DNA of 64,000 nt from Ylistrum balloti. Taxonomy: Eukaryota. The DNA lies in assembly GCF_031769215.1 (NCBI RefSeq), contig NW_026781917.1, positions 1,612,001 through 1,676,000 on the forward strand, given 5' to 3'. Below, one piece after another: positions 1 to 64,000 of this stretch (position 1 is the first letter of the stretch; each line of letters begins with the position of its first letter). The notes beneath the pieces were generated by a model. The model was not told where the DNA came from. It was given only the letters and a program-made list of their open reading frames with translations, and ran no database searches. Position numbers and translations under genes: made by a program.

Positions 1-513
1 ACAATGATCTTTGATGACGTTTATTGTGACAATGATGTTTGATGACGTTTATTGTGACAATGATCTTTGATGACGTTTATTGTGACAATGATCTTTGATC
101 GTGTATAGTGACAATGATCTTTGATGACGTTTATTGTGACAATGATGACGTTTATTGTGACAATGATGTTTGATGACGTTTATTGTGACAATGATCTTTG
201 ATGACGTTTATTGTGACAATGATCTTTGATGACGTTTATTGTGACAATGATGTTTGATGACGTTTATTGTGACAATGATCTTTGATTACGTCCTTGGTAA
301 CAATGATCTTTGATGACGTTTATTGTGACAATGATGTTTGATCGTGTATAGTGACAATGATGTTTGATGACGTTTATTGTGACAATGATGTTTGATGACG
401 TTTATTGTGACAATGATGTTTGATGACGTTTATTGTGACAATGATGTTTGATCGTGTATAGTGACAATGATGTTTGATGACGTTTATTGTGACAATGATC
501 TTTGATCGTGTAT
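1..513. repeat. 28-bp tandem minisatellite (ACAATGATSTTTGATGACGTTTATTGTG) with a 26-bp variant, truncated by the window edge
   Basis: Unit read directly and repeated about 18 times; variant ACAATGATCTTTGATCGTGTATAGTG is interspersed. Confidence 0.95.
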
Positions 514-1026
514 ATAATAAATTGTTTTTAATTGTATTCATTACAACACTACAGTTACATTTATATGGATTTGTAAATTGAATTATTCTCTGCATAGTTA
601 CCCCTAGTTTCATCGAATTTCGGTTTAACTCATTGTTATGTTGACATGTCGGTTTTTTATCTCTTATTCTATATCTTAATATCGATATCCGCCGCTATTG
701 ATTTTCTTAAATCGCCATATTAAGTTTCGCTCTTTTGGCCCCTCGTATCAGACTGCCGAACTGCCAAAAACTCTGGTTGTGATATACACTAGAACAATAA
801 CGGCGTGTTACATGATGATTTAAAGGTAGAAATTGATATTAAAGCATTTGATACTAATTCATATTTGCTTAACAACTATTTACAGCGATTTTTGTATGTG
901 ATTGAACAAGTTAAATCAACTTAAGGTGGTATGAAGGCATTAAGACGTGATAAAAGCCTAAGAAATCCTTGGAAAATCTTGAGGTCTGCAGGGTTTTCCC
1001 TCAGCTCTGCAGCCTATTATGTCCGA

Positions 1027-1072
1027 TTAGTAATTTTGGCGAAGGGCAGGCGTGAATTCCTTCGATCTATTT
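1027..1072 (-). CDS. Terminal coding exon of an unknown coiled-coil protein gene
   Basis: Acceptor gatttag|A, then NRSKEFTPALRQNY-TAA; its phase-2 start matches the upstream exon end. Confidence 0.65.
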
Positions 1073-1334
1073 CTAAATCTTTTGTAATGTCAGTAATAAC
1101 TCTCAGTTATTTTTTCATAAATGCATTGTTTTCCTGTCTTATTTACAAATGAGTAACATTTTCTAGCCAAAATTTTAAAGCTATCGTTATATTTTTAATT
1201 TTGATTTTTTAATGATTTATAATCTAAAATCTTTTTTCGAGTCAAATTTTATTTCTCAGACGCACGCCAACTTCATGTACCGAGCAATGCAGGGCGCCTT
1301 AAATTGTATAGGAAGATAAGATTGATACAACTAC

Positions 1335-1502
1335 CTGTTCATATGCTCGTTCTTCTCAGCGTACATCTGTTTAAGTTGTTTTCGGAGCTCTGCTTTCTCT
1401 CCTCTCAGCACAGTCACCTGTTTCCGTAGTTCCGTCACTACATCCGGGTGTATACGGGGAGTCCTGGAGGAAGACAAATCGCTATTTATGGCACAAGGAA
1501 TT
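1335..1502 (-). CDS. Internal exon of the unknown coiled-coil gene (IPCAINSD...ELRKQVTVLRGEKAELRKQLKQMYAEKNEHMN)
   Basis: tttaccag| acceptor, |gtagtt donor, 168 nt, phase 2 to 2, open frame, heptad-like K/E/Q/L composition. Confidence 0.75.
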
Positions 1503-1631
1503 CTGGTAAATTCAAACAATTAAAACAAAGACATGATGCATCATGAGAAAGATAAATAATTTATTTTGTTTGATTTACATTGATCAGAATATTTTTGGAA
1601 TTTCCCATTTAATCTAACTTTATGTGCTTAC

Positions 1632-1754
1632 TGTGTACTCATCTTGAAATCTTCAATCGTTTTGTCTAACTGGCGCTGAAGATCTGCGTTTTCTTTATTC
1701 AGCCTCGCAATAGTGTGTTTGGCGTCTTTCCCTTCTCGTTCTTGTGTTTCACAC
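1632..1754 (-). CDS. Internal exon of the unknown coiled-coil gene (CETQEREGKDAKHTIARLNKENADLQRQLDKTIEDFKMST)
   Basis: ttttgtag| acceptor, |gtaagc donor, 123 nt, phase 2 to 2, open and in frame with both neighbours. Confidence 0.75.
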
Positions 1755-2179
1755 CTACAAAAGTTTTAACTCATACCACTGAGTAAGGATAAAGGAAGAT
1801 TCGCAAACACAAAGCATGTTTTTGCTGAAACCTCTTGAATGTGGTGTTACATTAACTACTTATGCAAATATGTAAAACACATAAAGACGATGAAATTTGC
1901 TATACGTTGTTTTTTTTTTACTCAGGTCTGCACTTAAATTTTGCTAAACTTTATGGTTGTTTTGAACTTACTTTCCTAAAAGATAAGGCAGTTAACCTAG
2001 CTATATTTCATATATTTCAAAAGTATGCATAAACTTATTCTCGTGATAATATCTGACGTCGTGTCATCGGCTAAGACAAACCAGTCAGAACGTACGAGAG
2101 AAACTGACAAGTAATTAATGTGGATGTGTTTTGACATATAATAACAAGTGGAATGTTAGAATAGAGTTGTCACACTTAC

Positions 2180-2292
2180 TTGGCTTGTAGGTCTTTGTAT
2201 ATGTTGTAAGCGGTCTCGGCTGATGTGGAGTCTACGGGACCTCGACGTGGGGTTCCGGGCACGGCAAACGGTTGCTCCCTGTCTCCTGGGCC
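2180..2292 (-). CDS. Internal exon of the unknown coiled-coil gene (GPGDREQPFAVPGTPRRGPVDSTSAETAYNIYKDLQA)
   Basis: tttattcggtcag| acceptor, |gtaagt donor, 113 nt, phase 0 to 2, joins exon 1754-1632 in frame. Confidence 0.7.
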
Positions 2293-3400
2293 CTGACCGA
2301 ATAAAGGTTAAAATATTTCATTCCAACAGACCAACAGCTGTCAAAAAGCCGAAAATATTGTCAAAACTATGTTTTCTATTTTGTTTTTGTTTTTTGTTTT
2401 GTTATTGAGTTGTTGGGACGGGAGATAAATAGTATGTTTAAGCAGGGATTGAGTAGAGGAATAATCGATATTTCACTGTATAACATTATAGAACAGGGCA
2501 TAGCTTTTCATCCAATGACTGTTCCACTTTAGTGCTATTTTTTTCAGTTTGACAATTAATGTCTAGCTAGTATATAGTACATATTCGATCTACGATCATT
2601 CGGGTTTCAAAACTTTTAAGCATAGACATTGTTGAAATATCTTTACTTCATCGTATCACCTTGTCACAAATGATACCGACATCGGACAAAAGTTTACAAA
2701 ACAACATGGCACCGATATACAATGCATACAATACAAACTGAAGGAGTCACATTTTCTAAAGGACGAAAACGACATTAAAATCAGAAAAGGCGGTCAATGA
2801 CAAACAATCTTCCCCTTTTTAGTGTCTGAAATTATCAAGATATTTCATCTACTCGATTCCAATCAATTAAAAAGAATGCAATATTCCAGATACATCAATA
2901 AAACGGTTGTGTTTCAGAAAAAAAAACTGTTGGAATTGTGAGTTACCGAAGTATAAACGAAAGCTCCATGGTGACCGCCTTATTTGTTCTAGGCCATCAT
3001 TACACAGAATAATCGTATATAATTGTCACATGGTCGATCCGATATTTCCGGTTCTGAATATTAAACGGCTATTATATGTTATTTTATATTATTGATCATG
3101 TGCTGAATGGTGTTATTAATTAAATACAAAAGCCACGTGAAACGTTTGTTACTTGTATAGATTTATCATTCCACATCAATTACTATATTATGACTGTGGT
3201 TATAAAAATTATAGATCTTTTTTAATGAACACTTTTAGTATTTGAACAAAGTAGAATACTATCGTGTATTTAGATGCATGCGGCACCACGAAAATAGACC
3301 GGTATCTGTGATATTTTTAATGAGCATCGCGCATGCCCCAGAAACATTTCCGGTCAAACACTGATGTGATGACGTCAGGTCATCAAATACAATTCCTTAC

Positions 3401-3511
3401 CAATCATATTGCCTTGGTTTTGTGTACATTGTTCAAGCTGATAATACATCTTGCGCTTTCCATCAGCGGGTGAATGAACACTCGATAATAGATTAGTAAA
3501 TGTTTAAGACC
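3401..3511 (-). other. Probable exon of the same - strand transcript; reading frame unresolved
   Basis: catttcag| acceptor and |gtaagg donor, 111 nt, but every frame contains at least one stop. Confidence 0.45.
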
Positions 3512-3691
3512 CTGAAATGTAAGACCTGCACTAACGTGAAGGCCATTAACACAGAACTTGCTCAAAGCTTGTTCAGAGTTAACGAGTAATGAGAATAAAT
3601 AGATAATGAATAGATAAATAAATAAATAAAAAAACAAATAAAATTGTTGCTTTTAAAGCAAAACTAATAAAATGAGTCCGTCTTACTTATA

Positions 3692-3988
3692 TCAGCAAAT
3701 ATTCCTGATTTTGCTGAATTCATTCACTATGGTCAATTCTATCCAATCCTTTGCCAACTTGGACCTTGAGCATGCTTGTATTTGATTAACAAAAATACTG
3801 ACCAGTTTCTTGTCCATTCCAGAGCGGACTGACCGGAGCATAGTCTCATACTTTGTCTGAATCGTCCCTTCCGTAAAACTTCTCCATGGATACTGACGTA
3901 ACAAATCTTCAGTCTCCTTGTGAACTTTCTCAAGGTCAAATTTCAACCTCTCCAGCCGCCCCTTTAGCAGTTGTCTGTTGGCTGTCAT
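3692..3988 (-). CDS. 98-aa helical ORF (MTANRQLLKGRLERLKFDLEK...KIRNIC), unknown product
   Basis: Acceptor ttcacag| at 3996 just before the ATG at 3988; protein-like charged helical sequence; frame is open further upstream to 4144; donor gtaaga follows 5 nt after the TGA. Confidence 0.55.
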   Translation of the reverse strand: MTANRQLLKGRLERLKFDLEKVHKETEDLLRQYPWRSFTEGTIQTKYETMLRSVRSGMDKKLVSIFVNQIQACSRSKLAKDWIELTIVNEFSKIRNIC

Positions 3989-6900
3989 CTTCGAAACTGT
4001 GAAGACAATTTGAGTTTTACGTGGTATAAATAGGTTCGGTGAACAATAACGAAGGATAGCATGGAACAAATCCTTGGTCTCTCTAATACGCTGTATGTGG
4101 TACAATTCTGTAGATCCGGGATATCGAAATACAATTGAATGCAACTTTGTTTTTGTTTTTTTTAACCTATGACACGACCTTCAAAAAGGTCAGTCTTGAA
4201 TCAGTTCTACAACAGGAACCTTCCATTCAATTACAATACAGATCAATTCCTGACCCTCCCTTCCACCCTTCCACCTGTGTTTCTTATATAGTATTTCTAG
4301 GAACTCGAATCCAAATACCAACTGCTAACGTTTTTTACCCTTCACATGTCTACAAATTTGGCATCGTGGAATTCAGTCTAGCATCTGGGCTACAGTATAT
4401 GTTAATCATATAGTAGATTTACGAGAAGATTGCATTTTACCACACCAATAATTACACTCATTCCCTTTATTGTGTTTTATCTGGATTCCGGATATGTTGG
4501 ACTTGTACCAGATCGAGTAAATAAAGCCGATCGAGAATTTTGTATCACTTTAAGGCCTTATGTTAATAAGACATGTAAATTTATTTTATTTTAGAACTTC
4601 AAAAATCACAACAAAGTTTCTTTTTCGGTCAAGTCGCAAAGTTTATTTCATGTTTGAAAATCAAGATAAAATCATTTATTGAAAATATTTACAATCCAAC
4701 TAGAATGACGTCATACAGATCGCACGCGACTCCCGCACGAGGCTTGCCAAAACTCCGTACATATTCTTGCCAAATACTGATTCTAAAATAGCATTCTTCG
4801 GCCTATACTAAACACGTACTTATCTTTGTTATATGGGAGATGACCCAATAAAATTGATAGAAATCACAATCATATTCAAATTTGTTGAATTATATGCAAT
4901 ACAACACGGCTAATTGTCTGTTTTGGTTTTTTAAATATGGAAACCTCGATGATATGAATACTAGACCAATATATTATTGAACCAACTGCTCATAATCTAG
5001 CAAGAAACAGGTATCTATAATCTGTCACATTTTTGAAATTTTCAATATCAACTTGATGAAATCAATGTTATTTTAAAACACATTTACATAGCGTTAGTCA
5101 CTGAACTTACTTGCTATCGGAGAGATATTTCTAAACAAGGTCTTCAGTACGAAAGATGTCACACTTCTCGTGTCAAATGTAAGTTTAAATCCCCAGGATA
5201 CCACTGTTTTGACCACAACTGACCCGTGGTTGTTATATAAAAACACCTTTCTCCTGGATGTTCTGTTTTGCCGTTAGTCTAAATTAAAGTTAATTTAAAC
5301 CGGCCGGTACCAGTCACCTTATTTCTCTAGTACAGGAAAGTCGACGGTCCAGTTTACCAATAAAACCCTGTCGAGTTTCAGTCGTTTTCACAGCGGACGT
5401 CCCCGCAAAACAATAAAGCTTTTAACAAAATGCTAATAGAACATTTGTGATTTATAATTCATATTATTTGTGTTTAGAGTGTTGCTCTATAGAAATTAAC
5501 CCCGATTCTATATGTCCAGTGACGTCAGTTAAAAAATACATGTATATGTGTATAGTAGTTAATAGTTTAGTTCTAGGGACGTATCAAATTACAAATAATT
5601 TGCATGAATTAAATAGTAAATTTGTAACTTACCTTGAGGTAGGTAATGTAAATGTCCCTGATAACCGTTCAATCCCGTAAATATCGTCCTCACAGAACAA
5701 CTCCCATGTATAAATTAAGAAACCCGTTTACTATAAACATTTGCTATGACGTTTTATGTTTTTTTCACAACACCCAACTCAATAGAGCTTTGTTCACGTT
5801 TTGTTCATAAAGAAAATACCTTTGTTTTAGATGTCGTAAATACACGTGTGTATTTTTATCCTTCAAAAAGAATTATTTAAACTTGTAAATATCTCTTGCT
5901 TAAATTGTTGATATGACCAAATATATATAACCGTATGATGTGCACTTTAAATCGCCCATGAATGGCCTGGCGATGGCACCCTGGGTAATCTGATCGCCAG
6001 TGCTATTGACGAATATAAATAACACCACGTGACCAGTCAACCGGAACCGTCAACTATAAACCGGGTCGATAAAATCACACAGTCTTTTGTTTTTATTCTC
6101 TTCAATACACAGATTCTCATCAAGCGTAAAACTAATTATTTTTAATCAAGCCTTTGAATGTGAATGTAATTATCCAATTAATGTTCGTTTGTTGTGTGGC
6201 TTTACCAATACATATTTGCGTCCAATTTGATCGACGTAATCTATCCATTTTGTTTCAAATACCCGGTGCATGGTATCATGTCACGTCAATCAATTACAAG
6301 TCTTTATGACGTCCATTTATAAACATGAAAGGTGACTTTACACAAACAAGTGTAACATTGAGTTGGGATAATAAGTTGTGTCACTGGTAAACTGAGCGAA
6401 CATGATAAATGATTAGAGATATTAATCATGCGAGCATATTTACAAGTTAAAAACTGACATGAATTACATATTATCGCTGGCTACATAGTAAGGAACTAGA
6501 GAGGGAGTTATTCCCCTTTAAACGTAGCTCTCCTTGTCGAAACTTTGAATACAGTTGAATTCAACATTCTTCACTGAAACAGCTTAACTTATTTGATCAA
6601 ATTTCAGAGAAAACTCGTTTGTGCAAGAAACCTGTAGGCATTTATTTGAAAGTACCACGCATGCCTTAATGACACTATAATGTTGTGGCACCTTAACAGG
6701 GGTCACCAGCAAGTGGAACATCAATGCCATTCTCTTCATACATTAAACATGCAATCAGACAATAATTTTGACCCTATATTATGAGAAGGACTCACATATG
6801 TCGCCTGTAAATATATAGTAATCCATTTTTGTTGAACATTCAGTCGTCTTGAATCGAACCCTGACATCTAGTAACATCTGGAAAAACCCCACACATTTAA

Positions 6901-8771
6901 CGATATAATAATATATATATATATAATAATATATGTTTAAATGACAGAGACTTTTATCAAACCGGCAGTTCTATAAATACGTGCATATACAATTGCGTCT
7001 AATGAGTGGACTAAAAAGTTCATTGAGTGCACTTAAAAGCACATCATGTGTCCCATCTTAGCGAGAAACACTTTCGGCGCCTCTTGAAAATATGGACAGA
7101 TCAGGTGCCTCAATAAATATGAAGATTTCGATGACCACATCGCAGGCGAACTCTCTAATGTTTCTTGACTGGCAACGGTTTCTAATTACAACCATATGAA
7201 GACTGATGTTGATACGGGTTTTAATGGATTAAGAACAAAATATCGGCGAAACAGTGACTATACATGTTTTTGGAATAAATACGGATATCCTGCAACTGGG
7301 CTTATAATCGTACACTCTGTTGTCAGGTATAAATACCCTGTTTGTTTGTCTGCTTGGTCAGACAGGTATCGTTTTCCTATCACCTCCAGCTGATATTGTC
7401 AAGATGCAGATTGAACCCGTCTCCTTGGAAACGGGACACCCATCTGCACGCGCTCAGTTTAGGTTCGTTGATGTCTGCCACCGCTGACGCCATTTCAGGC
7501 CTAAATGAAACCATTTTCACATATCTTATCTTATAAGCCATCAGGGGCTGATGACCTTCCACGAGACTACATGACCATCTAGATTCAGTAGGTAAAAAAA
7601 AAAAAAAAAAACGAAAAGATTTTTAAAGTAGGTTTCCGTGCAAAAGATTTCTCTTTTGAAGCACTTTATCTAACACGTGATTCTATCCTTGATACAGAAA
7701 GATACACTGACAGAAAAATAACAACGAGACAAAATCTAGGTCTGTTCTTGTTGTCATGGATACCAGTGGTAAAATCTGTTCCCGGGGCGTGTCGCTGTTC
7801 TACGGACGCCCCCACAAAAGACAGTTTATGCACCGCGTTACCGCTTGGCTGTTCCGTCGATCTAGCTGTCAGAAACAGTACCCCGTTGTGTGTGAAATCG
7901 GATCTTTCAAAGAATTTTCAAATAACTTTTGCAATCTTCTGGACGCCATCTTTCAAAGATGTTGGATGAGAGCAGTAATTGAAAACCTCCGATAAGAAAT
8001 TAAGGCTTTTTGGAGATTATCTAACTCGACGGCTTGGTAAGTCCCTTTGAATACTGAATATTCGAGCTTAAGCGGGCTTAGTTTTAATCAGAAATTTCAC
8101 ACAAGCTATTGTGTTATCAGTTTCACAAGATAACGATCGTTTTCACAACATCTTAAACTCTGTTTTAAACGTTTCTTCCTATTGCTCGATGACCATGTTT
8201 TCTTTAGTATTGTATCTTACGGTGTTTGGTGAACGTGCTTTATGATAAAATGATGTATGAGCGTTATACACACGTGTAGTTAGCATGCAAATAAATCACG
8301 TGCAAAAACTTGCAAACATACATGGAGTCACACACAATACAAAACGCAATAAATACCAATTCAATTACACGCGTGATCTTCGTAAAAAAATACATAAAAA
8401 TACTATTTTACTTAAATTTTTTATGAATTTTGTTCATATACATATATATATATGTTTGATGTCCATAGTTCAAAAATGATAAAGATGTTAAAACAATTTA
8501 ACAGACATAAATGAAACATCCCTCTCTTATCACTTTGAATTCGTCGACTCATTGATGCGGGCGGTTTTACTTTGACCAAGAGGTTACAAAGGTCCCTAAG
8601 TTCCAGGTGGTAATGCCGTTTAGGCCGATGCTAACCTGCAGGCCTACAAATGTTCACGGTAAAGTCGTCAGCTCCGGTCTGGTATATATCTCCCACAATT
8701 TTCACAAGTACGAAGCCTGGGAAATGTAATTAAAAAATCCACATAAAATTGTTCCCTTTTTCTCCTTACAG

Positions 8772-8852
8772 ATTCAGCAAGGTTGCTAGCTGTCTCCGCT
8801 CACAGGTTTTAACGTTTCTGGTCTCTGGGCTGGTGAATTATACCCAATGGCG
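8772..8852 (+). other. Probable exon of a spliced + strand transcript (otopetrin 5' UTR or lncRNA)
   Basis: Strong acceptor ttttttctccttacag| and donor gcg|gtaagt; upstream donor cacg|gtaaag at 8658 and downstream acceptor ttttctttctttag| at 8937. Confidence 0.4.
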
Positions 8853-9694
8853 GTAAGTCAACATTTTATCTTCTGTTAAGATTTTTTTGATATGTTAATT
8901 CATTCTAAAAAAGCAGAAATAGTTTTCTTTCTTTAGATGTGTGGCCATCTCGAGTTTGTCTTCGATTTATCTACTTTGAATGTTACTGGTCAGTTAAACA
9001 AGATTCGGAATACACGGGTCGTTTTTGTAGAAAGGGTTCAAAACAAAAGGAAATATTATTACTATGCGCCAGCTTGTTTGTTGGAAAAGAGAGTCTGTCG
9101 GAATACGGAGAGAATGTATAAACCTAAACTAAAAGTTTGTTTCTTAATTCCATTACACAGTGCATGTTTATATGTATGGTTGATTGTAACCGATTATATT
9201 ACTGAATTAATTCTTTACAGTGATTGTTCATGTTATCAGAATTTTTTAACGTTTTGTTCCCGGTAGGATATCAGATTAGACAGGTTGAGAGTTGTCTAGA
9301 GTAAAACCTGCCAAAACCGACATTTTTTATACAAACTGACGACCGGTTTATTATACATTAAATTTCATTACGTTAAACACAGCGTTTGACTACAGAAGTT
9401 TTGTATTGTGGGTTTTTTTGCAAGAAATGAGAATATTTCAATGCAGCAGGATTTAAAAGTGTTTGAGAGACAGATTACACGGGTCCATCGGGACACAAAC
9501 ATCTGCAAACAAAGATAACTCGACTACACCATGTTTATTGATTCTATGATTTGATAATTATTGTGAAACCTCTCAATACGACAGCTTTGTTAAACAAAAC
9601 ATCGGTCATATTAGACAAGTGTCGGAAAACACGGATGGTTTATGAATTTATTAAAGCGGATATCAGAATATCAAAGGGGCAGATAAGCCAGAGC

Positions 9695-10700
9695 ACTCAT
9701 AGAATAAGATAAGACAGGATGTGATAATACTCATGGCATAAGATAAGACAGGATATCAGATTAGTCAAAGGATCAGATAAGACAGGATGTCAGAATACTC
9801 GTAGGATAAGATAAGACAGGATTTCAGTTTAGTCAAAGGATAAGATAAGACAGGATATCAGATTAGTCAAAGGATAAGACAAGACAGAATGTCAGATTAG
9901 TCAAAGGATCAGATAAGACAGGATATCAGAATACTCGTAGGATAAGATAAGACAGGATGTCAGATAAGTCAAAGGATAAGATAAGACAGGATATCAGATT
10001 AGTCAAAGGATAAGACAAGAAAGGATGTCAGATAAGTCAAAGGATAAGATAAGACAGAATGTCAGAATGCTCATGGGATAAGATAAGACAGGATTTCAGA
10101 TTAGTCAAAGAATAGATAAGACAGGATGTCAGATTGATCATGGGATAAGATAAGACAGGATGTCAGAATACTCGTAGGATAAGATAAGACAGGATGTCAG
10201 ATTAGTCAAAGGATAAGATAAGACAGTATGTCAGATTAGTCAAAGGATAAGAAAGGATGTCAGAATAGTCAAAGGATAAGATAAGACAGGATGTCAGTTT
10301 AGTCAAAGGATAAGATAAGACAGGATGTCAGTTTAGTCAAAGGATAAGATAAGACAGGATGTCAGTTTAGTCAAAGGATAAGATAAGACAGGATGTCAGT
10401 TTAGTCAAAGGATAAGATAAGACAGGATGTCAGATTAGTCAAAGAATAAGAAAGGATGTCAGAATAGTCAAAGGATAAGATAAGACAGGATGTCAGTTTA
10501 GTCAAAGGATAAGATAAGACAGGATGTCAGATTAGTCAAAGAATAAGATAAGACAGGATGTCAGAATACTCGTAGGATAAGATAAGACAGGATGTCAGAT
10601 AAGTCAAAGGATAAGATAAGACAGGATGTCAGATTAGTCAAAGGATAAGATAAGACAGGATGATAGAATATTCGAGGGATAAGATAAGACAGAGTGTCAG
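9695..10700. repeat. 34-bp tandem minisatellite (GGATAAGATAAGACAGGATGTCAGATTAGTCAAA), about 30 units
   Basis: Unit read directly; variants with AATACTCGTA and shortened GATAA tracts. Confidence 0.95.
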
Positions 10701-13342
10701 TTTTCGCTGCGGTCATATTAGACAATATCTTCAGAGTGCAAAGAAGACACAGTAGACATTTAAAGTTTTCTAGGTGCAAACCTCGTACCAAATATAAACA
10801 CAAACAAGACGTATGTACCGTATGTGCACAGACGCTGAGAAATATGCACTGCATTCTAGAAAGTTTAAATATTTCCATATGTTGGTCATAAATTGATTTA
10901 TATATAAATATGTATGTGTGTGTGTATGGATATAGGGGCACGGCTGTTACTTGAGGTCAAAGGTCAGGTCAAGGTCGATTACACGACTGGCTCGTAGTAT
11001 GATATTCGGGAGATGATACCACTTTTCTGTTATGCATATGTCGTTATCGACTGCCAACTCAAATGTTTTCGACGGTTTTTTTAAGAACACTGGAATGTGT
11101 TTTATAGAACTTACCGTCCTGTTAGCACTATTTCACCCACAATACATTACGGTTTTGCGGTTTTACGTGTTTTTACTTCTCTAATTCCGAAACACGTGGT
11201 TCTCGTGAGTGGATGTGCAGATGCACGTGTTGGTATATGCAGGTTTTAGCTATTGATAAGTAAACCTTGTCGAGTTACTGGTGTCTGTATCTACGAGGTA
11301 TTTACATACCATTTATCTTCATTAGTGGTTTACATAAATAGTGCAAGGTGTCAATGGATATTTAAACCAGTAGTTTTCAACATTCCTGCAGTTAACCTAT
11401 GTTTCTGCTGACAATTTGTTATTTTGTGTAAATTCTACAATTATCTTGACCAATTATATTAGTTAAACATTGTCTTAGTGGACTAAACAAACCAATTTCA
11501 TACAATACTGAAAACGGAATAGTCTGAACTCGAAATAAATATTACTAATTCTAACTGGCTTGTTTTCAGGGCAATTTTACCACAAAGGCAACCATGATTT
11601 ATTTTCATGATTTCAGAGAATTCCGTTTGAGTAGTATAGATTAATTTAGAAAGTGTGATGGATACTTTCATTTGTAACCAGCTGTAACTGGGTAATTAAA
11701 TACGGATTCTAGTGTCGCATTTATAACTGCCTAATCCGATTTCCCCTGTATTCCGATTGTAAAAACCACACATAATTTATTTAACTGAAAAATGTAGGGT
11801 AAAAGAACAAAAAATAAAAAATAAAAAAAATAAAAAACAAAATCGTGGATACCAGTATTATGTTGGACCAATGTACTTTACGGAATGAATGATGACTGGA
11901 CGGAGTGGACAAATGTGAGTTGGACACTGTCCTCTCTTATTAGCCATTACATGTGTAAACCATCTTATGAATGTACTATTAATTAATTCCTTAACGTAAG
12001 GATGGGATACCTAAAAGCCTTGACCACTCCTATTCAGAACACTCATTAATTATCGATAGGGCCATCGGTCAGACAACTTCGGCCACTCATGATTAGTTAG
12101 AGCTGTGAGCGGCGTCGGATGTTTAGGAGGGGGAGGGGCATGTGCGCTGGCGTGTAAACACAGCCCAGCATCAACCCAACCATAGAATGCATTACTGCTG
12201 TTATTGGTATGGGGTTCAAAAGATATGAAATATGTAACATCTTTTAAAAATAGTATCAGAGGCACTGTAAGGGGCATTTTAGTATCATTATGAATTTAAA
12301 CAGCTGCATGTCATTCAAAACAGTACCAGCTCTCGGAATTGGAAAATTGGTATAGTTTTATTCCGAAGAAAATCTCGGGGAAATGTATGTTTTATGATTG
12401 TGATAAAGAACATATCTTTAGAGTTTACATTTCCTCAATCTGTTCCTTTTTTATAAACTGCTGTCAACACCAGCTGAGCGGGGGCATTAGGGGTGGAGAG
12501 CCGAGATGCGTTCTTGTAGCATCTCTCACTACAGAGCTAACCATAGTATAGTGGTACTGCTGAGACGTCCCAAAGCAAGTTATCTTTTACAGCAATCGTA
12601 GCGTGTTTATCAGGATAAGATGAGAGGGGCCCGATAGTCACTGAACGGCCGATACATATTTACTCCACATTGGACTAATCAGCAGTGTTATTGGACGAGT
12701 TATTAGAGGGGTGCGTTCGTGTATATTTCCCAAGCAATACTAGTAGGGTGCGTTCGATTACACTTCTCCAGTTTTTTTCTCTCCACCGGTGGCAGGGCTG
12801 TGCAGTTTTCTTCACATTCGGAACACGCCTACCGAAGGAGGAATACTGTACGTTAAACCCTATTTATTTCAACGGGGATTTGATTTATCACGTAGCTGCA
12901 GTTGTTTTGACAGACCTGAGTGGAATCTGTAGTGTTGTCCTCTTCATAACAGAGGCGTGTGTGCAGCAGTGGTGACATTCGTTGGGAGTATTAAGCATAC
13001 TGCGTACATTGAATTTTTCCAATAGCTATTCGGAGTACCTTTATTACACTGAGGTAAACAGGGTTTTATTTTCATTGGAATACACAGTGTGAATATCATT
13101 TCAGTCTGAAAAATCAACACAGGTCGTGGTAAGAAATTTGCATGTTTCATCAATGTCGTAGACTTCATTTCAGGATTTTGTTGAATCTGTGTCGTGTTCT
13201 GAAAATCATCCGGATTGTTTCTAGTTTTGGATAACCTTTGATCTATATAAACAAAAAACTCCGATATTGTATCTTTGGTTCTACCAAAAATACATCTATT
13301 TGTTACCTTCGCGACAAGGGTTTCAATGTTTTCATCTTGATT

Positions 13343-13750
13343 ACAATTGTTTACACACTGTTACCTGGACGATAGTTGTTTTAACACTGTTACCTTGACG
13401 ACAGTTGTTTTCATACTGTTACCTTGACGACAGTTGTTTTCATACTGTTACCTTGACGGCAGTTGTTTCCACACTGTTACCCAGACGACAGTTGTTTTCA
13501 TACTGTTACCTTGACGACAGTTGTTTTCATACTGTTACCTTGACGGCAGTTGTTTCCACACTGTTACCCAGACGACAGTTGTTTTCATACTGTTACCTTG
13601 ACGACAGTTGTTTTCACACTGTAACCTTGACGACAGTTGTTTTCATACTGTTACCTTGACGAAAGACGTTTCAACAATGTTACCTTGACGAAAGACGTTT
13701 CAACAATGTTACCTTGACGACAATTGTTTCAACAATATTACCTTGACGGT
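13343..13750. repeat. 29-bp tandem minisatellite (CAGTTGTTTTCATACTGTTACCTTGACGA) containing an 87-bp higher-order unit
   Basis: Unit read directly; the trimer GACGA/GACGG/CCAGACGA is repeated twice. Confidence 0.9.
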
Positions 13751-14250
13751 AATCGTTGTGACCATGTTACACTGTAAGTATACCTAACTTGTAACCTTGA
13801 AAGAAGTTGTATACACCCTGTGACCTTGACTTCATTTGTACTGGCCCTGTACAGGAGTTGAAATCTTGACAACAGTTGTATCTACATTGTAACATTAACA
13901 GGAGTTGTATCGATCCTGAAACCTTGACAACTGTTTTACCGGCTCTGTAACCTATGCAACAGTTGCTAATCAAACGGTAGGTGCACCGACATGATAACCT
14001 TGACAACAGTTGATTTACACTTTGACATCATTTGTTCCGAAAATGTTTTACCTTGACAAGAAGTGTTTCGACAATGATAAATAGACAACGGTTGTAGCTC
14101 CATTTTGCATACCCTAAAATTGCCGTTGCTGTATTGCTGATGTGTTTTTACCTGTACCGTCACGTGATATTGAGCTGTACCAGTCAAGTACCGTGGTCTT
14201 GACCTTGACACGTCTATTGTTTTGGCAGATTTTAGTGATTTCCCCTAAAC

Positions 14251-14468
14251 ATGAGGCGATCTGGTGTTTACATTGTTAACGAACCAGCCGAAGACCCACC
14301 TAGTGCAGAAAACGGAGGGCCTGACCACGTGTACCTGAACAAAATGTCGGAAGAAGGCGAAAACGGAGTGGGAGAAGAAATGATGAACGATACTGTAGGA
14401 CTTCCGGTAGAGGCATCCACACCTACGCCAAAGAAATCGAAAAGGGCCCGCTTACCTTCTGTATACAG
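14251..14468 (+). CDS. otop: Otopetrin coding exon 1 (acidic, low-complexity cytoplasmic N-terminus)
   Basis: ATG after a ttttag acceptor; ends TAC AG|gtgagt (phase 2), matching the phase-2 start of exon 23557. Assigned by phase and splice strength, not by homology. Confidence 0.7.
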
Positions 14469-17400
14469 GTGAGTAGGATATATAGAGTGACAACATGAAT
14501 GGATGGGTTTTGTTAAGCTCTCACATAAAATGAAAAGAAGAGGCATGATACAGAAATTAATCCTTGCACACATTTACCGTGGCTTGCATCTTTGGCTAAT
14601 GGATTCCATTTTTAAAATTAAAATTAAGTTAGCTTTCAGACAGTTTACTGATACCAAAACCTTCCTGGTCATACCGGTGGTCGAGATTATAGCGACACCT
14701 GTTAGCCGGGAAATGTGCCAATGTCTGGTGTTCTACTTGTTCCGGTGCCAAACAGTAACTAGTTATTAATAAAACCAGAATGTCATAAATCATCTCTGAT
14801 ATAAACTGCTCTTCCGTCAACGTTCTAGATTTACAGTATACTTGATTCAAGACCCCCACCCCACCACATCCCCTCCTCCCAAAAAAATCGCATAGGTATT
14901 GGCATTAACTGTATGCAAACAGTCATCTGAAGTTACAAGAAATTAAGTGAAATGATTTAGAAATGTTTTTCCTCTCTTAAACGAAATACACTTTGTCATT
15001 GCTTCTCACTTTTACGTAATTGTTTTTTTCTACAACACAGAAGTTAACAATACTTTAATGAACCTGTTTACATGCCTTGTTACATGTATATGTCCTCTAG
15101 GGCGTGGGCGTGTCGATATTGCACCAAGATGCGCGTGAAATATTTGGCTGATTGTATACAATCTGTTGGCTTCGAGAGACAAACGTTCTGTCGATCAAGA
15201 CTTCAGAGAGAGAGCCAGAGAGACAGAGAGAGAGACGTTGTGATAGGCTCGGTATAGACATTCAAAACGTGATACACTCGGCAACTATTTAATCAGTTAA
15301 CTTTTAAATTAAGCGTTATTCCCATTAAAAGAACAGTACATCATGCAACGATATCTTACGGCACAGACAGACGTGATGCGATGTTTTTTTCCACTGTCTC
15401 ACGTTGTGGTTTAATTAGCGAAAAAATTAAAATATATTCACATAGATCTGTCATGAAGGATCAAACTTCGTCGTCTGTAATATGTGTCGTGTGGCTGCGT
15501 TCCACGTCACGCTTTTAGAAAACATATTACTTTATTTGCAAATAACAAACTTGCTACACTATAATAACTCCTATCATACAAATACAGTGACGTAGATGGA
15601 CTTCTGAATTATTTCCATTTTGCTCTATTGCTATTGGATCCATTGACGAACTGTCAGCAATATTCATATCACATTTGTTTACTTAAAGCTGACATTGTAG
15701 TGGATTTTTATCAAAGAAATTTAAAATCATCGCCAAGTTATATATTTATCACCATGAATACGGCATGCATTCATGAAGTTTTGAACAGTAAAACCATCTC
15801 TAGGATAAGTGTACTCCAGGAGTTCGACCTCAGCATTGGTATAGCTCTGAAAGGAGGGGGATTAAGCCGGACCGGAAATGACATTTCTTCTGGTGCCAAA
15901 ACACATTTTCTGTCTTAATTTAATTTCCGATAGAGATATAGCACAAATCTGTTAGACACTGTAGAGCGATGTCGTTTAGACGGGGCGACTCAACAAAGTT
16001 CACAGTTAAATTTAAAACGTATGTTTTGATAAAGGGTTATCTCGACATATGTTGGAACGGGGGGAGGGGGTTCTCATTACAGAGAAATGTGTGCAATGAG
16101 GGGAGGGATAAAAAAGGTGGGAAAGGGGCGAGGAGAGGTGTGTAGCAAAAAGAGGAGAGAAAACGCTAGCGAGGAGAGGAGGAACAGAGAAGAGGGGGGA
16201 GGGGGTGGGAAGGGGACGGCAACAGACAGAAAGATGAAGTTTGGATGGGTGGGGATGTCTCACAATAGGACAATTTCGCTCAATGAGAGTAGTGATTAAA
16301 CAAGAGATGGGCGAGGAAAAGTGGTCAGTAGTGAGGGGACAAGGATATGTGAAAGAAGAGAGTTTGGGGCAGACGGCATAGTACATGTAATAGATGAGAA
16401 AAGAGAGAGAACATTAGCTAATTTAAAGCTTGTAGGATGAAAGCAGAGATCGAGAGGAAGGTCTGATTAACATGGAAAGGGGAAAATGGAAGAAACGAAA
16501 GGAGAAGTTATCACCGTATTGGAAACTGGTACGATGAAAGAAGGAGAGGAAAATATCGTGGAAGGGTTTAAGAATAAGAAAGTTACCTCGAGGCAGAGGA
16601 AAGGGAAGAAAAAGAGAGAGGCATGACAAAGGGTGGAGTATAGGGTTAAACAATACAGGATAAGTATAGAGATAAAAAAAACTCGAGTGACAAATGTAGA
16701 TCAAGATGAATGGAGGAGAATGGGGACGGGACTGAAAATGATATCGGATAGGGGAAAGGGAGGAATGGTAGGGGGAAGAGGGGGAGTCTGTTTCAGGCGC
16801 TATCATGGCTAACATCGCATTACACAATATTACCCGCACATAAACAGATGTTTTCAGATGTAACACGGTTTAACTTACACAATTATCATCAAACCTGATT
16901 CACCTTCTTACTTGTTTACAAGATGATTGTGTGCTGCATTTCTCTCGACCTTCTCTCGTCGCTCATACCATTACAAATAATGTCAAGTTGGCGGATCGTA
17001 TTAAATTGCCGGTGTTTCACTATGACCGATATAAAAATGTTGGACACTTGTGATAAGTTTCTCCTTTATTTTCCACTGTAATTTAACCAATCGTCGTTGT
17101 TGCCATTGTCGTACTCGTCGTTGTTGCCGTTGTCGTACTCATCGTCGTTGTCGTTGTCGTACGCGTCGTCGTTGCCGTTGTCGTATTCGTCGTCGTTGCC
17201 GTTGTCGTACTCGTCGTCGTTGCCGTTGTCGTACTCGTCGTTGCTGTTCTCCTCTTCCCCCTCATTCTATCATAAATCAAGCACACACAACATGCCAGTG
17301 TTTTTCTGACCATGTACACACTGGTAATTACTGTATACTTAAAGTTGTTAGTGCCGACTCCTCCGTACAGAAGTGACTCTCCCGACTGGAATTCTAATCA

Positions 17401-20400
17401 TGTTTAACAATCCATTACATAGAGACACTCATAACAAAATATTTCAATAAATCCAGACAAATAGGACTCCGGATAGATAGAGGACATGTGTATTAGAACG
17501 GTTACAGTGTGACATTCGTTCGGTTAATCGGAATTCCGGTTTTCGGAAATTTCAAATGAATCACATGATAGTAAGATAAACAAGCTATTCCTGATCACTG
17601 ATAAACAGCTGTTATTATCTATATAGATATACGTATATAATATTTATACCTTGTATGAAATATGACACGTGATGAACACATTTTTTATGTTAGTAAATGA
17701 AGGTCACAGAGATAACGGAACCTAGTCACGTGCTCGGAAGCTCATATCCCGATAGAACACGTGGATATCCACTTAGACTAACAATTTTTGCGACCTTTTG
17801 CATCAGATGATCACATAATGAGATAAGGGTCACAGGAAATTAATGTAGATAAATCGAGTGGAGGGATCCTCGTAATTCCGACAGATGCTGGGTCACGTGC
17901 GCGCGACCACGGCGCGTGCGGCGATGTCAGATGGTTAGCCAGCTGTGACATGTAATACGTATTTCTCCGCCACAGGAAGTTGCGAGGGGCAGCATGATGT
18001 TTATTAGAACTGATACCTCAGTTATATCAGAGATAAACACGGAAATCTTTACTCACAGGTTCTGTCTTCTACGCTTGATATTGACTACCTTTTTGTGGTC
18101 CTATGAACACGTGATAAAATTCAAGATGGCCGCTTAAATTTTGTTATTGGACTCATGTATCGCTTATGATTCCACACAGACCCTAACACGTATAATAACG
18201 GTTTACATGCAGTCTGTAATATGAGTTAGATTTTGGCATTACATTTTATCTGACTGCTGTAGTCGAATGCAGCGAGATGCAGGAATGGGTGGTCTCGTTC
18301 TAGGAGCATATATGATGTTCTGTATCATTTAGGTGTTTGTTATAAGTTAATGGTAATGCACTTAGTGCAAACACACACGTGAATTGCGCCTCTCAGCGGT
18401 TATCTCATTTGATGAATGTTAATGATCCTTGCAACCGACATAACATCAGTTTGGTGGTTACATGCTCTTATGAACTAATCAAAGAAAATTAAGAGGAAAC
18501 CTGCAGAAAAATATGTCAGTTTTTCTTTGCACTTCCCAGTTTTTAATAATCGCTGGTTTAACTATTGGGACAGCCTTTTAAAAGTCACCTGTTTAGAACT
18601 GGTCAAAATGAAGTATGACTTTTCACGTCTTTGGCTGTAGGAAATAGGAGTGAAAACGTTGAATTCAGATTTTCATATATAATCTACTGTATACTTTACG
18701 GTCATCATAATGTTATCTCATTGATAAATATTTTTTTTGTGCGATATAAAGCCGAACGTATTTGATGCCCGTTAGTTTGCCTGATGGTTCGTTGTTGATT
18801 GTGCTTGTTTGAGGACGTGGCATTACTTATTTGGATTGACCAAGATATATTATGGCTGGTGTCGTAAATGAAGAGGATTCCGGAACACATGGTCTTATTC
18901 TACTTGTACTTTTCCAGGAGTCTCAGTGTCGATCTTTTTTGTTTTTCATCAATTTAGTGTTTGATTTTAGATGCGGTAAACGTATTGGTGTTTCTTTGCT
19001 ATAAACAACAACGAGTATTAAAATAATCAAATTAAGACTAAATGAATTCGTTTGATTTAGAATTACCGATAAAGTTTTCCTAAATAATAGTAGCATCAAT
19101 GATCATGCATTCCCACCTCCCTTCTCCAACTCCTCTATAATCACTCACAGGATTGAAACGCGTGCATGTTGTATGCACGTGCTGTTTACACCCCAAAACA
19201 AAGTAATTTGTAGTTTGTAGGTTTTGTGTGTTAACGGTTTAGCATGCTCAGTGCGATTTTCTTTGCCCTAATAATTGGACGAAGCTGTCAGTCAAGTGGA
19301 ACCACATATTGGGAAAATATTTGCGGTGTCTCGTGAGCCGCAGAAATTCACCTATTTAACCCATGTAGACGATTTGTTATCTTCGTCTTATTAACATCCA
19401 AAAACATTACACGTGCTTTCATAAATAGATAAAAAGATAATAATACAAAGTACTTCTGAGCGACACCGAAACTTTATGAAAAACCGATGAAGCATTTGAG
19501 CAAATAAGACGTAGATTTCAATGTCTTTGAACATTATGCGGTGAAAGCGAGGCTGTGGTTACATTATAGTTTTCCTTAATTCAATATACATTTGAGGATA
19601 AAAAAAATCAAACCACAAACATAAAAAGAAGAAAAGAAAATGGGGGTTGGTGTCCGATATTGGCAGAAATACAAGTTACAAGAGGAGCCTTGAACACCAG
19701 TCGTTGGCATGAAACTTGAAGTATATCTATCACTGTCTGTCTAGTTCAGATTTCAAATGTATTTGATGTATGCATACAATAATGTGCAACAACTAAACAT
19801 TTAGTGTCTCCTGTTTGTTTTAAGTAATACCTAGTTCTGCTGTAGCTGACATTATTCAGTGTCCAACAAATTGCTTTGCCGAACTATAAGGGGTGTTCTG
19901 GTACACAGGCTTTATAGTGCACATTATCTTATAAGAGATGGACTCATCTGGAATATGACAAAACGTCAGAATACTCCGAAATCGTATAAGCCATGTTTCG
20001 CTTTATCTTCATATTTCGTTTATTTTATCTGTATTTGTAAATACGTTCAATGAACTGCGCTCGATGATCCTCGATGACGTCAGTGACAGTCTTTTAAACC
20101 ACACATTTATAATATTTTTGTTTTGAATTTTTAAAATGCTAAATTTATTTTGAACGTCAGCGTTGCCACAAAATATATCGCATGCTATTTATTTAACTCT
20201 GTATATGAGTCACAGCTGGAGGTAGTCTTTCATCTCTCGAATGTTGACAGTTCACTCACACTTAAAAGAATGCAAACCAGATGTAAATGTCAAAGGTCTT
20301 TTAGCGTCAAACCGCTGAAGGTCATGCTTTTTTCACTTTGGTATTTTACTCGAAATTAGGTTAACATGTTGGTGTACACGCATAGTATCTAAAAATAATT

Positions 20401-23400
20401 TTAATCGATGCAAGGTAAAAATGTTAGAGTTTTTATTCGGTAAAAGATTGTAAATTTTATTTAGGTCTTGAGGTTTCAGCATGGAAATGATTTGTTTCTC
20501 CCTACAGAATATTCTGCACGTTAATTATTATCACAGTACGCGTTTCTCCTGTATCTACTTACGCTAGACGCCGAGCAAATCGCAGGCCCTTCACATCTAG
20601 CGTGCTCGCCTCTTATACTACTCTACTAGGACGTCCCAGACTAATACTACCGACCCCAGCACGGAATTCCTTCCGCATTATCTCTTGTAAAGATTTCACT
20701 GGTCTTGTATTGATAATTCGGGGGAGGAGGAATGTTTGTTGATTCAGTGAACATAACAGTTTCCGGAATATATAGGTAACTTTGGTGATTTGTTTTGGGT
20801 GAATTCTACTGGAGAAAAAAGCATGATGAGGTTTTGGTTTGAACACCGGAATACGGCTCCGTAAGTATTAAGTTAATCGTTAATCTGTCACGTGTTTGTT
20901 ACGGTCATGTAAACGCTTGGTATCAATTGAGGTCTAATACTGTGGTAATGATGGACAACCACAGGATTAAGAAACATGGCGGCCAAAGAAATGGCGCCAT
21001 TCGAACAGTCGATGTCCTTCGTGTAATGCGTCCGAGAAGCTGACCTTCACTTTTGAGGAAATGGAATTAATTTCAGATAATAAAAACTCATCTTCATCAC
21101 TTCACTGTCAATGTGTATTGAAAACTTTTGAATGGTCTTATTGTTTTGATAAACTGAAAACAATATTAAATGCATGTTTTCGATTTTATACAAACATAAC
21201 TACAAGGTCACAGACATTTGCTGACGTTTGTAGAATTTAATTCAAGATTGAATAAGACTATTATACAGAGATGTGTTTGATTGTTTGGATCATGAGCAGA
21301 CAGTGTCATTATAGAGATGTCTCTAATGGATAGATGTCGCTAAAAACCATGCATCTATATTAAGATACGCGTCATTTAAAATAATCGCGAAGACAAAGAC
21401 TGGTGTTTTGTCATCCTTCTGCATTTCCTAAGATAGATAGAGTAGTTTAATGATATTTGTTGTGCTATTCCCAGAAAAGGAGATTTTTTCCTATGGAATG
21501 TAGAAAGTCTTAGATGTTATAAATTAATACTTTCTTAAACGGGATAATTCTAAGTAGAGACGACACATTTTCTTCAAACTATCTATGTAAGAATCAACTA
21601 AGACAGACGAAGGATTAACAAGTAAAAACTAATATCGGCCAGTTTTCTCTGCGTATTTTATCAGCACGGTTGGAGCTTCTTTGAGTTATCTAGAAGGTGG
21701 GACTGTGCTATAGGATACAAACAGAGATTGTCGACGGTGGAGGGGTCAAAATCACCACCTTGCTGTTACGCTTCTTAGACAAAAATTCTCTCTGTATTTG
21801 TTTAATTCACTTTTTTGGTCTTATTCCAAATGATTTGATTCAAAGACACGTGGTGTTTTACAAGGTGAAGGTCAACTGGCGCGTGCAGGTCATTGGAATT
21901 TGACTCGTAGGTTTACATTTATTATCATATCATGAAAACTATATTCGTGTGATGACATCATAATTGTTATTAATATGCACATGTTGCCATGTAATTTGCA
22001 ATGACATGAGCGACTTTCTGCTGGTTAGTCAGGAAGAGAGTCACCATTAAGATCTACTACTAAGTCTTAAGGTTTAGAGGAGCGATGCCACAGTAATTTC
22101 AGTAAATTCAATCGTCTGTGCATTAGTTGCAAACAGCTTATTTTCTCTATGCGGCCCTTTCCGTCTAATTACTTCAAACCTTTATCCATTCCTTTCCTAA
22201 AACCCCAACCGGCTGCTTTCTACCATGACTGGTTAAAAACCAATCTTCCACAGATATCACCATTGACCCCATCATACCCTGTGCGGTCGGTCGCTCTACT
22301 TACTGCATGTACATTCCATACCAATCTACTATCGCCCTAAATCCTCCCTTTCTCCACCGCTCCTCCCCAGGACTAGCTCCCAGCCCCCTAAGCTTTTGAA
22401 CATAACTGCTTATCTATATTCTTACACATGCTTTTCTCTCTCTCTTTAATTTTAAACACATGGTCTCTAGAATCGAACTTGTCTAAAAGACAAAGATTAT
22501 AAAGCTGCTAAATTTAATAATCAACAGAGGTAAGGGTCCTTCTCTCATTTTTGTACCATCCCCCCTCCACACACATACACACTCACCACATTTTGTGACC
22601 TCGAGGGTTGAATATCCCCACCCTTCCACCCCAATATATTCTTTCTCTCATTTCTCATTCTAAAATATTTAGAAAAAATAGCTTCAGAAACATTGACCTT
22701 CAATCCCTATGATTCTTGCAGCATCAGCTATGAACACATTTTCTATGGAAATGTCCTTGACTAGTATATCAGAATACCATGCCTGCCTATGTACTCTATG
22801 CTGACCTGTAACAGTTATACTAATTGCTTGTAGGACACGGATAGAATGAGCGTGTTAACAAGTCCATGCTGAGTAATAACACTACAGATAAGCCACAAGA
22901 ATCCATGTTCTGGTTGTTGAATGATTTGTACAGATAAACATCAAATTCCCGTTCTACAATTGTACACGGTACGATAATCATCCTTATCACACCAATCTGT
23001 ATGTACCCACCGCACCATCAACACTTCCCGCCAAAACTTGTGTACTATTCCATGCCAGGCATGTGGGGTTACGTGTATTCTCGGCTTCATTTGTACTTGG
23101 TTGTAACTCCTGCGTTAGAGATGTGGTGCTCGGATTCACCACAACAATGTTTATATAAATAATGTTTATTGTCGCTGTTGCTATGCGGTAATGTTGCAAA
23201 GTCAGCCGTAAACATTGTCTTGTATTTTGGCAATCAGCTTATCTGGAATTTTAGCAGAAAGACAGAGAAGAAAACATGTAATAGATGTTTATGTTAACAA
23301 CATACAGACGCAATTTGTGTGTCTACGTGTTTGTAATACCTTTTTGTATAAGAAAAATAAGTAAAAAAACAAGAAACCGATAATATAACTGAATTAAAAC

Positions 23401-26400
23401 ACAAAACTGTGTTCCGCATTTCAAATAATGTGTACAATTTGAAAGGAATTAAAATCCAGATATATTTTAATGCTGATATTGTTTTTTTTTTTTTTTTTTG
23501 TTAAAAAGCATAATGACTTCCGGTTTTAAGGTGACGTATGTTTTTGTCCATTTCAGATCGTCCCTGGTGAAGCTGTTATGTGGGCTGTATGCGTTAATTA
23601 TAGTTGTGCTCGGAATAGTGTTTTCTACGGCCACTTCACTGACCGCCAAAGAGCGAGAGCACCAGTTCTATCTGGAGGTAATATCATCACTCACTTATAA
23701 ATGAGTCTATCTATGTCCTTGCATTTCAATACTATTTTGGTATTGTTACGTTTTTTCGGTAAAGTCGAAAAGTCTGAATGAGAAAGAGGTAATATCAGTT
23801 ACTCCTATTCGCCGTTCGGGTTCGCCATTAACTCCCTTATTTTCTCCATTTTCAGGTATTCCTGGTGTACCTCTATGCATTCTCACTTGGGATGTTGATA
23901 TATTTCCAATGTGGCCTCCTCAGTGGCGTAAAAGTTAAGAACAATTATTATGAACCCAACATCCGGATATCAGTACGCAATGATGGAAGTATCCACAAGT
24001 CACCGACTGCGTCGCCGTATCCGACGCGCGCGGCCGACGCAGGCGCGAACAGATCTGAAGAAGTTCAGCCTCTGGATCAAAGTAAGGCGGAACAAGTTTC
24101 CGTGGGAAGTTATCACAGTCATATGGAGCTTCCCGCCCCCGGCGGTGTGGCACATGCCGGGGAGGGTATCAACTTCTACCTCAGACTCGGCGCATTGGGT
24201 ACGTAATAATGACAATTCTTTCGCTTGCAAATATGTAAGCTGGTCTTAATATGTAATTACACCATGTAAAATCACTTATTTTCTTCCATTTAGAAAATTA
24301 GATACATGTATTTACTCACAAATCAACCTACCTACCAACTTACCAAGAGAAGAAAAGAATGATTAAAAGATAAATCCGTTTTCACACGTGCCTTCATTAA
24401 GTCAGAATGTTAAATGTTATCAATAATAAGAAAAATTGAAATATGCTGTTATTCACAACTGAGAAAAGACGGATGTCTGTATAGTCATCTTTTATAAAAT
24501 CATACAATGTCCACAGTCATAACAATGATATATTTGGTTCATTCATTGGCTTACATGTAGTTAGTTCCGCTTTATCGCCTTTTCCAGCATTCGCCTGCGG
24601 CAGTGTAATCTTGGATGGGTTCCACATCGCAACCAACTTCGAAACAGTGACGACAGAGGAATGTAAAAGTCCCATTTTTATCTTCGTCTACGTCATGCAT
24701 CTACTCTTTACCTTCGTCCAGACGTTCTTCCTCTTCAAAAACCACAAGGTAACATTTAAATATTCGTACGAACATAACCGGAAATGTTGAAAACCCATAC
24801 GAACATAACCGGAAATGTTGACTATCGATACGTTCATAACCGGAAATGTTGACTATCGAACGAACAAAACCTGAAACTAATCTAGCAATATTTAACCACA
24901 GTGTTGAATATCCGGTCGAACGCAACCGGAAGCTAACTACAAAACAATCAAGTCAGTATAAATATTTATAAACGCAAACCACATGTAAAAAAATGTGTTT
25001 GTAAACATAAACAAAAAATATCCAGATGTATTCCTAAAATAATCAGAGATGATGCAACAAGATGTTGACGGAAATAAGCAGGCAATCAATGTCACACCTA
25101 GGGCTTATGTATATCATTAAAAGTGTCTTGGAATGTTTCGGGGAACTGACAAAAATATACAAATAAAAAGAAAAAGAAAACAAAACGGTGACCGCTAAAA
25201 GTCTGACAAGATGAAGGATAAAATAGCATACATTTAAAAATATCTATAAAACCACAACTCAAGCGAAAAAAAGAGAATTCATTAGCACGTGATTTCGTTG
25301 ATATAGTACTCACAAAAAATATAAGATAAATGTTTATTTTGCATTATTAGTTTTTAAAGGAAGAATGAATTCGTATATTAAGAGAGCATACGAAATGAAT
25401 GGAAAATAATCCCCACAGAAATTAATGACGTCACTGTATACCGAAAACGCCCATTTACACATAACAATCCTTAGCCTTATAAACATGAAACAGTTCTTTA
25501 TATAGAAAACCTGGGCTGATATTGATAAATCTTTTAATAAACAACCCACGTTTCTGCTCCATTTTATTGCATGTTGTGCTAAATATGAGATCAATTTGCT
25601 GTTATGTTTCCAAACTTTGATCAAAGAAACTACACGATTTCGGTTTTTGCTTAAATCCCACTCCGTAACCATGGCAATGTATGCCAATAACAAATGCAGA
25701 CTAGAACGCTGGCTATTTGTTATGATGTTAGCAGATATATGGGAATTACTAGCTTTGTATTGGCTGAATGCCATACACACCTGCAGATAATTACAGAAAC
25801 CGAAAATCATTTTGTTTGATGGAAGAAAATTATGTACACAATGATATGCAACATTACATGTTTCATGTGATCTGTGCTCGATCGTGTTTCTAAATGGTCG
25901 ATTTATGCATTTTATTACAAATCATGACTATAATTGTGATGTCAATTTTATTGTGAGACTGGAAGTGGGCGATTCCCATGGGTTGTTAAACATCCCATGT
26001 CACGGATGACTTACAAATCCAGCACCAAGCATTACTAACGAACGGCAGGAATAAGTGCCATTCCTGACATGAACACCGATTATTGAAGGTTCGTTCTGGA
26101 GTTGTTAGATACATCAACATGCTTGATGCTTCTTATTACGGACGCAATTGCAAAATCATGTGTAACGTTCACGCATGAGACACAAACTCGAGTAGTACAA
26201 CCTCGAAGCTGTTTTTACAGATTTTGACCAAAATAAATCTTGAACAACAAAATGTATATCTATAACATTAAAAGAGCGCCGAGCGCCAATTAGGACGAAA
26301 TGGATGAATACAAGCCAAAATATTGCATAAGCAATGGATAAACTGCAAGACCGTACGGACAATACATAAGATTGTCCGGTGTCACTTCCATCGGCTATAG

Positions 26401-29400
26401 CCGTGTTGTAAATCTAGGTCAATCCAAGAAGGAACACGTTCTCAAATTGAGAACCGGGCTAATGACATGACAAAGTTCTAGAACAGATATGGTCGATTTA
26501 CCTTTCGTTCAACGCTGACATGACAATAAATGGCAACCTCATCACCCGACATATTTCAGAATATGGACAATTTAGAAAACTTGTTTAACTCCAAAGTTTC
26601 ATTAAAAGGTCCAAATAGAAACCCATTCAAATAGTATCATACATTTCTAGATATTTCCTTAAAGTTGCGAAAGCTAGATAAAGATGATGCTATATTACAT
26701 TAATACTTGCTGTATTTTCTTCAACATTGCAGAGATGTTGAACAGCTCTGCTGGGATGTTACAGCTACATGATAGAGCCGTTTCTTAGATTAATTTGTTG
26801 GCATGGGAAGTAATATGTATTAGTAGGATTCTATGGTTCTGGCATTTTTATATAAACAGTACATTCCGTCGGCCATGCGTGCCAGAAGTTGTCAGAATGT
26901 CCTTCCCACTGCCATAGAATGTAAGCGTCTCTGTGATAGAGTTCATCACTCGATTAACGACATCGTATGATGGGCAGATAATGTTATGTTTAGAGTATTT
27001 CTAATGTAAGTAATTGGCGAAAAATCTCGGAAATAATTTCGGTATTCAGACCTTCAATATCCAAGAAATGCAACTTGTGTTCATCAACCAATGAACTCAA
27101 ATCAATCTAAGGAAGTTTTCAGCCCACCTGGCCCGAACTGCTATGTGTGCTTATACCGTGGCACGCCGTCCGTTGTTCGTCAATCCCCCTGTCCGTTCGT
27201 GCAAGCATAGAAGTTTGCCAAAAGAAATGACTTGACCCATGTTCAAGGTCACAAGTGGCGAATTTGTTAAAATCTTTAAACTTTTTTTCGCTAATCAAAA
27301 GACCCCGACGCATGCTATTTGGCTTAAAGGTCTCTGGGAAAATAGCCCGACAAAACCTGCAAAATACCATATTTAAGGTCACAGGGGTCAAATTACCTAT
27401 AATCCAAGTCATTACTATCAATGTTTAGAGTTGAGTATTAGAAGCTGTTTGTAATGAAAATTGGTTGAAATTGATTGGATGTGCCCACAGTGAATGTCAA
27501 TGGTGTAGGTGTTGATGTATTTGTGATGAACAGCGTTTCTATTGTTGACAAAGATTGAATACAAGGTGAGCAATGCAAGCCCAATGGGCCTCTTGTTTTT
27601 AATATCGGTATGCAGATAATAACTTTTTTCAAACTAGTTACAGCTAACAAGGACTGCGGTATAAAAATCGTTGTTTTAAAGTATTCATGTTAAAACATTG
27701 TATGCTTTTGTAAAATAAAATCTCTAACTCCTTATACACAAAATTCAGAAATATTCACTTGAACGTTAAATAATGAATATCCAATGTAGCATTTGAAAAA
27801 GCCAGTCGCGAAAGAGAAACAAAACAAAGTAAACAAAAGATATTGCTGCACCGTTTGACTATTTCTATATGAAAATATAAAATCACGACATGTAGTGCTT
27901 GTCATTATAAGCTATCAATAACCTTAGACATAGAGTACAATTCTTAAAACACGATTGACGCCAACAGCAAAATAAAAGCTTCTACAATTTAAATCAAAAT
28001 ATGATTACTTCTGGCATGGCATATTTTAAAATCTAATTTATCACTACGAGTTAAAAATGTAACTTGAAAATTGGAGGACGAATCTTGCAGTGTACCTCTT
28101 TGAAAGTAGACCGACATTGCATGCCAATATCTGCTTATCACCGAGAACTGGCAGTCTGACAGATTTTGAACACCGCCACAGATTATACGCAATAAACTCG
28201 GCTATTTCGGTGAACAGTAAATTTTACTATGTCCAAACGTACCAGAAACATGCACATTATACATTACGAATTGTAAGAAGTGGCAGGATAATTGACTCTT
28301 CACGATGACTCGATTTAATGGTATGTTAACTTGTATTTAATGGTACGTTAATGGAGTTTTGTTGACTGTGAGATGCGTAATGATACGCGAAAACTTCTGA
28401 ACCATATAGATTACACCAATTTGGATAAATTGACTGAATACCTACGCGAAAGCAAATAGTTCGGTAAACTTTTCACACATAACGACACGAAGGATGTTTA
28501 TGCCTTTATATCTGAGATTGGGAATGGCAGTTTTAATCTTTTCATTGACATTGACGCTGTTATGTTTAATCAGATAAAATGAGCAAAAGGCGCGCTCTTC
28601 TCCTGTGAATATTACCTCAAGAAATTAATTCAGAGCAAGGAATCACAGATGAGAGTATTTGCGCCCCACCCCCCACCCTCGCCTTTTTAACAAATATTTA
28701 TACTACGTGTATACTTCTTATTCATAATAGGACTCATCATTGACCATATGTATACTTTACAGGCCAAATATATATAAAAGATCATGTCAACAATATCATC
28801 CATATGTAATCAATATATGAAATTTTATATTTAAATGCATACACTTTTATCAATATTAGTTATGTAAAATCTGGTAATCAAATGCAAGCATCGTTAATAA
28901 CTTAAATAAATAACACATTAACAAGGCTTTAAAAACGAATAGAAAAAGAGAGACTTTATTGAATTAGTACTAAAAGTTGATGTACCGGATGTATTTTTCA
29001 ACAGCCTAAGGAAGCAAATATTACTATCACATGCTAATAGACACGTGTCAAATTATATTGGTAAGCGGTGAAGATGTTTTTGATGTGTAAACATTTGGTA
29101 ATATCTTGTCAGATATATTACTAGACAATAAACAAAGTGTTGCGTTATATAACTGATTGGCCCTGATTTCAGTATACTCCGGCTACACATATAACGTGGC
29201 CATTGGACCATGAACAAGGATTGTTAGCTTGTCATCAGTATGTTTTCCAACAACGTCGTATGCTGTGGACATTTTATAAACAAAACTAATTGCTCTTGTT
29301 ACTATACCGAACGGTTTTAAAACTTCATAGTAATATGACAGAGTATAACAAAATAAGTGTTTAAAAACTTTATCATACAGACGTTTCGACCTTTTAGGGT

Positions 29401-32400
29401 CCTCAGTGACGATAAGCTGAGACTAAAACTGTTTAAACCTAGGATGAGACGGGGAAAAAAATGTTGGAAACAAAATTAGATGAAAATAAAAATGAAAGGA
29501 AAACATGAAAAATAGACTTTTAGTAGATTTTACAAGAAGATTTTGAAAATTGAAGAAAATGTGAACACTGATTATTAAGATGACAGAGCTTTTGATGCGA
29601 TAGTAGTGTAGTCGTACTGGTGATGAACATGTGTTGGATGTATTATCAGACATGCTGACTGGTATTCCATTGTTCCAGTATATCTAAGACAACAAGAATA
29701 CATACACTGTACATGAGTAATCACATTAAGTGCAGCATCATCAATACCGTCAAATAAACATACGTCAATGAAGGATGTACGTACTGTTCGCGACATGGAA
29801 AATTTGTGTTGATTTGTGAGAAAAGGAATCAAACTTCAGTTCAAATATCAGTGGAACACAATTTCTACCACAATAATTGGGTGTTATTGAACTGCGACGG
29901 CATCAGTAAATTCTTACAGCTGTTATTTAAACAAACATTTATACAACACTTGGTATAAACAGTCAACGCGTTTTGATTGGCTGACACGCTGAACTTTGAC
30001 TGGAAGAACACTTTACGCACTCGTTGAAGTTAAAACGCACACTGAGTAGTTGAGGGTTGTCATTGTAATATAATTAAACAATCAATTATTCCTTATTATT
30101 TGTAAGAAATCATAATGACTCCACATATTTCTGAAATTGTCAGTTCTACGTGCTAATTATCAGCTTTTCACCACAGGTCATTACGTCTAGATTGATATCG
30201 TAAACAAAACACACGTGGATATAGAACATATCACTCCATTCTTAGAATAACTCTTTTACTGCGGAAGAAGCAGATCAGTTGTATTTTTGTATATGATACT
30301 TTTTCCACTAGTATAGGATATTTTTCAATAATTACAAAGAAAGCCTGCGAGTTTTATTGCTGTAAAAGTTCTATACTTTTGTTTCTCACACTGTATCGGG
30401 GAGTGAGCTAGTGACATTTTTTTCATCTTGTTTGATCCGACCAAATCAGCTTTGTAGCTACGGTTGCCCTTTGAAACAATGAATCACTGTAAAGAAGGTA
30501 TGATAAATGTAATGGGAAACTGGAAAGCGAGGAAAAGGCTGGAGTGATCAGTTTTGATTACTATTCGAAAGCCAACATAAATTCTACATGTCACCCATCA
30601 ATTACCATATGTGATAACATGAACTTGGATACAATATACCTATTCATTACATCCTCGGAGGAGGAATAAGATGCCAAGGAATTTAATAAACGACTTAAGA
30701 CATAGAATGGTAGGGATTCTCAATGAACGTCGCAGTTGATGATTATGTTAAACTTACATCATTCAATCTTAAAGTCATGGGAAAATATCATTAGTTATAT
30801 AAAGATAGCATGGTAACAGCGTATGTTGCTGAGGTCAGAAAGTTCTCATCAAGGATAAATTCGAATCACTAATATTATGGGAGAATATCTGGTTATCGGA
30901 GAAAAGAGGATAGGATTTTTCTTTGTAACATGATGGTATCATATTTTAAGAATTTAAGTGAGACTGTAAGCAAAAAAAATGGGTAAACTTTTCTAAACAA
31001 CGTCAACGACAATCAATTCCTGTCTCACAATGCTTCTTCTTTCGAATCAAAACACCGTGATTCCAATGAATTTTTATGAATACATATACGACCAGTCATT
31101 ATAACTCATGTAGTGTAAAACAAGCATGTCTGTTATTCCTACTGTTATTCGTGATACACATTGAATGTGATGAGGCGCACAAACGTGCTTTATGATGTGG
31201 CGCAATTCTTTCTGGGACTTTACTCTAACTATATTAGAGCACTTTTATTGTTAAAAACAAAAATAATAAAATGATCAGAGGGACTTGTATGCTGGAAGTA
31301 TGATTTATGTTATAGACATGTTTTAGTTTCATCCTCGTCGCAATCTGATGATTATATTCTGAGGTTTTAAAAGAGATACAAAAATCTATACAAATTAAAT
31401 AATTTTGTTAAAACATTAATTTACATTGAAGTTATCGACGCTTATTAGCATGTGCACCAATCAGTGATGTCTGTTAGAACTGGTATCGTTTTTATACTAT
31501 TTACGAAATCAGGTGGCAAAGAAATAGTTTTAAAATACACGAAAATTGAGCCCTGAGAGAAAAAAAGCTGTTCTGCGTAATTCAAATTTAAATATTTAAG
31601 AACATAAGAATAAGAAAATCCCCTGTATCAATCACAGCATTACTCATATGAAATGAATATTTAAAAAAGTAAATTGACAGAGAAAGTCGAAAAGGTAAGC
31701 CCTTTTACTACATTTTCTGAACTATATCGTGAAATCTTTGTCTGTTTCAATTAGACGTAATCTCAATTTTAAATTTGGCAGTTGAAATTTCCCATCGCCT
31801 GTATGTTAATTTCTCACGAGTATAGCTATATGATAAATGATGCCAAACTTTGGTATCAGACTCTGGAATGTGTCGGTAAGGCCGTGAAATATTAAGATAA
31901 CAAATGACATTTTTATTTGACCGTAAACACTTTCTATGGTGAAAGGGAAGGTCTGTCTTTCTCGAGAAATAATCAACATGATGATAAGATACGGGTGTCA
32001 AATATTGAAATACATCTGTGTACCCAGTGCACTATGAGGTGCACTTCGTGGTGCTTTTGATAACATAAAGCAGATGTGTACTTTTCCAAACAGTTACAAT
32101 TATATATTTATGTGTTCACGTGTTATATATCACACTGTCTTACGTTCAAGGTGAAAGAATATGTATGAGAAAGAAAAAAATATTTAACAATACGTTATGT
32201 AAATGCTTCTGTACTACTGTAAAACTGATTTCTTTTTATGTGCGATTTAATTTCGCGAGTTTCGCGATAGAAGAAAATTGAGACATGAAAAAACAACTAC
32301 TGTTAACGTGCCGAGTACATAGTATAAAAGTAGTCCGTTTTGCGAAAATATATCACCACCTATAACGATAAAAATATGATACAATCGTTCTCTATCAAGA

Positions 32401-35400
32401 TGTAGTCTGCTTTGCGAAAGTTAATCACCGACAATTAAGACATCATATACAACGAATACTCTATAGCACGACATAGTCCGATTCGCGAAAGACCGTGAAA
32501 ATTAGTAAACAAAAAGAAATTTCGGTTAACAGTATCATGTTCGATGTTAGCGCTGTTTTTGGTAAAATTTTTATGTATAAGATGTCAATTTCAAACTTTA
32601 GATGGGATACTCGACAAAGTTAACAAAAAGACAAACAAAACGTATAACCATACCACTAAAACCACACGTATCAATCTATATTACAAGTAACCATTCAGTC
32701 AATAAGACGCTTTTTAATAGGATTTAATAGGATAATAGTGAACGCAGGAATTTCTGCCTCTGTATTCACATCAATACAATGTATTATTAATATAAACATA
32801 ATATTAGACTAGATATAAGACGCTGTATGATCGTACTTCAGTTCAAGATCTTTCCAGAAATCGTCTAGGTGTTTTTCAAAATCATGAACATTAAGTGATG
32901 AAATTACCCATTTTGTTAGGATTCACTAACTCGGAAAAATCTAATGACAGTTTTGTGTCATGATTGGTATTCCCAGCTATTTTAACCAATTCCTTATCTA
33001 AATGCGAGTTAACATTACGATGTTTTCCCAAACATTTTGCTACATCAGCTGCCAAAATTACTGAATAAGGCGCTCCATACATTTTCATTAGTCTTGTATC
33101 TGTCTCAGTAAACTTGATGTAATAGAAAAATACGTGACTCTTATAATTGTGATCTCTTGGATGTTAAGAATTTATGTTCAAAATACAGATAAGCTGTAGA
33201 AGAATGTGTCTGAGGAATACCCTACAAAAAAATAAGAGGAAGCGGTAGTCTGTCTACAAACTGTTGTATGCCGATATAAAAAAAATCCTTCCAAATTCCA
33301 AACTCATGACCTTCAAAAAATTTATGAACTTAAGATTTAAACACATTCCCAAACCTAGTATTTTTATAATTTAATCAGGTATTAATGTCAAACTAAGTCA
33401 ACATGTATGTATCAGGTTCATTGGTTGGGTTGGGGGTTGGTTGACCTGTAGCATGCTCTTATAACATATTCTGATCATTTAAAAAAAGCGATGCCAATTT
33501 AGAAAGAACAAAAAAAATGAGAGGGTAATTTCAACTATGGCAAGACAAGCTGTTGCTGTCAAGTAAGAAAGAAAATATCTTAACCACAAGATATCCACTG
33601 GAATGTAAACACTGTTGAGTTGCGATGGCCCTGTTTTGGAGCCTCTATTTGCTAGCATGAATGCATTGCTTAATATGATGTAAACTTTGTCAAGTTAGAA
33701 TGGGTAAAACGACTAACATTAGGCAGTAGTTATTTGTCTGATATGCGCCCTCGTAGATTTCATAGCGCCAATCCATATCGCAGACATACTTGAATAATGT
33801 TCTTAATGTTATATTGCACTGTCGTCAAAATGGCCCTCTTGCGCTTCCTTTAGTATGTGTGATTTACATGAGTGTCCAGGCATCAAGCATTGAGTTTTAA
33901 ATATCATATCTACTCGGATGGCTGAATCATCAATTATGAATTTCGTCATTTTGGGTCTGACTATAAGTAATAACATTTTATTATGTTTTTTCTACATCTT
34001 GTGATTACAAATGATAAATTACTGCCTTTTTATGCCGTATTTCCAGTTGACTAACATTGCTAATGGGGTTTCATATTTTACATACACAATATATAAAATA
34101 AAATTGTATATCCGCTGTTCCACTATTCAAAAGATATTGATTGTTCACATATTTCTGTAGGGTTCTCCTTGTTCTAAGAATGTAATATAACATCATTAAT
34201 TTTCGTGGGAGATTTGTTTTCGTTGATTTTTGTGATCAACGAGTTTATATTTCTAATGTTTAATTATACAATTCTGATTTTAATTGAATAATAGAGTTAA
34301 TTTATGAAATTAAGAATCGTGTCAACGAAAAAATAAATTCATGTGAAAATATTTAACTGTATAAATTTATAGATTTACGAGATAAAGTCGACTCGTTTCT
34401 CATGCAGCATGTCGTAACATCAGACTATGCATTATTTTCGCTCACAGTTGATCGTTTTTTGATATACCTAACACTTTTGTCTTTCTGCCAGATATACAAT
34501 ATAGTTGTTGTTCTGTAAATGGAAACCTTCAGAATAGATAAATTCTCCTTTACTATATTTTGAAAATGTATTATCGTTACAGCTGGTGATTGACAAGGCA
34601 AAACCATTGGTCCGTTTTGGGATGATGCATCTGATGGCCACTAATTTATGTGTTGTTATCGTAACCGCAGTTACGGAAACAGCCGAAGATTACCGACAGG
34701 ATTACTTCAACAACCTGTTGAAATACCAGGCTCTCAACAACATCACACCGAGTAAGTCTTAATAATTGAAATATCCATAGCCTAATTTTGATATGATTAT
34801 GACGTATTAAATGAAAACTGAATCGATTTTATTTTCATGCTTTACGAATGACGATTATTAAAACCAAGTTATTTTTTTACAATTTCAAGAAATAAAGAAG
34901 GACGAGACAGCTGTATGATGCAGTTCAGTTCATTGTTTTGTTTTACTGTATCAGCTTCTAAATCCGTAAGAAAACATTCACTCGTGTGTCTTGTATAAAA
35001 TCTCTGTCTCGTTATACTTTTAAATCGAAAATCAGCAATAAACTAATCGTACTTATTGTTCTTAAAATTGCAGAAGACAATATGACTGGAAGTTGCTATC
35101 GACAGGAGACACTAGCTCGATCTGCCTCTCCGTACCTCTTCCCAAGTCTTATCATCTACAGTATCATCGCTGCTGGTATCATCTACCGCCTCTACCAGTA
35201 CATCGGTGTGAGAATCAAGCAGAGGTGGCCTAGTCACACTTCACTGACCAGCTCTGTACCGGCAGGGGCAGCAGCAATCGACTGTGAAAAGGCCAACAAG
35301 GGGCTGTTCTTAGGTCTCCTGGTGGCCGTACTCACTCTCATCGCCATGGCAATTTTCTTCGTGTTTGATACGAGGGTAGATTCACCCGACACTGCCATTA

Positions 35401-35975
35401 AGGTCTTTTTCACCACCGAGATAATCCTCATGGTCATCACAAGTGTCGGTATTGTCTGGGGATACATGCGTCTGTCCATCCTGAAGTTCCTGAAGACCAT
35501 ATTTTTCTCTGTTGATTCGGTCTTGTTGCTTGTGGCATTGGCAGGATCCTACATCTACTTGTGTTTCACTTTGATTTCTGTTTTCTCCTTCTGTTCGGAG
35601 ATGGGGACGGATACGATCAAGGGAATCCTGAGTCTGGTGACGATCGCCCTAGCTCTTTGTCAGATCACTCTGCAGACCGTCTTTATCCTCGACGGCCTTT
35701 GCCGTTGTGCCGAGAACGACGAACAAATGATGGCTAAACCTGGTCGTGCTGTTGTTACCTTCCTTCTCATCTGTAACCTGGCAATGTGGATCGTCAGCAT
35801 GTTCGAAATGAAGAAAACTAAGGTGGTCGAAATGCATGAAAATTTCTACGGAATTTTGGCGTGGAATATTATAAATCACCTTTGTGTTCCTCTCCTGATT
35901 TTCTTTAGGTTTCATTCGGCCATTTGTCTGTCCAAAATATGGTATAACGCTTACCAGAAGGAAAAGGTGCCATAA
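14251..35975 (+). CDS. otop: Otopetrin-family proton channel (OtopLc-like), 6 coding exons, 637 aa
   Basis: Family motifs YLRLGAL, FTFVQTFF, RFGMMHLMATNLC, SPYLFP, LQTVFI, FLLICNLAMW and FRFHS. Exon lengths 218+121+343+161+169+902=1914 nt with consistent phases. Orthologue/subfamily not assignable by eye. Confidence 0.93.
16041..16790 (+). repeat. Purine-rich (GA) low-complexity tract with a G-quadruplex motif at 16194-16215
   Basis: Strong G/A strand skew; GGGGGG-A-GGGGG-T-GGG-AA-GGGG. Confidence 0.7.
17091..17246. repeat. 24-bp trinucleotide-based repeat (TCGTCGTTGCCGTTGTCGTACTCG), about 6.5 units
   Basis: Read directly. Confidence 0.9.
17666..18381. promoter_or_regulatory. Cluster of six CACGTG E-boxes plus a YY1-like CAAGATGGCCGC in otopetrin intron 1
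   Basis: CACGTG at 17666, 17727, 17758, 17894, 18108 and 18376; CpG-rich patch near 17890-17925. Function is inferred. Confidence 0.45.
23557..23677 (+). CDS. otop: Otopetrin exon 2 (TM1)
   Basis: ccatttcag| ... CTGGAG|gtaata; SSLVKLLCGLYALIIVVLGIVFS. Confidence 0.88.
23856..24198 (+). CDS. otop: Otopetrin exon 3 (TM2, cytoplasmic loop, start of TM3)
   Basis: ttttcag| ... TTG G|gtacgt; contains HAGEGINFYLRLGAL. Confidence 0.9.
24588..24748 (+). CDS. otop: Otopetrin exon 4 (TM3-TM4)
   Basis: ttttccag| ... CACAAG|gtaaca; AFACGSVILDGF...LLFTFVQTFFLFKNHK. Confidence 0.9.
24768..24876. repeat. 31-bp tandem repeat (3.5 copies) carrying ACCGGAAAT, 20 nt after otopetrin exon 4
   Basis: ACGAACATAACCGGAAATGTTG at 24768, 24799 and 24830 (variant), partial copy at 24860. 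Confidence 0.85.
27116..27597 (-). mobile_element. Non-autonomous Helentron/HINE-like element
   Basis: 5' end AACAAGAGGCCCATTGGGC...GCTCACCT; internal TGACCTTGA motifs and GGAC-repeat tract; 3' end CAGGTGGGCTGAAAA (subterminal inverted repeat). Recognised from memory of bivalve repeat families. Confidence 0.7.
29370..29415 (-). ncRNA. Degenerate minimal type I hammerhead ribozyme (Penelope-like-element style)
   Basis: - strand: TTATCGTCA CTGAG GACC-CTAAAA-GGTC GAAAC GTC TGTATGATAA. Helices I and II, palindromic ACGU helix III and a GUC site are present; the core is 2 nt short. Confidence 0.55.
32215..32534. mobile_element. MITE with TACTGT...ACAGTA termini and three internal TAGTCYG-TT-GCGAAA subrepeats
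   Basis: Imperfect terminal inverted repeats (TACTGTAAAACTGATTT / AAATTTCGGTTAACAGTA), TA at both ends. Confidence 0.6.
34583..34751 (+). CDS. otop: Otopetrin exon 5 (TM5)
   Basis: cgttacag| ... CCG A|gtaagt; LVIDKAKPLVRFGMMHLMATNLCVV. Confidence 0.92.
35074..35975 (+). CDS. otop: Otopetrin exon 6 (TM6-TM12 and stop)
   Basis: aaattgcag| acceptor, in frame with the 329-aa ORF 34986-35975; seven hydrophobic segments. Confidence 0.95.
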
Positions 35976-37403
35976 AGACATCGACATATTTCAATAATAG
36001 TAAACCTGGGATTATTTTGAGAATCCATGTCTTGTGAGAATATTGGGCAGCTCTACAACTGTTAATGGGAATATTTGTTTGAACACCATTCGTGGTGTAG
36101 TTTATTTCCATAGAACAGGGATCAAATTCAGATATAGAATTCATAATCCCCAACTGCCTTATGAGATTAAGACCTTTAACGTGGAGCACCGTTTTATTGC
36201 CTTTAGAATATTTATGCACTATGGACAGTTTGAAAGAGCCAAATTGTTTTACTTAACAGTGTGCTTGAGGATATCTTGACACGTTTCATATTGTTTTACA
36301 CGTGATTGGTTAAAACTAGTCGTTGCTCTGACGTCAGTGCTGAAATGCTCAAGAATTCTGAATGTGGTTTTTGTAATGTTGGTAATTTTCCTAGATATTG
36401 TATGTATGCAATAACTATTTAACAGATTGCTCAAGGCAAAGTGTGCTTTTGCATGACATACGTGGAGGATTATGAACTATTCAATGTTGGAACAAGGAAA
36501 TACGGTAACTGATTTGTGAGAAATATTCGAAAGATTGTGAAAGATACGGAAACATTAGGAAAATGATGTGCCCGAACTGCATATTGATTGGAGTATATTG
36601 TTCCGAATGGATTAAAAACTAATGAAGATGGATTTTAGGTTGAGTCTTATTATGAGGAATATGTATTTGGGATATATAGTGCATTAGAGTCATTGTTATG
36701 GAATTGTATTAACGAAATTTCTTTCGTTAATGAGAGGGCACATTAGCAATGCAAATTACACATAAAGGATTACATATGTTTCATCAAAGGTGTTGCTAAT
36801 GGACGACGATTTGTGGTCAAACAGGATGCAGTAACATGTCTTTGTCACAATAGTGTTGTCACAGTATTAACATTTAGTGTCAACATATGACAACATTGTG
36901 TCAGTGTGTATACAATGCCATCACAATGTATTCAATATTTTGACACATACTGAACGATACGATGTCAATAGATATTTTTTGACATTGTATGTTGTTGACA
37001 CTTATGGATGGGTGTTAACACATTGATAATATTGTGTTGATACAATGTTGGCATTGTGTCGATTCATGTTTGACATTGTTTTGACACTGTGTTGACACAC
37101 TATTGACATGGTTGAGGGACCAGGTGTAATATCCGTCGTCTGCTAAATCCACGCATTATTTCTAATAAAAACTAGGTATAAGACTCAAGAAAGCTTTTTT
37201 ATTGAAATATGCCTTGGTGCTTTTAAGTGTTTTTTTCATATAGGAAAGTCATGTTTGAAGTTACAAGACTGTTCATTAATTTTGCTCAGTTCAGATAAGA
37301 TTCGATTTTGAAAATCCATTTTCCCTGTTTCCTGAAACATTTATATCTTGGTGCTTTTTACATTCAATGAACTGTACTAATTTTAAATGAAGACCCTAAA
37401 ACG

Positions 37404-37587
37404 CGGTGAATAGGTATATACCTACTCGGTGAATAGGTAAATACCTACTCGGTGAATAGGTAAATACCTACTCGGTGAACAGGTACATACCCTCTCGTTG
37501 AATAAGTACATACCTACTCGGTGAACAGGTACATATCTACTCGGTGAACAGGTACATAACTACTCGGTGGACAGGTACATAACTACT
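37404..37587. repeat. 23-bp tandem repeat (GGTGAATAGGTAWATACCTACTC), about 8 units
   Basis: Read directly; progressively diverges to the right. Confidence 0.9.
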
Positions 37588-40532
37588 TCAAAGTAAATTG
37601 CTTCATTAACAATTGCATTCATATGAAGTGAGACCAAGATGCATTTTTATAGAAATTCTAATAATTTTTATTCAGCTAAGCTGCTGTGTATGTTTGCAAT
37701 CTTTTCCTGACGTTTATTTACATTATTTTCTTTCCTGGTATCACTTATTCAAGGCATACTTGTTAACAAGACACCAGACATGAATTGACGTGCAATAATC
37801 AATATTTTCAAGGCTAATTTTCTCCTTAATATAAGCTAGTAATATAAACAGGATTGGTGATTGGATGATACAGAGGTATTGATGAAGGATTTTAATGATA
37901 ATAAGAAACACGCAGGCATAATATGCCATACCAATACAGTTCATTTTCCCTTTATTTATTATCATACTTGTTGGCTTTCCGATCTAGAATGGTAATACAA
38001 TGATACCAATCTGCAGCTAATCATCTGTGTTTCTTATCCAGTTTTTATCTGATCTCACAATATGAGAGATAATGTGTATTTTTGATTGTAGAGGGGGAAT
38101 TTGATGTTGATTTAATGGGTCTAAATCTACGAATTTATTTACTCGTGAATCAGTGAACCATTAAATTTTGAATTCGTGTATTTCTTGAGGACCAGATATT
38201 TTTTGGAAGAACACTGCTCACGAATAAGACTTTATTAAAATAACCTTTAAAATTTAAGCCCACGAAGATATGTTATTAAACAGAAGATTTAGGGCTCACT
38301 GCGAATCACCCAAATCACTTCTCGTTTCGTTGAGTACTATGTGTGTCCTGTACATAGGGATCAATTTGTCCCGTACGGTTTTCTTTATCATAATTTGTGA
38401 GAATCCAGGTTGTCGCCTGTCATAGTGTTGACAATATTGTACATAATATTACAGCCATATACATTATTTATTTATTGTTTACATATAGAAAGCGTCCAGG
38501 ACGTGCCTTAAATTTCAGTCGATTATACCTTTTCACTTCGTTGTCCTATATCCGTCTTTTGATCATATCAGAACTGTGAAATACTTGCAATAAAGAAGTC
38601 ACATAACAAGTATAAATTGTAAATGGTAATTCGAAGCTTTAACTTAAAAAAAATTAACATTTGAAAAATAACCAGCGAGAGTGAAGTACCATATATATAT
38701 ATATAAATGAGAACCATGGGTTTTTGGGACCTTTTTCTACCAAAACGTTAAAAACGATATTTCGAGAATGAATTGACTTGTTATATACCCACGTGTGTAT
38801 TGTTGACGACATCTGTTGTGGTGCTATATATAAATTATAGTAAAATGATGCCAAAAATATGCAAAACTGACAATATCAGAAACACGTGGAAATAATTACC
38901 AATCATAACAAGTAAAAAATGAGTTGGTTATCTTTAATAAAAAAAGATCTATCTAGATATGAAATGAACTACTTATTGCGCGTTCTAATTTCTGTGTGTG
39001 TTTTAAGTGTCCTTTCGGTCAAACTTCAAAGTTAAACCAATCAAAAGACCGGAAGGTCATATACCATTAGTGGTATAAAACATGTATTTATCCAATTGTC
39101 AGCACGTTTACGCAATGGTCTGAGTGTAAGGTAACACAACCTATTGCGGGTATATTCTAATCTGAATATTTGGCAATAAACAAGATGTGGATGAAATATA
39201 TGTATTTTGTCAATGTAAATATTGTTGCTGTATATTTTCGCAAATATTTGGTGCTCTAAAGTTTGATTGTGCCAAAATATTTACATTTTAGTTTCACTGT
39301 GTTGTTCTTAAAATTTGAAATGATTATGTATAGATGGAACACATTATCCTCAGCGAGTTTTACGTTAAAAAGGTCTGTACCATCATAATTATCTATGAAA
39401 ATTTGATACTAAAAAAAAATCAAAGAAGAAAAAAAGTTGGTAACTAAAGGAAATTGGCGCATCGTGCATTATCAAAATCCTAATCAAGAAGTTTGTGTCG
39501 AATACCGGTAGGTTAGTGAATGTAACCTGTGTATTGCTCGGATTTAAAAAAATGATTTACAGTAAAAATTCTAAAAAAAAACCCATTATTTTAGAATTTT
39601 TTGTAGATTTTCTTTCTAACATGATAAGGCACGGGAACTGTCAAATATTGATATTCCAAGACATGGTATTTTGATATACATTTATATATTTACATAACAA
39701 ATCATTTATAGGTATATATTTATGTACATTTATATCGTACATGCATTTATATATATGTAGATAAGAATGTCTTACCTCTGTCTGTAACAACCCACCTACC
39801 CCCAACCCCACCACCACCAATAGCTAGAGCGATTTATAAACAATGCTGAAAATTTCCCTCAGTGCGTGATATTTTCGCAGCACAGTTATTTTTGCAATTT
39901 CTGCGTTAAAAATGGAACACAAAAATGACAGTCAATAGTTCAAGTCGATAGAAACTTCATAACTCATTTATTTTTACTTTCTTGACAAAAAAGTGAAATC
40001 CTCAACATTCATGCAGAAGTCATAAATGCAAGATTTTTTAAACGTTGCATATTTATGGCTGGATATTTAGTAAGCCTTGATTTTATATCGTAAGCCTTCA
40101 CTATTTTTCAGTGCCTTTATTCTATTTTGAAGAAAATGTGTTTTGGTAAAGAACAACGAATCAAAAATATGTTTCTGTGTACATTTTAAGATTTTGTAGT
40201 AATTAACTAAATACAATGTTTGTGCCTTAAAAAAACATTTGCACAAAATGGGAAATGTTGAAAAGTATGTCGTAAAGTGTTATTATAAAGAGAAAGTATG
40301 TAGAGTTTTGTAGTAATAAAGTCTTTGTACCATAAAAACTGGTGACATTTGTTTTCTATACACTTAAGTTCCAACGATTTCCCATACTCGCACCTTTAAC
40401 AATATGAAATGAACAATATACAGGTAAGTATACCTGAGTGGGAGGATTTGTTTGTATGATACTTTGATTAGTTTAAATGTGATACAAACACGCAGGTATT
40501 CACATATTTCTACATGAAAACCAATCCACAAG

Positions 40533-40700
40533 TTTTAGGTCATTTCGACCGAACCCTATTGCTTTCATGTTTCGTCAAGTGTCGTCCACCGTGCGTAAAC
40601 TTTTGCTTCAAACTGCTTCTCTTCCCACATGTCTGACGATATTTCAACCAAATTTGGTCTGAAGGAATGTACAAAAGACACACAAGTGAATGGCAATTTT
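40533..40700. mobile_element. HINE/Helentron-like element end abutting the 45-bp satellite
   Basis: TTTTAGGTCAT...CCTATTGCTTTCA...GTCGTCCACCGTGCGTAAACTTTT...CAACCAAATTTGGT resembles the terminal module of bivalve HINEs; degenerate. Confidence 0.5.
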
Positions 40701-40763
40701 TTGATAATTCAGAATAAGATACAGTAGAGGCAAACAATGAATTAAACTGATGCCATAGAGGTA

Positions 40764-43226
40764 TTTCGTCCTTCTAGGACTTGTCAGTGATGTTACATCA
40801 TACTGCTGTTTCGTCCTGCTAGGACTTGTCAGTGATGTTACATCATACCGCTGTTTCGTCCTTCTAGGACTTGTCAGTGATGTTACATCATACCGCTGTT
40901 TCGTCCTTCTAGGACTTGTCAGTGATGTTACATCATACTGCTGTTTCGTCCTGCTAGGACTTGTCAGTGATGTTACATCATACCGCTATTTCGTCCTTCT
41001 AGGACTTGTCAGTGATGTTACATCATACAGCTGTTTCGTCCTTCTAGGACTTGTCAGTGATGTTACATCATACCGCTGTTTCGTCCTTCTAGGACTTGTC
41101 AGTGATGTTACATCATACAGCTGTTTCGTCCTTCTAGGACTTGTCGGTGATGCTACATCATACTGCTGTTTCGTCCTTCTAGGACTCATCAGTGATGCTA
41201 TATCATACTGCTGTTTCGTCCTTCTAGGACTTGTCAGTGATGTTACATCATACAGCTGTTTCGTCCTTCTAGGACTTGTCAGTGATGTTACATCATACAG
41301 CTGTTTCGTCCTTCTAGGACTTGTCAGTGATGCTACATCATACAGCTGTTTCGTCCTTCTAGGACTTGTCAGTGATGATGTCCTTCTAGGACATCATACA
41401 GCTGTTTCGTCCTTCTAGGACTTGTCAGTGATGTTACATCATACTGCTGTTTCGTCCTTCTAGGACTTGTCAGTGATGTTACATCATACTGGTGTTCCGT
41501 CCTTCTAGGACTTGTCAGTGATGTTACATCATACAGCTGTTTCGTCCTTCTAGGACTTGTCAGTGATGTTACATCATACAGCTGTTTCGTCCTTCTAGGA
41601 CTTGTCAGTGATGTTACATCATACTGCTGTTTCGTCCTTCTAGGACTTGTCAGTGATGTTACATCATACAGTCCTTCTAGGACTTGTCAGTGATGTTACA
41701 TCATACAGCTGTTTCGTCCTTCTAGGACTTGTCAGTGATGTTACATCATACAGCTGTTTCGTCCTTCTAGGACTTGTCAGTGATGTTACATCATACAGCT
41801 GTTTCGTCCTTCTAGGACTTGTCAGTGATGTTACATCATACTGCTGTTTCGTCCTTCTAGGACTTGTCAGTGATGTTACATCATACTGCTATTTCGTCCT
41901 TCTAGGACTTGTCAGTGATGTTACATCATACAGCTGTTTCGTCCTTCTAGGACTTGTCAGTGATGTTACATCATACTGCTGTTTCGTCCTTCTAGGACTT
42001 GTCAGTGATGTTACATCATACAGCTGTTTCGTCCTTCTAGGACTTGTCAGTGATGTTACATCATACAGCTGTCTCGTCCTTCTAGGACTTGTCAGTGATG
42101 TTACATCATACTGCTGTTTCGTCCTGCTAGGACTTGTCAGTGATGCTACATCATACAGCTGTCTCGTCCTGCTAGGACTTGTCAGTGATGCTACATCATA
42201 CCGCTGTTTCGTCCTTCTAGGACTTGTCAGTGATGTTACATCATACTGCTGTTTCGTCCTGCTAGGACTTGTCAGTGATGCTACATCATACCGCTGTTTC
42301 GTCCTTCTAGGACTTGTCAGTGATGTTACATCATACTGCTGTTTCGTCCGTCTAGGACTTGTCAGTGATGGTACATCATACTGCTGTTTCGTCCTTCTAG
42401 GACTTGTCAGTGATGTTACATCATACCGCTGTTTCTTCCTTCTAGGACTTGTCAGTGATGTTACATCATACAGCTGTTTCGTCCTTCTAGGACTTGTCAG
42501 TGATGTTACATCATACAGCTGTTTCGTCCTTCTAGGACTCGTCAGTGATGTTACATAATACAGCTGTTTCTTTAGTGATGTTACATCATACAGCTGTTTC
42601 GTCCTTCTAGGACTTGTCAGTGATGTTACATCATACTGCTGTTTCGTCCGTCTAGGACTTGTCAGTGATGGTACATCATCCTTCTAGGACTTGTCAGTGA
42701 TGTTACATCATACAGCTGTTTCGTCCTTCTAGGACTCGTCAGTGATGTTACATAATACAGCTGTTTCGTCCTTCTAGGACTTGTCAGTGATGTTACATCA
42801 TACAGCTGTTTCGTCCTTCTAGGACTTGTCAGTGATGTTACATAATACAGCTGTTTCGTCTTCTAGGACTTGTCAGTGATGTTACTTGTCCTTCTAGGTG
42901 TCAGTGATGTTACATCATACTGCTGTTTCGTCCTTCTAGGACTTGTCAGTGATGTTACATAATACAGCTGTTTCGTCCTTCTAGGACTTGTCAGTGATGT
43001 TACATAATACAGCTGTTTCGTCCTTCTAGGACTTGTCAGTGATGTTACATCATACAGCTGTTTCGTCCTTCTAGGACTTGTCAGTGATGTTACATAATAC
43101 AGCTGTTTCGTCCTTCTAGGACTTGTCAGTGATGTTACATAATACAGCTGTTTCGTCCTTCTAGGACTTGTCAGTGATGTTACATAATACAGCTGTTTCG
43201 TCCTTCTAGGACTCGCCAGTAATGCT
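40764..43226. repeat. 45-bp tandem satellite, roughly 54 units
   Basis: Unit TACAGCTGTTTCGTCCTTCTAGGACTTGTCAGTGATGTTACATCA read directly, with occasional internal deletions. Confidence 0.97.
40764..43226 (-). ncRNA. Tandem array of hammerhead-ribozyme motifs (one per 45-nt monomer)
   Basis: Reverse complement UGAUG-UAA-CAUCA CUGAC(A/G)A GUCC-UAGAA-GGAC GAAA CAGCUGUA gives helix I, the CUGANGA core, helix II, GAAA, palindromic helix III and a GUA site in the correct order. Intact cores at 41156-41197, 42508-42551 and 42705-42748. Confidence 0.85.
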
Positions 43227-43620
43227 AAGGGCTAAGTTTGAAGCCTGTGAGGCGACTATGGAAAATACAAAATGATCAAAAGAAAAGTCAAAATCTAGAC
43301 GGGGAGGTGCCACATTATTAAGTAAAGTTCGTACATCATAATTTGAGAACAGCGTCAAGTACATGTATATTTCTGAACTGTGCCACTATTGAATGAATAA
43401 AAAAGTGGCCAGCAGGTTACGGCAAACCTCGGGGACGCGGGACTCTTAAAGATTGGAAACATAAGTGATATAAATGAAGTTGATTCGACCACCGGTCTTT
43501 GGGCTGAGCCAAGGTGAGGTTCAATAGGAGAAAAGGGGAAAGTTGTCTTGGGTGTCTTCCTCTGATACGTCAGGACAGATAATTTACCAGATTCGCCCGG
43601 AAACCTCACTGTCTAGGCTT

Positions 43621-43822
43621 TAATAACTTTTTTACGTCCTATTAATAGCCAGGGTCATTTAAGAACGTGCCAGGTTTGGTTGGTTGATGAGAGTTGCCTG
43701 AGAAAACCACTGATCTGCGGCCAATACCTGACGACTGTCCCACGTAGGCATCTAACCCAGGACCCAGACGTGGAGGCAAGTGATAAAGACGGTCAGAACC
43801 TTAACCTTTCGGCCACAGCGGC
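43621..43822 (-). mobile_element. tRNA-derived SINE with a V-domain-like core
   Basis: Head GCCGCTGTGGCCGAAAGGTTAAGG (A box), degenerate B box GGGTTAGATGCC, core GTGGTTTTCTC, tail TAAATGACCCTGGCTATTAATAGGACG. Confidence 0.75.
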
Positions 43823-46800
43823 TAATCGTTGAGAGGGGACATCATAATTAATATACATGAAGGTGACTCCGAGAAATCGAGGCGCGAAGCATGTTAGGGG
43901 AAGGAAAATTGGAAAATGATACTGTAAAATTCTTCTCTCATATGTGAATATCATTTGAGGGAGGGCAACTATTTCCTACAGATTGCTGGATTCACATTGA
44001 TTTTTCTCATTTGATATTTTGTGTTGTGTACCTACTTGACTCACCGACTAAAGTTGTCAGTAAGTTCGAGTATATTTCCGTTTTTGTCTCGACATCTCTT
44101 AGCATTGGGTATTTGTGACCACCTTATCACGTGAAAAGTAGGCGGTGCTTATTATAGAACCAATTGACAGTATAACGTGTAGAGATTGCTTACAATGTGC
44201 ATTTTCTCTTTCAAATTTGGTATCTCACTTTAAACTTACTTTACTTTACATCAAACGGAATCAAATCATTGTACAGCTATCATCGGTATGATAAAATGGT
44301 TAAAACATGGGTTGGTGGATAATTATATCTTAAGAAAGCATGAACGCCTATTCCGATACGGTTGAACGTCACGTGTAGATTAAATCTAAATATTTGTCGA
44401 ATTTCTTTAAGTTTTACAAAAATGTTTTGATGATGGAGTAAACCTTGTATAGTTTATGAACCTGAGCAGGACAACAGACCGGGAAAAAACAAATCTTGTT
44501 TCCTTTAAAAATTCAAGTCACCGAAAAAAATGTTCTGATCAAATCCAAGTAATCTGACATGTTATTCTGAAAGCGGCACAGTGGATGGAGATTAAAGTAA
44601 TCATAGTATGTGTGATTGTATCATTACGTCGGGGTATTTCTGCTGAATCATGTAACTCCAACGTCGATATGAAGTTATGTCTCCTTGGACAAAAATCATC
44701 TATACAAATTTAGGTTTAATTCTTTCTAATTGACCTAGAAAAGAACCCCTCCCCTCTACCCTTTTTGAAATCGTCTCTTTACAACCTTGGAGCGTTAGAA
44801 TATTGATTTTGTACGAAATAAGCATTGAATCCAAACGATGCGATTATTTCCCCCATGGAACATGGCTAGGTCATTAAGCTTTGGCTAATTACATAGTAGC
44901 ACACGTGTGCTTAAGTTACAAAAATGACCTGTCTCTAGAAATCTAATACAAAACCGGAAGCAGTGCATGGAGTAAATAAAGTTGTTATAACCTCCAATAC
45001 AGGTAAACAATATTGATAGATCACTTAATTTAGTTAGTTCAACTTTCTAAGAAATTATAAACGTTTAAGATTAAACGCTTATTGAAAATAGAAAACAGTC
45101 ATTCCATTTACAGTACATATTTGCTACACTGCGGTTGGCGAGCAAAAATTGAAATTTTCATTACTTTTATGAGACATTTTATTTCTGAAAAATTCTGAGG
45201 TCTGAGAGAAATATGAGCATGTCTAATGATAAAACTTCATTTTAACAATTTATTTGATAAGTTGTGTACTTTAAATCCAAAGTAATTAATTTCCTGATAT
45301 GTTAAGTCAGGTTTCAAAATAAGGCTTCTCACATGTACTACATAGATATTTATCGTTTCATATATGCCTTCTGATGATGAATGTATTGAAATATAAAAAT
45401 ATATGAATGGTTCCATTGATGTTGCAAACACTTGTAAAGCACCAAGCTTTCATGTGCGATCATATAGCCCGGAATCAATTTCATAGTTTGTGATAAAAAT
45501 TCTGTATTCATCAAAGAGATATTAACACGGAAATACCAGTGTTATGTACTGTACCCATTTGTGTTTGCGATTGCAAATAGACATGGTACTTCACTCAAAA
45601 TTATCAATTGTTTTTCTTAATCAATTCCTTGTTTATTAGAAAAAAAAACAAAACAAAAACAAACAAACACAACACAACAAAAAACAAAAGCACGAATGAA
45701 AATTATAATAACTCCTGAAATCTGTTGCATATGATGCAAATACAAAGTTTTTGCCATTAGAAATAATGGATTTATTGCCTTCAAAACTGGTCTTGGGATT
45801 CATTTCCATTGCCTCTTTCCCGTATCATTCTTTAAATTAGATTAAAACTCCAGTTAAAGAAGAAATTGTGCATCTATTTAACGGTAGTGCAAAACGTTTA
45901 GATAAAGACTAGAAAAAAACAAAATTGATGGCAAAATTGGGGTGAAATTATACATCCTACAACAGATAAGCGGAAAAGAAAAAGTGCATTTTAACTTCAC
46001 TGGTGAGGGCATGCTATCATTGCATAAAAGACGTTTGATTCGGTCGTTACAGCGCAAAATATCCATCAAAGACATTATAGATTTACATTGTACCAATCTT
46101 TTATCACTTAGCAGATAACTATCAAAGAAATATCAGTCTGTTGTTTAAGTATCAGTAGGCCCTAGCACATCTTGAAGTGTTGCTGGCATTTTGTCGTAGA
46201 GTTAGTGCAAAGCATTCCTGTTTTTTCCTCCTTAATTAAAACTCAAGTCTTATAGCATAATCTTCCTTTGCGTTAAATATAATCGGTCAGTGCCTTTAAG
46301 ACAAGTATTGATTTCCCTAGGTAATCCTCTCCCGTGTTAATGACCTCTAATTTTGATTCCTGTAGAGCTCGAACCCCGGACCGTGGTTCCTGCTGTGTTG
46401 GCGTTTCTGTACCGCACACACTCTGAAGTTTAATTGATATATTTAGTACTTCTCTCTCGTGTTATGTGTCGGTGTTATCTACTCCCACAGTCGAGAGGTC
46501 TGCACCTGTTAACATTTGGAAGTGTAAAGAAAACATGGAAAGTATTCCTCCCAATCAAAATGCTTTTTATTTCTTCTCGTAGCACCTCTTCTTTAGCCTT
46601 CGATTATTATATCTACTACTTCGGTGTTTGCTTGAGATATAATGCTGTTTGTGAGGTTTTTGCGCCACATTTATTTTGTCCTTGCTTTAAATTATACACT
46701 TTTACTTCCACGTGAGAAATAAACAGGTAAGAATAATCGTTAGCCAAAGAGATGCCTCGCAAGGTTCTGTTGATATTCAGGAAGCTCAATTGTATATAAA

Positions 46801-49800
46801 AAGAACACCGGATAAAGTTAATTATTGTCCACGGCTTTACTGTAATGCTTTTTTTTTATCTGTGTGGGGCGTGTGTTGGTGTATGTATATGTAGAGGGAG
46901 AGTGTCTGATTTTCATCGTTTACTGATAGAAAAAATGCAAAAAATAAATACTTGACACCTTGCAAATACAATTAATTGAGAAAACCATAGTCCGTTACAT
47001 AAAATTCGTGAAAAAATTACCCTTTTTGCTCGAATTTTTTTTTTTTTTTCGCATTTACAAACATGTTTTGGTAGTGAACACGTACGTCTATTCCACAGAG
47101 GAAATTAATACTATAAATAATACACGTATCCTTTTATGAATGATAGATTTCTGTCCCTGTATTAGATCAATTTATATAATAAGTTTACACAATCCGCCTG
47201 CAGAGTTTAGGGTTTACATCATTGTAACAGATAACGTCATATGAATAATTTGTCAACTGATCATGGAGTCATTGACGGACTCTTGTAAAAGTGCAACCAC
47301 ACTGAAATGTCCTTATCTAGACACGGTAATATACATTTGATAGGCAACGGACTAGCCAGGCTTGTGTTTAATAACTTAGGTCAAAGTTTGGGGAGAACTC
47401 TCAGCTCAAAGGTGACGTAGTGTCATACCATGAATTGAAACTTAATAAGGAAAAAAAGAATTTTAAGAAGAGATCAGATATTAAGATCACACATCCAGTG
47501 GAACAGTCTGACCATGAAATGAGATCAGTCGGTACAATTCTGACGCTCTACCTATCGAAGCTAAATCTGCAAAGATACAAAGACAACCTGTGCATACAGA
47601 CCACTGTGTACGGAGAACAATTGACTATAGGGATCAACTGTCACTACAGGTCATTATGAAGATTTTGCTACGTAAAACATGCATGGAAACGCGGTCATTA
47701 TCTTTTACATTTGATATATACTTGTGCGGAGGACAAATCTGGCTGGATTTTTAATAAGTTCTATAATTTATACCAAACTTTTCTTGATCCAGTCAGGTAT
47801 TTAATTACTCCCGATAGATAAAAGAGATAAACACGAAGGTATGTCTATATAAATACACGTAAACTAAACAAATCTACGTTTGAACTGTTCGTAAATAATT
47901 TCCCAAAAGTACTATTTCAATAACACATATGTATAAATCATCTCTTGTTACTATCAAATCTCCACCTGTCTAAACCCATCTGAAGAAACGTCTCCTCAAT
48001 TACAGGTACATCGTCTGCCTTCAGCAAGGTAAGTTGTGAAGAACAAACTCTTTCGCTCGTAAACTTAATATCCAGTCAACGCCCAACAGCCACTACCGTT
48101 CGTTATATCGCAAGTGTGGATTTCGGATCGTTTGTTATATCGTTTAGCCCTCTAATTCGACTCTGTTTTATTACACCCCTGACACGATAACGCTCTATTT
48201 AAAGCCCTTAGTCCATACGTCACACCTAAATGAGGCTGAACACGTGCTACCTTTATTAGTGTGCCTTCAGTTCGCATATTAACTAAAGCAATACCCCAAT
48301 AAGAGAACATGGAAAACAGAACTCATTTTTACTGTTAAATGTGTAGGTTTTCCCCTGGGGTGTTCGTCCTGTTGCCAAGGAACTATTTAGTCAGGGTTTT
48401 CTACCTGTTGACTATATCAAATAACTTTTTTCTAAACTAAAGTTTTCCCATATGCTGGCCAAATAAAACTTTAACCTCGGTTTTCTAACGGCAAATGCTG
48501 GTGTTCTAACATCTAATTATAACATATCGCATCCCTTGATGAAAACGTTCATGTACTGTGTGTGACGAATGACAATCACCAGAAAACGATCACCACTCGG
48601 GATGTTTAGCTGATTGATTTTTATGTCTTCTGCTGTTGCCTTTTTGATTTCCGCTTCTGCTGGCTATAATGATGGTGTGATATCATTTTTCCATATTTCA
48701 TACGAGTCCAACCAAAGTGGACAAGGTTGATACATTAGCTATTAAGCAAAACCTTTAATTTTTTTTTACGTGAAGAAAGAAAAATAATAATAATAAATAA
48801 AAAAAACAAACAACATTGATCCGAAAATATGAACAGGTAGACAATGATGGTCTCTTGACTATATACTTTCCTGTGTGAAACAACCTTCCCGCCATGATAG
48901 AAATTAAGATGTCAAATGTAACTAAAAGAATACCTATTTATTTTAAAAATGACTGGTTTCGGTGATGAAGCTCAAGAAGCCTTCCCTTCCGGAATGCCTA
49001 GTCTTATTCTCCTTGCAATTTTGTAAGTCTCATATAAACCTGGTATTGTCGATTGATAGTTAACGAAAGAAATTCAAAGAAAGCATCTTTTCTTTGGATC
49101 CCAAATCAAATCAGATGTGTTCTTGAGAATAACGAAGGGCTCTAGGAAGATTTCTACATCCTTCTTTCTGTAGTTTATCTCTGAACATCCCGATGTCACG
49201 TTATCAAGTCATGTACTGTGACTATTTCAGCGGGATAGCACTTTATATTCAAGCGTCCTTGAGATTGCTTTTTTCTTTTTCAGATATTGCCACGATTTAT
49301 CTTTCTATAAAAAAAAAAAATCAGAGCCAGTATATTGTAAACCATGTAAGTACAGAATAGATACAAATAGTGAAGCACCGAGGAGATTCTGGAACATATC
49401 TCATGTAAAGCATTTGCAACAAGTTCACATGATGCACGTATGTTTATTTTCAAAATGACATGTTACAAACAAAAACGTTTAACAAACACTTACTGCCAAT
49501 GAAACTTTATAAAAATTTCTAAGTGAAGGATGCCAGACGTAAAATGATTTTTATCATTTTGCATTTAACATCTGTCGGTCAAACCTGGCAGACTCACAGC
49601 GACAAGGATCTCTGTTGTCTGATTGATAGCACGGCCATCCAGACCTCTGAAGCAGCGGTATTTATACAGAGTAAACCTTGTTTCATCTGTCTTTAAAACA
49701 ACCTTTACATTTAAACTACAATTTCGTCCGATATTTCTTATCACACAGGATGTGAGTTGATATATTTTTATCATTTCCTGAGATGTCGGATGTAGTGAGA

Positions 49801-50414
49801 TAACGATTTCCAGCGAGGCAGGGACTTCCCAATTTCCTGCCTTTACCACCCATCCTGGAGTGCCGGCTAGTAATTATACGTCCAATCTATCGGGACATTT
49901 GCAGGCTCTGATTGGTAAATAAACCTAGCGTTTTATATCCACAGTAGTGCCTAATAATACCTGGGTGTTTACATTAATGAATGTTCGCCCTGTGGGAACT
50001 CTACAACAACACACAAATTAAATGTTGAAGGAAGGCTTTGGTGCCAGTAACATCATCTGTGGACTGTCACGTGCGTTTTTTCTCCAAGTGTCCTACGCGT
50101 CAGGTGTTTCTCAATTTGGATCAGTGTGATACGGTGTTTACTTTCATTTTGAAACAAAACAAAGGACAAGGGCCATTATTGGTGAATTTATTCAAGCTTA
50201 CGTTAATGAAAAGTCGATGACTATAAATCAAGTTTTTCTCAGCGCTGTGAAAATTCGAAACAAACGAGACAATAGCAACGATATACTATGTGATTTCATG
50301 ATATAACTGTTGGTTAAAAGACACGATCCCAACGAGCAGGACAACTTCGAGCAACTCCAGTAAGTTCATCATCACTTCGGAACTTACAATTGTACATTCG
50401 GAACTCCTTCCGCT

Positions 50415-50984
50415 ATGGCAGGTTACAGAACACAGGCGCTAGCTAACGCACCGCTTTGTGACGTCAAGAACACACCACGAAACGACACAAGCCAGCAACA
50501 ACAAAAATTAAAATACATCGCGGAACACAAATCCAAACTACAGGATGAAATCAAACAGCTAACTGAGAAGCTGAAAGAGAAGACTATAAATGAGAAGAAA
50601 TTACTGGAAGAAAACAAAGCTCTAAAGAGGAAAAGAGGTAAGCCCCAGCCAGTCCAACATCCCATGGACTTCATCAACGAAACGGAGGACCTCAAAAAGA
50701 CAAATCAAGAGTTGAAAGCGAAAGTGTCATACCTCTTACAGGAAAACGAGAACGTAGAAGCGCACAACGAGGAGTTGATGCGACGTATTTCTGATTTTAA
50801 AAGAGCGCTGTTACAGAATAACAAGTCAATTTCTCAGTTGAATTATTACTACCATGTAAATTGTGAGCAAAAACGTGAAATCGAACAGCTGAAATATGAA
50901 CTTCAGATGGAAAGAAGGAATAAACATCAGGTTTCAGGTGAAAAACCTACTGACCAGACAAGGAGAGAGTTAACGAATTCGTAA
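50415..50984 (+). CDS. Intronless 189-aa predicted coiled-coil protein, unknown function
   Basis: 570-nt open frame in AT-rich DNA, good start context (gctATGG), K/E/Q/L/N-rich heptad pattern; no family recognised. Confidence 0.6.
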   Translation: MAGYRTQALANAPLCDVKNTPRNDTSQQQQKLKYIAEHKSKLQDEIKQLTEKLKEKTINEKKLLEENKALKRKRGKPQPVQHPMDFINETEDLKKTNQELKAKVSYLLQENENVEAHNEELMRRISDFKRALLQNNKSISQLNYYYHVNCEQKREIEQLKYELQMERRNKHQVSGEKPTDQTRRELTNS

Positions 50985-51596
50985 CAGTGACCATTTCGTG
51001 TGTGCCTATTTCCGTCCTAACTTCTCAAACGATTTACGGTATATGATTTCCCCGTTGTCGGCCATTTTGGACCAAGTTTGATTTTTCAATATTTTTATGG
51101 ACATATACCTCAAATATTCAATTGTTTTCAATATTACAAACAAGTAATTGATAATCATAATTCGCATTACTTCAATTTAGTTTGCATGTAAATACCTTCT
51201 GTCCTTTGTAGTATATCCTCTTATGTTGTATATTGTAGCATTTGAGCTTGCTTTGTTTATGATAAGCTATTGAAAGCATAGTTAGCTTGAATACAAAACG
51301 AAATTAATCAAATCTTAATTTCATACAATCTCACAAGTAGGTTTAAGTCTGAAGCTGAACTAGGCCAGTTTGCTGAACCTACATGCAATGATTGAATTCG
51401 TTTGAATAATATCACAGTTAAGTTCATACACATGTACTTCTCTGAAATAATCAGATGTATTATATATATAGAGAGAATTAAGTTGTTGTATTATGGGAAT
51501 ATTGCTTCTCCTCGTCTAGATTTTAACATTTCTTTCAATCACTTAAGATTTTTTCAGTCGCCTCCTAGGTTTCCAAATTTAGGCCCTTGACATCCT

Positions 51597-51674
51597 TGAC
51601 GAGTCCTTGAAGGACGAAACAGCTGTATGATGTAACATCACTGACGAGTCCTTGAAGGACAGCTGTATAATGTA
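51597..51674 (+). repeat. About 1.6 inverted monomers of the 45-bp hammerhead satellite
   Basis: TGACGAGTCCTTGAAGGACGAAACAGCTGTATGATGTAACATCACTGACGAGTCCTTGAAGGACAGCTGTA. Confidence 0.9.
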
Positions 51675-53257
51675 GTATAATTAATATTTTGACTCTAGGG
51701 TATCTCATTCTATATTTGTATCAAAAGGTTTATTGCGGTCGTCATAGTGATCTCAAAGAGAAATATTCGATTTCTTTGTGCGACATGAAGCTGGACGTGT
51801 TTAATGTTCGTTGGTTTGCCTGTTGGTTCAATTGTTGTATACATTGTTTTCATCAGAGAACATGACATTTCTTACTAGGATTGACCAAAATGTACATGGC
51901 GTGTGTCGACGATGAAGCAGAAGGCGCTCACTCTTCCGGAGCAATTTCCCTTAGTACTTCTTCAGACTTATCCGTGTAAATCTGTCTATTGTCCTAATTT
52001 GATTGAATTTGAGTTCGGATTATTATTATTGACAGTTTGGTTTTCTTTTCTTTTTTCACTTGTGTCTCTTCTTTTGTACAATCTTTGTAAACAAATAATT
52101 ATGACATTATACCACACAAGCAATGTATCTTGACAAGATGCAGGCAACAGAAAATGGTTAAACATTTTACTTATGACATGGGAGAAGCTGAATTTTATCA
52201 GATTTATTGTTAAAGTAAGTAATAACAGTAGCACATTTATTATTTTTTTTGTCATAGTAAAAAGGATTTCATATATATGTCTGGTAAAGACTGAGTTAAA
52301 CAAAATATATCAAATGAAAAGGTGAATCTACCTTTTTCCCTGAACATATATTATTTCATTAACAGGTAAAATGTGGGGTTTTTTTCGTTTGTTTGTCGTC
52401 ATTTGAATTTAAATAGTGATAAAATGTTATCATTGGAGGTTCTAATTACACCACATGTATCCTTAACCACGTCTTTTGACCATATGAAATGTCGGCCGCG
52501 TCGTCGTCATCTTCAGCTGATTGGATTTTACTACTGATAATGGAAACTATCGGATGCAAAAGATCACGTGACATGCCATTTACTATTTAAATTCATTGAT
52601 AACTGGTGACAATATCGTTTAAAAATGTGTACAAAACTAGAAAACTGTCGATTACGGTTCCTAATTCTAAAAGGCCAAAAAATCTGTCTCAATATCGAGT
52701 AGTTGTGTACAAGTTACCAGGTGCTACTGATTTATAAATGACAATATCTTAGTGTTATCTATTTTTTGTATATTTCAGATAGTTCATTCCCTACTGATCA
52801 CATATTGACATCAGGAAATTGTTTATTATCTATCTCCTGTATTATGTGATATGCAATAAAATATTCCACCGAACAACATTGATTTTCTTCTTTATACATC
52901 TTCTTGTCATCTGTCAAGCTAATGTAACTAAACACTATCGATCCAACTGTAGTCACGTGTCTTCGAACTGCGCATGTCGAGTTCTCCTTTTGCAGTGGAT
53001 CTAGTTAGATTTCCTCTCTGGGATAAGTAAGTAATATCTATCAGAAATCCAAAATATGACCAGGACTCGTATTTTCACTGCAGTTCTGTTCAATATGTTG
53101 GCATTCCAAATACGACAGCTGCTTTAACTTCTTTCTAATAAGTTCCATACTCTTGCTTAATTAGAAACTTGACATTAGAATTGTCGTGACATTGACCTAT
53201 GACATCTTGTCCTCAGATTGATCTTAGATCTCGTTTTGCCATTGAACTAAGTGCTAA

Positions 53258-53759
53258 GACCTGCTGTCCTGATATTGACGTTGGAACTGTTGTCCTGGTA
53301 TTGACGTTGGACATGTTGCCCTGCTATTGACGTTGGACCTGTTTCCCTGCTAATGACGTTGGACCTGTTACCCTGATATTGAAGTTGGACCTGTTTCCCT
53401 GCTATTGACGTTGGACCTATTGCCCTGATATTGACGTTGGACCTGTTGCCCTACTATTGACGTTGGACCTGTTTCCCTGATATTGACGTTGGACCTGTTT
53501 CCCTGGTATTGACGTTGGATCTGTTGTCCTGCTGTTGACGTTGGACCTGTTTCCCTGCTAATAACGTTGGACCTGTTGTCCTGCTATTGACGTTGGACCT
53601 GTTGTCCTGCTATTGACGTTGGACCTGTTTCCCTGCTTATTACGTTGGACCTGTTGTCCTGCTATTGACGTTGGACCTGTTGTCCTGGTATTTAACTTGG
53701 ACCTGTTGCCCTGCTATTGACCTTGAACCTGCTGTCATGCTGATGACCGTGGATCTGTT
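53258..53759. repeat. 26-bp tandem minisatellite (GACGTTGGACCTGTTKYCCTGCTATT), about 19 units
   Basis: Read directly. Confidence 0.95.
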
Positions 53760-55180
53760 AATCTGACATTTGCCTTGTGCCTTTTTTTCTGATAATAATT
53801 TTAGAACCCTTGTTCTAACTTGTCCTTTAAGTAAAGATAAGATTTGGAGACAAATGTTGACAACTAACCGTGAATTAAAACAACTGATTCACAAACCATG
53901 ACCGGTATTGACACCAGCATTAAACTAAATGAAAGTTAGTGTGATCAACGGAGAGTCATTTGATATAACGACCACGAAAAGAGGTACAATGGTGCCCAAG
54001 CATGAAAATTTAAAAACTGAGGTTATTACGAAAACCCATGGTTGGAAATCCTGTTGGATTCCAAAAATAAAAACCGACCCGAGCATCCTGGAGGAAATGC
54101 TGTGTTTAAATGAAGTCAGAATTTCATTTGTCAAAAGCAGAAGTTCGTCTTTAAAATTCTGTCTAATTATCCACAGAAACATCAAAAGTTTACGCTGAAC
54201 TTGGAAATGAACCAACAATCAATATAATTTAAGTTTACACGGTTTCTTGATACAAAGCTGTGCGCTACTGAATGGTACCTGAACAGTTAGATTATTTCCA
54301 AAACACTAAATTGCTGCTTTTAAGAAATTTTGAGCAAAGTATTATTCTAAAGCCTTGCCAAGTAATCCCTATCGTGATGTGGCGAGTATATCTGGTTTGT
54401 GTAAAAAGAAACCCCGACTGATACTTTCGACATTTAACATCCGATATAATCTCTGAAGCCAACCGATTGAAATAACGAACCGTCCGGGTTTTCTGACATT
54501 TGATAAAATTAAACCTGTTGATGGATGTACGTCGGTAAACAATGTCGACCATAAAAATAAAAACAAAGAATACGCTCAACATTTGGTTAATTTATTATAC
54601 AAAAACAACAATTCAAAATGTCTTCTGCATAGACATACTGGCTACAATGGTGCAAAAGTATTAAAGAGCGAAGAACGTGCACTCTCTCACTTACAAACAT
54701 TTAAACATAGTTTGGTAAATCTAGTTACCGAAAATGGGTTCATATTGAATCTAAATACATTGAACTCACTCCAACCAACATCCCCCAACATCTATCGGTC
54801 ACCTGGTGCTTGTCCCTAACATCTGCATGCTATTATTCTATCGACCAATTATTTTACCACGCGAGCAATTGCCGCCATAGTATAGGCCTGAATCGTCGTT
54901 ATCAGCATATCGCACTTTAAGACAAATAATGCTGCAGATTCTCAGTGATTCTCAGACATAATGTTTAAAGAATAGAGAGTACTACATAGCAAAGAAAACA
55001 GTAGTGAATGAAAACGATATGCATTTATCAGCACATGCAGGCTTTTGATACGGAGGAATAATTTAGTATTAGTATTGTAATTACAGGTATAGTGTTCCTG
55101 ATAGCATCCTGTTATCATAGTAAATTCTGGTATAGTGTTTCAATACATGGCATTTTGACTGGTAACTTATATTTGATCTG

Positions 55181-55480
55181 AACAAGAGGCTCAAAGGGTC
55201 TGTAAGGCTCACCTATTCTGCAGTTTATATATTGACAACATAATTGGGCGAATAGATTTTAGTAACATTCGCGTTCATACGAAACATTATAACCCTTCTT
55301 TAGAGTAAATGTTGTTGGCCATGCAGCATGCTGGGATGAAGGGCTACCACGTTTAAATGAATGACCTACATTCACTATCAAGGCAACAGCTGTCAAATCT
55401 TCACACGACTTCTCAATAACAAAGAGACACAGGGTACAGATTGTTATCAGGCCTGTAGCATTCTGGACTAAAGGATTACC
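55181..55480 (+). mobile_element. Degenerate HINE-like element (right boundary uncertain)
   Basis: Starts AACAAGAGGCTCAAAGGG...GCTCACCT, the same 5' module as the element at 27116-27597. Confidence 0.5.
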
Positions 55481-57073
55481 AAGATATTTCAATCCCTAAT
55501 ATCACTTCCTCTTGGTTATAGGGAAGTCACTTCATGCAAACCATCATAAACTAGAAATTATTTTCACAAATGAAAAGATGGCCTTACATATAGGATCTAT
55601 AAAATCATTTATGCGAAGATTCAACAAAGTAACACTGTTTTTAACTCAATTACATGCTCCCGAAGACAATTAATCTTTACCAATTGCTGACAGATGGTCT
55701 TAACTGATATTCTGTAATAGGCCTGTTGAAATTCAACATTAGTTCCTATCATATTTACTCAATTGAATTAATAATTAAATGAAGATCCAATACCAGGAAC
55801 AGAACAACAACTGGATAATTGTAGATATGTCATCAATCTTATAAACACTAAGGTTATGATTAACTAATTTTCCCCATGACAATGTTAATATTAATTCCGA
55901 TAAATTTATCCCTAAAACAAATGCACCTACCAACACAGCATCTGGGTATGTAAGCAGTAGGCAGTCGTTAGTAAGAAGGGCCCAGGAATATAAGCATGCA
56001 GGAACAATGTCTGGTATGGTCTGTTTCATAGCTGTGTGTGATTACAATAGTCTGTGGGTAGTAGCCATTACTCTAAACCTTTCTCCTATACAATTAAGCC
56101 AAAATGTCTACATAAATTATAACCTAAAAAATCCATAATAATTTATACAAAAGACTTGATAATGGATAGCACCTTTCAGCGCAACTGTAGAATTGGGGAC
56201 AGGAGAGCCAAATAAGTTAACTGCATCATCAAAACCTAGGAGCTATTTGAGTAAAACAAAATAGAATGGAAAATTCCAGATAGGTAAGTGTATATTCCCT
56301 GTAATTCCGTGAAGTTCGTATTTTTTATTTATATTACAATATCATGAGAATGTCGACTACATGTTTATATTCTGACCTTGACACTATTTGAATGTTTTTT
56401 GAAAAAAAAAAAAAAAAAACTATCAAATATGAAAATCCACAACTTCAACATGCAAGGACTTCGAAAGTAAAAATGACAAGAAGGCCCAAAATGGTAACAA
56501 ACAGTACTCAGATATCAAATCTGGCCAACTTACATAAGTGAATTCTTCAGCTTTATTCAAACAATGCTAATACCGATCTTTGTGTTTTAGTCATAGCAGA
56601 ATAAACACGCTACTCTCAAACTGACAAGTCAATGAAGACATGCAAATTGCCAAATAAATATGTGTTCTTAATTGAGGTCAAGTCATAATTCCCAAATAAA
56701 AAATGTTGTTATATAATTACTAGCAACAGGCCGCAAGGTTTTTCACATTCAAAAACACATTTTATCCATTTTCCTACTGACAAAAACAGATGGTTAGAAA
56801 TTCTACAAATATTTTTGCTTTTATGTTTCATCAATGGGAAAATCTGATACACAAACAATAGATTCTTAAAGGTACTATGAGATATTTCTCTACGTGAGAA
56901 TATTGCGTATTTACTGTTGTATACATGACAAGGGTTATAGGAGAGAAAACGGTTCTAGGTTTCCATGGTAACCATGTAAAGTGTCTGTGAACACATCATC
57001 AAGTATATCCACACTAATCAAAACACGATTACCCCTGGTAATTATGTTTACATGGTTGTGTTCAGTCTCAGAC

Positions 57074-59176
57074 AAATGCTTTCTCTCCACAGTCAATATG
57101 TTACCTCTCCACAGTCAACATGTTACCTCTCCACAGTCACCTCTCCACAGTCAATATGTTACCCCTCCACAGTCAATATGTTACCTCAATGTTACCTCTC
57201 CACAGTCAATACGTTACCCCTCCACAGTCAATACGTTACCTCTCCACAGTTAATACGTTACCCCTCCACAGTCAATACGTTACCTCTCCACAGTCAATGT
57301 GTTACCCCTCCACAGTCAATATGTTACCTCTCCACAGTCAATATGTTACCCCTCCACAGTCAATATGTTACCTCAATATGTTACCTCTCCACAGTCAATA
57401 TGTTACCTCTCCACAGTCAATATGTTACCTCAATATGTTACCCCTCCACAGTCAATATGTTACCTCTCCACAGTCAATATGATACCTCTCCACAGTCACC
57501 CCTCCACAGTCAATACGTTACCCCTCCACAGTCAACATGTTACCTCAATATGTTACCCCACCACAGTCAATATGTTACCTCTCCACAGTCAATACGTTAC
57601 CTCTCCACAGTCAATATGTTACCTCTCCACAGTCAATATGTTACCCCACCAGTCAATATGTTACCTCTCCACAGTCAATATGTTACCCCACCATAGTCAA
57701 TATGTTACCTCTCCACAGTCAATATGTTACCTCTCCACAGTTAATACGTTACCCCTCCACAGTCAATATGTTACCCCTCCACAGTCAATATGTTACCTCT
57801 CCACAGTCAATATGTTACCCCTCCACAGTCAATATGTTACCTCTCCACAGTTAATACGTTACCTCTCCACAGTCAATATGTTACCCCTCCACAGTCAATA
57901 TGTTACCTCTCCACAGTCAATATGTCACCCCTCCACAGTCAATACGTTACCTCTCCACAGTCAATATGTTACCTCAATATGTTACCTCTCCACAGTCAAT
58001 ATGTTACCCCTCCACAGTCAATATGTTACCCTCCACAGTCAATATGTTACCCCTCCACAGTCAATATGTTACCCCTCCACAGTCAATACGTTACCTCTCC
58101 ACAGTCAATATGTTACCCCTCCACAGTCAATACGTTACCCCTCCACAGACAATATGTTACCTCTCCACAGTTAATACGTTACCTCTCCACAGTCACCTCT
58201 CCACAGTCAATATGTTACCCTCCACAGTCAATATGTTACCTCTCCACAGTCAATTCGTTACCCCTCCACAGTCAATACGTTACCCCTCCACAGTCAATAC
58301 GTTACCTCTCCACAGTCAATATGTTACCTCTCCACAGTTAATACGTTACCCCTCCACAGTCAATACGTTACCTCTCCACAGTCAATATGTCACCTCTCCA
58401 CAGTCAATATGTTACCTCAATATGTTACCTCTCCACAGTCAATATGTTACCTCTCCACAGTCAATATGTCACCTCTCCACAGTCAATACGTTACCTCTCC
58501 ACAGTCAATATGTTACCTCAATATGTTACCTCTCCACAGTCAATATGTTACCTCTCCACAGTTAATACGTTACCTCTCCACAGTCAATATGTTACCTCTC
58601 CACAGTCAATATGTTACCCCTCCACAGTCAATATGTTACCCCTCCACAGTAAATACGTTACCTCTCCACAGTAAATACGTTACCTCTCCACAGTCAATAT
58701 GTTACCTCTCCACAGTCACCTCTCCACAGTCAATATGTTACCTCTCCACAGTCAATATGTTACCTCTCCACAGTCAATATGTTACCTCAATATGTTACCC
58801 CACCATAGTCAATATGTTACCCCTCCACAGTCAATATGTTACCTCAATATGTTACCCCACCACAGTCAATATGTTACCCCTCCACAGTCAATATGTTACT
58901 CCTCCACAGTCAATATGTTACCTCAATATGTTACCCCACCACAGTCAATATGTTACCTCTCCACAGTCAATGTTACCTCTCCACAGTCAATATGTTACCT
59001 CAATATATTACCCCTCCACAGTCAATATGTTACCTCAATATGTTACCCCACCACAGTCAATATATTTCCTCTCCACAGTCAATACGTTACCCCTCCAGTC
59101 AATACGTTACCCCTCCACAGTCAATACGTTACCTCTCCACAGTCAAGACGTTACTTTTCCACAGTCAATATGTTAC
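57074..59176. repeat. 22-bp tandem satellite (CCTCTCCACAGTCAATATGTTA) with recurrent short deletion variants, about 95 units
   Basis: Read directly; accounts for all ORFs in the 57-59 kb track. Confidence 0.97.
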
Positions 59177-62100
59177 TATCTACGTCCACTAGACCTGCAG
59201 TTTTTGTGATGTAGCCTTGACATTCCTAGCCCATCTGACATTTTTTCATTTTACATTTCAGTTTTCTATAAAATTGTTTCTTGTTTTTCTTCTAAGTATC
59301 AACCAAGAAGGAACAGTTTCTGCAAATATTGAATTACAGGCTTCATGCTGTTGCCTTCACTTCAAATCACATGTACAATAACAATGGAAAGCAACACTAG
59401 TGCCATTTTGTGTGTGTATTATTCTTACATCAAAACGGGATCAAATATATAGATTTTATTCCTATTTTAACCTCCTGATGTGCTTAAAGGCCTCAGAAAT
59501 ATAAAGAAATTTCGTCAGATTCATTGAAACATTTTCTCACACATATGAAAGTATTACACCTTTGTACGATGATGATCCATTAAATATATGGTGCCAGAGA
59601 CAGAAACAAAAAACCACTGAAGAACCACCACCATATCTGATGCTATACAATGTTAGGTAATAGTAAGTGAACAGAGAATCTTACACAGGTTTTCGTTCCA
59701 GATGGGATTTCAAAAACAATAATGACATTTGTCTTTAATTTTACCAAGCTTTCAATAAACCCATAATACCCAAAACGTGTTCCAAAAACCCCAAACCTCC
59801 ATGTTTATTTGCAATCAACTCTGTAAATACAATGTAATACCCAAAGAACCATAAAGAAGTATATAAAACGTTAACCAGAAACCCGTGAGGTTGCAAAGCT
59901 GGTGAGTAATCTAGACTACATCTTGGGATCAAAGATTTTCAAAAGGTTCTGCACGTTTTATCGAGATAGCGCCACCTAGGAGCAGACCTGAAAGGGGATG
60001 TTAAATGACTTTAAATCAGAATCTCTAGTATTCCAGCTACTTACATGTTCTCAGCCTTGTCAAGTAATCAGTCTTATGATCAGGCACAGAGCAAGTCTGA
60101 TAAGTGTAATGCATATACACTGGACTTTTGTATGGAGGCAAAGACCAAGGAGTCAGATGTACTAAACGTGCATGTAAGAATGGTTAGGTTTGTAACAATG
60201 TTACAATAAATATGTTTGGCATTGTGTTTTTAATAATTTTTTAAAAATGAAGAAAATCTAAGAGAATTTTCATTCGTTTGCAACTTTCAGTATAGATTTA
60301 AAATAATTTACTACGGCCTCAGTTCTTGCTTGAAAGTTACCAAGACGAAGACAAAGACGTTCCAGCAGATCTTTTGTATTATAACTTGCAGATAACATAA
60401 CATTGATTTAAGTTTGTTTAAGCGTGAAAGAGAACGGTTTGTGGACTTGAATATTTTTTACTAGAGAGAACAAGTAAACAATAAAAATGAACCAGGCATT
60501 ATTTTTTAACCTTCTGATAAACACTTTTCTGAGCAGGACATTGTACGATATTTGTCTTTCCAGGTGCTGTTGATATTAAAACAAGGAGGACTGATATTTC
60601 CTGGATGGCAATACTGGGACCTCGCAGTAGGAGTATATAGTGGTTGGTTGTAATGGAAATCAGCAATGTTTATCTGGTCTTCATTTAAATGTAATTCTTT
60701 CTTAATGCATTGATATACTTACTACTGCCCTACGGGAGGGAGATTTCATTATAGACAAAATTCTCAAAGTATATACATTGTTGCTATCTTTAAACATATT
60801 CCATCTGGATCATATTAGCTTAACTCAAAACCTTTATACAATGTATTTCTTTGAACAATTTATGTTTCGTTCTAGTTTTTTGCTTGATAAAGAGTTTTAA
60901 ATGAAATACAATTTCAATAAAAACATGATAGCAAGGAGCAGATAAATAAATAAGATTAGGTAATAAAAACCACAGACAGTGGAAGCTTTCAACGTCAGGC
61001 GTTCTAATAGTCTTCTGAAAACTCCAACCATATTAGTTTATAAAAACGGTGAATGAAAAAGTAAAATGCTACTTCAGTATGGACTTCCTATTAAACAGGA
61101 AATTAGTAATGACTTAAGAATTACATTAATTCCCCCATTTAATCAGTGTATGTGGATGTATTTAATGAGTGAACTCTTGGAACTCAATTAATATTCATAA
61201 CTTTTCAACAAATCTACCACTGCTTTCTACTTATATAAATATGTTCTGCCACAATAAAGCAATTTTGATAAAGTTCCATCACATAGTATATCATAATTGT
61301 ATCAACCTATTTTTATATCAAAACAAAAAAATACATTTAAGTCCTTTTCATTTTAAAAAAACAGTATAAATCTGTATAATTTCATAATCAATTTTCCAAA
61401 ATCATCAGCACATACACCAACGCCATGATAGGACATGAATATCAAAACTATATTTCTTACAATTAATGGTTCATCAACTCTGCTCTCTTTAGTTGCATTC
61501 AATATATAAAGATACACAGAATATCAACACAGACTCAATCATTCGGAATCACATCATCTGTAAAACTGCTGCATATTAATTTGTTACCATTCATGCCATG
61601 TACAATACTAATAAATATTATTCAAACTATTTTCAGTTCGGACCTTTGCAAATAGAAACCGAAAAACTCTCTACGTTTTTTTCTCTCTCTCATTTTTTTT
61701 TTCATTTTTCAGCGCAATTCAAGGGAGGACATTATGAAACATTACCAATATTTTTACACAGAAACGAATAAGAAAAGTATTGGACAATTTGTCACAAATG
61801 GAAAAAAGTTTGATAAAGGTGCCAGTCATTCACACAGAGCATAATATTTGAATCTAGAATACCTCTGTTAACTATTACAACATACCAAGTACTTCAATAG
61901 CATATTGCTTTCAAAAATTCATTATCATTTGTTCTTGTTCAGCTTCACTGTTGAACAGTTATGACCAATACAATGAGACACAATATCACATGATTTATAG
62001 TTCTAGATTTTACAGGCAGGCTGGACACTGTGATCAATACACTAAGTAGTCAAGGTTCTCTACCAGTCAGGCCACCACCTACTCTATCAAGATCATTTGT

Positions 62101-64000
62101 ACCTGTACATTGATTTCCTCTTGTGATTGGAGCCTTGTTTATAGTGATAGTGATGTCATTACAGGAACATTATGATGATGCAGAAAACCAATTACAAATC
62201 ACTAAGTATCTTATTATATATCTAAAACAGGTTTTTTTTTGTCTTATATTATTGAACTTCAAGATTAACATCCTGTTTTTCCTGTCCATACTGTGCAATT
62301 CCATAAAAAAAAATCCACACAAAAATTCCAGTGATATTTAAACATTAAATCTTTTTTATGAATTCAGGTTATTGGCAATATGAAGGCACACTGCATTTCA
62401 GGAAAAACAGCATGATTTTTTTCATAAAAACTTCTTCTCATGATGTAATGATCAAATCATAACCACCTGTCATTTGAGGTAACCTCTGACAACATGTCAC
62501 CTCCAGACATCAGAACTATATTTACATTTTTCATGACGATGTCCCATTAACTCACCTTTAATCCAGATTGTATTCACAGGAGTATAGATGCAATCTGGAC
62601 CAAAGGACAATTAGATGACATCATTTTCCTGCCATTCTGACTGACATTACACCAATGCTTTGCATGTTGCCTCAGATAACATATATTATAGCTTTACGTT
62701 AATCATTTAGCTGATTGTGATTTTAAAAAAACTTTCAAAGCATGCAAACATACAGCAAAAAAAAAAAAATCTAAATCGAAAAAAAAAAAAAAAAAAATGT
62801 TTTAAATAATATCTGATTCTTAAATATAACCATTGAATGTCTGTCAGATTGTATTTATTGTCACTATGAATGCAATATGGGCGACAGATAAAGAAAATGA
62901 TGTATGTTTGATGACGTCAGTTTTGATTACCAGTAACATAATCTTCTTATGCAGAATACTTTAAAAGCCTCCCAAATCTATCTTCAGGTTTATTTTCTAT
63001 AGAAAACTCAGAAACATCAAACATAGCACATCTACATAAACTATTTTTACAACATAAACTATCTCTTATCTGCTGTAATACAGATCTGTGAAATTGCACA
63101 TCTATTGCCCATAGGAGGTCCAATTACAGACTAACTATTAGTCTATATGAATTCTCCACAGAAAGCAGCAAAGAATGGTTCTCGAGTTTGACTAATACTG
63201 CTTCCTGAACAAGTGCACAAACACAATCTGAAATACTGGATGTTCTTTATGAGATCACATATAATCATGCTGTTGCTTCATCATGCTCATTGGCAAATTC
63301 TTGAAAAAGAAATAAAAAATAATAAAAATAAAGTGTTGTTTTAGGATTACAAATTTAAAGCAAACCATGCCATGCAACTCTAAGTAGCTAGAACTAACAT
63401 TTATGATACAATAAACCGACTATCAGTAAAGAAAATAAAAAAAATTGACCTACCAAACGCAGGTCTTCATTACATTTATATCAGGATAAATATTATGATA
63501 TTTTGCAGTATAGCACCAAACCTTGGCAGCATAACAATATATCTGGAAACTACTGTATCAAATGTAGATAGAAAATGATCAATAGATCATACTAAGATAT
63601 AATATTAAAAAAGGGCCATATGAATGTTAAATATTTACTAAGACCAATAAACTTGTGAATATGTCTTGACTCTGTGACTTAAAATTGTTCTGTTTCTAAA
63701 AATACACTAAGTGATAGGTGATTGATGTAGCACTTTCTTACCTCTCAGTACCTTCAAACCTTTTCTAAAAATTGATTCTGTATTTCACATACATGGCAAA
63801 AGCATATTTTACCCATACCTACACCTATTTCTTAGCTAAGGTCTTGATTTTATAAGAATAACTCTCATTCCACACTGACTCAAGTTGGTAGCCTCCAAAG
63901 ACCTTTCTGAAATCTGAGTGGGGTCTAAGTTCTGATGCCTGTTCCTTCCATTCTAGAATTGGCCCCATTGAATTATACGATGTAAACAAGTACATCAAAA

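What the first reader, a model, noticed from the sequence alone, without database searches (positions are those of the whole stretch)
40764..43226. A satellite made entirely of hammerhead ribozymes: about 54 back-to-back 45-nt motifs
Seen: the - strand monomer is UGAUG-UAA-CAUCA / CUGAC(A/G)A / GUCC-UAGAA-GGAC / GAAA / CAGCUGUA, with no sequence left over. Established: this is the hammerhead order (helix I, CUGANGA, helix II, GAAA, helix III, NUH). Minimal type I hammerheads with a palindromic helix III, which cleave as dimers, occur in Penelope-like elements, and known hammerhead satellites/retrozymes (newt satellite 2, Schistosoma Sm-alpha, Dolichopoda pDo500) have monomers of a few hundred nt. 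Inference: in a multimeric transcript the ACAGCUGU palindromes of adjacent monomers can form an 8-bp helix III in cis, giving a complete type III fold. Cleavage after each GUA would release exact 45-nt units that could circularise. To my knowledge a ribozyme-only satellite this short is unusual; I cannot confirm it is undescribed.
Basis: partly seen in the sequence, partly recalled or inferred. Interest (0 to 1): 0.92.

Follow-up and report, generated by a model that had tools for sequence, protein, structure and literature searches.

The report
Mostly dead hammerhead ribozyme minisatellite
A 2.4-kb stretch of a bivalve genome is about 53 head-to-tail copies of a 45-base hammerhead ribozyme with no spacer, but nearly all copies carry a mutation at an essential catalytic base, so it is most likely a ribozyme from a small mobile element that was multiplied as DNA.

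Summary
Window 40756-43226, minus strand, holds 53 tandem units. 48 are exactly 45 nt, and each unit is one complete hammerhead motif with no spare base.

- **Rfam:** the type I hammerhead model passes its gathering score for only two units.
- **Core:** 44 of 48 full-length units read CUGACAA, an uncompensated G8A change. Only three units keep G8.
- **Helix III:** its palindrome is broken in 23 of 48 units, with no compensating changes.
- **Origin:** a second copy of the same element lies 8 kb away in inverted orientation. It has a homologous leader of about 200 nt and only two hammerhead units, both with G8. The array's 5' edge unit also has G8. So G8 was ancestral, and the array grew from a G8A founder. 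G8A is a CpG-to-CpA change.
- **Setting:** no reverse transcriptase or endonuclease ORF was found in the window, and 11.6 % of the window is other minisatellites.

Best reading: the 3'-terminal hammerhead tandem of a short non-coding element, like a retrozyme or a Penelope pLTR, was expanded at the DNA level and is now largely inactive.

First readers of this scan noted at least ten more 45-bp hammerhead arrays elsewhere in this genome. I could not check them. I found no description of so short a ribozyme-only repeat in the searchable literature.

The parts
40756..43226 (-). Array of 53 hammerhead units plus a partial 5' edge unit, 45-nt period, no spacer
42711..42755 (-). Unit 10: canonical core CUGACGA (G8), intact palindrome. 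Helix I is perfect in the type I frame and has one U.C mismatch as a local hairpin.
   Evidence: Rfam RF00163 35.8 bits, above gathering
42514..42558 (-). Unit 14: identical to unit 10 (CUGACGA, G8)
   Evidence: Rfam RF00163 35.8 bits
41161..41205 (-). Unit 44: core CUGAUGA (G8, C7U), non-palindromic helix III (CAGCAG)
43188..43226 (-). Partial 5' edge unit joined to the leader; core CUGGCGA (G8 kept, A6G)
43227..43427 (-). Non-coding leader of about 200 nt upstream of the array, shared with the second copy
   Evidence: blastn 43427-43227 vs 51368-51588, 65 % over 223 columns, E 7e-14; the proximal 80 nt are 77 % identical
51368..51588 (+). Leader of the second, inverted copy of the element
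51589..51680 (+). Unexpanded hammerhead tail of the second copy: two units, both G8. The first has U3 (UUGACGA); the second has CUGACGA but lacks GAAAC. About 10 nt of a third unit follow.

Best explanation
This is a DNA minisatellite that grew from the 3'-terminal hammerhead tandem of a short, non-coding mobile element. The element is a leader of about 200 nt followed by two or more head-to-tail type I hammerhead units, of the retrozyme or Penelope pLTR-derived kind. Two adjacent units are the smallest arrangement that lets the palindromic helix III form an 8-bp stem in cis, so the element carried a built-in tandem duplication. Unequal crossing-over or replication slippage could expand that duplication. 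At this locus the unit that expanded had already changed CUGACGA to CUGACAA. This is G8A, a CpG-to-CpA transition at the base that pairs with C3 and whose 2'-OH is the proposed general acid. About 50 of the 53 sites are therefore predicted to be catalytically crippled. A minus-strand transcript would still fold into a string of hammerhead-shaped junctions, but at most three cores could cleave at normal rates. Shown: the anatomy, the fold, the core states, the shared leader and the G8 state of the relatives. Inferred: the DNA-level mode of expansion, the loss of activity and the CpG route.
For: Core counts: CUGACAA 44, CUGACGA 2, CUGAUGA 1, CCGACAA 1 of 48. The second copy, with a homologous leader, has only two units, both G8. 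The array's 5' edge unit is also G8, so G8 is ancestral and A8 derived. At the C7-G8 CpG the outcomes are 45 CA against 1 TG. Independent deamination would give roughly equal numbers of each, so one founder was amplified. The other CpG, C11.1-G12, is intact in 47 of 48 units, so the array is young. Helix-breaking changes are frequent and uncompensated: a U.C mismatch in helix I in 8 units and a broken palindrome in 23 of 48. Only 9 of 45 junctions are perfectly paired even when position 8 is ignored. Variants lie in blocks, five units carry internal indels, and a 135-bp period matches better than the 45-bp period (92 % vs 88 %), as in satellites shaped by unequal exchange. 11.6 % of the window is other minisatellites of 22-34 bp, so this genome expands short repeats readily. 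No RT or GIY-YIG ORF was found in the window. The natural core covariation is U3-A8, not C3-A8 (PMC4209133). G8 is the proposed general acid (PMC6155905).
Against: No activity assay exists for a C3/A8 core in this context, and residual cleavage is possible. The scan's first readers report at least ten other 45-bp hammerhead arrays in the genome (unchecked). That dispersal fits transposition of array-bearing RNA as well as independent local expansions. With only two copies in hand, the element's family and its link to Penelope-like elements are not demonstrated.
Confidence: 0.65

Rival explanations
1. Working ribozyme satellite: minus-strand multimers fold into cis type III hammerheads, cut after each GUA and release 45-nt or 90-nt RNAs that may circularise. 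A8 units either keep weak activity or are cut in trans by the few G8 cores, since all units share the same helix I and III arms.
For: The type III junction is the minimum-energy fold of a palindrome-to-palindrome stretch (-18.2 kcal/mol, z -3.5, 45 % of the ensemble). Two type I units co-fold into a double hammerhead. Two units pass Rfam's gathering score. The GUA site is kept in 47 of 48 units.
Against: G8A is uncompensated in 44 of 48 units, and the palindrome is broken in 23 of 48. No junction combines a G8 core with perfect helices. The two CUGACGA units lose their helix I hairpin in the predicted cis fold. Even intact minimal hammerheads of this kind cleave poorly in vitro as dimers (PMC4209133). 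There is no sign of selection for pairing.
Confidence: 0.12
2. RNA-templated origin: the array was made in one step at insertion. A reverse transcriptase copied a small circular or concatemeric hammerhead RNA by rolling circle, or slipped repeatedly on the element's 3' tandem. The many arrays in the genome would then be separate retrotransposition products, and this one came from an A8 template.
For: Many dispersed 45-bp arrays of very different copy number are reported in the same genome (unchecked). Rolling-circle models exist for retrozymes and Penelope-like elements (PMC4209133, PMC7229834, bioRxiv 10.64898/2026.07.22.740005). The array is continuous with the element's leader and ends after a helix I hairpin in both copies.
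Against: A template with an A8 core should not self-cleave or circularise well. Block-wise variants, indel units and the 135-bp periodicity point to later DNA exchange. No reverse transcriptase was found nearby. Downstream flanks share no collinear homology, and no target-site signature was seen.
Confidence: 0.15
3. Chance resemblance: an ordinary minisatellite that merely looks like a hammerhead.
For: The window is rich in unrelated minisatellites.
Against: All hammerhead elements are present in the right order. Rfam hits pass the gathering score. G8 relatives share a leader. The same helix II and III sequence occurs in a 565-bp retrozyme-like repeat from a lake metagenome.
Confidence: 0.02

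Closest known systems
Metazoan non-LTR retrozymes and hammerhead satellites (newt satellite 2, Schistosoma Sm-alpha, Dolichopoda pDo500, coral, mussel and axolotl repeats; PMC7229834)
   Same: Head-to-tail genomic repeats with one canonical type I hammerhead per unit. Helix II is 4 bp and helix III is a short stem with a palindromic loop that favours dimeric or neighbour-assisted cleavage. They are non-coding and linked to Penelope pLTRs (bioRxiv 10.64898/2026.07.22.740005).
   Different: Known units are 150-450 bp (565 bp in locus L003) and carry a long non-ribozyme segment that forms the body of the circular RNA. Here the unit is 45 bp, the ribozyme alone. The non-ribozyme leader occurs once, outside the array. 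Most cores carry G8A.
Penelope-like element minimal hammerheads (Cervera and de la Pena 2014, PMC4209133; Lunse et al. 2017, not readable here)
   Same: Stripped-down hammerheads that need a second copy to build helix III. They are found at the ends of retroelements and mostly occur as dispersed remnants. Core variants occur (U3-A8).
   Different: Those motifs have a long helix II (6-8 bp), a bulged base and no helix III, and they sit in pLTRs flanking an RT/GIY-YIG ORF. Here helix II is 4-5 bp and helix III has 2 bp plus an AGCU loop. No RT or EN ORF was found in the window. The A8 is not compensated by U3.
Satellites born from transposable-element termini (the general model discussed in bioRxiv 10.64898/2026.07.22.740005)
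   Same: An internal tandem duplication in a mobile element seeds an array that grows by unequal exchange. Copy number differs between insertions: 2 units in one copy here and 53 in the other.
   Different: The seed is a catalytic RNA motif whose dimeric working mode would explain why the element carried a tandem in the first place.

Membership tests
Hammerhead ribozyme (Rfam clan CL00010; type I RF00163) | Conserved core C3 U4 G5 A6 N7 G8 A9 ... G12 A13 A14 | tested here: not met
   Met in only 3 of 48 full units. 44 read CUGACAA (G8A) and 1 reads CCGACAA. GAAA is kept in 45 of 48. The array as a whole fails; the three G8 units pass.
Hammerhead ribozyme (Rfam clan CL00010; type I RF00163) | Three helices around the core and an NUH cleavage triplet | tested here: met
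   Helix I has 5 bp in 39 of 48 units and helix II has 4 bp in 47 of 48. GUA is kept in 47 of 48. The predicted minimum-energy fold is a three-way junction.
Hammerhead ribozyme (Rfam clan CL00010; type I RF00163) | Covariance-model score at or above the curated gathering score | tested here: inconclusive
   Two units score 35.8 bits against 34. The others score 19-29 bits (type I) or 28-43 bits against 48.5 (type III).
Hammerhead ribozyme (Rfam clan CL00010; type I RF00163) | Site-specific self-cleavage | not testable with these tools
   Needs in vitro transcription of multimers.
Non-LTR retrozyme | Tandem repeat with a type I hammerhead in every unit | tested here: met
   53 units, each a hammerhead motif. 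If an intact core is required, only 3 qualify.
Non-LTR retrozyme | Unit of 150-450 bp that includes a non-ribozyme segment | tested here: not met
   The unit is 45 bp with no spare base. The 200-nt leader is outside the repeat.
Non-LTR retrozyme | Expressed as linear and circular monomer RNAs | not testable with these tools
   No expression data available.
Penelope-like element (pLTR hammerhead) | Motif lies in a pseudo-LTR flanking an ORF with RT and GIY-YIG endonuclease | tested here: not met
   No Pfam RT or GIY-YIG hit in 31 ORFs scanned (most of those of 90 aa or more across the window, and all of 60 aa or more at 43.3-51.6 kb except the 62-aa ORF 51402-51590). The 8 kb between the two copies is included. 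Degraded or distant partners cannot be excluded.
Penelope-like element (pLTR hammerhead) | min-HHR architecture: no helix III, helix II of 6-8 bp, bulged base 5' of helix II | tested here: not met
   Helix II is GUCC/GGAC (4-5 bp) with no bulge. Helix III has 2 bp plus a palindromic AGCU loop, which is the canonical metazoan type I form (PMC4209133).

The most novel reading that the evidence does not exclude
The 45-bp arrays scattered through this bivalve genome are the smallest possible retrozyme: a mobile element whose repeat unit is nothing but the ribozyme. Intact (G8) arrays would be transcribed, cut into 45- or 90-nt RNAs through cis pairing of neighbouring palindromes, ligated into tiny circles and copied back into DNA by a Penelope-type reverse transcriptase by rolling circle. 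The locus studied here would be a decayed G8A product of that cycle.
Probability: 0.1. Interest if true: 0.85.

Novelty: new variant of a known kind. Interest (0 to 1): 0.5.

Why it matters
Hammerhead-bearing repeats in animals are thought to spread as small circular RNAs, and every described case carries a few hundred bases of non-ribozyme sequence. A repeat reduced to the bare 45-nt ribozyme marks the lower size limit of such repeats. It also shows concretely how a ribozyme that works as a dimer can seed a satellite: the element must carry two adjacent copies, and that tandem is then free to expand. This array also gives a natural test of function. It expanded after the essential G8 was lost through a CpG transition, which argues that growth did not need catalysis. 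The other arrays reported in the genome could show whether intact versions behave differently.

Tried and rejected
- **Monomer in public collections:** exact-pattern scans for the monomer found nothing in metagenome contigs, prokaryotic genome contigs or viral contigs.
- **Looser hammerhead pattern:** this found only three metagenome contigs. They hold ordinary repeats of about 565 bp, not short arrays.
- **Other arrays through the repeat-derived ORF:** searching with ORF 41647-42558 gave no homologues. That ORF is an artefact of a period divisible by three.
- **Scan notes by sequence or detailed words:** both returned nothing.
- **tRNA-like, SINE-type origin of the leader:** no tRNA was found.
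- **RT or endonuclease nearby:** none was found.
- **Lunse et al. 2017 (PMC5785218):** not held in the library.
- **Quantitative G8A data:** none was found in the searchable library. The statement that G8A strongly lowers activity rests on established hammerhead biochemistry (the 1990 Ruffner mutagenesis, recalled from memory) and on the C3-G8 to U3-A8 covariation reported in PMC4209133.
- **Selection test:** variant rates are about 1 % at core positions and 1.8-3 % at other positions, but the units are not independent, so this is inconclusive.

Full report
**1. Is it there?**

Yes. On the minus strand, window 40756-43226 is a head-to-tail array with a 45-nt period. Tandem Repeats Finder reports 46.7 copies at 40764-42885 (88 % matches) and 7.6 copies at 42888-43224 (96 %). 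Cutting in the cleavage-site frame gives 53 units. 48 are exactly 45 nt, and five carry internal deletions or rearrangements (30, 37, 56, 72 and 77 nt).

The consensus unit splits into these parts:
- a 5+3+5 hairpin (helix I);
- a seven-base CUGA box;
- a 4+5+4 hairpin (helix II);
- GAAA;
- CAGCUGUA.

A pattern for the core and helix II matches 53 times in the window, against 0.01 expected from shuffles.

**2. Is it a hammerhead?**

In form, yes. Rfam's type I model (RF00163) passes its gathering score at two units (35.8 against 34 bits). In the permissive scan almost every unit is picked up below threshold, by the type I model (19-29 bits) or by the type III model RF00008 (28-43 bits against 48.5).

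The type III alignments run from the palindrome of one unit to the palindrome of the next. Folding agrees:
- The 54-nt stretch between two palindromes has the three-way junction as its minimum-energy and centroid structure (-18.2 kcal/mol, 45 % of the ensemble, z = -3.5).
- Trimers and tetramers contain the same junction.
- Two type I units co-fold into a double hammerhead with an 8-bp shared helix III.

The architecture is a 6-bp helix I, a 4-bp GUCC/GGAC helix II, and a helix III of two pairs around a palindromic AGCU. This is the canonical metazoan type I hammerhead as described in PMC4209133. It is not that paper's Penelope min-HHR, which has a long helix II. The same helix II and III sequence occurs in a 565-bp tandem repeat from a lake metagenome (L003).

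**3. Is it likely to work?**

Mostly not. Of the 48 full units:
- 44 read CUGACAA;
- 2 read CUGACGA;
- 1 reads CUGAUGA;
- 1 reads CCGACAA.

Position 8 is therefore A in 45 of 48 units. G8 pairs with C3, and its 2'-OH is the proposed general acid (PMC6155905). The natural variant known from Penelope elements is the compensated U3-A8 pair (PMC4209133). Here C3 is unchanged.

Other helix defects are also common:
- The helix III palindrome is intact in 25 units. It is broken to CAGCAG in 13 and to CAGCGG in 6, and four further units carry other changes. None is compensated.
- Eight units have a U.C mismatch in helix I.

I scored each of 45 assessable junctions between neighbours for the cis type III fold. 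Only 9 are perfectly paired even when position 8 is ignored, and none combines perfect helices with G8. Junctions 9/10 and 43/44 pass relaxed criteria. Junction 13/14 was not scored because unit 13 is truncated, but its 3' palindrome and GUA are intact. That makes three junctions with a G8 core in all.

The two CUGACGA units are flawless in the type I frame, which is why they pass Rfam. In the cis frame the predicted fold loses their helix I hairpin.

**4. Where did it come from?**

The core pattern also hit 51596-51619 on the plus strand. Reading that region shows a second, inverted copy of the same element 8.2 kb away.
- **Shared leader:** the leaders are homologous, 43427-43227 against 51368-51588, at 65 % over 223 columns (E 7e-14). 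The proximal 80 nt are 77 % identical.
- **Short tail:** in the second copy the leader is followed by only two hammerhead units and a stub.
- **Downstream flanks:** they share no collinear homology.

So the hammerheads sit at the 3' end of a short element, and the two insertions differ in copy number: 2 against 53.

Both units of the short copy have G8 (UUGACGA, and CUGACGA with a GAAAC deletion). The 5' edge unit of the large array, next to the leader, also has G8 (CUGGCGA). G8 is therefore the ancestral state and A8 is derived.

In DNA the ancestral C7-G8 is a CpG. G8A is its CpG-to-CpA transition, and the single CUGAUGA unit is the CpG-to-TpG outcome. The 45:1 excess of CA over TG is not what independent deamination in each unit would give. 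It indicates that one mutated founder unit was amplified. The other CpG, C11.1-G12, is still intact in 47 of 48 units, so the array is young.

Several features are what unequal exchange produces:
- variants lie in blocks;
- five units carry indels;
- the match improves at a 135-bp period (92 % against 88 %).

The window also contains many unrelated minisatellites of 22-34 bp, 11.6 % of its length. Short-repeat expansion is evidently common in this genome.

**5. Context**

The window is from a bivalve mollusc. An otopetrin exon at 34986-35975 has its best named match in Pinctada imbricata at 81 %. The array lies about 4.8 kb beyond that exon.

I ran 31 ORFs through Pfam. These were most of the ORFs of 90 aa or more across the window, and all but one of those of 60 aa or more between 43.3 and 51.6 kb. 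None gave a reverse-transcriptase or GIY-YIG hit, and no tRNA-like sequence was found. Membership in a Penelope-like element is therefore not shown. The element is best called a non-autonomous sequence like a retrozyme or a pLTR.

First readers of this scan have noted at least ten other 45-bp hammerhead arrays, of 9 to about 105 units, and some 63-bp ones on other pieces of the same genome. One note (s1-258844) made the same G8A observation on this stretch. I could not see those sequences, so I do not know whether the other arrays are intact.

**6. Known or new?**

The searchable literature describes three related things:
- hammerhead repeats of 150-450 bp (PMC7229834);
- Penelope minimal hammerheads, mostly as single dispersed motifs, with dimers and trimers only as laboratory constructs (PMC4209133);
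- pLTR fragments as the source of retrozymes that then grow by unequal crossover (bioRxiv 10.64898/2026.07.22.740005).

Searches for hammerhead with minisatellite, bivalve or oyster found no ribozyme-only short-period array. The monomer is absent from the metagenome, prokaryotic and viral contig collections. I rate it a new variant of a known kind.

**7. Verdict**

The functional claim for this locus is weakened by the near-fixed G8A and the decayed palindromes.

The most likely history has three steps. An element carried two adjacent hammerheads, the minimum for cis or dimeric activity. One unit lost G8 through a CpG transition. That unit was then multiplied at the DNA level.

Interest is moderate for this locus. 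It would rise sharply if intact sister arrays prove to be transcribed and processed.

Noticed in passing
window 51368-51680 (+): Second, inverted copy of the leader-plus-hammerhead element with only two units. Its first unit has U3 with G8, and the big array has C3 with A8. These are the two single-step intermediates between C3-G8 and the natural U3-A8 pair. This may be coincidence.
   Followed up: partly
window 34986-35975 (+): Large otopetrin exon (Pfam PF03189, E 2.5e-72). The best named relative is Pinctada imbricata at 81 %, which places the window in a bivalve mollusc. Another first-reader note (s1-258922) says a conserved glutamate is replaced; I did not check this.
   Followed up: partly
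window 1-506, 9697-10700, 13336-13748, 37404-37587, 53258-53759, 57083-59176: Many unrelated minisatellites with periods of 22-34 bp. Together with the hammerhead array they cover 11.6 % of the window. The 22-bp array at 57-59 kb has a strong C-over-G skew.
   Followed up: no
L003 1-1839 and L002 (lake metagenome contigs): Tandem repeat of about 565 bp with one type I hammerhead per unit (CUGAUGA, GUCC/GGAC helix II, CAGCUG helix III). It looks like an ordinary retrozyme from an unidentified freshwater eukaryote.
   Followed up: no
window 41647-42558 (+): A 303-codon ORF runs through the array only because the period is divisible by three (15-aa peptide repeat). It has no homologues. One minus-strand frame is also free of stops.
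   Followed up: yes
window 40756-43226, unit position 42: Helix III position 16.3 is T, A or G in 26, 15 and 7 units. CAGCGG to CAGCAG is a CpG transition, so one T-to-G change followed by CpG decay would explain the pattern.
   Followed up: partly
window 12659-12682 (-): An isolated weak match to the hammerhead core pattern with two mismatches (CUGAUUA ... GUAAA); probably chance.
   Followed up: no
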